A program made the translations under genes and the position numbers. From assembly GCA_964016885.1 (NCBI GenBank), contig OZ024740.1:388802001-388866000 (forward strand): 64,000 bases of DNA, read 5' to 3'. Positions 1-64,000 of the stretch are shown piece after piece. Position 1 is the stretch's first letter. Each line of letters begins with the position of its first letter. The DNA is from Eledone cirrhosa. Taxonomy: Eukaryota. The notes under the pieces were generated by a model. It ran no database searches and was not told where the DNA came from. It saw nothing but the letters and a program-made list of their open reading frames with translations.

Positions 1-276
1 AGCACAAAAAATGAACACTAAAATAAGATAACAACTCTTTAATCTAAAATTTCTTTTTTTTTTGGGGGGGGGGGGGGGGGGGATTTTTTTTTTTATATAT
101 TTGCCTGTTAGAAAATTATAGAAACAAATATATGATACCACAGTCAAAAAGTTTTTCTTTCTATATCATTTAAATAGAAAGTAACTTATAACAAGTAAAT
201 AAATGTAAAGTAAATTGTATATTTATATGTAGTAGGAACACAACTAATATAAGATTGATTATAACGCACGCACTGG

Positions 277-330
277 AGAAGAAGAAGAAGAAGAAGAAGA
301 AGAAGAAGAAGAAGAAGAAGAAGAAGAAGA
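277..330 (+). repeat. (GAA)n microsatellite
   Basis: Pure gaa trinucleotide run. Confidence 0.95.
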
Positions 331-1080
331 TTAGCAAGCGTTAAGAAAATAAATTTCCGATTTAAGTCCCTAGTCTTTTATAAATTATTTTGTTACGTTC
401 ATTTCATTTACTTTCATCTTTGTTTTCTTCCTTCCATTTCTGCTGTCATTAAGGGCAATTATGTTTTTCAAAGTGGATATTATATTATGTCCAGTTCGGC
501 ATAATCACGTTTATAAATATCCGACGTTAGTTAAGAAATGTCGGCAGCAATAGATTTTCATTTTTTATTTTGTTTTATTTTATTTCTTTATTATTTTGTT
601 GTTTTTTTCTTTTTAATCTTTTAAGCTACATCAATAATTTCTGGTGAAATACTGTCTGCAAGAAAGAGTTAGTCTTATAATGGCATCTTACAGCCGCTTT
701 TCCTTTTCAGCATACATAAAAGAGAATAGTCTCACATATCTTTTGGGAATTACTTTTGAAGTTGGAAAATCTTCTTGCATCTAAAAGCAGTTTTAAATGA
801 GCTTTCAATTTCGTGAAGAACGTATTTGCTTCTGACATCACTTCAGTTGTACGGTATAGTTCCGAGTAATTCGAATTAAAATGATTGTCATTTGACTTCA
901 TTTGTAAAACAAAGATTTCCTGGAGTCTTTCTTGTAACCATAGGTATGGTGCTTTTTCAAAAAATAAAAATAAAAACATTAAAATAGTTTCTTTTACTCT
1001 TGAAAACTCATTAATTTCATAACATTCTTTTCTTTTTTTGAGAGAGAAAGAGTATGTGTGTCTGTGTGAAAGAGAGATAG

Positions 1081-1117
<37 letters not shown>

Positions 1118-1333
1118 TCTTTCTTTATTTGCCAAAAGGGCGTACAAAAAATGGGACATTACAAGACGTGACGGCGGGGGTTTTACATAAAAATAACTTT
1201 AACATTAATAAATAACAATAAATAGGGGAACGTTACTGCAGGGTTGTTTTACACCTCGTGGATAGAACAACCCTCAACACCAGGAACACGTTTTGTAGGT
1301 GTTCCTGACTTCCCTCTGTTTATCTTCCTCAAC

Positions 1334-4300
1334 CTACAGGTTTATATACAGAGAATGCCCACTCACTCGGGCAATTTTCGCCACATTCACCCACCTTTCA
1401 GTGAAATTACTGGGGTGTAGCACCTCTCTCTCCACTCTCACCTTCCTTCTGAAGTGATACTTAAAGAAGGGGATAAGTTGTTGTCCGGAGAGAAAGGTGT
1501 TTACCCTCAGTCCTTTTAACCTCGTCCACCATATTACTTCTTTCGCCATAGCCACCATACAGAGGAAAACCGCCTCACCTTCGTTCTTAAATGAAGGCGG
1601 CGGGGTGATCCTCACGATGGGCTCTGCTGACAACTGGATGCGTCCCACACGTGACAGCAGCTGTTCGACATAATTCCACAGGTCGGTCACCCCTGTGCAC
1701 TGAACAATTGCGTGCAGAACGGTTTCGATGTCCTGCTCGCATCTTGGACAGGTCCTTTTGGCAGGATCTCTGCCAGGACGTCCGTGTTTGTAGATTTTGT
1801 CTCGAACTGGTAGAGCTCCTCGGTGGCACTGCTAGGCCAGAGGCCTCTGGAAGTTATCCATAGGTCCAGGACGGAAAGTCCTCCCGACAGACTGGTCAGT
1901 TCGTCCTCCTCGATCCCTAGAGTTTCCCCAAGAACGTCGTCGCACTTATTCTCCACTAATCCCCTATAGAATGTCGAAGTGGAGTCTCCGCTGATTGGCG
2001 TTTCCTCTTGGTAGAAGGCTGTAAGAGCCTGTAGGCACTCGAGGTGCCAGGCACCCATTTTCGGTCTTCGCTTGACCCAGGACTGCAGCTCTGTTAGTGA
2101 GACGAGTTGTGGAAGAGCTTGTCTCACAAACGACAGCCACACCGGTCAGGAATAACTGGAGATGGCGTAGCCTCAGCGCGTGTTTGTGCATCATCAGCCA
2201 CGGCAAGCCCAGCCCTCCGTTAGAAGGGTGTTGACAGCAGATGGATTTCATCACCAATGGAGCCTGTTTCTTCCAGAGGAACTTGAAGAGTAGGCGTTCC
2301 ATTTTGGTAAGGTATTTGCGGGGGCAAGGCACGACTGTCAAGCGGTAGTAGATGACGAACGCTATGTAAGTGTTCACCACCTCCACTCGACCTTTCAAGA
2401 AGAGTTTGCACTTAGCCCAGTTCTGGGTGAGTGCAAACACCTTCGCTGTGACCTCGTTCCAGTTCTTGTCCACCTGGAGGTCTGGACCAAACCAGACCCC
2501 GAGCAATTTCACCGGTCCTTCCGTCCAGCGTCCAACGACACTGTCGGAAGGCATGGGTTTGCCTCTCCATGTGCCGAGTTGCAAACCGACAGACTTGTTT
2601 GGGTTTAGTCTTGCTCCTGTCAACGTTTCGTATTCTTGTAATAGGTTGCCGATTACCCTGATTTCCGAGGTTTTCGACACCATTACGGTTATGTCGTCGG
2701 CATAGGCCGACACTGCTTTCCGCAGTCCTGGTTCGATCGGGATGCCCTGCAACAACTCTAGCTTCCGCAGTAACGGCTCGAGAGTCAGTTCATACAGAAT
2801 GGAGGAGAGAGGGCATCCCTGACGGATGGAACGCATGATTTGTAATGGCTCTGATAGGTAGCCACTCACCTTGACTGCCGAGCAGATGCTGGTGTGCATG
2901 GCAGCGATCCAGCCTCTGAAGACGGGACCGAAGCCGGCCGCCTTGAGAACTGCTTCCAAGTATTAATTGTCGACCCTATTAAATGCCTTAGACTGATCTA
3001 AATTGATCAGAGCCCCACCGAAGCCAGGTTTACACCCTACTCTCTCTATGATGTATCGCATGAGGTGGAGGTTGTCGTGTATAGACCTGGTCGGGATTGC
3101 ACACGTTTGGGCTTCCCCTACCAGGTTCTCGACAAGCGCCAGCCTTGCTGCTAACACTTTTGGCCAAAATCTTTAACTCTGTGTTGAACAGTTATGGGCT
3201 TGAAATTGCTTATCTCATCCCCCCTTGTTCTCATCTTTCCTGATCAGCGTTACTACGCCTCTGCCTATAGAACTGGGAATCCTCCCGTTCTGCTGCCAGT
3301 TGCAGTAGACCGCTTCGAGGACGCCAGAGTACAAGTCTGGCATCCCTATGTAAAACTCATAGAGTAGACCATCTAAACCGGGTGATTTGCGTTTCCCGCA
3401 GCGGCCTCGGGCATCTTCTATTTCGCCCGCTGTGATCGGCCTTTCGCAGCTCTCTGCATCCGTACTCGAGAGTCGCGGTACGCCATCGAGGTAGGAGTTG
3501 AAGTCCTTCACCTCGCTCGATGTACGGCTTTGCCCGAACAGTTATGCAAAATGCTGCTGGAAGGCCGCTCGTTTCTTTTGGCTCCCTCGTTTCTTAGAGC
3601 ACTTATTCTACTTCTGACAATACAACCTTCGTGTTTCACATTGAAGAACTGGTCTAGTGCCGTTCTCGCCGCTAGCACGTCAGCTGTACTGCCATTCCTA
3701 AATGCCTCTTCTATTTTAGCTACCAGTTCCTTTTCAGTTTTGTTTTCTTTTTTCTAAAGCTACTTCTTTGCTAAATGCTATCGATTCTATTCTAATTGCT
3801 CTCTTGAGAGAGCTCCACCAACTGTTGTTGATGATCGTCCCCATCAACTGGCACTTAACTAAGGTGCTTATCCGTTTACTGTAGGCCTAAGCGCCGGCAG
3901 CGACATGTTTAGCTTCCAGTATCCCGGTCCCTGCCTATGTGTTCTATCAAGGTTGACTACGCAGGTGACTAATTTGTGGTTTGAATAGGCAACCATGTGC
4001 ATTTGTGGACAGCTTAATGTTTCCTTATCATTCTGTTTAATTAAAAATCTATCTAAATACGATCTAGAAGACCCAATGCGGTTGCTCCATGTCCACAGTG
4101 GTGCACTTCGGAAGTCTAGTCGATATCTATCAGCAATTGGAATTGGCTGATGAGATTTTTGAGGCTATTACACCCCCACCCCCCTCTATTATCACAAGCT
4201 CCTACATAGTCCCAACGCGCGTCTAAGATGCCATTCCAGTCCCCCGCTAACACTAAGGAGCGAGACGTTTCCAGGAATGGCTCCAGACGCTTGAAGAACT

Positions 4301-4661
4301 CTGGTCGCGATGTCCCAGTCGGGGCATATACGGCCACCAGTCTGAAAGCTCCACCTTCACTACCATTCACGTCCAGGACCACCAGGCTGCCCTCCGGGTC
4401 CAAGTGAATCGTCTGTATTTTGAGATCCAAGTTTTTTCGAAACAGAACAGCAACTCCCCATCCACCTCCTAGTTGACAGAGAGATGCGTAGATCTCAAAA
4501 TCATCGATCATGGGGGTTAGCTGCTGCTTGTCGTGAATCCTGGACTCGGTGATGGCTATCACATCTATACAATGTGACCTGAGATCATTTAAAAGCTGGC
4601 CCTGTTTCCAGGACATGCCCAGGCCACGTACATTTAAACATCCAGCTTGTATAGTCGCCAT
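1334..4661 (-). pseudogene. LINE ORF2 (APE endonuclease + reverse transcriptase + C-terminal CCHC), frameshifted and with stops
   Basis: APE motifs LNVRGL, ITES, VYAPT, LAGDWN; RT motifs KSPGLDGL, LDQSKAFNRVD, IRQGCPLS, AYADDIT; CPRCEQDIETVLHAIVQC read from ~1697-1750. Confidence 0.93.
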
Positions 4662-4701
4662 GTTGGTGAAGAAGAATTAAGGAGAGAAAAGGCAGGAACA
4701 C

Positions 4702-6455
4702 TTACCTTTTCGTTTCCTGGAGGTCGGGTTGTTCGACCTCCATATCCAGATTGGTGGTGTTTGGGGATGGAGGGAAGCCTTTTAGCAGGACACGGTTAAG
4801 GGGCTTTTGGCAAGTGGGGCCCACATCATGTGGGAAGTTCTCTTTTAAAGTTTCATACTGTAGGGTTGTTACCCTGATAAGTTTGAGGTTTGGGAGTGGT
4901 TCGTTGGTGAGGAAGGTTTTCCCTTCCGTTTGTACTGTGGGGTCCTTTCGGATAGTTTCCACCAGTTCTTTGTTTCTTGTTTTTATGTATGTGTAATGTG
5001 TTTTGTTTTTTATGTGTACTGTTTCTGTTTGTAGTTTTCTTTTTGTGGTTGGGATTTGTGATTGTGGTGGTGTGGGTGTGTGTTTTGTTGGTGAAGTGTT
5101 TGGTTGTGTTGGTGGTGATTGTATTGTTGGTGTGTTTGTCGTTTGTGGCGGTGTGTTTATGGTGGGGTTGGGTGTGTGCGTGTTTTCTGTAGATGTTTTT
5201 GTGTCTTTTTTGTCTCTTTATTGTTTTTTGGATTTTAGGGGTTCCTCTTCATTCTCACTTGGAGATGTAGAGTTTCCTGTGTCTGAGATTTCTGAATCAG
5301 GAGTAGGTGGGAGGGGTATCTTGTGTGGTGGACTGTTTGTGCAGGTGTTTGTGGAAGTATTTGACAGGGAAGGAGGAGGCAATGGAGGGTTTTTCAGTAG
5401 GATTTTTTGTGTGTGGTTGTCTCTGGTCTGTGGTAGTGTGGGAGTGGATGTTGCAGGTTTTTGTGTTGTGTTTGGTTTGGGGTGTTGATGTTGGGGTTTT
5501 GGTGTTGGTAATAACACCTTGTTTGTCCTCGGTTTGTTTAAGAGAGGGCAAAAGGCTTTTAAGTGTGTGATTTTCCCACATTTATGGCACTGAGATCTTT
5601 TCCTCTCCACTAAAATGGAGATGACATCTTCAGGATGCAGCGTAGGATCCACCATATGTTGACCTCTGCTGGGATCCTGGTTATTTTTATTTTGTAGGAT
5701 CTTCTTCCCATGAATGTGGGGAAGAAGATGTGGTGATCCGTTTTTATTGGGTGAACCGAGTGTTTTTGTGCCAGAGTTTCGCTCTTAAAGAGCACTGACA
5801 CACTTCCATACTGTTTACCTCTTTGGAGGTATGCCACGTCTGGCTTGATATCTTTTAGTGCAGCTTCAATAGTGCTTGTTGGGAGCGTTATGGTTTTTTT
5901 GGTAGTGATGTCAACTGTTCTATAGATTAGTTTCTTTTTCTGTGTCATTTCTCTTATTTGTGGGGGGTATGTGTATGTGTGGGGTGTCTCCCTCAAACGT
6001 CACATAGCTGGAAGCTTCTTCCAAATATTGGGACTTTTGGGAAATGTCCATGGAGTAATATTTAAAATCCTGTTGCTTAGCAACTGTTGCTGCAAATGAA
6101 ATGTTGTTATTTTTGTTGGTGGTGGTGATGATGGTCTCATTCGTTATGTTGCCACTGATTCCTTTTGTTGTGTTGTTGTTGTTCTCATTTATTGTGTTGT
6201 TGTTCTTGTTGCTTGTGGTGGTGTTAGTATTTGCTACATATACTTCCTTCTGTGTGTGGATACATGTGACGTTTGTGACGTCAGGCGTGTTCAGTTGCTT
6301 ATAAGCAGCTGAAGCTTGTACCACTTCTAAATGTTGAGGCGATAATGTTGGCATTCCTTTGTCCATGTCTGCTACTACCTGCTGGTCAAGTAGGCATGGC
6401 TTTCCCTTCCCATCTTCTTGTATTGACAAAGAAGTAGGTGCTTTGCTTCGGCCAT
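4702..6455 (-). pseudogene. LINE ORF1 (gag-like, CCHC zinc knuckle), frameshifted
   Basis: ORFs 5920-6429, 5610-5996, 5218-5655 and 4702-4962 lie in series upstream of ORF2. CHKCGKITHLKAFC is a CX2CX4HX4C knuckle. Confidence 0.8.
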
Positions 6456-6679
6456 TTTTTAAAAATTGAAATGTTTTGCAAAAATATTTTCGAAAATATG
6501 TTGGATGTGTTTGCCCTGAGGGTCACGATATTTTGGAAGGCTGACCAGATCAAAATTTGACCTGTCAGTCCCTCTACAAATTGTTATAAAAATAAAAGTT
6601 CACAATGACAAATTTCTAAAGAAATTTAAACAAAACTTACCGAGCAAGTTTAACACGTGTGCCCATCCCACAACAAAGG

Positions 6680-6800
<121 letters not shown>

Positions 6801-7404
6801 ATACTTCAAACCGAAAAATATTATTTGTCTCCCAAAGATTCTCTGTAATTAACAGATAATACTCCAAGTTAGGCACTAGCTTTAATGTACTAAATTCACC
6901 ATTGTGTCTATTAAGATTCAATTGGCGGAAGCGTTTCTTATAGATTGCCATGTTGCACAGGATTATATTGATTCGAAAAATGTTGTTAACAAGTAAGGAA
7001 TGAAGTCAACGAAGTATGTTTTTAACACTCTTTTTATAAGATAGATAGGCGTAATTCAATATATCTGAATTATACCAGTTAATTAATTCTCAAATAGGAT
7101 GTAAAAAATTGATCTGTTCAATTCCGACACTTAAGACATTGTTATAATTTTGAACAAATTTGTAACTTGGAAATTTTGACATGGTTTTTGTTGTTGGTAT
7201 AATCGAGATTGTTATAATCATTGTCGTTTTTACTTTGATCTAATTGAGCGAAACTCTGATCAAAGATATTTCAACTATAATCATACAGTGTCGTTTTCTT
7301 CTTTGTTTGTTTGTTTGTTTGTTTTTTGTTTTTCGGAAATCTCGGAATTCATTATCGCGTGTCCTTTTTTTTTAATCAATTTAAAACGGGGTGTCATTAT
7401 ATGA

Positions 7405-7587
7405 ATTGGCAGTATCGGTAGAGGGTTGGACGCCAGGCTTTGAAGCATAGAGTTACTTCCCTTTATGATCTGAGCTCAAATCCCGCCGAGGTTAACTTTA
7501 CCTTTCATTCTTATTGGGTCGATAAAATAAAGTACCAGTAATGTACTGGTTAATTGCTGGCCTTGTGCCAAAAGTAGAAACAATTAT
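7405..7587 (+). mobile_element. tRNA-derived SINE, main family (~185 bp, Nin/Deu-like central domain)
   Basis: A-box-like tggcagtatcgg, B-box-like g(t/c)tcaaatcc, central ccgaggttaacttt..ctttcatcc..gggtcgataaaataaagtaccag, tail ggccttgtgccaaaagtagaaacaatt. Repeated many times in the window. Confidence 0.85.
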
Positions 7588-7959
7588 ATATATATAACAG
7601 GTTACATGAGCTGAATTTGGAGGTGAGTACCAGTAGCGAATTGTATATGCATAAGAACCAGTGGAGGCGAATTTAGAATGAAACAATATAATTAATTTTT
7701 TTATTGTACCAGTTTATATAATGGTGTGGTCCTCTTTATAGATATTGATGTTATACTTTGTATAAGTGATTTCTCTTTGTTTGGTGATGTATGTTGTTTG
7801 GAAATATTTGTTAATATTCTTGGGTGTATTTACTGTATTTTCGTATATATTTATTTATATCATAAGTAGGTTTAGTGTGTGCGCTTGATTTTGTCATGTT
7901 AGTTAGCCATGCACTCTCTATGGAAGCCCCTTTGGCTCTATTGCTCGATCTGCCAGGAG

Positions 7960-8250
7960 ACCAATCTCAGTATTTACAGCACATCGGTCCTCTACGTTCT
8001 CCTCCATTTAGCAGAAACGTAGCCCCTACCAAAGACCCTGGCAATGAGGATTGACAGCTTCGATAGCAGAACCCTGAGGATCATGAAAAACATCAGGTGG
8101 GACCACCACGTTCCCAACAAAGTGTTGCGTGTGCGCACGCATCAGCTCACAGCTTCCCAACGCATGCGCTGGTACGGAGATGTCGTCCGCTTTCCAGCAG
8201 ATCATCATACCACACTAGAAGAGGCCACACTGCAGGCCCCTCACCAGATG
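7960..8250 (+). mobile_element. RTE-like LINE 3' fragment
   Basis: IDSFDSRTLRIMKNIRWDHHVPNKVL...RMRWYGDVVR resembles the RTE post-RT region. Confidence 0.6.
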
Positions 8251-8428
8251 ATATATATTCATCAACTTGAGCCCAGCGAGTTAGTTGGTCATTTTAGTGG
8301 TGGTATGGATATGGATATTTTATTAATGATTTCTTTAGGCTGCTTACACATCTCAAATATGGTTAATTATATCTGATGTTATTTATATTCATATGTTGGA
8401 TTCACAAACACACACACACACACACACA

Positions 8429-8509
<81 letters not shown>

Positions 8510-8513
<4 letters not shown>

Positions 8514-8558
8514 CCGTCGAAACGGCTTGAGCTCTGCCATCGGGGTCTTGAACATTTT

Positions 8559-8647
<89 letters not shown>

Positions 8648-8668
8648 GAAAATGTTCAAGACTCCGAC
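8510..8668. mobile_element. Fragment of hammerhead element family A, with an inverted copy across a (TA)n tract
   Basis: tcgaaacggcttgagctctgcc..cgggg matches the 9.3, 41.7 and 42.6 kb copies. gtcttgaacattttcc-(TA)n-ggaaaatgttcaagac is an inverted repeat. Confidence 0.7.
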
Positions 8669-8680
8669 ATACATACATAC

Positions 8681-8739
<59 letters not shown>

Positions 8740-9133
8740 GTATGTATTTATGTATATATATATGTGTTCAATGAAAAAGAGTCAGTTGATTTAGAATCAG
8801 CTGACTTATATATATCAGTTGTCAAGCACTCGACAGTATATGTTTAACCGGATGTTTATTATAATAGCTATGATTTCATTTATTAGCCACAAGGGCCGAC
8901 ATGTAGGGTACAATACAAAGACACAGACAGTGGGGGTTTACAACAAGGTCGAGTAAAAGTGCACAATGGCAAGACTAATTTAACAATGATGATATAAAAA
9001 ATGTAAAGACAGTTACTTTAGACTAACCTAATTTGTTTTATTATGCGTATAATAAAATACATTGAGATGGTCTAAAGCAACTGTCTTCGTTTATTATATA
9101 TATATATATAAATATATATTATATATATATATT

Positions 9134-9414
<281 letters not shown>

Positions 9415-9564
9415 ATACATATATATATATATTTATGAATGTATATATAATGTATTTTGCAATACACTTTATGCTTAATTAAAAGCATTTTGAAGATCGT
9501 ATGCTATTGTTTTAGAGTAGTGACAAACTCACTTACTTTAATCTCAGCAAACAGGGGGAGATAA

Positions 9565-9610
9565 AGCCGACAAGGCCTTGTTTCTGCATTTTTTTATGCT
9601 TATCAAGGCT
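9565..9610 (-). ncRNA. Type I hammerhead ribozyme, U3-A8 core variant
   Basis: Minus strand reads agcc-UUGAUAA-gcau(A)n augc-a-GAAAC-aaggccuu-GUC-ggcu. Confidence 0.72.
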
Positions 9611-9738
9611 AACTACTCCCTCCCGTCTACTGAGATCACTGATGTTATATTCTTATAGAATTCTAGTAAATAATCAGGAACTGATTATACAGAGGGGTTG
9701 CCGGTCAGGCAGAAATTAAAAATTAGGAGGGAGTAGTT

Positions 9739-9784
9739 AGCCTTGATAAGCATCAAAAAATACAGAAACAAGGCCTTGTCGGCT
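9739..9784 (+). ncRNA. Type I hammerhead ribozyme, U3-A8 core variant
   Basis: agcc ttgataa gcatcaaaaaatac a gaaac aaggcctt gtc ggct; stem II is degraded in this copy. Confidence 0.65.
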
Positions 9785-10057
9785 TTATCTCCCCCTGTTT
9801 GCTGAGATTAAAGTGAGTTTGTCACTACTCTAAAACAATAACATACGGACTTCAAAATGCTTTTAATTAAGCATAAAGTGTATTGCAAAATACATTATAT
9901 ATACATTCATATATATATATGGCTATTTCAGAGCTCAAATTCTAATTTTTAATTTCTGCCTGACCGGCAACCGCTCTGTATAATCAGTTCCTGATTATTT
10001 ACTAGAATTCTATAAGAATATAACATCAGCGATCTCAGTAGATGGGAGGGAGTAGTT

Positions 10058-10104
10058 AGCCTTGATAAGCATAAAAAAAAAGCAGAAACAAGGTCTTGTC
10101 GGCT
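10058..10104 (+). ncRNA. Type I hammerhead ribozyme, U3-A8 core variant
   Basis: agcc ttgataa gc(...)gc a gaaac aaggtctt gtc ggct. Confidence 0.65.
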
Positions 10105-10271
10105 TTATCTCCCCCTGTTTGCTGAGATTAAAGTAAGTGAGTTTCTCACTACTCTAAAACAATAACATACGGTCTTCAAAATGCTTTTAATTAAGCATAA
10201 AGTGTATTGCAAAATACATTATATATACATTCATATATATATGGCTATTTCAGAGCTCCAATTCTAATATA

Positions 10272-10330
<59 letters not shown>

Positions 10331-10466
10331 TAAACACGTTTTATGATATAATGCTCTGATTTTTTGATTTTAACTTATTAATTCTTCATTGAGCTTAAAA
10401 GTGAACAGTTGCAACACATATATGTATCATTGATTTAATTTAATTTAATTTTATGTATGTGATAAC

Positions 10467-10581
<115 letters not shown>

Positions 10582-10604
10582 TATATTATATATATATATA
10601 TATT

Positions 10605-11436
<832 letters not shown>

Positions 11437-11606
11437 AATACGTCAATACACATCTTTTTCCATTTCTTAGAGGGTTCTAAACCCCACTTTCAGGCTAAAA
11501 TTTTTTTAGTCCAAAAATACGGCTAAAGCGTCTATTTCTAATTTCAAACTCCCTCGCTGTTTCAAAACATACTAACTTGTCATATATATATATATATATC
11601 ATCTCA

Positions 11607-11850
11607 TCTAGGGCGGGTAAAATTCCCGAGATCCATGGACGAGTTCTCTCCAACGGTCTCTGTCCCTCTTAATCGCTGCTATGTCATGCGTCTCCAAGAG
11701 ACCAGTGTCTGTCCTTAGGGCATCAAAATATGTTAACCTTGGTCTTCCTCCTCCAGTGTGTCCATGCAGGGGCTCCCACAGGAGCACTGAGTGCAGTGTC
11801 AACTCTGGATGTCGGTGAACATCTTCAGAAATGCCACCTGAAGAGCGGTG
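11607..11850 (-). mobile_element. RTE-like LINE extreme 3' fragment
   Basis: VLLWEPLHGHTGGGRPRLTYFDALRTDTGL...DRDRWRELV, a typical RTE ORF C-terminus. Confidence 0.75.
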
Positions 11851-12154
11851 TTTTGCTTCTGTATATATGGTGGTGCACGTGACCATGTGTGTTTCGTGGT
11901 GTATCCATCAATTTATACATATTCATGAAAAGAGAAGAACAATATTTTGACATGCAATTAATACGAACGTGCACTGACATATTTCATATTGTGGTTTATT
12001 TAATTTAGTACGACGACGTTTCTTCTCTAAAAATTATTACCTCAACTTAATTAAAGTAAGATGTAATATATATATATATATATATATTTAACGTGTATGT
12101 ATATATATATATATATACAAATATTAATAAAATAGATGTTCTTTTGATCAATTA

Positions 12155-12209
12155 AATTTTATTATACATATTTCAGAGGTACAACAGTACGTCCTCATCA
12201 GACAAAATA
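12155..12209 (-). ncRNA. Minimal hammerhead ribozyme (family C)
   Basis: attttgt CUGAUGA ggacgtac..gtacct ct GAAA tatgta ta ataaaat. Same stem III / stem I tail as 31946-32010. Confidence 0.7.
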
Positions 12210-13719
12210 TAATGATACATGACATACCCTGAGATGTTAAATGGTTAAGATTTAATCAAGGTAGTGATTTAATCAAGGTAGAGAAAACTCAACATTTATA
12301 CCCTAATAATGAGAAAATGTGAAAACGTAATAAATTCAATAGAGGATGTATGAATAAGAAAAACGTTGCTTAATGTGACAGCTATAGAGATTTTAAAATG
12401 TGGGATACTACAAATTATGGTTATCTAGGAAAACATCTCTTGAATTATAACTGTTTATGGAGGCAACTGATAGAAGATTTAAAGAGAGGGAGAGATAAAG
12501 GGGAGTAATATATGCAGAAATTTTTTTTTTCCTTAAAGGCTATATATATATATATGCATATGCATATCCAGAAATGTAATGTATACTGTAAATCATAGTG
12601 TGCCTATTTCGAATCTTAGCTTTAGATAATTCATATAGCTTATACATTTGAATATGAACATCAGAAAATCTATTTTTGGAACCAACATTATAACATATAA
12701 ATATTTAACGTATAATTTTAGAATTGGTTTCATGTATCTAATTGTATTTCAATACTGAACTATAATTTGTGATAGATTAGCACAATCGGTAGTGTGTTTG
12801 ATAAAATGCATTTCGAGATTTTTTCCAGCTCATAACGTTCAGTTAGATCAACTTTGCCTTTTAGCCCTCCAGGGGTTATAAAACAGGTACCTGTTGATTA
12901 CTCTGCTTTTACTTATGTAATACATTATTACCTTATTTATGCTTTGGAAATATTTATGCACTTCTCAAGATAATTCCGAAATATACGAATGAGAGCATTT
13001 CCAAATGGTAAATCTAATACAGATATGTTAATCGAGTCGCCTATACTAGAAAAATTCTTCTCCAACGCAATACCATTTACAACAAATTGATTCAGCTAAT
13101 CTTCAGCTAACATTTATATTAAATAGAATTATATTATTGAGTTCATTGATACACATCAATTTTCTATTTTTGATTTAAGATATCGATTATGTTGCAGTGA
13201 AGAAACGTAATTCTACAAAATCAATGTTATTCGGATGGTGAGCTCTTAGAATGGAATCTGCCAGTCTTGAACTAATTTCCCATTCATAATTAATCTCAAA
13301 TCACGATGAAATGCTTTTTTTCTGCTCGTACTAGCATTGTTTTCGAGCAATTTATTCTCATATGTTCGTGGATACCTTTTCCATTACGTTAACTCCAGGT
13401 AATCAATATAATTTAACCTAATTTTATAGAGTGTATTTATGCAAAGTTAATGCAATAAAAGAAGAGACATGAAGAAAATATTTTAGGCGTCATTAGAGCT
13501 TATACAAATGACAGATGATGCCATTCATTACAGCTTTTAGTATTGCTATCTATACTCCAAACCAAGCGGATATGAAATATGTTCTGACGAGTGTACAGTA
13601 CCAGCAGTAAGACGGAATATAATATAATACGTGGAATATATATATATATATATTCACTCTACTTAGTATGATGTATTAAGATTCAAAATTAATAATATTA
13701 TTTATATATATTCATATTA

Positions 13720-13912
13720 GGGCGGTGAATCGGCAGTATCGGTAGAGGGTCGGACGCCATGCTTTGACGCATAGAATTACGGCCCTTGCCATTCTGAGTT
13801 CAAATCCCACCGAAGTTAACTTTGCCTTTCATCCTTACGGAGTCGATAAAATAAAGTACCAGAAATACACTAGGATAATTGCTGGCCTTGTGCCAAAAGT
13901 ATAAAACAATTA
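13720..13912 (+). mobile_element. tRNA-derived SINE, main family
   Basis: Full match to the family motifs. Confidence 0.9.
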
Positions 13913-14495
13913 TTTATATATTTATTTGTTTCAGTCATTAGGCTGAAACCGTGCTCTGAAATTGCCTTGAAAGGATTAAGACGGCTCCTTATTCTTTACG
14001 AACATTACGGACATAAATAAATAGTAAGCAAAAAGACGCACACAAAAATAAACATGTATATAACAATTTCCGTCTAACAATTTTCATTCAGAAGCCATTG
14101 GTCAACCCGACCCAATAGTAAAATTCCATTGCCCTTACTGCAATGCAGTGGCACAGAACCCAAAATCATGAGTTTGTGATGCCAATGTTTTAACTACACT
14201 GCCATACCCACGTTTTTTGTTTTGCTTTTTACACAAACAAGAAAAGATGTACACAAGGCATAGTGTAGAGTAAAATTATTTATTATATTTATTGTACTTC
14301 CAAATCGTGTATCATAAAAAATTTCCAGGAGACATTTTCCTGGTAGGACCACAGTGAATACCAGTTCAATATAAACTCTTCTGGCATGGCAATTTCGGTG
14401 CTGCCAGAAACCAAACATGTCCAAGACATGCGTTAAGGGACGAAAACACTGGTACACACTAGTTCAGGTTTTGTGCATTGCTGATCTGTATAGAC

Positions 14496-14662
14496 CACAG
14501 TTTCCCAAACTATTTGAAACGCGGAACCCTTTTTGGTTCGGAAACTTTTGGGGGAACCTCAAAGTCTAATAATGTTACATGGTCGTAATATAAATATACT
14601 CCTCTACTTTTTATCATTGAACCCAAGACACTCCTTTGTGGAACCCACTTTGGGAACCACTG
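14496..14662. mobile_element. hAT (Charlie/MER5-like) MITE
   Basis: Imperfect TIRs cacagtttcccaaac / tttgggaaccactg. 8-bp TSD gtatagac (14488-14495) / gtatcgac (14663-14670). Confidence 0.7.
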
Positions 14663-15186
14663 GTATCGACTAATCCGTTTGACAGACGACTCTATTATGA
14701 AGATCGAACAACTGACTTTTTTTACAAGAAAAAGTGGGTAGTCATCATCTCTGTTGACTGTGGTGAAGAAGGTTGTACGCTGGTAGTGATTGAACGGTTT
14801 GAAGACAGAGTAATATTTTTGAAATTAACCCTAATTATTTCCAAACACCACTTGAGGTGGGTGTCTAGGTAGAGAGTGGAGAAATCTACGGGTCTAAATG
14901 TGTCCGCATTCACTATCTGAGTGTTGGCTCTCAGCAAGAATTGGAAAATGCGTTTGCGTTTAGCATGTCAGGATAATCTGAAGTTGTGTAATGGCTGCAC
15001 TAAATATCTCTAGGTATTTATTTTCTCATTTTGGGGTTCCTTTTCTTGTTTCCTATTTTCTTCTGCGCTGCAAAATCTATTATTACCTATTTATTATTAT
15101 CTGTGTACTCTACGTGGTATTGTGTCCTTTTCATTGCATTGTCGCACCTCATTATTATTTTAAATATTATTATTACTGCTTGGATT

Positions 15187-15379
15187 GGGCGGTGGATTGG
15201 CAGTATCGGTAGAGGGTCGGACGCCATGCTTTGACGCATAGAGTTACGGCCCTTGCCATTCTGAGTTCAAATCCCACCAAAGTTAACTTTGCCTTTCATC
15301 CTTACGGGGTCGATAAAATAAAGTACCAGTAATACACTGGGTTATTGCTGGCCTTGTGCCAAAAGTAGAAACAATTATT
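15187..15379 (+). mobile_element. tRNA-derived SINE, main family
   Basis: Full match to the family motifs. Confidence 0.9.
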
Positions 15380-15479
15380 ACTGCTTTTCATTCTCACAGG
15401 GTCGAAATGTGTTGGTCTTGTACATATATAAGAAACCATTATTATCATTATTATCATTATTTGTCACGCAGTGTAGATG

Positions 15480-15778
15480 GAAAATTCAGGCGAGTAGTTG
15501 TTCATCTGTCAAGTCCCAACAAAGACTTCAAACAGATGATACTTACTTTCAAATGAGTGCAGTACCTAGAAAATCCGATTCTGGCAAGAGTCCAATCTCG
15601 TATGATATTCCTAAGACGTCTTGGAGTTTCAATGATATTGACATTAATGCCCCGATCACAACTGGTATCACTTTCACATTGCTCTCTCGCTGACTGACCG
15701 CCTCCACTTTCAACAATTTTAATTCAGAGTACTTGGTGATTTTTCAATATTCATATCATTTGGTATGGCTACGACTAT
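15480..15778 (-). mobile_element. R4/Dong-like RLE non-LTR element, 3' remnant
   Basis: Manual minus-strand translation: VAIPNDMNIEKITKY...NVKVIPVVIGAL...LGTALI, matching the R4-type C-terminus. Confidence 0.65.
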
Positions 15779-18700
15779 CAGACTCAGAAGCTCCCGCGTC
15801 TTGCGACGCATGAGGCAATCATAATGTTCCATCGCGTTCGGTCAGCAGCCAGTTGCACAGCGTCCCGCCATTGTCTCTTTGTCGCTCTTAGGTCCCTCTC
15901 AACTGTCTAGCGCCAGTTCATTTTGGGTCGCCCTCTCCGTCTGCTTCCCTGCGGTCTCCATTTAAGTACTTGGTTCGCCAGACTCTCCGGGGGAAGTCTC
16001 AAACCAGCCCAGGCGTCGCTTGCAGATGGTAGAAGAGACTAGCTGCTGGTTGGTGCGGTTCCTGACTTCCTGGTTTGTTACATGGTCACTCCATTTAAAA
16101 TCCCAGGAACTTTCGCAGACATCTGGAATCGAATGCATCCAACTTCTTCTTTTGGCTGGTCTTAAGGTGCCATGTTTCACTCTCGTACAAGAGTGTGGAC
16201 AGCATGTTGCTGTTGTAGAATCTCATCTTTTTTTGAGGGTGAACTTCCTGCTCTTCCAGATCTTGTCAAGCTGGTTAAATGCTGCTGAAGCCTTTCCCAT
16301 TCTACATTGCAGTTCACTGTCCATGGTGCCCTCATTGTTAATGGAGCTCCTAGGTAGGTGAAGTTGTCTAATATCTCCACCTCCCCTGTTCAATGAAGAC
16401 ACTGGTTGGTGGTGGGTGTGTCCCAGATAACATGATTTTGGTCTTCTTGGCACTGATATTGAAACCTAAGTTTCCTGCTTCGACATTGATATTGTTCACA
16501 ATGATTTGCAGGTCAGCTGTGCTCTCTGCAAGTGCAGCAATATCGTCCGCAAAGTCCAGGTCAGACAACTTTTGCTCTCCCACCCAAGATATACCCTGGT
16601 CTTTAGACGCTCTTCTTAGTACCCGTCAATGGCTATGGCAAAGAGAATTGGAGAGAGCGAGCAACCTTGACGCACGCGAGTAACCACCTCAAACCAGTCA
16701 CTGTAACCATCTTCTGTACGTATGCAGCACTTGTAGTTTGCGTAAATCTGTTTGATTGCCGAAATGACTTACTGGGGCAGACCATACTCATGCATGATGC
16801 TCCAGAGCGACGGTCGATGAATGCTATCGAATGCTTTTGAGAAATAGATGAAGCTGATGGCGAGGGGCCTGTGGAATTCGTTTTACCTTTCAATGATGCG
16901 GCGTAGCGTAAAGATCTGCTCTGTACAGGAACGTTTTGGTCGGAACCCTGCCTGTTGTTCTCGCAGTTCCCGGTCTACCATGCCACGCATGCGGTTCAAG
17001 ATCACTAGACAATAGACCTTCCCTGGTATGGAGAGAAGTGTCACTCCTCTCCAGTTTTCACAATCGGCAAGGTTGCCCCTCTTGGGGATACAGACAACCG
17101 CTCCGTTTCTCCAGTCTTCTGGGACTTCACCCGTGTTCAACACAAGATTACATAAGTGGCCCAACAAGGAAGCCACTGGTTAAAGCAGAAGGAAATACTC
17201 CCTCGACACCGGTCCAGGACTGAAGGCGACCCACACCATATTCCGTGGCCATCGGTTTGCAGTTCTACCAGAGACTACTCCACTTACTGTCTCTTTACTA
17301 AATGTCAGTGGTTGGGCTTCAGGTCAGCGACCTGTTCCCGGAAAACTCTTCTGCTACGAAAACAATTCATAGTGCATCAGATTCAAATTCCAAGCAGCCA
17401 GGAGAACGGTTTCTCTAACCGGAGATTGTGTGACGGGTCTCGGCGAAAGTTTAGATGAGGAAGCCGACATCCTAAGGACCAGAATTCTGTCTGCAAAAAC
17501 AACCACACGTATTGGATATTGGAACATAAGAACTCTGTACCAACCATCCAAACTTGCGCAAGTTATCGGAGAAATGGAGGCCTACAAAATTAACATCCTG
17601 GGCCTCAGCTAGGTCCGCTGGACTGACTCTGGGAAGATTGTCCATGAAAACAAGACCATCCTGTTCTCAGGCCGTCAGAACGTGACCCACCGAGATGGAG
17701 TTGCAATCAGCATGGACAGGGCTGCCAGTAGTGCCCTTAAGGAGTGGACTCCTATCAACGAAAGCCTAATGACAGCAAGATTCACCACATCACATGCAAA
17801 GGTCACCATAGCTCAGTGCTATGCTCCAACCAACGAACATAACGACGATGACAAGGACGCTTTCTACCAGCAACTACAAGATGTTGTCAACAAAACCCCA
17901 CGTCATGACATCCTGATGATCATGGGAGACATGAACGCACAGATCGAGGGAAGCAGGGTTGGCTTTGAACATGTCCTTGGCCCCCATGCTTATGGAAACC
18001 GCACGTACAACGGGGACAGGTTTGTCTAGTTCTGTGCCATGAACAATAAGAAAATCGGCTCGTCACTATTTGACCACAAGAACATCCACAAGGTCACATG
18101 GGCTTCGAACGACCACAGGACCAAGACGCAAATAGACCACATTGCAATTGGCCCAAGATAGAGAGCTCCTTGACTGCAGGACGTCCGAGTCTACCGAAGC
18201 GCAGATGTCTGAAGTGACCACTATCTGTCTGTTACCAAACTTAAAATCAGATTGAGGAAGCAGAAGAAGAAAGCACCCCCTACAAGGCGTTTTGACATTA
18301 CCAAGCTGAAGAACGGTGACACAGAAGCACAGTTTGAGGAACAAATTTGCTGTCCTTGAGGAGTCTGCACCAGGCTCGGTAAATTGGTTGGAGGAAATGA
18401 AGAAGACCATGGAAGCTGCAGGGGAAGAAATCCTGGGCTACAGGAAGTCCCTCAGAGAAGCTTGGGTCAGCGACAACACCTGGCAGCTGATTAATGAAAG
18501 GAAATCCCTACACCCCAGAGGCCATCAAAGTATATCAGCAGTATGTTGAGAAGGACAAGGAGGTGAAACGCAGCGCCCAAAAGGACAAACGAATGTGGCT
18601 TGAGGGTAAGGCAGAGGAGGCAGAAGCAGCTGCGGCGCTCTGTGTACCAAATTGCCAAGAAAATCACCGGCAGCTCTAGAGCTAACTCAGGCCCGGTGAA

Positions 18701-19015
18701 AGCGAAAGATGGTACGCTGCTTTCCAAGGGTGAAGAAAAGTTAGTCAGATGGGCTGAACATTTCAAGGAAGTCCCCAACCGACCGGAGCCACGTATGCCA
18801 ACAGGCACTAAGGAACCTACTGGTTTGTTACCTATCAATACTGATGACTTCACCGAGAAGGAAGTCCGCATGGCCATCAAAGCCCTTAAGAATAACAAGT
18901 CACCAGGTATGGATGGCATTTCTGCTGAAATGCTGAAGTCAGGAGGCGAAAGCATGGTCAAGTGGATGGGCCACTTATGTAATCTTGTGTGGAACACGGG
19001 TGAAGTCCCAGAAGA
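15779..19015. mobile_element. RTE-clade LINE with 5' inversion: RT/3' part on minus (15779-17162), 5'UTR + APE on plus (17163-19015)
   Basis: Minus strand: IPKRGNL..NWRGVTLLS, QAGFRPKRSCTEQIF, LDFADDIA. Plus strand: WNIRTL, QCYAPTN, MGDMNA, KSPGMDGI. TSD ctacgactat at 15769-15778 and 19016-19025. Confidence 0.9.
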
Positions 19016-19330
19016 CTACGACTATGATCTGATATTATTTTATTTTCTTGTAAACCATTAATCAATTTTACTTAGATCTTGCCTCAACCACATTACGTCA
19101 TTTTTAATGCAGCGTTTCCACCATAGTTCATTTGCCTTACCCTGCTTTGTTTTCGTTAATTGTAAATAAACACGAAATATTGTCTACACAGAGATCATTT
19201 AATACCTAGAACCATATATAAAGATTGAGTGGTAATTATTGTTTAAGCATCATCTGGCTGCCTAGATAGGTTTCTTTACCGCCAATACATCCTTATATTC
19301 TGTTTCAAGAAAGTACTTCTGATGATGACG
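19016..19330 (-). mobile_element. Continuation of the R4/Dong-like remnant (internally deleted)
   Basis: With the RTE removed, the frame reads QIIVVAIPNDMNI across the TSD. Upstream WWKRCIKNDVMWLRQDLSKI resembles the R4 N-terminal block. Confidence 0.55.
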
Positions 19331-19419
19331 ACATTTGGGTGTGTTAGGGGTACTATTAGAAAAGTTCTGTATTACTTTATTTGCCATATTATAGTTTGTT
19401 GGGTACTTTTGGGTACTTT

Positions 19420-19765
19420 TTCATGTATCGTCTATTAAATAGGAGTTCTTGGGTTTCAGGATTTTGAACTTCTGCAGTAACAACTTTATCGATTTCATGC
19501 CATGTGTTATGGTTATTCTCTATTATGAATTAGAAATGACAATGAGGTAGTCCTCTCTTTTAAAATTCGATTGTATTTACGAGGGCTATAACTTTTCCGG
19601 GGATGTCAGATTTAATATCTTATAACAGTTGTTGTTGCTTTAGCTTAAAAACCCTTGTAATGTCCGGGTGATCAGCGATTGTCTGGTCAGCGTTAAGCGC
19701 AGTTCCTATATCAGACCACTTTGGATTGCAGGTAAAAGTTACAGAATGTTGAGTGCCTAAGCCAA
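19420..19765 (-). mobile_element. Helitron Rep (HUH) domain remnant
   Basis: Manual translation: TFTCNPKWSDI..DHPDITRVFKLK..GKVIALVNTIEF*KRGLPHCH..IDKVVTAEVQNPETQ, matching Helitron Rep motifs 1 and 2. Confidence 0.8.
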
Positions 19766-20949
19766 CATTTAATCGCCTTTAATTTTGTTTCATATCTGAT
19801 CGAATTTTCTTTGAAATTAGTTTTTTATATAACATATCAAAATATAATATTAATGTATCGTAAAGCTTTTGTATAAATATCAATTTACTTCCAAATACTA
19901 AAGAAATTCTTTAACTTGCATTGGAAATATTTTCTCTAAAATCTAGAAATCTCAAATTTACAAAACTCACATCAGTTCATTTGCAAAATGATAAAAGAAA
20001 ACATAACGATCTATAAATAGTGAAAGCACAAGCAAAAACTAAAAATATCGTAAAACCATAACTGAAAACGACTACGCAAGAAAATGTTTGAAATTTATTT
20101 AATTAATATAATAAAAAACGAAAATGTTTAGCACAACATTTCAACATTTGTATAAACAGAAAATATGTAAAACACGAAATAAATTCAAGGAAATAATACC
20201 ATAAAAAACGCATATATAGTGGCTGCCAACTCGTTTTCGAGTACGGCCACTACTTTATATCCATGTAGGAGAACCCCTACCGATGCGCTGAACGAGTGTG
20301 ACTTTTTAGTCCAGCCAGCGACTTGAAAACTCTGGTACAAACACTACACTTGTGACAATTATTGACACATAGTGCTGGATCCAAGGTACCATGTGACGAC
20401 AAGTGCAGAGAGATATCCAGATATAAAGCAATGCCTGTGCCGTGAAGCTTTTATAGTGAGCAAAGGCACTGCACAAAGCCAGTCCCACTCTCTTAACCAA
20501 GATGATATTTACCAAAAAGAAGAACAAGTCAACATCATTGGATACCATCAGGGTTGCAGGTGTTATATCAGAGTTTTCCTTCTCCTAGAATTCTGCCTTG
20601 ACAAAGGCTAAGGGGTCATCTCTCCCGGTGATTTTGGATGGCCATTGTCTCTTAAGCGCTCTTTTGCCCTTTGACAGATTTTGCTTTTAGTCCTGCAGGA
20701 TGTCCAAAGTGACCCTCCTCACCAAGAAACCTTGGTGGGGTTGCCAGTTTAGTCGCCAACGACCCTACCATGAGACAGGTTGTATTGGGATACATATTAC
20801 CAGTAGCACCAACTGGTGACCTGACATAAAAAACACATAATGCATAATAAAATATCATGAATTTAAACGAACACGGAACGTCAATGCATTGACATTATAT
20901 ATGAACATTAATTCTCATTTAGGATAAAATATTCAATCCTGTTCCTACG

Positions 20950-21118
20950 TCTGCTTTACGGCCCTTTACGATCTGAGTTCAAATCCTGTCGAGGTTAGCT
21001 TTGCTTTTTCATCCTTAAGGGGTCGATAAAATAAATTATCATTAATGCACTGGGGTCAATTTAATTGACTCTTCCTTTCCCAAAATTAGTTGGTCGTGTG
21101 CCTTTATTAGAAACCAAT
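20950..21118 (+). mobile_element. Degenerate SINE, main family or relative
   Basis: ctgagttcaaatcc..gaggttagctttgc..catccttaaggggtcgataaaataa. Confidence 0.7.
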
Positions 21119-22429
21119 AGTTTATCCCATTGCGATGCTTAAAATAAATTTAAAACAATGATATCTTCATATATTACTTTAATTTTAAAACGAATTATTT
21201 TAATTGTATCGAGAGGAAATTAAAGACATGGGCAGAAATGAGTCCAAAGATTCAGTGCTGGTCCAGATTATTTTCAGCAAGTCTAATTCTGTATTCCATT
21301 TAAACTATAGACGATTAGATTGTAATATAAAGGGTAGCACACAGGGAGTTGTTAAATAAAGTGAGAAGGGCTGCAGTCTCATCCATATGCTAGTGACCTT
21401 AAATAAGTCGCGTTTCTTGAGAGCCCTTCTTGAGAGCCCTCTTTCTGGCTAGATCTAGATACGCGCTGTATTTCGAATTGCGCAGTCTGATCGAGCGACG
21501 AGTAGGATTCACCGACACCACTTCCGGGAATGAGATACGTGATTAGAATTCCTACAAAATAGATCAAATACAATATATTGTACATTACAGCAAGATAATT
21601 TATTGGCCTGCCAAAAGCTAAATGTAAGTACTCAGGTAGGATTTGAAGTTAGACAGTAGAGGAACGATTAGGTTTGACCTGGAGGTGAACAAAACAAATA
21701 CTAATAAATGAGACCAATTAAATATTCAAAGGTTAACATCCACATTTTCTTTATTTCGTTCGAGAAAGAATTCAATAAAAACCTTTAGAAAAAATGTTCC
21801 CCTTCCTGCGTAAAGAAACCCCTGTTTAACATGATAGTAGTAAAAAGCAAATCTCACAAAAGTCACAACCTTATAAAATAAAAGGAATGACATTGTGAAT
21901 AATCGAGTCTCAGACATACAAAGTGATGCATGCTTTTGATTTTTGCTGCTAAACTGAAACTAAACTCGGCAGCACCTCACCACTGCGTGGTTGTGTTTCT
22001 AATGATTTCTAGCATTTACTTATGACCTCAAATTATAATTTAACGTTTATTTTTCGTTGATTCAACCACTTAATAGATGGCGCAACTATAATAGTGAAGT
22101 CGACTTCAGTGGGACTTGATGTCAGAGTGATGGAGACTAAGTAATGTTACAATTTAAATCTTTTGCTTTAACGTATCAACTAACGCTCCACTTATAAACT
22201 ATAATTATAATGATGTATTGTATTGTTACAAGATCGCATAATTATTGAGGAATCAATAGTTGATCGAATAGTCTCAGTAATTTGTTGTATTGATTTTTTT
22301 ATTGATACATTCCGGAAGTATGAAGTGCAATGACTACACATCAACAACGCCAAAGTGATAAAATTAAATCTCGCTCTGGTTTAATATGTAGTTTCTCAGA
22401 ACTGCCATCTGTGTGACTATTCTACAGAT

Positions 22430-22735
22430 ATATCATACCTCTTCTAGTCCTGTAACTACTGATGGAGTCGTAAGGGTGCCGTTGTAGAGCATTTTAAGCC
22501 TGGCGGAGCCCAACCCTCTCCTGGTCTGAACACAGCAGATTTCTTCCAGAGAAGGATAGAAAGTGAGAAAGTGATATAGAGGAAGAATTGACCCAAGTAC
22601 GAGACTGGTACTTTTATCCATCTCAAAAGGACGAAAGGCAAAGTTCACTTCGGCGGAATTTGAACTCAAAAAGCAGAGAGCCGAAACGAGTCATTCTATA
22701 CGACATTCTAACGACTATGCTAATTCACCACCCAC
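22430..22735 (-). mobile_element. SINE with the same central domain but a different tail (subfamily shared with 28872-29160)
   Basis: aaaggcaaagttcacttcggcggaatttgaactc central domain; the tail gatttcttccagagaagg matches the 29.0 kb copy. Confidence 0.65.
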
Positions 22736-24540
22736 AAACATACCATATATATTATGTAAATTTGAACCTCTAGTTCGTCGATACTACTCTATTTCATGAG
22801 TTCGTAACACCTTCAGTATAGTATTTCTATGTGAAACTGGTCTAAAAACTCGAGTCAAATCGTTCGATCTACAGAGAAATACTTTATATAGATACGTTTA
22901 AATATATTCGTATATATTGACACATTAAAGCAGTTTCAGTTAAAATGTTGACCGTCTTTTCTCTGGTACCTATTTAAATAAGAATATAACACATTGTGTA
23001 ATGTAGCCCGTGATATGTAAAATAATTGTGTGGTCTTGGATTGATCATCTTTGATCATAGATCCGCAAGGTGAAGATTCACTTAAAGCTGAACATTAATA
23101 ATAAACGTAGAAATTAATAATTAAGTACATTAAAGCTTTATGTTGACATCCACCTGACAGAAAGGGAAAGTCACAAATTAATAAGAAAGAGTTATATCGA
23201 TGCAGTATGTAACGAATATATATTTTATCTATTATGTATTAAAGGCAAAATCTACCTCCGGTGAGATCTGAACTTGGAGCGTAATTGACATAACTATCTA
23301 ATTGTTTTTTTCTAATATTAGCACTATTTGAAAGAAAGCTGTCTTCAATAACCCCAGTATTTCACTGGTACGTATTTTGTCAATCCCAGCAAGATCAATG
23401 TCAAAGTTGACTTCTTCTTTTCGTATCTTCGAAGCATGTGGTTATAGGACAGTTTCCCATTTCTTTACACAGTCCTTTGCATTATTATTAAATCTGCGAG
23501 ATCTTTTAAGCTGCACTGGTTGGGTAGCAGTGCTGCATCGTATGGTCCTTCTCCCTGCATTCGCAGATGGTTGGGCCGATCTAGTAGCCCCATCTGGCCA
23601 TAGCAGCTTTTAATCGCCCCATTCCTGTTCTCAGGCGGTTGAGTGTCTTCCACTGGACCCATGGTTGACTGTGACGGAATTTTCACCCAAAACGTGAACG
23701 GACGTGACTAAATACTTCAAGATATATAATCCAACACACTCGTGTTTCTGTTAATTTATCGCCCTTACAGTTAATATTTGGAAAGAAAATTATTCATTGT
23801 CTTCTAGGTTTGGATAATAATTCTTTAAATTACACAACTACTTCTTTTCAAATTAATTCGCCGTCTCGTGTTTTCGTCATTCTTTCAGTCGTCTTTGCAG
23901 AGAGATAAAATATACTTTCATTATAAGACACAAGATTAAAAGTTCCTTCCTTTGTGGAACATGATTAATCTGTCAACAGAATACAAATTTACATCCGTTA
24001 TGAAGCGAATTCGTGATGTCTGTAGGCCAAATATTTCACTTGAATCTAATAAATTATATCAATAAATCTTACATTAAATCGATCAAGTTAGCTAAAATAT
24101 AATATCTACAGGGATATTATTAAAATCCTAAAAATTACTTCCCGATTCTCACATCAAATTTATATGTAAGTAATTTGCTTTAATAAAGTTAAATCATTTG
24201 TAATGTGTAGTAAGCTATTTAAGGAACTTTGAATATTTCAGACATGTGTCTCAGTGCTTGTCTCTGTAATTATCTTAATGCTATTTAATTATCTTAATAC
24301 CCGTGATTTTGTAAAATCGCAGAAAACCAGCCGCTATTTTACAATTTGAAAAGTGTTATCACTGTGATGCATCATATTTCATTAAATTCTCTATCATTAA
24401 TCATTTCTTCTGTAGATTGGTAGCACAGAATAAGAATGGTGCTATGGTAAGAAGTGAAAGTAATTAAAAATTACAATGATTTATTAATTTTCAGCGCTAA
24501 ATTATGAACTTTCCTTGGAGGAAATATACATTTAAATGTA

Positions 24541-24701
24541 CATACCTGTCAACTCTCCCCGTCGGACGGGGAGATTTCCCACTCACCCAGGAGTATAGCT
24601 TTTATTACGTAAAATACCCCCATTTTGCCTCATTTCTCCTCGTTTTGGGTACTTTGTTTCATAGTACTCCACGTTTGCACTTTTAGAGGATGGCAGGTCT
24701 G
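24541..24701. mobile_element. Probable hAT-type MITE
   Basis: Imperfect TIRs catacctgtcaactc / gaggatggcaggtctg; TSD not clear. Confidence 0.45.
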
Positions 24702-24824
24702 AATTTAACATGACATGAATATTATACATGAGTACCCATTGTCTAATGTAGTTGGATAGCACAATTCCTAAAAATAAAAGTCCGAACGATAGTGGATTGT
24801 CACTCATTGTAATGTCTAGAAATA

Positions 24825-25007
24825 TCGTTTATATTTTTGGCACAAGGCCAGCAATTATCCCAGTGCATTACTGGTACTTTATTTTATCGACCCCGTAAGG
24901 ATGAAAGGCAAAGTTAACCTCGGCAGGATTTGAACTCAGACCCTAAAGGGCCGTAACTCTGTGCTGCAAAGCATGGCGTCCGACACTCTATTGATACTAC
25001 CAATCCA
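24825..25007 (-). mobile_element. tRNA-derived SINE, main family
   Basis: Reverse complement of the family motifs. Confidence 0.88.
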
Positions 25008-25289
25008 ACGAAATAATGAATAATCTTCGCCAGTAGACCGACTTGTCAATTTACAAATGTAAAATTACTGAATTGGAAAATGTAACGTTACAAAATAATT
25101 AAACATTTACCAAGTATAAGCGGATGGTGTAACAAAACCTATGAATAAATAAATACAAATCTGCAGACGTTAAAAATTGCAAACAAAATTACATTTCTGC
25201 AAAATGCATCGTTACATTGTCTTCTTTTCTTTGCTACGCCTACTCCACATCCTCTTTTTCTTGAAATTCTTAGATGACTTCTTTCCATG

Positions 25290-25895
25290 ATGGAGGATTC
25301 TAGGATACCAAAACAACTCTTTTATGGAGAGTTAGTTAAAGGAAAATGATCTCCATATAAACCAAAAAAGAGGTATAAGAATTCGTTGAAAGCCTCCTTG
25401 AGAGACGCTAACATATCTGCTGATACATGGGAAAGCGTAGCTGCTGATCGTAATAAATGGAGAAAGACTGTACACGAGGGGAATGTTACTTTTGAAGCAT
25501 CTCGAATTGCATACGAGAAAGTAAAAAGGGATGTCAGGGAAGATATTACTGTTACATTTCCAGACGGCAAAGGTCCTCTCATGGCGCTGACATGCAGCGT
25601 CTGTGCAAGACTTTGCCTCAGTAAAGCTGGACGCAAAAGTCATCTTTGCAGTCATAAAGTGAGACCAGTGGCTGGCTACCATGCTGCTGTCGGAGATGCT
25701 ACTCATCAAACCTGTCAATCATGTGGAAATGAGTGTAGATCAGCAGGAGGGCCCAAACGACATAAAAAAGTACATGAAGACCAACCACAGCTGGCTATTG
25801 CTAGTGAATGTATTTATCATGGTTGCCAACTCTGTGCAAGATATTTTAGATCATTGGCTGGGCTAAAATGCCACATTCAATCGCAGCACCGTTAA
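25290..25895 (+). mobile_element. RTE-clade LINE 3' end with three C2H2 zinc fingers
   Basis: RIPKQLFYGEL..KPKKRYKNSLKASL..WESVAADRNKWR, then CSVC..HLCSH, CQSC..HKKVH and CQLC..HIQSQH. Confidence 0.8.
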
Positions 25896-27146
25896 TTGAG
25901 TGTGCGCGTTTTTTTTATTATTTTATCGTGCAATGGCCATACTCGATAATGAAGATGCAGCCATCATGTATGTATATATGTATGAACGTATGTATGTGTG
26001 TACTGATTGAGATGGAGAGAGAATGAAAGAGAAATAAATATGCTGCATTGAAAACAAAGACGGTGTTCTAGTCCTACCTCTGCCATCACGAAACTGTTTT
26101 CATATTTTCTCCTGATTTTCCTGCACATTATTTCGAACTGTAAACTTTTCAAATCATTTCTAGATTTTCATAGATGTATGCTGCTGCTCTCTGTATAGAG
26201 GTAAGAATAAATGAGATTTGTGTAGACATTTTTACTGGAATGTAATTTCTGTTTTTTTAGATTTATACGTCATTATTCAAGTGTTTTATTTTTGGATATT
26301 TTATAATGGGTATTCCAACAGACTAATGGAGTAATTTATAAAAACATTTTAACAAAATAAATAACAACAGCTATTCCATATATTAAAGTAAGCCCACACG
26401 TCATAAATTGTAATATATAGATCAAATGCATTGCCCGTAAACCATAAACACTAATGATATACGACAAAAGTACTAAAATTAAAACATTTTTTATCAATAA
26501 CAAGTCGTAAGCATGTGACATCGTAAGTAAACTACTCATGCGATTTATTCCAGACATGTAAGCAGTAAGTTTAATAGCTGTTATAGTGGGCATATGCAGA
26601 CAACTATCCCACCGGTTCGCCATGAATTTACAAGGAGCAATTGCAAAGCACGACATCATGCAAGCATTATCGATCAACACATCTATGCCATACAGATTTC
26701 CCTGCAAAAATTAATGAGTATTGAAGGAGGGTAAGTTAAAATAAAGACACGTATGACATCCTCTAAACACAAACAAAAATAATACCATGCTCATGAGGTC
26801 CTGAAAAATAAATCTAACGGTGGAAAATCGGTTTAAAAATCCTGCAACATATACTAACAATACTTCCTGAAAATGAGTCCAAGAAGGCCTAAATATATTG
26901 GTCTTCAAAAGAAATAGTTAGGATCTCATACGAAATTATGAAGAAGAAACTTGATAAATAATTCGCATTTTCTATAAAGTGTGTGTGTGTGTGTCCATGT
27001 GTAAGTGTAAGTGTGTAAGTGTGCGCGCGCGTGCGTGTAGATATGATCCGATAATTATGAAGTGCTGAATACAAAGATATGATAACGTTGTCTTTGTAAA
27101 TAGAGTGCATTTCCAACATTTAATGCATTTGTATTAATTCCAGATT

Positions 27147-27412
27147 CTGCTGCACATCGGGCTGAGGAGGCCAAACTCTTCAAATACCGGTCGCTCTCCG
27201 ACAGGTTTGCGGTTGTACTCTTGGCAGTGGAGACTTTTGGCGTCCTCGGCCCTAGGGCTACCTACCTATTCACCACCATATGCGCTGAGCTGGCCAGCCG
27301 CAGGTGTGAGCCTCGCGAGTTGGAATGACTCTTCCAGCACATCTCCGTTACCATCCTCGGGGAAACGCCTTCTCCATTCTATCTGCCGGGGCTGTGGAGA
27401 GGCCATCAATAT
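27147..27412 (+). mobile_element. CRE-clade RLE element, 3' fragment
   Basis: AAHRAEEAKLFKYRSLSDRFAVVLLAVETFGVLGP; DNA-level match to ~62390-62540. Confidence 0.75.
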
Positions 27413-27896
27413 GATTACTTAACCCTTTCGTTGCCGTATTTCTAATTCAAGATTGTCGCTAAGTCTATAACCACAATTTGTACAACAACAACAATAATTA
27501 CACAATTAATTGACTATGTATTACTTTGAGAATAAAAGTTTACTATCACCCTGATTTCTCATTTCTTAAAAGGACGCTACTAAACTACCTATTGCCCAGC
27601 TTGTAGTCACATGGGTATACATGCACGCACAGACACACACAAACGCACGCACAGACACACACAAGCACAAACGCACACACACTCACAAACCCACGCACAC
27701 ATGTTCACATATATGTATATACATGAAGCATAACAAATAACAAAAATCAGCAACTGAACCGTTCGAACACTTTCCTACTGATTGATAATTACCGAGAGCT
27801 GACCATCTCAATATTTATTACCTTTTGAACTTCATCCGTTAACTAATTGCTAAATGTATCACACTCTCCACCCACCCAATACTCTCTCTCTCCCTC

Positions 27897-27934
<38 letters not shown>

Positions 27935-28011
27935 TTTCTTTCTCATTACCAGTTGTTCCCCCACCCACCGAAACTAATTTTATTTTACAAGATATTAACG
28001 CTGGACATACA

Positions 28012-28133
28012 ATAACTGTTTCTACTTTTAGGCACAAGGCCATCAATTACCCAGTGCATTACTGGTACTTTATTTTATCGACCCCGTAAGGATGAAAGGC
28101 AAAGTTAACCTCGGTGGGATTTGAACTCAGACC
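28012..28133 (-). mobile_element. SINE, main family (partial)
   Basis: 3' two thirds of the family sequence, reverse complement. Confidence 0.85.
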
Positions 28134-28871
28134 GCAACAATAACATTAGTAGCAAAAACTGTTTCTTTCTTTCTCCCTCGCACTTACATTTGCACCAACT
28201 TTCTCATAACAACTCCCTCTCTCTCTCCTCTCTCTCACACACACACTCTCTTATACACGCACACACACACACATACATCCCGTATACTCTCTCTATCTCT
28301 TTCTACTTCTACCCCCCCCACCGCTCTTTCTCTCTACGTTATTCTTTACATGCAATGTTTTTATTCCTGATGAAGAGCTCTGTCCGATATGTCAAGCCTC
28401 TCTTCATCCTAAAGGAAAACTAGGTTTACTTTTTCATATAAATAGCCCTAGTATTCTTCTTTTGTAATCCCTTATGCGTTTAAATGTATATACTTACTTG
28501 CATAATAACTTCATCTGCGTACCCAGAGCCTATAACGTATGGTTTGATTAGTGACAACTTGAAACACCTTTTACTGGAGCCAGAAATTTACGTTGCTGCA
28601 AGCAAAATTTCGATGTCTCGTTGCATATTAAAATTATGGATAAACTGAAGGGAAAAGAAAGAAGGGGACAATGGGACTGAAGAAAACACTCATAAATAAT
28701 TCCTATCTTTGAAGATATTTATATAAAATCTATCTTAAGGCCTTTGTATTAATATATTTTAAGTCATTTTAAGGCCTTTGCATGTTTTACAGTTTATCTT
28801 AATGTATTTTAGATCTTCTTTCATTGTTTCCTTTTTCTTTTCTTTTTTCTTCGGTTGCGAAAATATTATCT

Positions 28872-29160
28872 TGGCGGCGGATTGATAGGGTTATTAGAAC
28901 GTCGGTTAGAATGCTTTCGCGGTAGTAGTTCTGGCTCGCACCGAGGTCAATTTTGCCTTTTGGGGTCGATAAATAAAGTTACAGTGGTTGGTTTCTCCTC
29001 TATATCTCTTTTTCAATTTTCCTTTATCAGTCTCTCTCCTTCTCTGGAAGAAATCAGCTATGTTCAGATCTGGAGAGAATGTGAACTCCGCCAGGTTTTA
29101 CAAAATGCCCACGAAACGCTGTATGACACTACGACACCGCAAATGAGTTATGGATGAGAA
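28872..29160 (+). mobile_element. SINE, alternative-tail subfamily
   Basis: ccgaggtcaattttgccttttggggtcgataaataaag, plus the tail shared with 22430-22735. Confidence 0.6.
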
Positions 29161-29799
29161 AGAAAGAGAAAGATAATTACTTGTATTAGGAATAGCTGGA
29201 TCAAACTCGCGCTATAGGTAAACAAACCTTGATTTTACAGTGGGTTTCCCTAAAGTTTAACAAGTAGGTCTTTCGAGGTAAACACGACAAGTTTGTTTAT
29301 ATAGAGAACGAAGAAATACTCAATTTCAAATGCATATTTTCGCATTTGTTTTTGAACTGATTCTGTGATGTGGTTCACAAAATTCAATGTTTTGTTAATT
29401 TTCTTTTTTTTAAATCTTCTCTGTTATTAAATCTCGTGCTTGAGAATTGTGTGGATCAGATTTCTATACACTATTACATTAACCTGTGCAACTATTTGTA
29501 ATGATATTCAATATATGTTATTACTTATATTTTGAAATGCAAATGGGAAATTATTTGTATCAAGACAGATGGAGATTATATGTTTAGGATATTGCATACT
29601 TGATGGCATTAAAAATTTAACGTTGATATAGAAATCGATATATGTTTAAATTATACAGCCTTTTTCAGATGCCATGCCATTAGATGATTGATTATTCTGT
29701 TAAATGACTATTTCAGAACATTTAGAATAATTCGTTAATGTCAATAAATAGCTGATTGTGAATAAATATGGTATAAGTTTACATATAAATATAATATAC

Positions 29800-29987
29800 T
29801 TCTACATACATACATACATTCACATATACATACTTACACACAGACACACACACATACACATACATACTTACATACATGCATTCACACATACATACACATA
29901 CATACAATATATATATAGCTACATACATAAATACATACATACATAGACGCACGTACGCACGCACACATACATACATACATACATACA

Positions 29988-30021
<34 letters not shown>

Positions 30022-30068
30022 CATACATACATACATACATACATACATACATACATACATACATACAT
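29800..30068 (+). repeat. (ATAC)n / (CA)n compound microsatellite
   Basis: Direct read. Confidence 0.9.
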
Positions 30069-30549
30069 CATTTTCAGTATAGCTTTAACATAAATTCCAA
30101 ATTTAAATTAAACTATTATTACAATGCAAGGCAAACAAAGCTTCTTGCTACATTCGGCATTGACATCAATTACTACAATCACAATATTGAAACATGATAG
30201 AGTGTTTCTGCCTTAAAGCAGAACTTATATTTTTTTCCGAAGCATGGATTTTAGACTGTTCGAATCACTTAAATCAATACAATATTACTTTACTAGATTA
30301 TATTCCATAAAACATAGATTGTTATATTGCATTTTTTACAGCACTACACCCAGGTTCAATATTATAATGCATTGCACTCGAATAAAAAAAAAACATCATG
30401 AAAAATCAATACAGTATTAAAATGCGCCGAAACATGGATATTTTTTCTGTTCAATGTAATAGATTATAATGCCAAAGGTAGCAACAGCACTAAGAGAAGT
30501 AAAGAAGATTAACAACTTAAATCTAACCCTATGCAGTTTATTATTTTCT

Positions 30550-30731
30550 ATTGGCAGTGTCGGTAGAGGGTCGGACGCCATGCTTTGAAGCATAGAGTTA
30601 CGTCCCTTTAGGATCTATGTTCAAATCCCGCCGAGGTTGACTTTGCCTTTCATCCTTACGGGTCGATGAAATAAAGTACCAGTAATGCACTGGGTAATTG
30701 CTGGTCTTGTGCCTAAAGTAGAAACAATTAT
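30550..30731 (+). mobile_element. tRNA-derived SINE, main family
   Basis: Family motifs. Confidence 0.9.
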
Positions 30732-31224
30732 TTTCTAATATATCGTACCAAAGTATAACCACGATATCTTAAAGGCATTGAAATTGACTATTGAATCAAC
30801 CACTCCTTTTTTCAAGAAAACTAGTAATGTAACTGAATTAAAATGTTTCAAAATTTTATCAAACGCAGACGATAGTCTTGTTTCAGAAAATACCTTGCAC
30901 TTAGTTGTGAGTCTTAATGTTATATTTGAGGTGATCGGAAAATTTAGAAAACTTTAGTTCGTGTGTTATTCTAGAAACGGAATTCTATTCATAAAAGTGT
31001 ATGGATGAAAATATACGATTGTGATGTATTTTCTACTCATTCACCACATCTTTCTTGACTTCTAAATCAACGAATAACCTTATGAGTAATCTATGAGTAA
31101 TATTAAAACATAATCTTATCATTCCGTTCTGATATATAAACCGACACGCATTAGATGAATTAAGGAAAGAGATTATACAAATGTTCAAATCATTTTACTT
31201 AAAAATACCTATAGTCACTATTCT

Positions 31225-31328
31225 AACCTCTATCACCTTCCTAGATGTAAAACTAGACATAAAGAATAGCCACCACAAGCCACATAGAAAGCCAAAAAAT
31301 AGACTGCCTTACATAAACGTAGGATCCT
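31225..31328 (+). mobile_element. Penelope-like element RT-thumb remnant
   Basis: SITFLDVKLDIKNSHHKPHRKPKNRLPYINVGS aligns by eye to VNFLDITLDLATGIYQPYHKPNQNLHYIHSQS of the 51675 ORF. Confidence 0.65.
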
Positions 31329-31581
31329 GCAACGGCCACCAAATAGAGATGGCATATTCGGAAAAATTCACTGGACCCAAACTCATGCGTCAACCAGAGA
31401 GAAGAAAAGCACGCCCACTTAGCAGAAAATATACACTCTATTTTTGGTCACCAAATATCCAGACACCCACCCATATTATACTTAAGCAAATATCTCTTTT
31501 TTATGGGGGGGGGGGGGAGATACAGGTCACATCGGATAAAAAAGTCAATTTTTACTTATATAAATTAGATTTTGGCTTAAG

Positions 31582-31666
<85 letters not shown>

Positions 31667-31750
31667 GAAGTTCTATTTAAATTGTTGGGATACAACAAGC
31701 AAATATTTTTATAACTGATATAAAGCACTCAACAAATTATTGGAGTAAAA

Positions 31751-32055
31751 ATACGATATACTAACAAATGGAAATTATATTTATAAAACCATATTTATTT
31801 CATTATACATATTTCAAGGACACCAAGTTAAATTATGGTGTGCTTTCATCAGATAAAATATAATATAGATCAGTTTTATAAATAAATATTGACATACCCT
31901 TAAAGAATGCGACCATTTCTGTTGGAAGCTCCCTGATCTATATTATATTTTATCTGATGAAAGCACACCATAATTTAACTTGGTGTCCTTGAAATATGTA
32001 TAATAAAATAAATATGGTTTTATAAATATAGTTTCCATTTGTTAATATATCGTAT
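31751..32055. mobile_element. Family C element: ~123-bp inverted arms, each with a hammerhead (31796-31860 minus; 31946-32010 plus)
   Basis: tattttat CUGAUGA aagcacacca..tggtgtcctt GAAA tatgta ta ataaaata. Arms 31751-31873 / 31933-32055; abuts (TA)n. Confidence 0.82.
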
Positions 32056-32258
32056 ATATATATATATATATGTAGATAAATCTACCAAAATATACGGTCG
32101 TGTCCAATTCATATGAAGAACTCAATGTAATCCAAATGTCATGAAAAGAGAAGATGCATTCAAAAATTTTCGATGAAAATCATAGGAAAACAGAGTCAAG
32201 ATAAATTAATAAAAACAATGAATAAAAACAAAGAACAAGTTCCTTATATTAAAAAATT

Positions 32259-32392
32259 CATCATTTTACGATCGTTTCTAGGATATATATGTGTGTTGGT
32301 ATGTATATCATATAGATCTATGTAAAAATATTATAAACTATCAGAAGAAATATACATACCCTCACATATACATGCTGTCTTCAGAAAGGATG
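32259..32392 (-). ncRNA. Hammerhead ribozyme with long stem II
   Basis: Inverted counterpart of 33101-33234. Confidence 0.7.
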
Positions 32393-33100
32393 AGATTTGT
32401 TTATTGAAAAAAACCAACATAGATTTAATATAATAGGTCTGATGGGAACAGGTTTTGAATTGACCAATAGAAAAGTAGTCCTTAGAAGGTATCGGTATAT
32501 TCTTTAAAGAAGTTCCCAAGTATTGTTTTTCCATTGTAATATGGATAATGGACAAGAAAGAGAGCTCAACTATATATATAGGGAGTCATAAAATTATGTA
32601 TATATATATATATAAAAAATGTATATTAAAATATGAATACCCGTATAAAATTAGGATGTAGATAAATCTACCATTTTTAATAACATCTAATTCTTATTTA
32701 TCACATCCATATGAATTAATATAAATGTATCCCTATAAGTATACCTATCAATTAATTTAATTTCTTGTTATAGATCTAGATTCCTTGTGGTTTAAATAAG
32801 ATTGGTATTTCTCACTAATACCCTTACTCTAAAATTTTACTTTCCTTCGTTTTTAACATTATTCTTTAATAACATCAAATTTTCGTGTACCCTTCACCGG
32901 CTTGACCTCTTTTCTTCCCGAAAGTATTCTTTTTCATTCAAAACATAAGTCTGCACTCCTCTACCCCTAAATTAAATTTCTACTACTACTATTCTATCAA
33001 CTAGACCTCTTATTACTTTTCTATTGGTCAATTCAAAACCTGTTCCCAAACAGACCTATTATTTTAAATCTTTGTTGGGTTTTATTCAATAAACAAATCT

Positions 33101-33234
33101 CATCATTTCTGAAGATAGCATATATATGTGAAGGTATGTAGATTTCCTCTGATAGTTTGTAATATTTTTACATAGATCTATATGATATATATACCAACAC
33201 ACATATATATCCTAGAAACGATCGTAAAATGATG
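33101..33234 (+). ncRNA. Hammerhead ribozyme with ~100-nt stem II
   Basis: catcattt CUGAAGA tagcatatatatgtg...cacatatatatccta GAAAC gatc GUA aaatgatg. Confidence 0.78.
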
Positions 33235-33288
33235 AATTTTTTAATATAAGGACTTGTTCTTTGTTTTTATTCATTGTTTTTATTAATT

Positions 33289-33486
<198 letters not shown>

Positions 33487-34092
33487 ATATAAATATTAGC
33501 CAAATTCCGGTGTACAAGTGTCAATATTAAATATCAATACGGAATGATTTGAAATTGAAATGTCATTGTTATTTTGTCTGACTGCTTTTCTTACTTAAAG
33601 CATCTATCAATTTCATAGTTGAGCAGGCTACCTTTTTGAAGTCTCCATTTAACCAGACAATGTTTCACAACATTGTCTGCCGATTTGATTATACCAGAAA
33701 ATAGAATGTTGTCTTTACATTAAGAGACTGAATCAACTGACACGTGAATTATATTATCTGAACATACAGTTGTAATAGTAATGACGATGATCTTTGTAAT
33801 AATAACATTGATTTCTGCCGCAAGATTAACGTATGTGAGGATATTACAAGGATAATTTACAAATCTTCAGGCTGTGTTGCTGCATTTACGATAAATCAAC
33901 AGGAATAAAGGTCACACGCTCATGAATACTTTCAAACAGTCATACACACAATCACACACACTACACACACACTACACACACACACACACACACATGCACG
34001 CGCACACACACACACACACACACATACACATACACATTCTCGAAGTGAGATCTGCTAAGATCCCTATCGCCAGGGATCTTAGCAGAGAATTG

Positions 34093-34170
34093 ACTCCCTG
34101 ATGAAGAAAGGAATTCTCCATGGTTTTGCACACTATGTATATCCCCTTTCAGAAACTAATTAGTTGGAGT
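34093..34170 (+). ncRNA. Type I hammerhead ribozyme (family D)
   Basis: actcc CUGAUGA agaaagg..cctttca GAAAC taatta GUU ggagt; palindromic loop III (actaattagt). Confidence 0.78.
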
Positions 34171-34335
34171 GAAACTTAAGTAAGTAAGTTAATTATTATA
34201 ATTTTCTTATTTTACGTCTTTCATATAATTATTCTACATTTTTGTATTAAACCACAAAGTTACTAAGACAAAACCTATATCTTGCTAGCATAAGTATACT
34301 TCTGTATAAATATGTTGGTAAATATACTAATTCTT

Positions 34336-34424
<89 letters not shown>

Positions 34425-34462
34425 GTATGCATATGCACACACACACATATACATATATATAC

Positions 34463-34579
<117 letters not shown>

Positions 34580-34606
34580 AGTATGCATACACACACACAC
34601 ACACAC

Positions 34607-34671
<65 letters not shown>

Positions 34672-34744
34672 AGTATGCATACGGACACACATATATATTC
34701 CCATATATATATACTTACACACATATATATACATGTACATATGT

Positions 34745-35245
34745 ACATATAGGTTATATCGAACATTAATAATAATTTTCGATTCTTTTGTAAAGAAACG
34801 GTCCGATTTGTCCAACACTGGCTTTGAGGAATAATCAACATGTTTCTGGGTCATTACCCTTTATCAGGACTGTATACCTTTCTGTCAATATGTTGACAGT
34901 TTTTTCTTAAGTATACATCGGCTGTGTAGCCTCATTTGCGTACCGAGCGAATTGCAGCTGGCTTTGCCGAATATTAAAAATAAAATTAGAATGTTATTCA
35001 AATCAGGCCGTTTGTTTACAAAAGAATCGAACGTAAATTGGCAGTATCAGTAGAGGGTCGGACGCCATGCTTTGCAGCATAGAGTTACGTTCCTTTATGG
35101 TCTGTGTTCAAATCCCGCTGAGGTTAACTTTGCCTTTCATCCTTACGGGGTCGATAAAATAAAGTACCAGTAATACACTGGTTTTATTGCTGGCCTTGTG
35201 CCTATATAAGACACCATTATTAATGTTCGATATAACCCATATGTG
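34745..35245. mobile_element. Non-autonomous element with inverted termini, a degenerate hammerhead (34833-34871, minus) and a nested SINE
   Basis: ggttatatcgaacatta..ttcgattcttttgtaaa is mirrored at 35008-35031 and 35220-35240. Minus strand reads agtc CUGAUAA agggt..accca GAAA catg tt gatt. Confidence 0.62.
35038..35220 (+). mobile_element. tRNA-derived SINE, main family (nested)
   Basis: Family motifs. Confidence 0.9.
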
Positions 35246-35282
35246 TGTATGCACATATATGTGTGTGTATATATATATTTAA

Positions 35283-35415
<133 letters not shown>

Positions 35416-36077
35416 TATGCATACTTACGTTTATGTATCAGCTGTGCTAGAGCGAGAAATAAAATTATCTATATGTATATATCAATGTTTTAAGCAATGT
35501 ACATAAACGACAAAATTTAATTGAATAAATAAATGAATAAAGTGTTTAAATGGGTGCTGTGATGGTGGTCGTGCGTGCGGTTTCACTCTTTTTGGCTCTG
35601 ATGTCTGGAAAGTTTTGTTTCTGCTTCATGTTTTTTGTAAAGAGAGAAAGAACGAGAGTGAGACATTAAGACGAGTCTTATCTAATTTGTTGTTGGTCGT
35701 CTTAGCTTGCGCCGTAAATACTTATCCTCGCATATATCTTTTTCTACACTTGAGCTTACATAGGTACACACTTACGTATATATATTCAGACACGTACATA
35801 CTTATACACACACACACGCACACACACACACATACACATACATATATATGTGTATATTTATATATATATATTTACATACACGCAGCAGCAAATATATGTA
35901 GGTATATATCCACACACACACACAGACACATATATATATATATATATATACACACATACACATACACTACACATGCAAACAGACACACATATAAATATGT
36001 ATATATATATACATATGTGCATATATGTATATACACAATCTTATATACACACTCACACATTTATATATATATATATA

Positions 36078-36640
36078 GTAATAATAATAAAATTGAAGAC
36101 TAAAATCCAAAGAGGGCTCGATAAGGATAAATATATATCAAATATATAAGAACCGTAGAGCAAATATTTATTAAATAACAGATTAAAGTTTAAGCAAAGA
36201 ATCGCTGCTTTCACCCTTAACGGGATCTTCTGAAACTAACAAAGTCAATCTGTAAACGCAGAACTGGATATTTCAAAAAACGTTGCAACCGGAGGAAGAC
36301 AGGAAGACGATACTTTGGTTCGTGGAAACGTTCGCTGGCAAAGAACGGGAAAAAACGAATAATACGTCATTAATAGGAGCGGTGAAAAACAATTACGCGC
36401 AAAGACAGAACCACGTTTATGGTATAAAAGAGGTCGTAGACTAATGTTCTCATAGGTGGTGCATAGAGACGTTCTCTGGCAATGAACGAAAAAACGAAGA
36501 TAATAAGTCATATGTGGAGCGTGGAGAACAATAGCACGCAAAGACAAAACCACGTAAATGGTATAGCAGAAGTCGTAGACTAAAATTCTAACTAGGAGAC
36601 CAAATGAATCTCCGCTACAGAGTTAAGAACAAAGTAAATA
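36078..36640 (-). mobile_element. Family B element with an internal ~125-bp duplication
   Basis: Homologous to 41928-42350; hammerhead-like fold at 36187-36237 on the minus strand. Confidence 0.78.
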
Positions 36641-36884
36641 AATACAATACAGAAGTAATAGAAATAAATAAATACTTACACGCGAACAAATACGTACATA
36701 CACAAGCATACGCAAAACCTTACCATAGGTATACAAAACCACGCACATATAAATATGTGTGTGTGTGTGTATGCTTGTGTACAAATAAATAAATAATTAT
36801 ATAAACGTATATAAGTAAATAAATGCGTATAAACAAGCGCACACACATACCTACATATAAATACACGAATGTTCGGAGACGTAA

Positions 36885-39300
36885 GTCAACTAAAACAAGA
36901 AGTACACATATACACACACCCACCATACGTACGGTGGGTGTGCGGTGGCGTGGGGTGAGGGTGGTGGAGCGGTGGACAGCACAGGCGTGAGTGAGAGCGG
37001 TGTGGACGAGAGAGGGGGGGTAACCTCTGCGGATGAAATGGCTGACTAGGGAAAGGGCCTTGGACTCAAAGTCGGCATCTCGACTACAGAGGCGGCGGAT
37101 CCTGAGGAGTTGGGAGTAGGGAATAGAGTGTTTAGTGTGTGTGGGGTGGGAAGTGGTGAAGTCGAGGTAAGAGTGGGAGTCGGTGGGTTTGAAGAAGGCG
37201 GAGGTGACGAGGGAGTGGTGGGAGGGGTCGAAGGCGACGGAGATGTCTAAGATGTGGACGTGGGTGGTGGAGGCAGAGGTAGTGAAGTGGAGGGAGGGGT
37301 GGAAGGAGCAGAAGAAGGAGAGAAAGGAGTCGAGCTGTTCTCGGGTGAGGGTCAACTAAAACAAGAAGTACACATATACACACACCCACCATACGTACGG
37401 TGGGTGTGCGGTGGTGTGGGGTGATTTGGGCCTCAACATGGCCTCAAAAAGGTTGGCATAGTTTGGGCCTATTCTTGTACCCATGGCTACCCCCGTGACC
37501 TGTTGGTAAAACTCACCCGAGAAGGAGAAACAATTGAGGGTGAGGACCAGCTCGGCTAGGCGAAGGACGGTGGGGTGGACGGAATGGGGGAGGGGCGAAG
37601 GTCGAGGTAGTGTTTGAGGGCGCGTAGGCCGTCGGCGTGGGGGGCGTGAGGGACTTGATGTCTAGGGTGAAGAGGAAGGGCTGTGGGCCGGGTGGGTAGG
37701 TGAAGGAGTCGAAAAGGCGCAGGGCGTGGTTGGTGTCGGAGATGTGGGAGGGGAGGATGGTGACAAGAGGGGCGAGGATGGAGTCGAGAAAAGCGGAGAT
37801 GAGTTCGGTGGGGTAGTTGCAAGCGGAGACGATGGGGCGGCCGGATTTGTCGGGTTTGTGGAGTTTGGGAAGGAAGTAGATGGTGGGGGTGCGGGAGGTG
37901 GGGGTGCGGGAGGTGCGTACGAAGAGGTGGGAAGCGGTGGGGGAGGAGGGAGGAGGAGACAAGGTGTTGGATGGTTGAGGAAACTTGTTGTTGGTAGAGG
38001 GGTGTGGGATCGGAGGGTAGAGGGCGGTAGAAGAGAGGGTTACGGAGCTGCCTGAGGGCTTCGGCCGTGTAGAGGTCCACGCGCAACACCACCACGGCGC
38101 CTCCCTTGTCCGCCGGTTTGATGACGATGTCATCTCGGCTACGGAGGGAGCGGAGAGCGAGGAGTTCGCCCTGTGAGATATTATTCCGTTTGGAACGGTG
38201 GCGGAAGTCGAAACGATTTACTGCGCTACGGCTGGCATCGACGAACGCGTCCAGGGTGCTAAATTGCCCTGGGGCCGGCGTCCAAGAAGATGGTCGTCGG
38301 CCGAGGGCGAGAAACGGGTCTGGGGCGTTCGGAGCCGGTGGGGTTCGGCCGAAATGTGCCTGTAGCTTCGTGCGTCGCACGAATCGCTCGACTTCCGTTC
38401 GGGTGCGGAACTCGTCGCTGTGCGGAATGTGGGGTATGAAGCGAAGGCCTCTACTAAGGAGTGAGCGCTCAGGTGGGGAGAGGGGGAGGTCAGGGGGTAT
38501 GGTGACAACAAGTGGTGGGGTTTGGGTGTGTGGGGAAGGGAGGGTGTGGTGAGGGGCGGGGTGGAGGGTGGAGATTGTGTAGGGGTGTGGGTCGAGGGAG
38601 GGGTGGAGAGTGGTGGGCTCATGGGGATGGGCGGGTAGTGGTGGGTGGGGGTGGTTGGGAGGAGTGAGTGTAGCTTGCGGGCTTTGGTGGAGCTGAGGAA
38701 GGAGAAGAGGTCGTGGTTGAGGTTTTGGATGAAGGAGAGGATGGCTTGGGCGAGGAGGGGGTGGCAGGTGGAGTTAAGGCGGAGGAGGGTGGGAGTCAGT
38801 TGGTGGTCAAGTTGGCGGAGGGTGGAACGGGAGGCGCGGATGGATTGCGCATCAGGAGGCGTGAGGATCGGGTGAGGATACGTTGCGTGGAGGGGGAAGC
38901 GGCGGGGGAAGGGTGGAAATATAGACGGAAGCCGAGGGGGATAAGGTGGAGGCGGAGGCAGTGGCTGAGGAAATGGATGTGGCTGGAGTGCCGGGTTTTG
39001 GCGAAGAGAAGGTAGGAGAGTTGAAGGGCAGAGGGGAGATAGCAGGGTGGAAGGAGGGGGGGTGAGGAAAAGTTTGAGGCTATTGTGTAGTTGGTGGAGA
39101 AAGGATCTCAGGCTGGGCATGGTGGGCGTTGGGTGAAAGCAGGGGGAGGGGATGAGAAAGCAGGTGTGTGAAGCGGGGTGGGGTTGAACGAAGGAGTGAG
39201 TGCGAAGGATAGGCAGAGACGGGGAAGGGAAAATGAAACAGAAAAACGTAAGGAGGGGAGAGTATACACAGGAAAAATAAAGACAAAAAATCATAAAGGT
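36885..39300 (-). mobile_element. Neptune-like Penelope element (N-terminus + RT + thumb, frameshifted, no GIY-YIG seen)
   Basis: LLSRGLRFIP, IVIKPADKGGAVVV, YFLPKLHK..GRPIVS, TLDIKSL, GVAMGTRIGPNYANLF, FKPTDSHSYL..SHPTHTKHSIPYSQLLRIRRLCS..RGYP. Confidence 0.9.
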
Positions 39301-39680
39301 AAAAACACAGGCAATCGTGAACAAAAAATCATAGAAATAAAAAGGTAAAAACACAGGCAAAAAATCATATACAGAAATAAACAAGTACAGTAACAAAATC
39401 AAACAAAGGTAATGCGTGGAAGGAAAGAACAAATGTGGGAAGGTGTATATATACCTACACATCGACAGCCAGCTATATATATATTCGCAGATATAGCCAA
39501 ACATATATGTGCTTACACATGTGTAGATAAATACGTACATACACACATAGACTCAATCATACATACACCTGCCCCCATACACGTATATGTGCAGTCGCAC
39601 ATTTATAGTACACCAACATGTGTCTAAGTACAATATACATGTGTCTCCCCAAATATACATAGATACATATCTTTTTAGTT

Positions 39681-40215
39681 TTAGTTCCTCCAGTCCCTTG
39701 TGGAACATTGGGCGACGAGCTTCCTCCACTTGATCCTGTCACTGGCGGCCCTTCTAGCACCTCTCCAGGTAATTCCCATCTCCCGTAGGTCGTCCCTGAA
39801 TGTGCTCCGCCATGTTTTTCGTGGTCTTCCCCGTTCTCTCCTGCCACCTTCTGGTACCCAATCCATGGCAATATGAGCAGGTCGATCTGCCGGCAAACGA
39901 AGGATGTGGCCCGCGAACCGCCGTCTCCTTTTCCGGACAATGTCCCTTAACCTCTCTAATCCTGACCTCCTCATCACTTCCTCGTTGCTAACTTGGTCTC
40001 TCCATGAAATTTTCAATATGGTCCGAATGCAACGACGGTGGAATACATCAAGCTTGTTACATACACTTTCCGTACTCTTCCATGTCTCACAGGCATATAT
40101 CGCTGTTGGTACTACAATGGACATGTAAACACGGAATTTGACGGCGTTGCCGATGTAACACCTGGACCATACCGGATGGAGTCGCTGGAAGACCGCCGCT
40201 GCTTTTCCCAGCCTT
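39681..40215 (-). mobile_element. RTE-clade LINE 3' fragment
   Basis: YACETW..LDVFHRRCIRTILKISWRDQVSNEEV..FAGHILR..RGRPRKTWR..DRIKWR. Confidence 0.9.
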
Positions 40216-40469
40216 GTGCGCTATGCATATATAGATACATACATATACATATAAACATAGACACATGAACTTACATAGATATTTCTATGCAGAGATTGAT
40301 GCATTTATTAATGTAGACACATACCCAGGTGCACATACACATACATATACTTATACATCTATATGTATCACTTATATATCTATATGTACACAAAGAAGAG
40401 ATAGATATACACATATGCACACACATAATATAAATATATGTGTGTGTGTTCATTATTTAGAGAAATCAG

Positions 40470-40633
40470 TGCCTGACACCATGCTTTGTAGCATAGAGTT
40501 ATGGCCCTTTACATTCTGGGTTCAAATCCCTCTGAGGTTAACTTTGCCTTTTATCCTTACGGGATCGATATAATAAAGCACCAGTAATGCACTGGGTGTA
40601 ATTGCTGGCCTTATACCAAAAGTAGAAATAATT
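40470..40633 (+). mobile_element. SINE, main family (5'-degraded)
   Basis: Family motifs. Confidence 0.82.
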
Positions 40634-40864
40634 ATTTAGAAGAATCATATTGTTCTTAAATGTTTTGTTTCTGTTGTAAAGTTAGAAATATGTTTAATAT
40701 TAATGCAATATTTATAGTGAATGTCTACCAACAGTCGTTTTTCGTCACAAATAGTGGAATGAAATTGTAAAACATTAGAAATGATTGCCTAAATAAAAAA
40801 TGAATGCAAATCTTTAAAGCAACAGAAATGACAAACTCCATAGAAATAATATCAACAAAAATAA

Positions 40865-41047
40865 TAATTGTTTCTACTTTTGGCACAAGACCAGCAATTA
40901 TCCCAGTGAATTACTGGTACTTTATTTTATCGACCCCGTAAGGATGAAAGGCAAAGTTAACCTCGGCGGGATTTGAACTCAGACCATAAAGGACCGTAAC
41001 TCTTTGCTGCAAAGCATGGTGTCTGACCCTCTACCGATACTGCCAGT
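40865..41047 (-). mobile_element. tRNA-derived SINE, main family
   Basis: Family motifs, reverse complement. Confidence 0.9.
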
Positions 41048-41151
41048 AATAATGCTAACAACAATCCTACAGTGGTACAGTAAGTTCAGCAATTAAAACC
41101 TAATAAAGGTCATATTAATGCTAAACCCGATAGTAATACCATAAGTACAGG

Positions 41152-41318
41152 GAAAATCTACATTGGACTGATAGAATATGCATTTAAATCCTGCTTTTCT
41201 CAACACCTTTTCAATAACAGACGATTGCAGAATTCAACATCTCTGTCAAAATATATCTGGCAATTGAAAAACAGCGAAATGGCAAACCCTACCATCAAAT
41301 GGAGTATTGTGACAAATG
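41152..41318 (+). mobile_element. Penelope-like GIY-YIG remnant
   Basis: Manual translation KIYIGLIEYAFKSCFSQHLFNNRRLQNSTSLSKYIWQLKN..TIKWSIV parallels the C-terminus of the 51675 ORF. Confidence 0.72.
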
Positions 41319-41563
41319 TGAGTATATATGTACGCATGTATGTATATATATATGTATGTATGTTCTTCTGGTTTTATAATTTCACAAATTTTTGCCAATA
41401 GAGAAAGAGTCGGTTTCTAACATAGTTACAAGACTCTCTCATTGGAATTTACACAACATCAACTAGGTAGATATGTATGCATATGTATGCAGATATGGAT
41501 GTTATTGTATGTGTGGATGTGTATGTTTTGGGTTGTATGTGTGTATGTGCATTTGTATGTATG

Positions 41564-42350
<787 letters not shown>

Positions 42351-42559
42351 GTACTCAATACCCAAGTAGAGTTTAGTTATTCATTTATTATAACGAGGAA
42401 GTGGGTCTTCATATTATGGACTATGACCTACACACTTACAAGATAATCAGACAAGAGTCTTGTCTGATGATCCTGTGAACGTACAGGTAAAACAAGAACC
42501 CCTACCTAAACAATTTTTAGAATTGCTATATTTTCATTACATGCCGATATATGGACTGT

Positions 42560-42655
42560 ACCCCTTGATAAGTTCAGCTAGATCACTACCGTCCTAACAC
42601 TACTGGGTTAGTTCAGATCTAGCTGTCGAAACGACCGGAGCTCCGCCGTCGGGGT
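42560..42655 (+). ncRNA. Type I hammerhead ribozyme, U3-A8 core (intact family A copy; element continues to 42750)
   Basis: acccc UUGAUAA gtt cagctagatc..gatctagctg tc GAAAC gaccggagctccgcc GUC ggggt. Confidence 0.78.
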
Positions 42656-42770
42656 CCTGACTCTTTTCCTATTACCCACTCTACTACGCTAAGTATCAAG
42701 TACTCTGGTGCGTTATGGTCCACCTGGTTCCTTACCACACTTCCTTCGTTTATATATATATATATATATG

Positions 42771-42949
<179 letters not shown>

Positions 42950-43374
42950 GGTTGAGCGGTGCACACTAGCTTCACCAATCCTGGCTAATCAACCAGGATA
43001 ATGACTAATATCAATGTGCCTGTAGTTCCAGTCAACTGCGATATGCATAATAAATACAAGACTAACGCAATTATACTGTGATCACATCAGTAAATATTTG
43101 TTGTCAATTATGTACCTATAAATCTACAACCAAATACTATCTCTATATTTAGTTAACGTCTCGATGCTGTTCAATATATTGACAATAATTGTAAATGTAA
43201 ACGTTAACATTTCATGAAAACTACATAAACTATATTGTGCAAATATGAAAATAAATATTGGCATATAAAATTAAATTCTGTGGTCGAATCAATACTATAT
43301 ATCATATTGATATATGAACGTTGGTATCGGGATAGTTTTTGACATCCTAATAACATTCAACTATATTTAAGATA

Positions 43375-44600
43375 TACTAGCAGTGATACCAGCGTTGCAC
43401 GGGATAAGGTATTTTGGAACGCGGGCCGCCAACAGACCTAATCGTGGAAAAACTGCATGCCTGGACAAATATGTAAAGAAAATAGACCGAATACTCTGAT
43501 GGCTGGATAATCTTTAAGATTTTCGTCGATGAAACAGGAAAAATGCAGGTTTTCACCTAATGCGGGCCCTAAGGGATCAAGAAAATAATTTTTTTATGTG
43601 CATAATATGCCTTGAAATTTCGGGAAAATCGGCTAGACGTAACGTCTCAAAAAAGCCCTAAACAGCTGAAAAAATGAAGTTTTTCACCTAGGCCATAAAA
43701 AAGTTGGATTTTCTCACGGTATGAAGAAGAGACTGACTAATACATAGTTACAACTTCAAGGAAATCGGTCTGATGTAGCACCTCAAAAAACCCATAAAAA
43801 GCTGAAAAAACGCAGTTTTTCACCTAATGAAGGCCCTAGGAGATCAAAAAGTTGAATTTTATGTGGATAACACTCCCTGAAACATAAGTAATACACATGT
43901 AAAGTCTGAAAAAAATCGGTTGGGTACTTCTCGAGTTTTAGAGATTCAAACTCACAGACACACACACACACAGACAGCATCCTCAGTTTTATATATATAG
44001 ACTAGTAGAATGGCCCGGCGTTGCTCGGGATTTGCTCTAGGGTTCTTATATATTTGATATATATTTATCCTTATCGAGCCTCGTGAAATAAATACGTTTG
44101 TTTATATTTTGTTATTGTGTACACGAATATATAATTATATATATATATAAATATATATATTAAAATAACGGATTCAAGTTTAAGCAAAGAATCGTTGCTT
44201 TCACCCTTACGGGATCTTCTGAAACTAAAAAAATCAATCTGTGAACGCAGGAGTAAATATTTCGAAAACGTTACACACTATATACACACACACACACACA
44301 ACGGCATAATGTCGTAATGCAGACAGCCAGACATACAGACAGATAATATAAGGGCGCAACGTTATATCTATGTATCTATCTAAAAAGAAAGACTAAGAAT
44401 TATAGAGAGATCTCTAAATCGTCTAATGCGGTCTGTAGGGCATTGAAGATTTGAAATATTGTTTGCTCAAAACACACACAGGACCATAAGTATTACATGT
44501 GTAAAGTTTGAAAACAATCGGTTGGGTGGTTCTCGAGTTTTAGGGAGTCAGACAGACAGACAGACAGACTGACAGACATTCTCTGTTTTAGATATATAGA
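43375..44600 (+). mobile_element. Two adjacent non-autonomous Helitron/Helentron-like elements (Lep1/HINE-like); the second contains family B pieces
   Basis: 5' actag..cgttgc(a/t)cggg at ~43375 and ~44001. 3' ttctcgagttttag..(acag)n..ttttatatatag at ~44000 and ~44600. Confidence 0.6.
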
Positions 44601-44771
44601 CAAGGCCAGCAATTACCCAGTACATTACTGGTACTTTATTTTATCGACCCCTTGAGGATGAAAGGCAAAGTTAACCTCGGCGGTATTTGAACTCAGACCA
44701 TAAAGGGACGTAACTCCATGCTATGAAGCATGGTGTCCGACTCTCTACAGATTCTGCCAATCCACCGCCCT
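44600..44771 (-). mobile_element. tRNA-derived SINE, main family
   Basis: Family motifs, reverse complement. Confidence 0.88.
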
Positions 44772-45686
44772 AATGCCTGTACGTAATGAGGGAGTGAGAG
44801 GGGAGAGAAAGAAAGGCAGAGGTGAAGTGACGAAGTGACTCTCTCCTCCTCCTCCTCCTCCTCCATCTCCCCATTCGTCACAGCGATAGAGGGGAGGAAT
44901 GTTAGTGTGTTACAAAGAGAAAGAGTGAGAGTGAGAGAAACAGACAGACTAAAAGAGAGGGATAGCTGGAGAGAGAGGGAGATAGCAACCACGCGCGCAC
45001 GTGTTTCCACTGTCGGACAGACAGACAGAGAAATTGCTGGTTATATATTATAAGGAGATATTGGAATATTCAATTTCCTGCGCAAATGACCATATTTGCA
45101 ACCGGAAAAAGTAGACAGGTGTGTCTGCAAAAAATCTAACCCTGCATCACTCGGATGCCGAGCGAGTCCGTTAAACCTTAGTCTAAAGTGCCGTTGCTTA
45201 CTAATTTCATCTTTATAGAGGATGTTAAACCTTCAGCTATAAATGTAAGGGAAGCGCTTGAAGCTAGAAAAATAAACAAAGCACTTGACTTAGAAAGTAT
45301 TGGGAAATTTTGATATTTGAAATGTGGGTGTCCCAACATAGATTAATACAATAGTGGTTGATCGTTACAAACAATAATTGTTAAATTGTGTAAATTACTC
45401 ATGGAGACTAAAAGAATATAGCATAGGCGCCTATGAGAAATCGAACCTTGCATACGAAAGATGGCCTGAAAGATTTTCCCTGTAAGACATAAACATAAAA
45501 TTAAGACAACGTATGATAATAAGACAAACTATGATAGTTTGTACCAGTAAAGAAGGCTAACACTCACACAAAACCTAACACTTAAGGAGTGAAACCGAAA
45601 ACGAAACTGCACCTCCCGGACCGGGAATCAAACTCACAATTGAGAACGCTGCAACGCTCTAACCATTATGCCACGAGCCTTTACTA

Positions 45687-45761
<75 letters not shown>

Positions 45762-45825
45762 GAACGACTACGTTTGTGCTAATTTACGCTGGGTCACCCA
45801 CATTTCGAATATCAAATTTTCCCAA

Positions 45826-45950
45826 TACAGTAGAACCTCGCAGTACGAGTGCCCCATTGTACCAGTAATTTGCTGTACGAGTCGAGGCACATTCGAATTT
45901 TTGTTTTGTAGTACGAGTAGAAATCCGCAGTACGAGCGTGTTTCATACAA
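45826..45950 (+). mobile_element. Tigger/pogo-like DNA transposon terminus
   Basis: ta-cagtagaacctcgcagtacgag with repeated gtacgag subterminal motifs. Confidence 0.5.
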
Positions 45951-46091
45951 TTAATAAAACCAGTTTACATATTTCTTTTGCATTCTCTTTTATAATTGTC
46001 ATTTTCTTTGTACCTTTTCTGTCTTAAAACCCATAAAAAATTATTTTTAATAGATTTTAATTTCAAATCTTATATCCATAACATAAATATT

Positions 46092-46157
46092 TCATCTGAT
46101 GGGCGTACTGGACGTTTCTGTTAAGATCGTCTAGTTTCCTGAAACCTTCGGTAATGG
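46092..46157 (+). ncRNA. Degenerate hammerhead (A9 to G)
   Basis: tcat CUGAUGG gcgtactggacg..cgtctagt ttcct GAAAC cttcg GUA atgg. Confidence 0.5.
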
Positions 46158-46399
46158 CATAATTACATTGTGTTGTTTATTATGTGTGGATATATATATA
46201 TATATATATATGTAGATAAATCTACCAAGAGTTTACGGTAGTGTCCAATCCGTATGAAGAACTCAATGTATTCCGGATATCATGGAAAGAAGAGATGTAA
46301 TGAAAATCCACTTTCGGTGAAAGATAAACGGTATACAGAGTCAAGATAAAATATTAAACAAATAATGAATAAACAATTCCTTATATTAAACAAAAAAAG

Positions 46400-46554
46400 T
46401 TCATTATTTAACGATCGTTTCTAGGGCATATATGTGTTATAATTGGTATGCATATTCAACAGATCTATGTACAAAATTATACAAAATTATACAAATTATC
46501 AAGATTAAATATACATACCTAACACATATATACGCCGTCTTCAGAAATAATGAA
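46400..46554 (-). ncRNA. Hammerhead ribozyme with ~115-nt stem II (left arm)
   Basis: Reverse complement of 56828-56982. Confidence 0.8.
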
Positions 46555-47369
46555 GTATATTTATTGATAATAACAACAATTCAAAATATCAGTTCAAAAT
46601 TGACCAATGAAAACACAAAGGGTTAAAAGCAGTTCGGTGTGTGTATATACATGTAAAATCCTTACACATATTTTACAAAAATGTATGTATAACTTGTATA
46701 CGCATACTAAAAAGATGGATGCAAACACAAAATTTCAAGGTTAATATCTCTGTAAGCTTAAAATGCGCTGATAAGATGCGCATTGATACTTATGGAGTCA
46801 AGCATATAAATATATTTTTTCATACTCACACATATCAGTATAATCACACATACATGCGCGTATATGCATAAATATACACATAACCACGAACACACAAACA
46901 CACACACACCCCCACTCACATTTATATATGTGGATATAAAATCATAAGCACATGGATATTAAATCACTCACATAAAACACTGGCACACACATTTCAAGAT
47001 CAAGATACAGAAATTAGGTGGGAGGGGGGGAAGGGTCAGTATTCAATTGTCTGAGCAGACTGCCTAATATAAATGTATCTATAAATTAAGAAAAATAAAA
47101 AAATAAAACAATAAAATATAGTAAATATAATATAATATACATACACATACAGATATATACACATACATACATGTACGCGCACATAGAAATATTTACGCAT
47201 ACACACATAGACACATACATATACAGTCATACACACACATACACTTACACGAACATACACATACACATATATAACGATATATATATATACACACACACAC
47301 ACGCAACACATACACACATACACATATATATAAAAAATAAATAATAAAGATATATATCCATATATATAT

Positions 47370-47416
<47 letters not shown>

Positions 47417-47495
47417 CATACACATACATCTAAATATACATACACATACATACACACATACATGTACATACATGTACATACATATACGCACATCG

Positions 47496-47546
<51 letters not shown>

Positions 47547-47858
47547 TAGACATATAGATACATACACACACAACTTACATACACACATATATATATATAG
47601 ATGTACATTCATACATAGAATTAGATATATAATCATACATACATATGCACCTACTTATACTCATATATATAAATACATACGCTTCCATATATGCGTATAT
47701 ACATAAAAAACACTACAACCTCACCTAACTCAGACATACAAATAAAAATAATAATAAAAAAATAATAAAAAGGCATATGTATATACATACACACACGCAT
47801 TAATAGAGATATATATATATACACACATATATACACATATATATATATACATATATAT

Positions 47859-47899
<41 letters not shown>

Positions 47900-48014
47900 T
47901 ACACTCATACATATATATATATATATATATAAACATATATATCCACACACTCATACCACCATAAATACACATACAAACACCCACATATATATATATATAT
48001 ATATATATACACAC

Positions 48015-48053
<39 letters not shown>

Positions 48054-48343
48054 TAAAAAACAGACATGCACATATATATATATATATATTTTTTTACACT
48101 TATATATACACATATTATATACACATACACAACCTCACTTATACACATATACACATAAGTTATATTATAATAATAAAGAATAATATACATATATATATAT
48201 ACATATACATATATATATATATATATATATACATACATACATACACATACATACATACACATAAACATATACATACATAAATACACACATACGAATAAAG
48301 ACATATATTCACACATAGACACCTATATATATATATATATATC

Positions 48344-48395
<52 letters not shown>

Positions 48396-49526
48396 GACAC
48401 ATATACACACTCACATATATATATGTGTATGTGTGTGTGCGCACATACACATATATACACACACACATACAAACACACACAAACACATACATATGCATAC
48501 GTGCACACACACACACATATATCACATAGATACGAAGATAAACATATAAATAGAGAGACATACATATATATACAACACACATACACATACATACATACAC
48601 ACGCATATACATATACATACATATATATACATATATATATTCCTATATATACAAGCATACACATACATACACATATATACACATACATACACATATACAT
48701 ACAACACATTCACATACACATACATATATAATGCATATATATACATATATATACATACATATGTACACTCATATATACACACGCAATCTTACATTCATAT
48801 TTGCATGCGCATATATGTATTTTTATATTTAGATATAAATACCCAAACCTATATAGACACCTACCTACATATATATTCATACATAGACGCTTACAAATAC
48901 AGATGATAATAGTATGGGGGAAAGGGGGGGTTTGGAGAAGGGGATCAAAGTAAATATATGTTTCAAGAAACATATAATATTTTCCGTATCTTTATTCAAT
49001 GTATGTTCTTACATATTTTCAGTGCTAGGAAATACGACAAACAAGAACTAAGGCAAAATCTATGCATCTCAAAATAAATAAGTATACCATTAATCATATG
49101 TTAACTAAACCAAAGATAGTCAACATATTGATTTCTAAGGTGTAAATTAGTTAGGTTTATAATATTTGAAGCAGAATTTTGAAGTCAAACAGTAGTAGAT
49201 TATTAATTACAGTATAACTAAATTAAAGTTAATAACGTTATGGTATCAATATTAGGAAATGAATTTAGTAATAGGGAAAAGAAACCCAAATAAAAATAAA
49301 ATAAAGTATTACATCGGTAGTAGCATATAAATTATATGTTAACTAAATTAAAAATTATATATTTATTTCAATAGTATATGTTAATTAGTATATGTTAATT
49401 AGGTATACAATACATAAAGCAGATATTGTATTTCATCAATAGCATAATATAATTATATGCAAATAGAAATCAAAATTAATACGCATACATATACATATAC
49501 ATACACATACACATATACATACATAT

Positions 49527-49563
<37 letters not shown>

Positions 49564-50096
49564 TACACATATATACATACATACAGATACACATACACAC
49601 ACACACATACACATACACATATACATATACATATCTTTTTCAAAAAATTGCACAGAATATATTAACTAGGTATATATCCAAAACACATCCCATTCTATGA
49701 TTACATGACATTCTGCAATTCGTCTGTATAAGGATACTAATTTTAAGCAAATTAAAATTAAAATTTTTAGGTTGATTAAAACTAAAACCAAATAATAAAT
49801 ATATTTCCAAAATGTATATTAATTAGGTCTATAATACTAAAAATTATTTCTCTGTCATTGGATACACGATATTATTTTGTTATATTTTATCTGTAAAAGA
49901 GTTATAATAAAAGGTTTAAATAAATTAAAATTAATCTATAAATTAAATTACTAAGTATATATTAGTAATATTTAAAGGTTTTACACAATTTATGATTACA
50001 TAATATTTTATATTCTCATCTGTAATAAAATATTAATTAAATTAAATTTATAGGTTAACTAACATTTAAATTAAATTAATTTCTAGAATAATGTTA

Positions 50097-51704
50097 TTAA
50101 TTAGGTTTATAATATTTAAATGTTTTTTTTAGTTTATGATTACACGATATAATTAATTCCTGTCGTTTATTTAATAAGATATCCTTAGACTTCATTATTT
50201 CAAATAGTTCTTGGGAACATAATCTACATTCCTTTCTATTATTTTGATAAGGGGTGGCTCTTTTGAGCACACTCCAGGTCAAATCATATTTTATATTCTT
50301 ATTTTTATAACTATTGATTTTTTCTGCTAGAGATGTTGTATTAGCCAGTGCGGCATTTTTAAAACTATGCTTGTGGGTATTAAACCTTGTCTTAAAATTG
50401 TTAGAGGTAGCTCCTATATATGAGCAAATAGAATCTTTAGTTTTAACATTACATTTATAGACTATGTTGTTAACAAGACAATTCCCTTTTAATGGGCAGT
50501 TTGCTTTGTTTCTACAGTTACATCCTTTCGTTAATTCTGTATTTGAGGAGATATTATGGTTAATTTGATGTACTGGTGGTATACTTATGGTTTTCTTACA
50601 TTTATATCCATTATATGCACTTATATTTTGTTTTATGTTATTTGTTGTAGAGTATGAGAATTTAACTGTAGACCTATTTAAGATTTGATGGTATTTGTGG
50701 TTTGGCGGGAAGTTTTTCTCAAGGATATAAAAAAATTTTTTAGCAATATTATCCTTAACTTGTAAATTAAAAGGAGCATTATACCAAGTAACTCGTCTAT
50801 TACGGTTTCTATGTTGTTTATTATTTTTATTATTTTTATAGGTTGTATCGTGATTTTTACTAGGAGGATTAATGTTAATGATCTCACCACAACTATTTTT
50901 AGTTATATTTGTAGATTTAGGTGTTTTATCTTTTTTATTAGGAGTTTTATTATTAATATTTATTATAGTTGTATGATGAGTAGTTTTTTGAGGGTTACTA
51001 TACTTTATATTAGAAGATTTAGTATTTTGGGGTATATTGTGGGTGGCATTTAGGTGTGTACTTTTCATTTGGTGTTTGTTGGTAATATTATGCTGTATGC
51101 TTTCAGTATTTTTAGTAGAAGGTATATATTCTAATCTATTTTTGTGGCCACTTCTATCTAGAGCTTCATTATAAAAGGTCGCATTTTTATCAAATACATC
51201 TTGGTTAGAAGAAAGGTTAGAAATTCTAAGTGATATATTATATGCAAGGTTTTTAAGGATAGATTTAGGGTGATTAGATTGTGAGTGTATGTAATGTAAG
51301 TTTTGGTTAGGTTTATGGTAAGGTTGGTAGATACCCGTAGCTAAATCTAAAGTTATATCTAGGAAATTTACTACTTTACTTGTTTTTTCAAAAGTAATAT
51401 TAAGATTATAATAGTCTTTAAGGAAAGTTCTAATATGTTTTTTGTTTTTTTCGATTTCTGAAAGGCTAAGGTTGTTAGAAAGAAGAAGACAGTCATCACG
51501 ATATAAACCACCTTTGAGGTGGGGAAAAGAGGCATTTATGTTGAAAAGGAGAAAGAGGCCCACAAGATCAGTAATTTGGGCGGAATCGCTTGAACCCATA
51601 GTAATATCAAAAAGATTACTGTATGTGTTTCTGGTCCAGTATTCATTCTGAAATTCAATAAGTGTTAGTCTAGCATGTGTAATAATGTTAACATTATTAC
51701 ACAT
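50097..51704 (-). CDS. Penelope-like RT C-half + GIY-YIG endonuclease, 535 aa open frame (left arm, 5'-truncated)
   Basis: FDITMGSSDSAQITDLVG, GLYRDD, VNFLDITLDL, SNHP, CNCRNKANCPLKGNCL, IVYKC..YIGATSNNFKTRFNTH, CRLCSQE. Confidence 0.88.
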   Translation of the reverse strand: MCNNVNIITHARLTLIEFQNEYWTRNTYSNLFDITMGSSDSAQITDLVGLFLLFNINASFPHLKGGLYRDDCLLLSNNLSLSEIEKNKKHIRTFLKDYYNLNITFEKTSKVVNFLDITLDLATGIYQPYHKPNQNLHYIHSQSNHPKSILKNLAYNISLRISNLSSNQDVFDKNATFYNEALDRSGHKNRLEYIPSTKNTESIQHNITNKHQMKSTHLNATHNIPQNTKSSNIKYSNPQKTTHHTTIININNKTPNKKDKTPKSTNITKNSCGEIININPPSKNHDTTYKNNKNNKQHRNRNRRVTWYNAPFNLQVKDNIAKKFFYILEKNFPPNHKYHQILNRSTVKFSYSTTNNIKQNISAYNGYKCKKTISIPPVHQINHNISSNTELTKGCNCRNKANCPLKGNCLVNNIVYKCNVKTKDSICSYIGATSNNFKTRFNTHKHSFKNAALANTTSLAEKINSYKNKNIKYDLTWSVLKRATPYQNNRKECRLCSQELFEIMKSKDILLNKRQELIISCNHKLKKTFKYYKPN

Positions 51705-53282
51705 GCTAGACTAACACTTATTGAATTTCAGAATGAATACTGGACCAGAAACACATACAGTAATCTTTTTGATATTACTATGGGTTCAAGCGATTCCGCC
51801 CAAATTACTGATCTTGTGGGCCTCTTTCTCCTTTTCAACATAAATGCCTCTTTTCCCCACCTCAAAGGTGGTTTATATCGTGATGACTGTCTTCTTCTTT
51901 CTAACAACCTTAGCCTTTCAGAAATCGAAAAAAACAAAAAACATATTAGAACTTTCCTTAAAGACTATTATAATCTTAATATTACTTTTGAAAAAACAAG
52001 TAAAGTAGTAAATTTCCTAGATATAACTTTAGATTTAGCTACGGGTATCTACCAACCTTACCATAAACCTAACCAAAACTTACATTACATACACTCACAA
52101 TCTAATCACCCTAAATCTATCCTTAAAAACCTTGCATATAATATATCACTTAGAATTTCTAACCTTTCTTCTAACCAAGATGTATTTGATAAAAATGCGA
52201 CCTTTTATAATGAAGCTCTAGATAGAAGTGGCCACAAAAATAGATTAGAATATATACCTTCTACTAAAAATACTGAAAGCATACAGCATAATATTACCAA
52301 CAAACACCAAATGAAAAGTACACACCTAAATGCCACCCACAATATACCCCAAAATACTAAATCTTCTAATATAAAGTATAGTAACCCTCAAAAAACTACT
52401 CATCATACAACTATAATAAATATTAATAATAAAACTCCTAATAAAAAAGATAAAACACCTAAATCTACAAATATAACTAAAAATAGTTGTGGTGAGATCA
52501 TTAACATTAATCCTCCTAGTAAAAATCACGATACAACCTATAAAAATAATAAAAATAATAAACAACATAGAAACCGTAATAGACGAGTTACTTGGTATAA
52601 TGCTCCTTTTAATTTACAAGTTAAGGATAATATTGCTAAAAAATTTTTTTATATCCTTGAGAAAAACTTCCCGCCAAACCACAAATACCATCAAATCTTA
52701 AATAGGTCTACAGTTAAATTCTCATACTCTACAACAAATAACATAAAACAAAATATAAGTGCATATAATGCATATAAATGTAAGAAAACCATAAGTATAC
52801 CACCAGTACATCAAATTAACCATAATATCTCCTCAAATACAGAATTAACGAAAGGATGTAACTGTAGAAACAAAGCAAACTGCCCATTAAAAGGGAATTG
52901 TCTTGTTAACAACATAGTCTATAAATGTAATGTTAAAACTAAAGATTCTATTTGCTCATATATAGGAGCTACCTCTAACAATTTTAAGACAAGGTTTAAT
53001 ACCCACAAGCATAGTTTTAAAAATGCCGCACTGGCTAATACAACATCTCTAGCAGAAAAAATCAATAGTTATAAAAATAAGAATATAAAATATGATTTGA
53101 CCTGGAGTGTGCTCAAAAGAGCCACCCCTTATCAAAATAATAGAAAGGAATGTAGATTATGTTCCCAAGAACTATTTGAAATAATGAAGTCTAAGGATAT
53201 CTTATTAAATAAACGACAGGAATTAATTATATCGTGTAATCATAAACTAAAAAAAACATTTAAATATTATAAACCTAATTAA
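51675..53282 (+). CDS. Penelope-like RT C-half + GIY-YIG endonuclease, 535 aa open frame (right arm, 5'-truncated)
   Basis: Identical to the left-arm ORF except NAYK versus NGYK. RT fingers and motif A are absent. Confidence 0.88.
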   Translation: MCNNVNIITHARLTLIEFQNEYWTRNTYSNLFDITMGSSDSAQITDLVGLFLLFNINASFPHLKGGLYRDDCLLLSNNLSLSEIEKNKKHIRTFLKDYYNLNITFEKTSKVVNFLDITLDLATGIYQPYHKPNQNLHYIHSQSNHPKSILKNLAYNISLRISNLSSNQDVFDKNATFYNEALDRSGHKNRLEYIPSTKNTESIQHNITNKHQMKSTHLNATHNIPQNTKSSNIKYSNPQKTTHHTTIININNKTPNKKDKTPKSTNITKNSCGEIININPPSKNHDTTYKNNKNNKQHRNRNRRVTWYNAPFNLQVKDNIAKKFFYILEKNFPPNHKYHQILNRSTVKFSYSTTNNIKQNISAYNAYKCKKTISIPPVHQINHNISSNTELTKGCNCRNKANCPLKGNCLVNNIVYKCNVKTKDSICSYIGATSNNFKTRFNTHKHSFKNAALANTTSLAEKINSYKNKNIKYDLTWSVLKRATPYQNNRKECRLCSQELFEIMKSKDILLNKRQELIISCNHKLKKTFKYYKPN

Positions 53283-53815
53283 TAACATTATTCTAGAAAT
53301 TAATTTAATTTAAATGTTAGTTAACCTATAAATTTAATTTAATTAATATTTTATTACAGATGAGAATATAAAATATTATGTAATCATAAATTGTGAAAAA
53401 CCTTTAAATATTACTAATATATACTTAGTAATTTAATTTATAGATTAATTTTAATTTATTTAAACCTTTTATTATAACTCTTTTACAGATAAAATATAAC
53501 AAAATAATATCGTGTATCCAATGACAGAGAAATAATTTTTAGTATTATAGACCTAATTAATATACATTTTGGAAATATATTTATTATTTGGTTTTAGTTT
53601 TAATCAACCTAAAAATTTTAATTTTAATTTGCTTAAAATTAGTATCCTTATACAGACGAATTGCAGAATGTCATGTAATCATAGAATGGGATGTGTTTTG
53701 GATATATACCTAGTTAATATATTCTGTGCAATTTTTTGAAAAAGATATGTATATGTATATGTGTATGTGTATGTGTGTGTGTGTATGTGTATCTGTATGT
53801 ATGTATATATGTGTA

Positions 53816-53852
<37 letters not shown>

Positions 53853-54983
53853 ATATGTATGTATATGTGTATGTGTATGTATATGTATATGTATGCGTAT
53901 TAATTTTGATTTCTATTTGCATATAATTATATTATGCTATTGATGAAATACAATATCTGCTTTATGTATTGTATACCTAATTAACATATACTAATTAACA
54001 TATACTATTGAAATAAATATATAATTTTTAATTTAGTTAACATATAATTTATATGCTACTACCGATGTAATACTTTATTTTATTTTTATTTGGGTTTCTT
54101 TTCCCTATTACTAAATTCATTTCCTAATATTGATACCATAACGTTATTAACTTTAATTTAGTTATACTGTAATTAATAATCTACTACTGTTTGACTTCAA
54201 AATTCTGCTTCAAATATTATAAACCTAACTAATTTACACCTTAGAAATCAATATGTTGACTATCTTTGGTTTAGTTAACATATGATTAATGGTATACTTA
54301 TTTATTTTGAGATGCATAGATTTTGCCTTAGTTCTTGTTTGTCGTATTTCCTAGCACTGAAAATATGTAAGAACATACATTGAATAAAGATACGGAAAAT
54401 ATTATATGTTTCTTGAAACATATATTTACTTTGATCCCCTTCTCCAAACCCCCCCTTTCCCCCATACTATTATCATCTGTATTTGTAAGCGTCTATGTAT
54501 GAATATATATGTAGGTAGGTGTCTATATAGGTTTGGGTATTTATATCTAAATATAAAAATACATATATGCGCATGCAAATATGAATGTAAGATTGCGTGT
54601 GTATATATGAGTGTACATATGTATGTATATATATGTATATATATGCATTATATATGTATGTGTATGTGAATGTGTTGTATGTATATGTGTATGTATGTGT
54701 ATATATGTGTATGTATGTGTATGCTTGTATATATAGGAATATATATATGTATATATATGTATGTATATGTATATGCGTGTGTATGTATGTATGTGTATGT
54801 GTGTTGTATATATATGTATGTCTCTCTATTTATATGTTTATCTTCGTATCTATGTGATATATGTGTGTGTGTGTGCACGTATGCATATGTATGTGTTTGT
54901 GTGTGTTTGTATGTGTGTGTGTATATATGTGTATGTGCGCACACACACATACACATATATATATGTGAGTGTGTATATGTGTC

Positions 54984-55035
<52 letters not shown>

Positions 55036-55146
55036 GATATATATATATATATATAGGTGTCTATGTGTGAATATATGTCTTTATTCGTATGTGTGTATTT
55101 ATGTATGTATATGTTTATGTGTATGTATGTATGTGTATGTATGTAT

Positions 55147-55178
<32 letters not shown>

Positions 55179-55327
55179 GTATATATATATATGTATATTA
55201 TTCTTTATTATTATAATATAACTTATGTGTATATGTGTATAAGTGAGGTTGTGTATGTGTATATAATATGTGTATATATAAGTGTAAAAAAATATATATA
55301 TATATATATGTGCATGTCTGTTTTTTA

Positions 55328-55400
<73 letters not shown>

Positions 55401-55485
55401 GTGGGTGTTTGTATGTGTATTTATGGTGGTATGAGTGTGTGGATATATATGTTTATATATATATATATATATATGTATGAGTGTA

Positions 55486-55526
<41 letters not shown>

Positions 55527-55840
55527 ATATATATGTATATATATATATGTGTATATATGTGTGTGTATATATATATATCTCTATTAATGCGTGTGTGTAT
55601 GTATATACATATGCCTTTTTATTATTTTTTTATTATTATTTTTATTTGTATGTCTGAGTTAGGTGAGGTTGTAGTGTTTTTTATGTATATACGCATATAT
55701 GGAAGCGTATGTATTTATATATATGAGTATAAGTAGGTGCATATGTATGTATGATTATATATCTAATTCTATGTATGAATGTACATCTATATATATATAT
55801 GTGTGTATGTAAGTTGTGTGTGTATGTATCTATATGTCTA

Positions 55841-55889
<49 letters not shown>

Positions 55890-55968
55890 CGATGTGCGTA
55901 TATGTATGTACATGTATGTACATGTATGTGTGTATGTATGTGTATGTATATTTAGATGTATGTGTATG

Positions 55969-56009
<41 letters not shown>

Positions 56010-56827
56010 ATATATATATGGATATATATCTTTATTATTTATTTTTTATATATATGTGTATGTGTGTATGTGTTGCGTGTGTGTGTGTGTATATATATAT
56101 ATCTTTATATATGTGTATGTGTATGTTCGTGTAAGTGTATGTGTGTGTATGACTGTATATGTATGTGTCTATGTGTGTATGCGTAAATATTTCTATGTGC
56201 GCGTACATGTATGTATGTGTATATATCTGTATGTGTATGTATATTATATTATATTTACTATATTTTATTGTTTTATTTTTTTATTTTTCTTAATTTATAG
56301 ATACATTTATATTAGGCAGTCTGCTCAAACAATTGAATACTGACCCTTCCCCCCCCCCTCCCACCTAATTTCTGTATCTTGATCTTGAAATGTGTGTGCC
56401 AGTGTTTTATGTGAGTGATTTAATATCCATGTGCTTATGATTTTATATCCACATATATAAATGTGAGTGGGGGTGTGTGTGTGTTTGTGTGTTCGTGGTT
56501 ATGTGTATATTTATGCATATACGCGCATGTATGTGTGATTATACTGATATGTGTGAGTATGAAAAAATATATTTATATGCTTGACTCCATAAGTATCAAT
56601 GCGCATCTTATCAGCGCATTTTAAGCTTACAGAGATATTAACCTTGAAATTTTGTGTTTGCATCCATCTTTTTAGTATGCGTATACAAGTTATACATACA
56701 TTTTTGTAAAATATGTGTAAGGATTTTACATGTATATACACACACCGAACTGCTTTTAACCCTTTGTGTTTTCATTGGTCAATTTTGAACTGATATTTTG
56801 AATTGTTGTTATTATCAATAAATATAC

Positions 56828-56982
56828 TTCATTATTTCTGAAGACGGCGTATATATGTGTTAGGTATGTATATTTAATCTTGATAATTTGTATAATTTTG
56901 TATAATTTTGTACATAGATCTGTTGAATATGCATACCAATTATAACACATATATGCCCTAGAAACGATCGTTAAATAATGAA
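56828..56982 (+). ncRNA. Hammerhead ribozyme with ~115-nt stem II (right arm)
   Basis: ttcattattt CUGAAGA cggcgtatatatgtgtta...taacacatatatgcc cta GAAAC gatc GUU aaataatgaa; 10-bp stem I and palindromic loop III. Confidence 0.82.
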
Positions 56983-57115
56983 CTTTTTTTGTTTAATATA
57001 AGGAATTGTTTATTCATTATTTGTTTAATATTTTATATATATATATATATATGTCCCAAGGCTCTGAAACCATCAACACCAAAAACACAGAGCTGGCATA
57101 TCTAAGAACTGACTA

Positions 57116-57171
57116 ACTGCCTGATGAGGTCATAGCCATTCAATGGCTATCATTGAAATATATATAGCAGT
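57116..57171 (+). ncRNA. Minimal hammerhead in a ~165-bp element (57053-57220) between TA tracts
   Basis: actgc CUGAUGA ggtcatagccat tca atggctatcatt GAAA tatata ta gcagt. Confidence 0.8.
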
Positions 57172-57355
57172 AAATAAAGGATTATGAGTTCATGCAATTG
57201 ATTTATGTTTCGTCACTATACATATATATAAGTACAATGACATGAAACTCGAAAAATATGGGAATAAACTTACATGAAGATGGTACAAACTGATTCCTCT
57301 CTATATACTGCTGTTTCAGAGTTGACGGGAAGTAATGCCAATTACCATTATTAAA

Positions 57356-57467
57356 AAATCCCGCCGAGGTTAACTTTGCCTTTCATCCTTACGGGGTCGA
57401 TAAAATAAAGTACCAGTAATACACTGAAATAATTGCTGGCCTTGTGCCAAAAGTAGAAACAATTATT
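57356..57467 (+). mobile_element. SINE, main family (5'-truncated)
   Basis: Family motifs. Confidence 0.85.
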
Positions 57468-57753
57468 AAATAATAGTCACCATAAATACATCAAAACCTA
57501 TCATCAATAGGCAAATATCTTATTAATCACACATAGATGCACCAGTAACCATGCAGTCAAAATAAAGTGTAATTTCACATGTAGTTGGCGTTAAAGTAGA
57601 AAGATGTGTGCGGGTCGACAGGAATACTAAAATTGTTCCATATTATGTCCAAAAAATTAGCTTAACTACATTTCAAATATTAATTATTTTCATTAATGCA
57701 TACCGTGTCAATCGTATTGTCTGGTAAATGCATATGCCAACCTATAAATATAT

Positions 57754-58185
57754 ATAGGGTGTCCTCAGAAAATGTATATACACTTAAACAGCAAACAAAA
57801 TGCATTAAAATAAATTATTTTTATATGCATTATTTAAAATGTATTTAAAGGGGGGTGGATTGGCAGTATCGGTAGAGGGTCGGACGCCATGCTTTGCAGT
57901 ATAGAGTTACGGCCCTTTCCATTCTGAGTACAAATCCCACCGAGGTTAACTTTGCCTTTCATCCTTACGGGGTCGATAAAATAAAGTACCATTAATGTGG
58001 TGGGTAATTGCTGGGCTCGTGCCAAAATTAGAAACAATTATTTAAATTATGTAAACATTGTGGGTGTTTGTATACAATTGAATTATGTTTATAGATCATT
58101 TTATTTTTGGGAAAGGTTGTGCATTCTAATATGTATTGCCTGTACAGGTAATCAAAGTGTGTAAACATTTTGGGGGACACTTTAT
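57754..58185. mobile_element. Tc1/mariner-type MITE with a nested SINE
   Basis: Imperfect TIRs atagggtgtcctcagaaaatgtatatacact / agtgtgtaaacattttgggggacacttta, with TA flanks. Confidence 0.6.
57851..58040 (+). mobile_element. tRNA-derived SINE, main family (nested)
   Basis: Family motifs; tatttaaa on both sides. Confidence 0.9.
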
Positions 58186-58195
58186 ATATACATGT

Positions 58196-58243
<48 letters not shown>

Positions 58244-58447
58244 CTGTATGTGTGTATACATTAATGGGTTATAAATAGCTGAAGTAATAAAACACTGATT
58301 CTCCTTCTTGACGTCAACATTGGACTGTATGAGCATTCTACAGACATGTGCATTCTTAATAAAGAGCTCAGTGGTATTCAGTGGGACAAGGTGTAACAAA
58401 GGCACCTCAATATCTTTGTTCATGATATACTGATGCTTTTATATAAC

Positions 58448-58518
<71 letters not shown>

Positions 58519-58523
<5 letters not shown>

Positions 58524-59496
58524 GTTATTCAGCGCCGAAACATCGGATCGGGAAACATTTACAGCTGACGATGGAAACTCCTTTCTTCCTTTCTCCTCCT
58601 GTTCCGTCCTAACCACCATATTAAACCTTGTTTTAGTAACCACACAGCTCCTTTCGTTTCATATCATTTTATATTTACCGCTGTGACCCTACCTGCTTTG
58701 GTCGATCTGTGTTCCCTCCACACTTTCGCATCGACCCTCCCTCTCTCTTCCCTTCTCCTCCTCACTCTCGTTTTTTCTCTCTCCCTCCTTCTCTCTATCC
58801 ACCCGTTCGGTTTTGATTGTTGACATGTTTACAAGTGCCGTGGTGGCCTCTCTGTTCGCAATCTTTGCGGCACGTTTTTACCACCGTCGTAAAAAATCCT
58901 TCTCGATTATCTCCCTTTCCCTTCTTCTCCTCACTTTTTGTTGCCCGTGTCTCTCTCTCACTTTCTCCTGTCTATGTGAGAGGCAACACGATTATACCAG
59001 CTCTGAGTCGTAGCTGACCACCAGGCTAAAGACTCCTAGGTTGGCCACAACTTACTTTCCCTATTTTTCAACGGTTACTCTTTTGCATGTTTCTTTCACC
59101 TGTGTCTTCCCACGATGGGACCTGCACACTTTTTTTCTCCTATTCTTTTTTCTATTTTTCCCCCTCTTCCCTTTCCCCTTTCTTCTTCTCTCCTCATCTT
59201 TTCCCCCCTGTTCTTGCTCCTTTCCCTCTCTTTCCCTTTCCCTCTCCTTTTTTCTCCCCTTTTTTCTCACTTTCTCTCTCCTTTTCCACCTGGCCTTTTG
59301 ATTAATAAAAGGCCTCGGGAGCACCCGAACTACACCGAAGTCCTGTAATTCAGCGCCGAAACATCGGATCGGGAAACATTTACAGCTGACGATAGAAACT
59401 CCTTTCTTCCTTTCTCCTCTTGTTCCGTCCTAACCACCATCCTAAACCTTGTTTTTAGTAACCACACAGCTCCTTTCGTTTCATATAATTTTATAT
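58519..59496. mobile_element. Non-autonomous element with ~156-bp direct terminal repeats (pseudo-LTR-like) in (TA)n
   Basis: 58519-58675 is nearly identical to 59340-59496. Short inverted ataacaggac at 58443-58452 across the TA tract. Pyrimidine-rich interior. Confidence 0.72.
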
Positions 59497-59504
59497 ATAT
59501 ATAC

Positions 59505-59559
<55 letters not shown>

Positions 59560-59954
59560 GGTATGTGTGTGTATATTGCTTCCACCCCCTCACTGACCAG
59601 CAGCTGGCTATTGCTAAATCTGACCTTTATAAAATAACCCACACCCCAAATAACTTCTCATTCACTACCAGAAAGGGACACAGCAGTCAACCTGTTGTTG
59701 CTACCTAGATGAAAACTGCTATGAAATCCCACAATGAATTTTATACTTGAATTTTCAAGTCTCAAATTTTAACTCTTCGTATTATTAATTTTTCTTAATA
59801 TTAATCAACATTTGAAAAGATGGCTTTTGCAGACCCATCGAAACCGGTCATTTTTTATACCCTTTATTATTTCCTTACCTTATAAAATTATGTTTTTTCA
59901 CAAAAAAGTATTCTGTCTCTTATATATTCCATGTGCCATTACCAACCCCAATTT

Positions 59955-60074
<120 letters not shown>

Positions 60075-60157
60075 TATATATATATACAATAAAGAGAGAC
60101 ACACACAGATATAATGTGAGTTTTTAACTCAATATATACTTTTGATATATATATATA

Positions 60158-60307
60158 TAGTATTACACTTTTATTAAGTTCTAGTCCTGTAGAATCTCAT
60201 CTATATTAAAACTTTTATAAAAGTTTTAATATAGATGAGATTCTACAGGACTAGAACTGTTTCATTCTTTAGAAATCATCAGGAATCTTAATAAAAGTGT
60301 AATACTA
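60158..60307. mobile_element. 150-bp fold-back element with a hammerhead (60240-60286, minus) in (TA)n
   Basis: Outer IR tagtattacacttttattaag / cttaataaaagtgtaatacta; inner palindrome 60177-60258. Minus strand reads attc CUGAUGA tttct aa agaat GAAA cag ttctagtc ctg UA gaat. Confidence 0.8.
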
Positions 60308-61879
60308 TATATATATATAAGTGCATGTAAAAGTTCTAAGTGTTAGAGTTAATATGGCTGCTTTCCTTGTGTTCTTTTATAATATATAAACACCGTGAAT
60401 ATTTAATAGCTCAGACTGTTGTTTGTTGTTCTAATGTACATACGCAATTTCTATTTCTAACAAGGTTCTTATCTCAAACTGACTGAATACAACTATAGGG
60501 CACGGTTTAAAATCTCATTGTATTGAACCACCTTATATGTTTTCCTATTTGACTTACGATGAGGTGCGTAGTGGACGTCTTAGCTTCATTTTGTTTTTAT
60601 TTGTTTCATCTGAAGAAAGTTGCTGTAACCATAGCATTCGTGTGACGTCAGGAACCGAAAGAATCAACGCGATAATGTTTTCTTCTTGCATAAAATGTAA
60701 ATTGAGTTCATGGAAAACAGAAGGGAAGAAATTCCAGAAGTGTCAATGTCGGGATGAAGATTAAGTGGGGAGGTTTGTGTGGAGCCTGACAATTAAATTC
60801 AATGTGTGACGAGAGGAATAATGAGCAATGAATCGTCAGTGTTATAGTGCAAACGACGAAGAGCCAGCGAGCTCTACTGAGAACGGACCACTGTAGTGTC
60901 GGTAGAATGAACAAAAAAAGGAGACTTTACGTCCATAGACTCTAACTAAAATGTTTTGACGAGAGATGTCATGCCGACCAGCGAGTACTTTTTACTGTAA
61001 GTTTATAATAATCCTAATCAGTTCTCTTAGAAATATTGTTTTCTTTCATTAGCATAAGCCTTCGCTTGGTAAGTACGAGCTATAGTCCCATGAACTCATC
61101 ATATCACCTCTCTCGGAGCAATAAAAAATATATTTCTTTCTCTGACTGATTTATAAACCACCCAACAAGGAATGTTCAAAGCCGGCGCCCGACCTACTAG
61201 AATTATGAGCTATATTTTGCTCAAATCACAACTTAATGTCATAATACGATGTCCTCATTTTATACAAGTTTTATACAAGTTCTATTGATCATACATACGC
61301 ACGGTCAGAGGGGGAAATAGACAAAATTAAACACTAATTCCTCAGGCCGTTTCTGCTAAGTCGGTGCCTGGCATGCTTTCAAATATATATTCATTGTACC
61401 GTTACCCAGAAATGTTATTTTTTATCAAATCCAATTCATCTTCGAAGTTTTAATCCAATTCTAACATTGTATAGTTGATGTTAGAAGTAACGTATAAATA
61501 TTAGATTTTTATTGTGGATATATATTGAAAACGGTTATAGAAACAAAGACTTGCAAATAAAAACACATAATATGCAGCTCATTTATGGACTGAAAACAGT
61601 GAAATATTGTTTACTTATTGAAGAGTTAGCGCCCTTATTATTTATGAGTATCGCATTTAATCGTTTCAACATGCTGGTGAACAATGATTTAAATTGTGTA
61701 AGTTTTAAGATGAACCCATAATTAATTAGGTTCATTATTTTAGACGGTTAGTACTTCAGTTGACCAGTTATCATTTATACTCCTGATATATAATTTCCCA
61801 AATGGCTTACTTTTCACAACAAAAGACAAGCGTATGCAAGTATAGTCACTTCATAGCTCCAATTAATTAACGTTAAGAA

Positions 61880-62560
61880 AACTGGCTGAAGGTGTGACCG
61901 TATCTGCAGCAAGGAGCATGCTCGGGGCTCCATATGACAAGTAGGCCAGCGGGTAGGCGGTGGGGGCTCGGCTGAGGAAGGCATCGAGCAGATGGTCCCG
62001 GCGTATGAAGTTAAAGGCATTCCTCATGTCAAGCTTGGCAATGAGTGCCTGAAGTCCCTGACGCTTGGACTCCGGATCTGCGAGCCACATAAATGTCGCT
62101 GTGGATCCACCGTCGACTCTTTCGGCCTCCACACGCTTTCCTGTCACCACAGTGCCGGCCGCCTTCCACGCCATGCTGCCCTCAACGAGGTCATTAAGCA
62201 TGGCTTGAACGCACCAGGCTTCCCCTCCCAGCTCAATCCGGTGTGGCTGGACGCAGGGGATGGCAAAAGGCAGAGACGGTACGACCATCTTCCCGTTCCG
62301 CGGCGGCAAACCCCTCGTCTGCGATGCCATTTGCAGCGACACTTTCTCGAGCCGCAACCTGGTGCAGTTTACAACTAACCCAGGTATTGCTGCACGTCGG
62401 ACTGAGGAGGCCAAACTCTCCAAGTACCGGTCGCTCTCTGACAGGTTCGCGAGCTGGAATGGCTCTTCCAGGGCATCTCCCTTACCATCCTCCGGGGAAA
62501 CGCCTTTTCCATCCTGTCCGCCGGGGCTGTGGGAAGGCCAGCACGTGGGACCCCATTTGC
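61880..62560. mobile_element. CRE-clade non-LTR element: inverted RT piece (minus, ~61880-62055) joined to zinc finger + RLE (plus, ~62058-62560)
   Basis: Minus strand: KLDMRNAFNFIRRDHLL..LAYLSYG. Plus strand: LGLRICEPHKCRCG..GLHTLSC..RHAALNEVI..DGTTIFPFRGGKPLVCD..DTF..AARRTEEAKLSKY. Confidence 0.85.
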
Positions 62561-62671
62561 TCACCATACGGATTAATAATTTACAGTTAGGGAACCGATC
62601 ATTCATTGAAGCGAAGTATTTCATCTTCCATACATCAGGTATTGCAGATACTTTATTTAATTTACAGAGAT

Positions 62672-62785
62672 GTTGATAACGATGTCCATGACAACAACGA
62701 AGATGAAGGTGATTATGGCGCGGACGATAATGATGATGATGTAAGTGATGATGCTGATGATGATAAAGATGATGATGGTGATGTT
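62672..62785 (+). repeat. Degenerate (GAT)n repeat
   Basis: Direct read. Confidence 0.8.
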
Positions 62786-64000
62786 ATTAAATTGAATGTT
62801 GTACGAAAACCTACCACAATAAAGAAATGTTACAAACTTATTTGGTTATAGTACAAAAAGTACAATAAAAATCCGTTAAAAAAAGAAAACAAAAGACATG
62901 TTACTGCTGGCAATGCCAGAACACGTAATGCTTAATTTGAATAAGTATGGAAATTGTTCAAGTTAGAATTGAAACCACTACTAAATCACACGAAAAAATA
63001 CCTAATGTAGCTTGATCTTTCTTATGTATCTTAACGTTCCAGAGAGATCGAGTCAGTTTTGATTCTTGCTTGAAGCCATTTCCTTCTGTTTTCTTTACAA
63101 ATGCTAATTATCATGTCATATTCGTCCCTTTACTATCAAATGTGTGTAGATTGTTTGACTATAATCACCTCCTAAATCACTTTGTACAGTATAGCTGAAA
63201 TCTTACGCCTACTAAAATAATGTTTTTCGATTTCGGATTAGAATTTGCCTTACCTTCGAAGTAGATAAAATAAACATGTTTTAAACTCAAATCTTTATAT
63301 TATCTGTGTTCAGTTATCTAGAAACAAATAAAATACCTCAATACTGCTATATGTTGAAAACACAGTCACTGAAGTCAAAGGTGTGCCATATAAAAAGCAG
63401 AAATTGGTGGATTGTATTCCGATTCCATTGCTGGGAAATAGCCAAAAACAAATCGCAGAAGTCTCAGAAGCCCTGGGTACCCAACCATAAATAAGTTGTT
63501 TTTGTTAAGACTGATAAGATATTAGACGCTGTAGTGAAATTTTATTGCTATTTTATTGCAGGTCGAGAGAGCAGATAAAATCACATTAGTCGTAGTGATT
63601 CCAGCTTTGATTATCTTCTCCTTTTAAAGATATCTATAATTTCATTATCTAATGTGTTCTTCTTGTCATTTTGTGTATCAAGAACTTCATTGTTCAAAGC
63701 CTCCTTTCTTTGGCTGTCTCAGATTTGAAGAAACGTTGTTAAGCGACGACGAAGAACCACTTATTTTTTTTTTTTTTTTACCTTAGTAAAAAAAGGGAAA
63801 GTACTAAATCCTAAAATCCTACACCCATCCCTGAGTGGTGAGACGGATGCGGATGATGCACACCCTAAGCATCAGTAAGCAAAACGTTGAAATGGAGGGA
63901 ACCGGGCGCCTGCTCACAGCGTTTATTACAGATTCAACTTTACGAAAGGTAGACAAGATAACGTTAGTGGTTTTAAATAGGGTGGCGTATTAGGCCTAGC

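Follow-up and report, generated by a model that had tools for sequence, protein, structure and literature searches.

Penelope-like elements of the Hydra clade, which includes Hydra-1_Obim of Octopus bimaculoides and Penelope-13_HM, were described by Craig et al. (2021; PMC8557442), who list Penelope-13_HM with a 5'-truncated inverted copy at its own 5' end and name the origin of tandem and inverted structures, and of the tail, as unresolved. Head-to-head pseudo-LTR insertions with a one-sided tail and a palindrome at the inverted junction also appear in the available part of Arkhipova et al. (2013; PMC3846280), where the arms are ~200 bp and self-priming on an antisense template was proposed. 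In a different clade, the PAc Poseidon element of the green anole was shown in vitro to cleave and extend both strands of an AT-rich target and to use two internal start sites which bound the tail, the start site being no different between the two strands; the protein is a predicted dimer, and the main text holds no inverted insertions, its sole "inverted" being an inverted dT (Frangieh et al., 2024; PMC11167929). The available parts of PMC12910113 and bioRxiv 10.64898/2026.07.22.740005 contain nothing on inverted insertions.

The literature thus already contains inverted Penelope insertions with a tail on one side only. Here we describe such an insertion in a 64,000-nucleotide stretch of the Eledone cirrhosa genome (hereafter the window), in which an initial annotation had noted a zero-spacer palindrome made of a Penelope element. 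The evidence supports a locus in which a young Hydra-clade Penelope-like element is present as two 5'-truncated copies, placed head to head by a single insertion into (TA)n, and so upholds the identity, youth, target and known inverted kind that the annotation had proposed.

Results

Anatomy of the palindrome

Self-BLAST of the window returned the palindrome (46346-57036, ~10.7 kb) as a single inverted self-match of 99.5% identity, with arms at 46346-51689 and 51690-57036. The axis lies between 51689 and 51690 (gtt/aac), from which the arms pair perfectly for 1081 bp outward in the arm-to-arm alignment; at the level of the assembly, both analyses agree with the palindrome as first reported. 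The zero spacer is better described as a 4-bp self-complementary overlap, since the central TTAA is natural element sequence common to both arms. The features of the locus are as follows (start..end, strand, description, basis).

46190..46211, no strand, left (TA)n target (sequence)
46211..46345, minus, 135-bp tail, left arm only; sequence found 3' of the pseudo-LTR in tandem units (other copies)
46346..51689, minus, left arm: 5'-truncated element copy, 3' end outward (self-BLAST, alignment)
46400..46554, minus, type I hammerhead motif of the left pseudo-LTR, mirroring that on the right (motif search, folding)
50097..51689, minus, open frame, 530 aa from the axis: second half of the reverse transcriptase (RT), linker and GIY-YIG-type endonuclease, lacking the first RT aspartate motif
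51688..51691, no strand, axis: TTAA of both arms (sequence, 32-mer unique)
51690..53282, plus, open frame, 530 aa: MGSSD at 51780, YRDD at 51876, CxCx5C linker at 52857, endonuclease, CxxC at 53151, CxH at 53235
51690..57036, plus, right arm: 5'-truncated element copy, tailless 3' end outward, with a 3.7-kb microsatellite-rich 3' region
56828..56982, plus, type I hammerhead motif in the right pseudo-LTR (motif search, folding, z -7.75)
57034..57052, no strand, right (TA)n target (sequence)

The left arm is longer by the 135 bp that had been seen as an extension (46211-46345), and other copies carry this stretch as part of the element. Judging from the anole element (PMC11167929), it likely corresponds to the stretch between two reverse-transcription start sites. 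As initially noted, (TA)n adjoins the palindrome at both outer ends, within which a target-site duplication is unreadable, and the flanks are unrelated: they belong to two different repeat families, which were never joined in the 5+5 other copies inspected, so that these supplied no paralogous empty site. The 32-mer around the axis occurs once in the genome, which rules out amplification of the palindrome as a unit.

Coding capacity and clade

A natural full copy, read by eye, holds a single 830-aa frame with the RT motifs DIDNYY, MGSSD, YRDD and FLD followed by a C-terminal GIY-YIG-type endonuclease (VY..YIG), the arrangement of endonuclease-bearing Penelope-like elements. Pseudo-LTRs arising from partial tandems, an inverted 5'-truncated partner and a one-sided tail are likewise Penelope-like. 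A Pfam scan of the 530-aa and 830-aa frames and of the endonuclease part gave nothing significant; Atlas features matched at 0.96-0.99 clusters in which part of the members carry RVT_1, GIY-YIG or HTH_animal.

Several details place the element in the Hydra clade (Craig et al., 2021): DKT instead of DKG at aa 132 of the full frame, a CxCx5C linker (CNCRNKTNC at 690), a sole CxxC at 788 and a sole CxH at 816 near the end, an endonuclease core without CxxC or CCHH, a type I hammerhead in the pseudo-LTR, an inverted 5'-truncated partner, and outer ends of family copies that run into TA repeats in nearly all ends inspected. The RW-type motif is RWR where the clade has RWK, a conservative variant. 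Neptune, Nematis and Poseidon were rejected on the lack of CCHH in the endonuclease and, for Neptune and Nematis, on a linker that is not CX2-5CxxC, and the Naiad and Chlamys groups on their N-terminal endonuclease. Unlike typical Hydra-clade elements, the unit measures 6.56 kb rather than generally <3 kb, owing to the 3.7-kb 3' region, the tail is 135 bp rather than 30-40 bp, the hammerhead stem II region spans ~116 nt, and the arms are equally long.

The right hammerhead motif combines a stem I of 9-10 bp, CUGAAGA, a long stem II, GAAA and a palindromic stem III; cleavage is predicted after 56972, and the strong-stop point of the family falls at 56831. A related copy carries a compensatory change in stem I. 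No hammerhead was among the 150 Rfam rows listed of 192, and the microRNA-like Rfam matches (mir-279 at the axis, 55.1 bits against a cut-off of 56; others in microsatellites) were set aside as hairpin or repeat noise.

The window copy itself is dead on arrival, because both frames begin past the first RT aspartate motif and lack an upstream pseudo-LTR. Both pseudo-LTRs lie at the outer ends and point away from the axis, so the dsRNA hairpin that had been suggested as a potential ADAR or siRNA substrate would need a foreign or antisense promoter. A scan of 13 long frames for a host gene that might supply read-through found only LINE-type RT, endonuclease and one weak zinc finger.

Differences between the arms

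The arms differ by four substitutions (50608/52771, 49983/53396, 47275/56104 and 47051/56328), all of which had been listed before, two with left coordinates off by one, and by seven indels, six of 2-6 bp in dinucleotide runs and one of 3 bp in a C/G run. Three substitutions lie on the left arm and one on the right, all outside homopolymers, and their derived alleles are missing from 59/59, 61/61, 65/65 and 68/69 other copies; by this comparison, the differences are new mutations which arose on both arms.

The window arms show 3 differences over 2740 callable sites, as against 3-4 to the two nearest other copies, and share one allele (C, versus T in 67/67 others). Arm-to-arm differences being no fewer than those to the nearest copies, derivation from the same RNA rests at this locus on the one shared allele. 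Across the family, the arms of 24 of 27 pairs differed from each other no more than from the nearest other locus, and all 27 differed by less than the median of other loci; 66 alleles are common to both arms of one locus and found in no other locus of the comparison set. Read from these alleles, both arms of a locus are shown to have a common origin.

Such sharing could also be explained by arm-to-arm gene conversion or an unsampled source locus. One family pair has arms 14 differences apart, and in a 39-kb locus with three units per arm one variant, at one site only, occupies the outer left and middle right units, a non-mirror arrangement that speaks for both-end priming. ADAR-edited templates were rejected as a source of the both-arm alleles, among which A-to-G changes are not in excess (9 A>G, 12 T>C, 12 G>A and 9 C>T of 66).

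Head-to-head pairs across the family

A census of 55 loci was drawn from the first 100 matches, with values compiled by hand. One tailed and one tailless end were present in 39/39 two-armed head-to-head loci with both ends seen and, with 16 further loci added, in 54/55; the remaining locus is tailless at both ends, and none of the 55 is tailed at both. Single-armed loci account for 12/55 of the census. The pairing of a tailed with a tailless end is therefore a rule of the family, and head-to-head pairs are routine in this genome.

In 20 long census loci, the arm reaching further 5' is the tailed one in 12 and the tailless one in six, with two symmetric. The long arm lacks an internal tail in four of the six tailless-longer loci, and since the tailed arm is the shorter one there, neither arm can have copied the other.

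Mini-palindromes occupy 154 places with one perfect zero-spacer centre, where the overlap is only 2 bp and both arms stop together at a fixed point; 281 of 283 matches have variable centres of 0-12 nt. Among 19 long pairs whose arms both start in the ORF region, gathered by three different patterns and hence not a random sample, the offset is <=9 bp in five or, leaving out the window, in 4 of 18, where it is 4-9 bp; the permutation P is 2e-5. Offsets near zero are shared by the youngest pairs (0-3 arm differences) and older ones, other long symmetric loci have unpaired centres of 2-7 nt, and arms offset by kilobases are joined by overlaps of 0-5 bp or templated inserts. Near-zero arm offsets are thus a recurring, distinct class in the family, and the notion that a spacer-less palindrome is an oddity does not hold here, given the 154 perfect mini centres and the four long pairs with 4-9 bp offsets. 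In the literature searched, neither the strict end pairing nor the near-zero-spacer mode was found in print.

Discussion

We consider it somewhat more probable than the alternatives combined that the locus arose by one insertion in which both target ends were primed, probably on one RNA, yielding two 5'-truncated copies which stopped at the same point. The endonuclease would cut both strands within the (TA)n run, and each DNA end would then prime a separate reverse transcriptase. The two enzymes would probably copy a single RNA, the first from the tail end and the second from a point 135 nt further inward. Both would stop at the same point, perhaps at a broken or truncated RNA end, and the two cDNA ends would then be joined via the TTAA overlap. 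In LINE-1 twin priming, both target ends prime on one RNA and produce a head-to-head junction with a short overlap. There the two primers copy different parts of the RNA, whereas both arms here cover the same sequence, and the RNA must consequently be read twice. The model for both-end priming on one RNA is the anole element, whose tail-bounding start sites, AT-rich target, cleavage and extension of both strands and predicted dimer would together suffice to build the window product (PMC11167929). In that system the start site did not differ between strands, and the strict pairing of one start with each end was not reproduced. The locus tailless at both ends, the 12/55 single-armed loci and the pair with arms 14 differences apart run against both-end priming.

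Of the two mechanisms initially offered, both-end priming and cDNA snap-back, the latter would have a tail-primed cDNA stop after TTAA, fold with a 4-nt loop and copy itself, after which its far end, cut or halted at the tailless site, would be joined to the opposite end of the target. It would directly explain identical 5' ends, near-identical arms and a distinct class of near-zero offsets, and the 2-7 nt unpaired centres of other long symmetric loci could be hairpin loops; indeed, for the window locus alone, a fold looping at the 4-nt TTAA, with the tailless site cut afterwards, would give the identical sequence. The cDNA, however, lacks a strong axial hairpin (-0.4 kcal/mol versus a median of -0.8 for ORF 40-mers), and the commonest mini centre would leave a 2-nt loop, which is too short for a DNA hairpin. 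Loops of 4-6 unpaired bases are given in the available part of PMC7999016. The kilobase offsets with overlaps of 0-5 bp or templated inserts resemble end joining, and snap-back cannot yield the four loci with a tailed short arm and a tailless long arm, so that a second mechanism would be needed anyway. Both-end priming, probably on one RNA, fits better because those four loci have no arm that could be a copy of its partner, and we regard snap-back, although junction palindromes were read as self-priming in the part of PMC3846280 available, as unlikely, with perhaps a chance in five. The census thus favours both-target-end priming over the self-priming proposed there, for arms that here reach kilobases.

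A fold-back long read, an artefact described in the available part of PMC12870357, could have doubled a single 5.4-kb copy. The assembly is the sole source of the palindrome: no axis-bridging record or joint was among the read records listed, beyond which lie 715 pieces and 40 loose ends, with a thousands-fold family depth that hides a single-copy branch, and every listed loose end at 51688 carries natural upstream sequence. A word search with the right flank recovered three runs of one sample with 59-65% of words and listed no RNA run, a result that does not bear on expression. Reads compared with the right junction, 57022-57060 excepted, were swamped by repeats and showed neither an occupied nor an empty site. 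A fold-back, however, would duplicate flank and end, whereas the flanks differ and the ends differ as in 53 other loci, and the four substitutions fall on both arms, outside homopolymers, with alleles nearly absent from other copies. Moreover, in one short-read contig antisense pseudo-LTR runs into sense ORF at 51863, so head-to-head junctions of the family exist without long reads. With unrelated flanks, new mutations on both arms and ends that follow the family rule, an artefact is unlikely, and we give it little weight. Just as improbable, in our view, is that hairpin or cruciform breakage, followed by repair, later removed the spacer of an ordinary asymmetric inverted insertion, or that one arm was rewritten from the other. 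Long inverted repeats are breakage-prone (PMC7999016, available part), and one symmetric locus has at its centre a 228-bp templated insert such as repair can leave. Near-zero offsets, however, are already present in the youngest pairs, and the minis have their zero-spacer centres at a fixed site. Known palindrome processing, as in mouse transgene work, also tends to add asymmetry rather than remove it.

A broader reading of both-end priming, which we hold tentatively and at slightly less than even confidence, is that an asymmetric RT pair on one RNA, with one subunit per tail end, reads that RNA twice. Every complete event would then write an inverted repeat with exactly one tail, because the pair would prime both target ends at opposite tail ends, and run-off at the same RNA end would give spacer-less palindromes of up to 11 kb, which would persist in this animal's germ line for long enough that their arms diverge.

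The window locus itself is a dead insertion of a kind already known; what makes it useful is that it marks the extreme of a young family. The end pairing, the arms that cannot be copies of each other and the near-zero-offset class make the origin of tandem and inverted structures, and of the tail, testable. The family also forms a natural series of dated palindromes, from 0.4 to 39 kb and with spacers from zero to kilobases, with which one can ask whether the animal germ line really purges spacer-less palindromes. If the reading of an asymmetric RT pair on one RNA is true, this genome records the missing step of Penelope transposition.

Results

The focal locus is a head-to-head palindrome whose arms form one inverted alignment (46346-57036; 99.5% identity) when the window, G000:C1:388802001-388866000 of the 3.0-Gb assembly, is compared with itself. 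From the axis (51689/51690) outward, the first 1081 bases pair perfectly, and the whole-arm alignment contains four substitutions and seven indels, all seven within dinucleotide or homopolymer runs. The left arm is longer than the right by 135 bp (the tail), and (TA)n adjoins both outer ends. Self-comparison and arm alignment bear out, within one base, the palindrome described in the initial annotation.

46346-51689, minus strand: left arm
51690-57036, plus strand: right arm
46211-46345: tail, left arm only
56828-56982, plus strand: predicted hammerhead of the right pseudo-LTR (motif search and folding)

Along the 6563-bp natural unit, whose coordinates we prefix with E, the axis falls on E1003-1006, a TTAA in the natural sequence; 5' of this point the natural copy is unlike the mirror image of the arm, and the axis 32-mer occurs once in the genome. 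The right (TA)n is followed directly by a different repeat of high copy number (57053-57230), which carries a minimal type I hammerhead with its core at 57121 and a palindromic stem III; its 632 candidates genome-wide are usually preceded by TA repeats. A SINE in the flank suggests an octopus-like animal.

Each arm holds a 530-codon frame that starts at the axis and is directed outward, and a longer natural copy elsewhere in the genome has an 830-aa stop-to-stop frame in its 6563-bp unit. Because the first RT aspartate motif (residue 269 of the 830-aa frame) lies before the axis point, both arms are defective. A Pfam search of the element frames returned nothing named; in the protein Atlas, feature scores were 0.96-0.99 against clusters with RVT_1, GIY-YIG or HTH_animal in part of their members. 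Judged by sequence, the motifs appear to match the set that defines the Hydra clade in section 11 of PMC8557442: the element likewise has DKT, a CxCx5C linker, and CxxC and CxH near the end with CCHH absent, but carries RWR where the clade has RWK. This match to a clade of Penelope-like elements, with the RVT_1/GIY-YIG clusters, agrees with the earlier identification of the element as Penelope. Among the Hydra families listed in the supplement of PMC8557442, one comes from Octopus bimaculoides and one has a 5'-truncated copy in inverted orientation.

Both pseudo-LTRs are directed outward, and each contains a type I hammerhead motif whose stem II is long and whose stem III is palindromic (folding z -7.75 vs 200 shuffles); stem I shows a compensatory change in a related copy within the window, and the motif fits the dimer-type hammerheads shown in PMC4209133. 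The 13 long frames scanned contained no recognisable host exon, and a read-through hairpin RNA of the kind suggested in the initial annotation would be hypothetical.

The family is young and abundant. An ORF search of the genome gave 2501 candidates, of which 40 were scored, almost all of them covering the full length at about 100%, and exact matches number 673 for a 29-mer adjoining the axis and 474 for a pseudo-LTR 28-mer. Our census took in all loci represented in the first 100 of these 474 matches, covering all of C1, and C2 up to 186.6 Mb. It yielded 55 loci: 39 two-armed, head to head and with both outer ends seen, 12 single-armed, and four excluded (an arm broken by an assembly gap, a short truncated partner, an internal inverted fragment and a complex tandem). 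Many single-armed copies (L013-L016, L061, L073, L075 and L077, for example) are bordered 5' by long, patterned TA expansions that can reach 2 kb and in which short variants recur, resembling a second target end extended by slippage.

In all 39 two-armed census loci, one end lies at E6563, with the tail, and the other at E6426, without it. Both ends were also seen in 16 more two-armed loci (a seventeenth, with one end seen, was not counted), of which 15 were mixed and one was tailless at both ends, bringing the totals to 54 mixed and none tailed at both ends among 55 two-armed loci; if the two end types were used independently, about half would be mixed. For Penelope-like elements, a 5'-truncated partner in inverted orientation and a tail on one side are standard features.

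Minis of ~550 bp make up 19 of the 39. Both of their arms start near E6220 (window 56831), the beginning of hammerhead stem I, and in 12 the arm offset is at most 10 bp. The mini-centre pattern has 281/283 matches genome-wide; its first 100 hits represent 59 places, 17 of the perfect form as counted by eye. That form occurs at 154 places genome-wide, and the three examined were all tailed/tailless minis. Among the long census loci (20 in all), the arm that extends further 5' is the tailed one in 12 and the tailless one in six; two loci are symmetric. In four of those six, neither arm can be a copy of the other, because no tail is present in the long arm and the short arm does not reach into the 5' part that the long arm covers.

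Offsets were compiled for 19 long pairs with both arm starts before E2340, pooled from several searches and omitting one duplicated locus and unequal tandem loci. They are 0, 4, 5, 5 and 9 bp, the rest spanning 134-1695 bp; without the window, 4 of 18 are at most 10 bp vs 0.23 expected (P 2e-5 by permutation, the set not being a random sample). The other near-symmetric loci have unpaired centres of 7, 2, 6 and 233 bp, and the 233-bp centre is a templated insert. Family junctions in general either overlap by 0-5 bp or contain short templated inserts; a few of the junctions assigned within microsatellites are imprecise. L036 (G000:C2:47820300, about 4970-5200) is a symmetric 9-kb palindrome with a 228-bp central insert of short repeats templated from the ends of both arms. 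Truncation points at the 5' side recur: another arm ends at E1003-1006, as in the window, and two loci end at E441-446 (the loci concerned are L029 at G000:C1:203386200, C1:52414500 and C1:113213500), possibly marking pause sites or RNA break sites.

Across 27 pairs, the arms of one locus differ at 0-14 callable sites. In every pair this distance is under the median distance to other loci, and in 24 it does not exceed that to the nearest other locus. Among the loci compared, 66 alleles occur in both arms of a single locus and nowhere else, and these shared alleles show no A-to-G excess; another 57 are private to one arm. The window's arms show 3 differences in 2740 callable sites; of the other copies, the two nearest differ by 3-4 and the median by 19.5. 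New alleles account for all four substitutions of the palindrome; three of them lie on the left arm and the fourth lies on the right, and they are missing in 59/59, 61/61, 65/65 and 68/69 other copies. One allele is present in both arms and absent from 67/67 others. At four changes per ~5340 bp (0.075%), we put the focal locus among the youngest copies, though any age estimate would be affected by RT errors or gene conversion. A 39-kb inverted repeat (L055-L059, G000:C2:36290000-36331500) has three tandem units per arm and a 436-bp spacer; its six units lie within 0-4 differences over ~3500 sites, which suggests that one template was copied repeatedly in a single event.

Long spacer-less palindromes are prone to breakage in the model organisms covered by PMC7999016. 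In this family, pairs whose centres measure 2-7 bp have persisted, and their arms have 1-7 differences. One palindrome with a 6-bp centre is present twice, 750 kb apart (G000:C1:341501900 and C1:342255300; L045-L048); the copies, flanks included and centre kept, are 98.3% identical over 13.8 kb and would represent either a segmental duplication or a retained haplotype. The window also contains an older pair from a related subfamily (32200-33300), again head to head; it shares the long-stem hammerhead and has a partial tail at one end and none at the other. Two further small inverted structures with TA repeats at their borders (31751-32055, with a hammerhead-like core at 31954, and 9425-10276) are likely minis of other Penelope-like families.

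Discussion

The focal locus is very probably real DNA. A fold-back read could create such a palindrome, and no record bridging the axis was found among the short-read records listed, in which loose ends at 51688 carry the natural upstream sequence, as expected from hundreds of longer copies. However, the flanks are unrelated to each other, the ends are asymmetric in the family-typical way, and new mutations are found on both arms, all of which argues against that origin. The unique right flank is partly covered by short-read contigs of one sample, with 0-2 differences. In addition, one short-read contig (run X2) fuses an antisense pseudo-LTR to a sense ORF at 51863, and family head-to-head junctions therefore exist in short-read data.

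The initial annotation proposed either snap-back of one cDNA or priming from both target ends. Snap-back, which is close to the self-priming reading presented in PMC3846280, possibly made the focal locus, but a strong hairpin is absent from the cDNA at the axis, and snap-back is excluded for the four loci in which neither arm can copy the other. We infer priming from both ends by extension from PMC11167929, which describes an anole element, a predicted dimer, that cleaves and extends both strands of the target and whose two internal start sites bound the tail; the main text of that paper is silent on inverted insertions. Under priming from both ends, each target end would prime one cDNA, one from E6563 and the other from E6426. 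Both would run off near E6220 on the RNA's 5' part, giving minis, and read-through or a re-engaged template would carry them into the ORF, where independent stops would leave large offsets and stops at one shared RNA end near-zero ones. The cDNA ends would be joined through 0-5 bp overlaps, TTAA at the focal locus.

In the published literature searched, which took in few subscription papers, we found neither both-end priming on one RNA as an origin of such pairs, nor strict tail/tailless pairing, nor multi-kilobase spacer-less cases. The value of these results lies in the family-level evidence about the insertion mechanism rather than in the focal locus alone.
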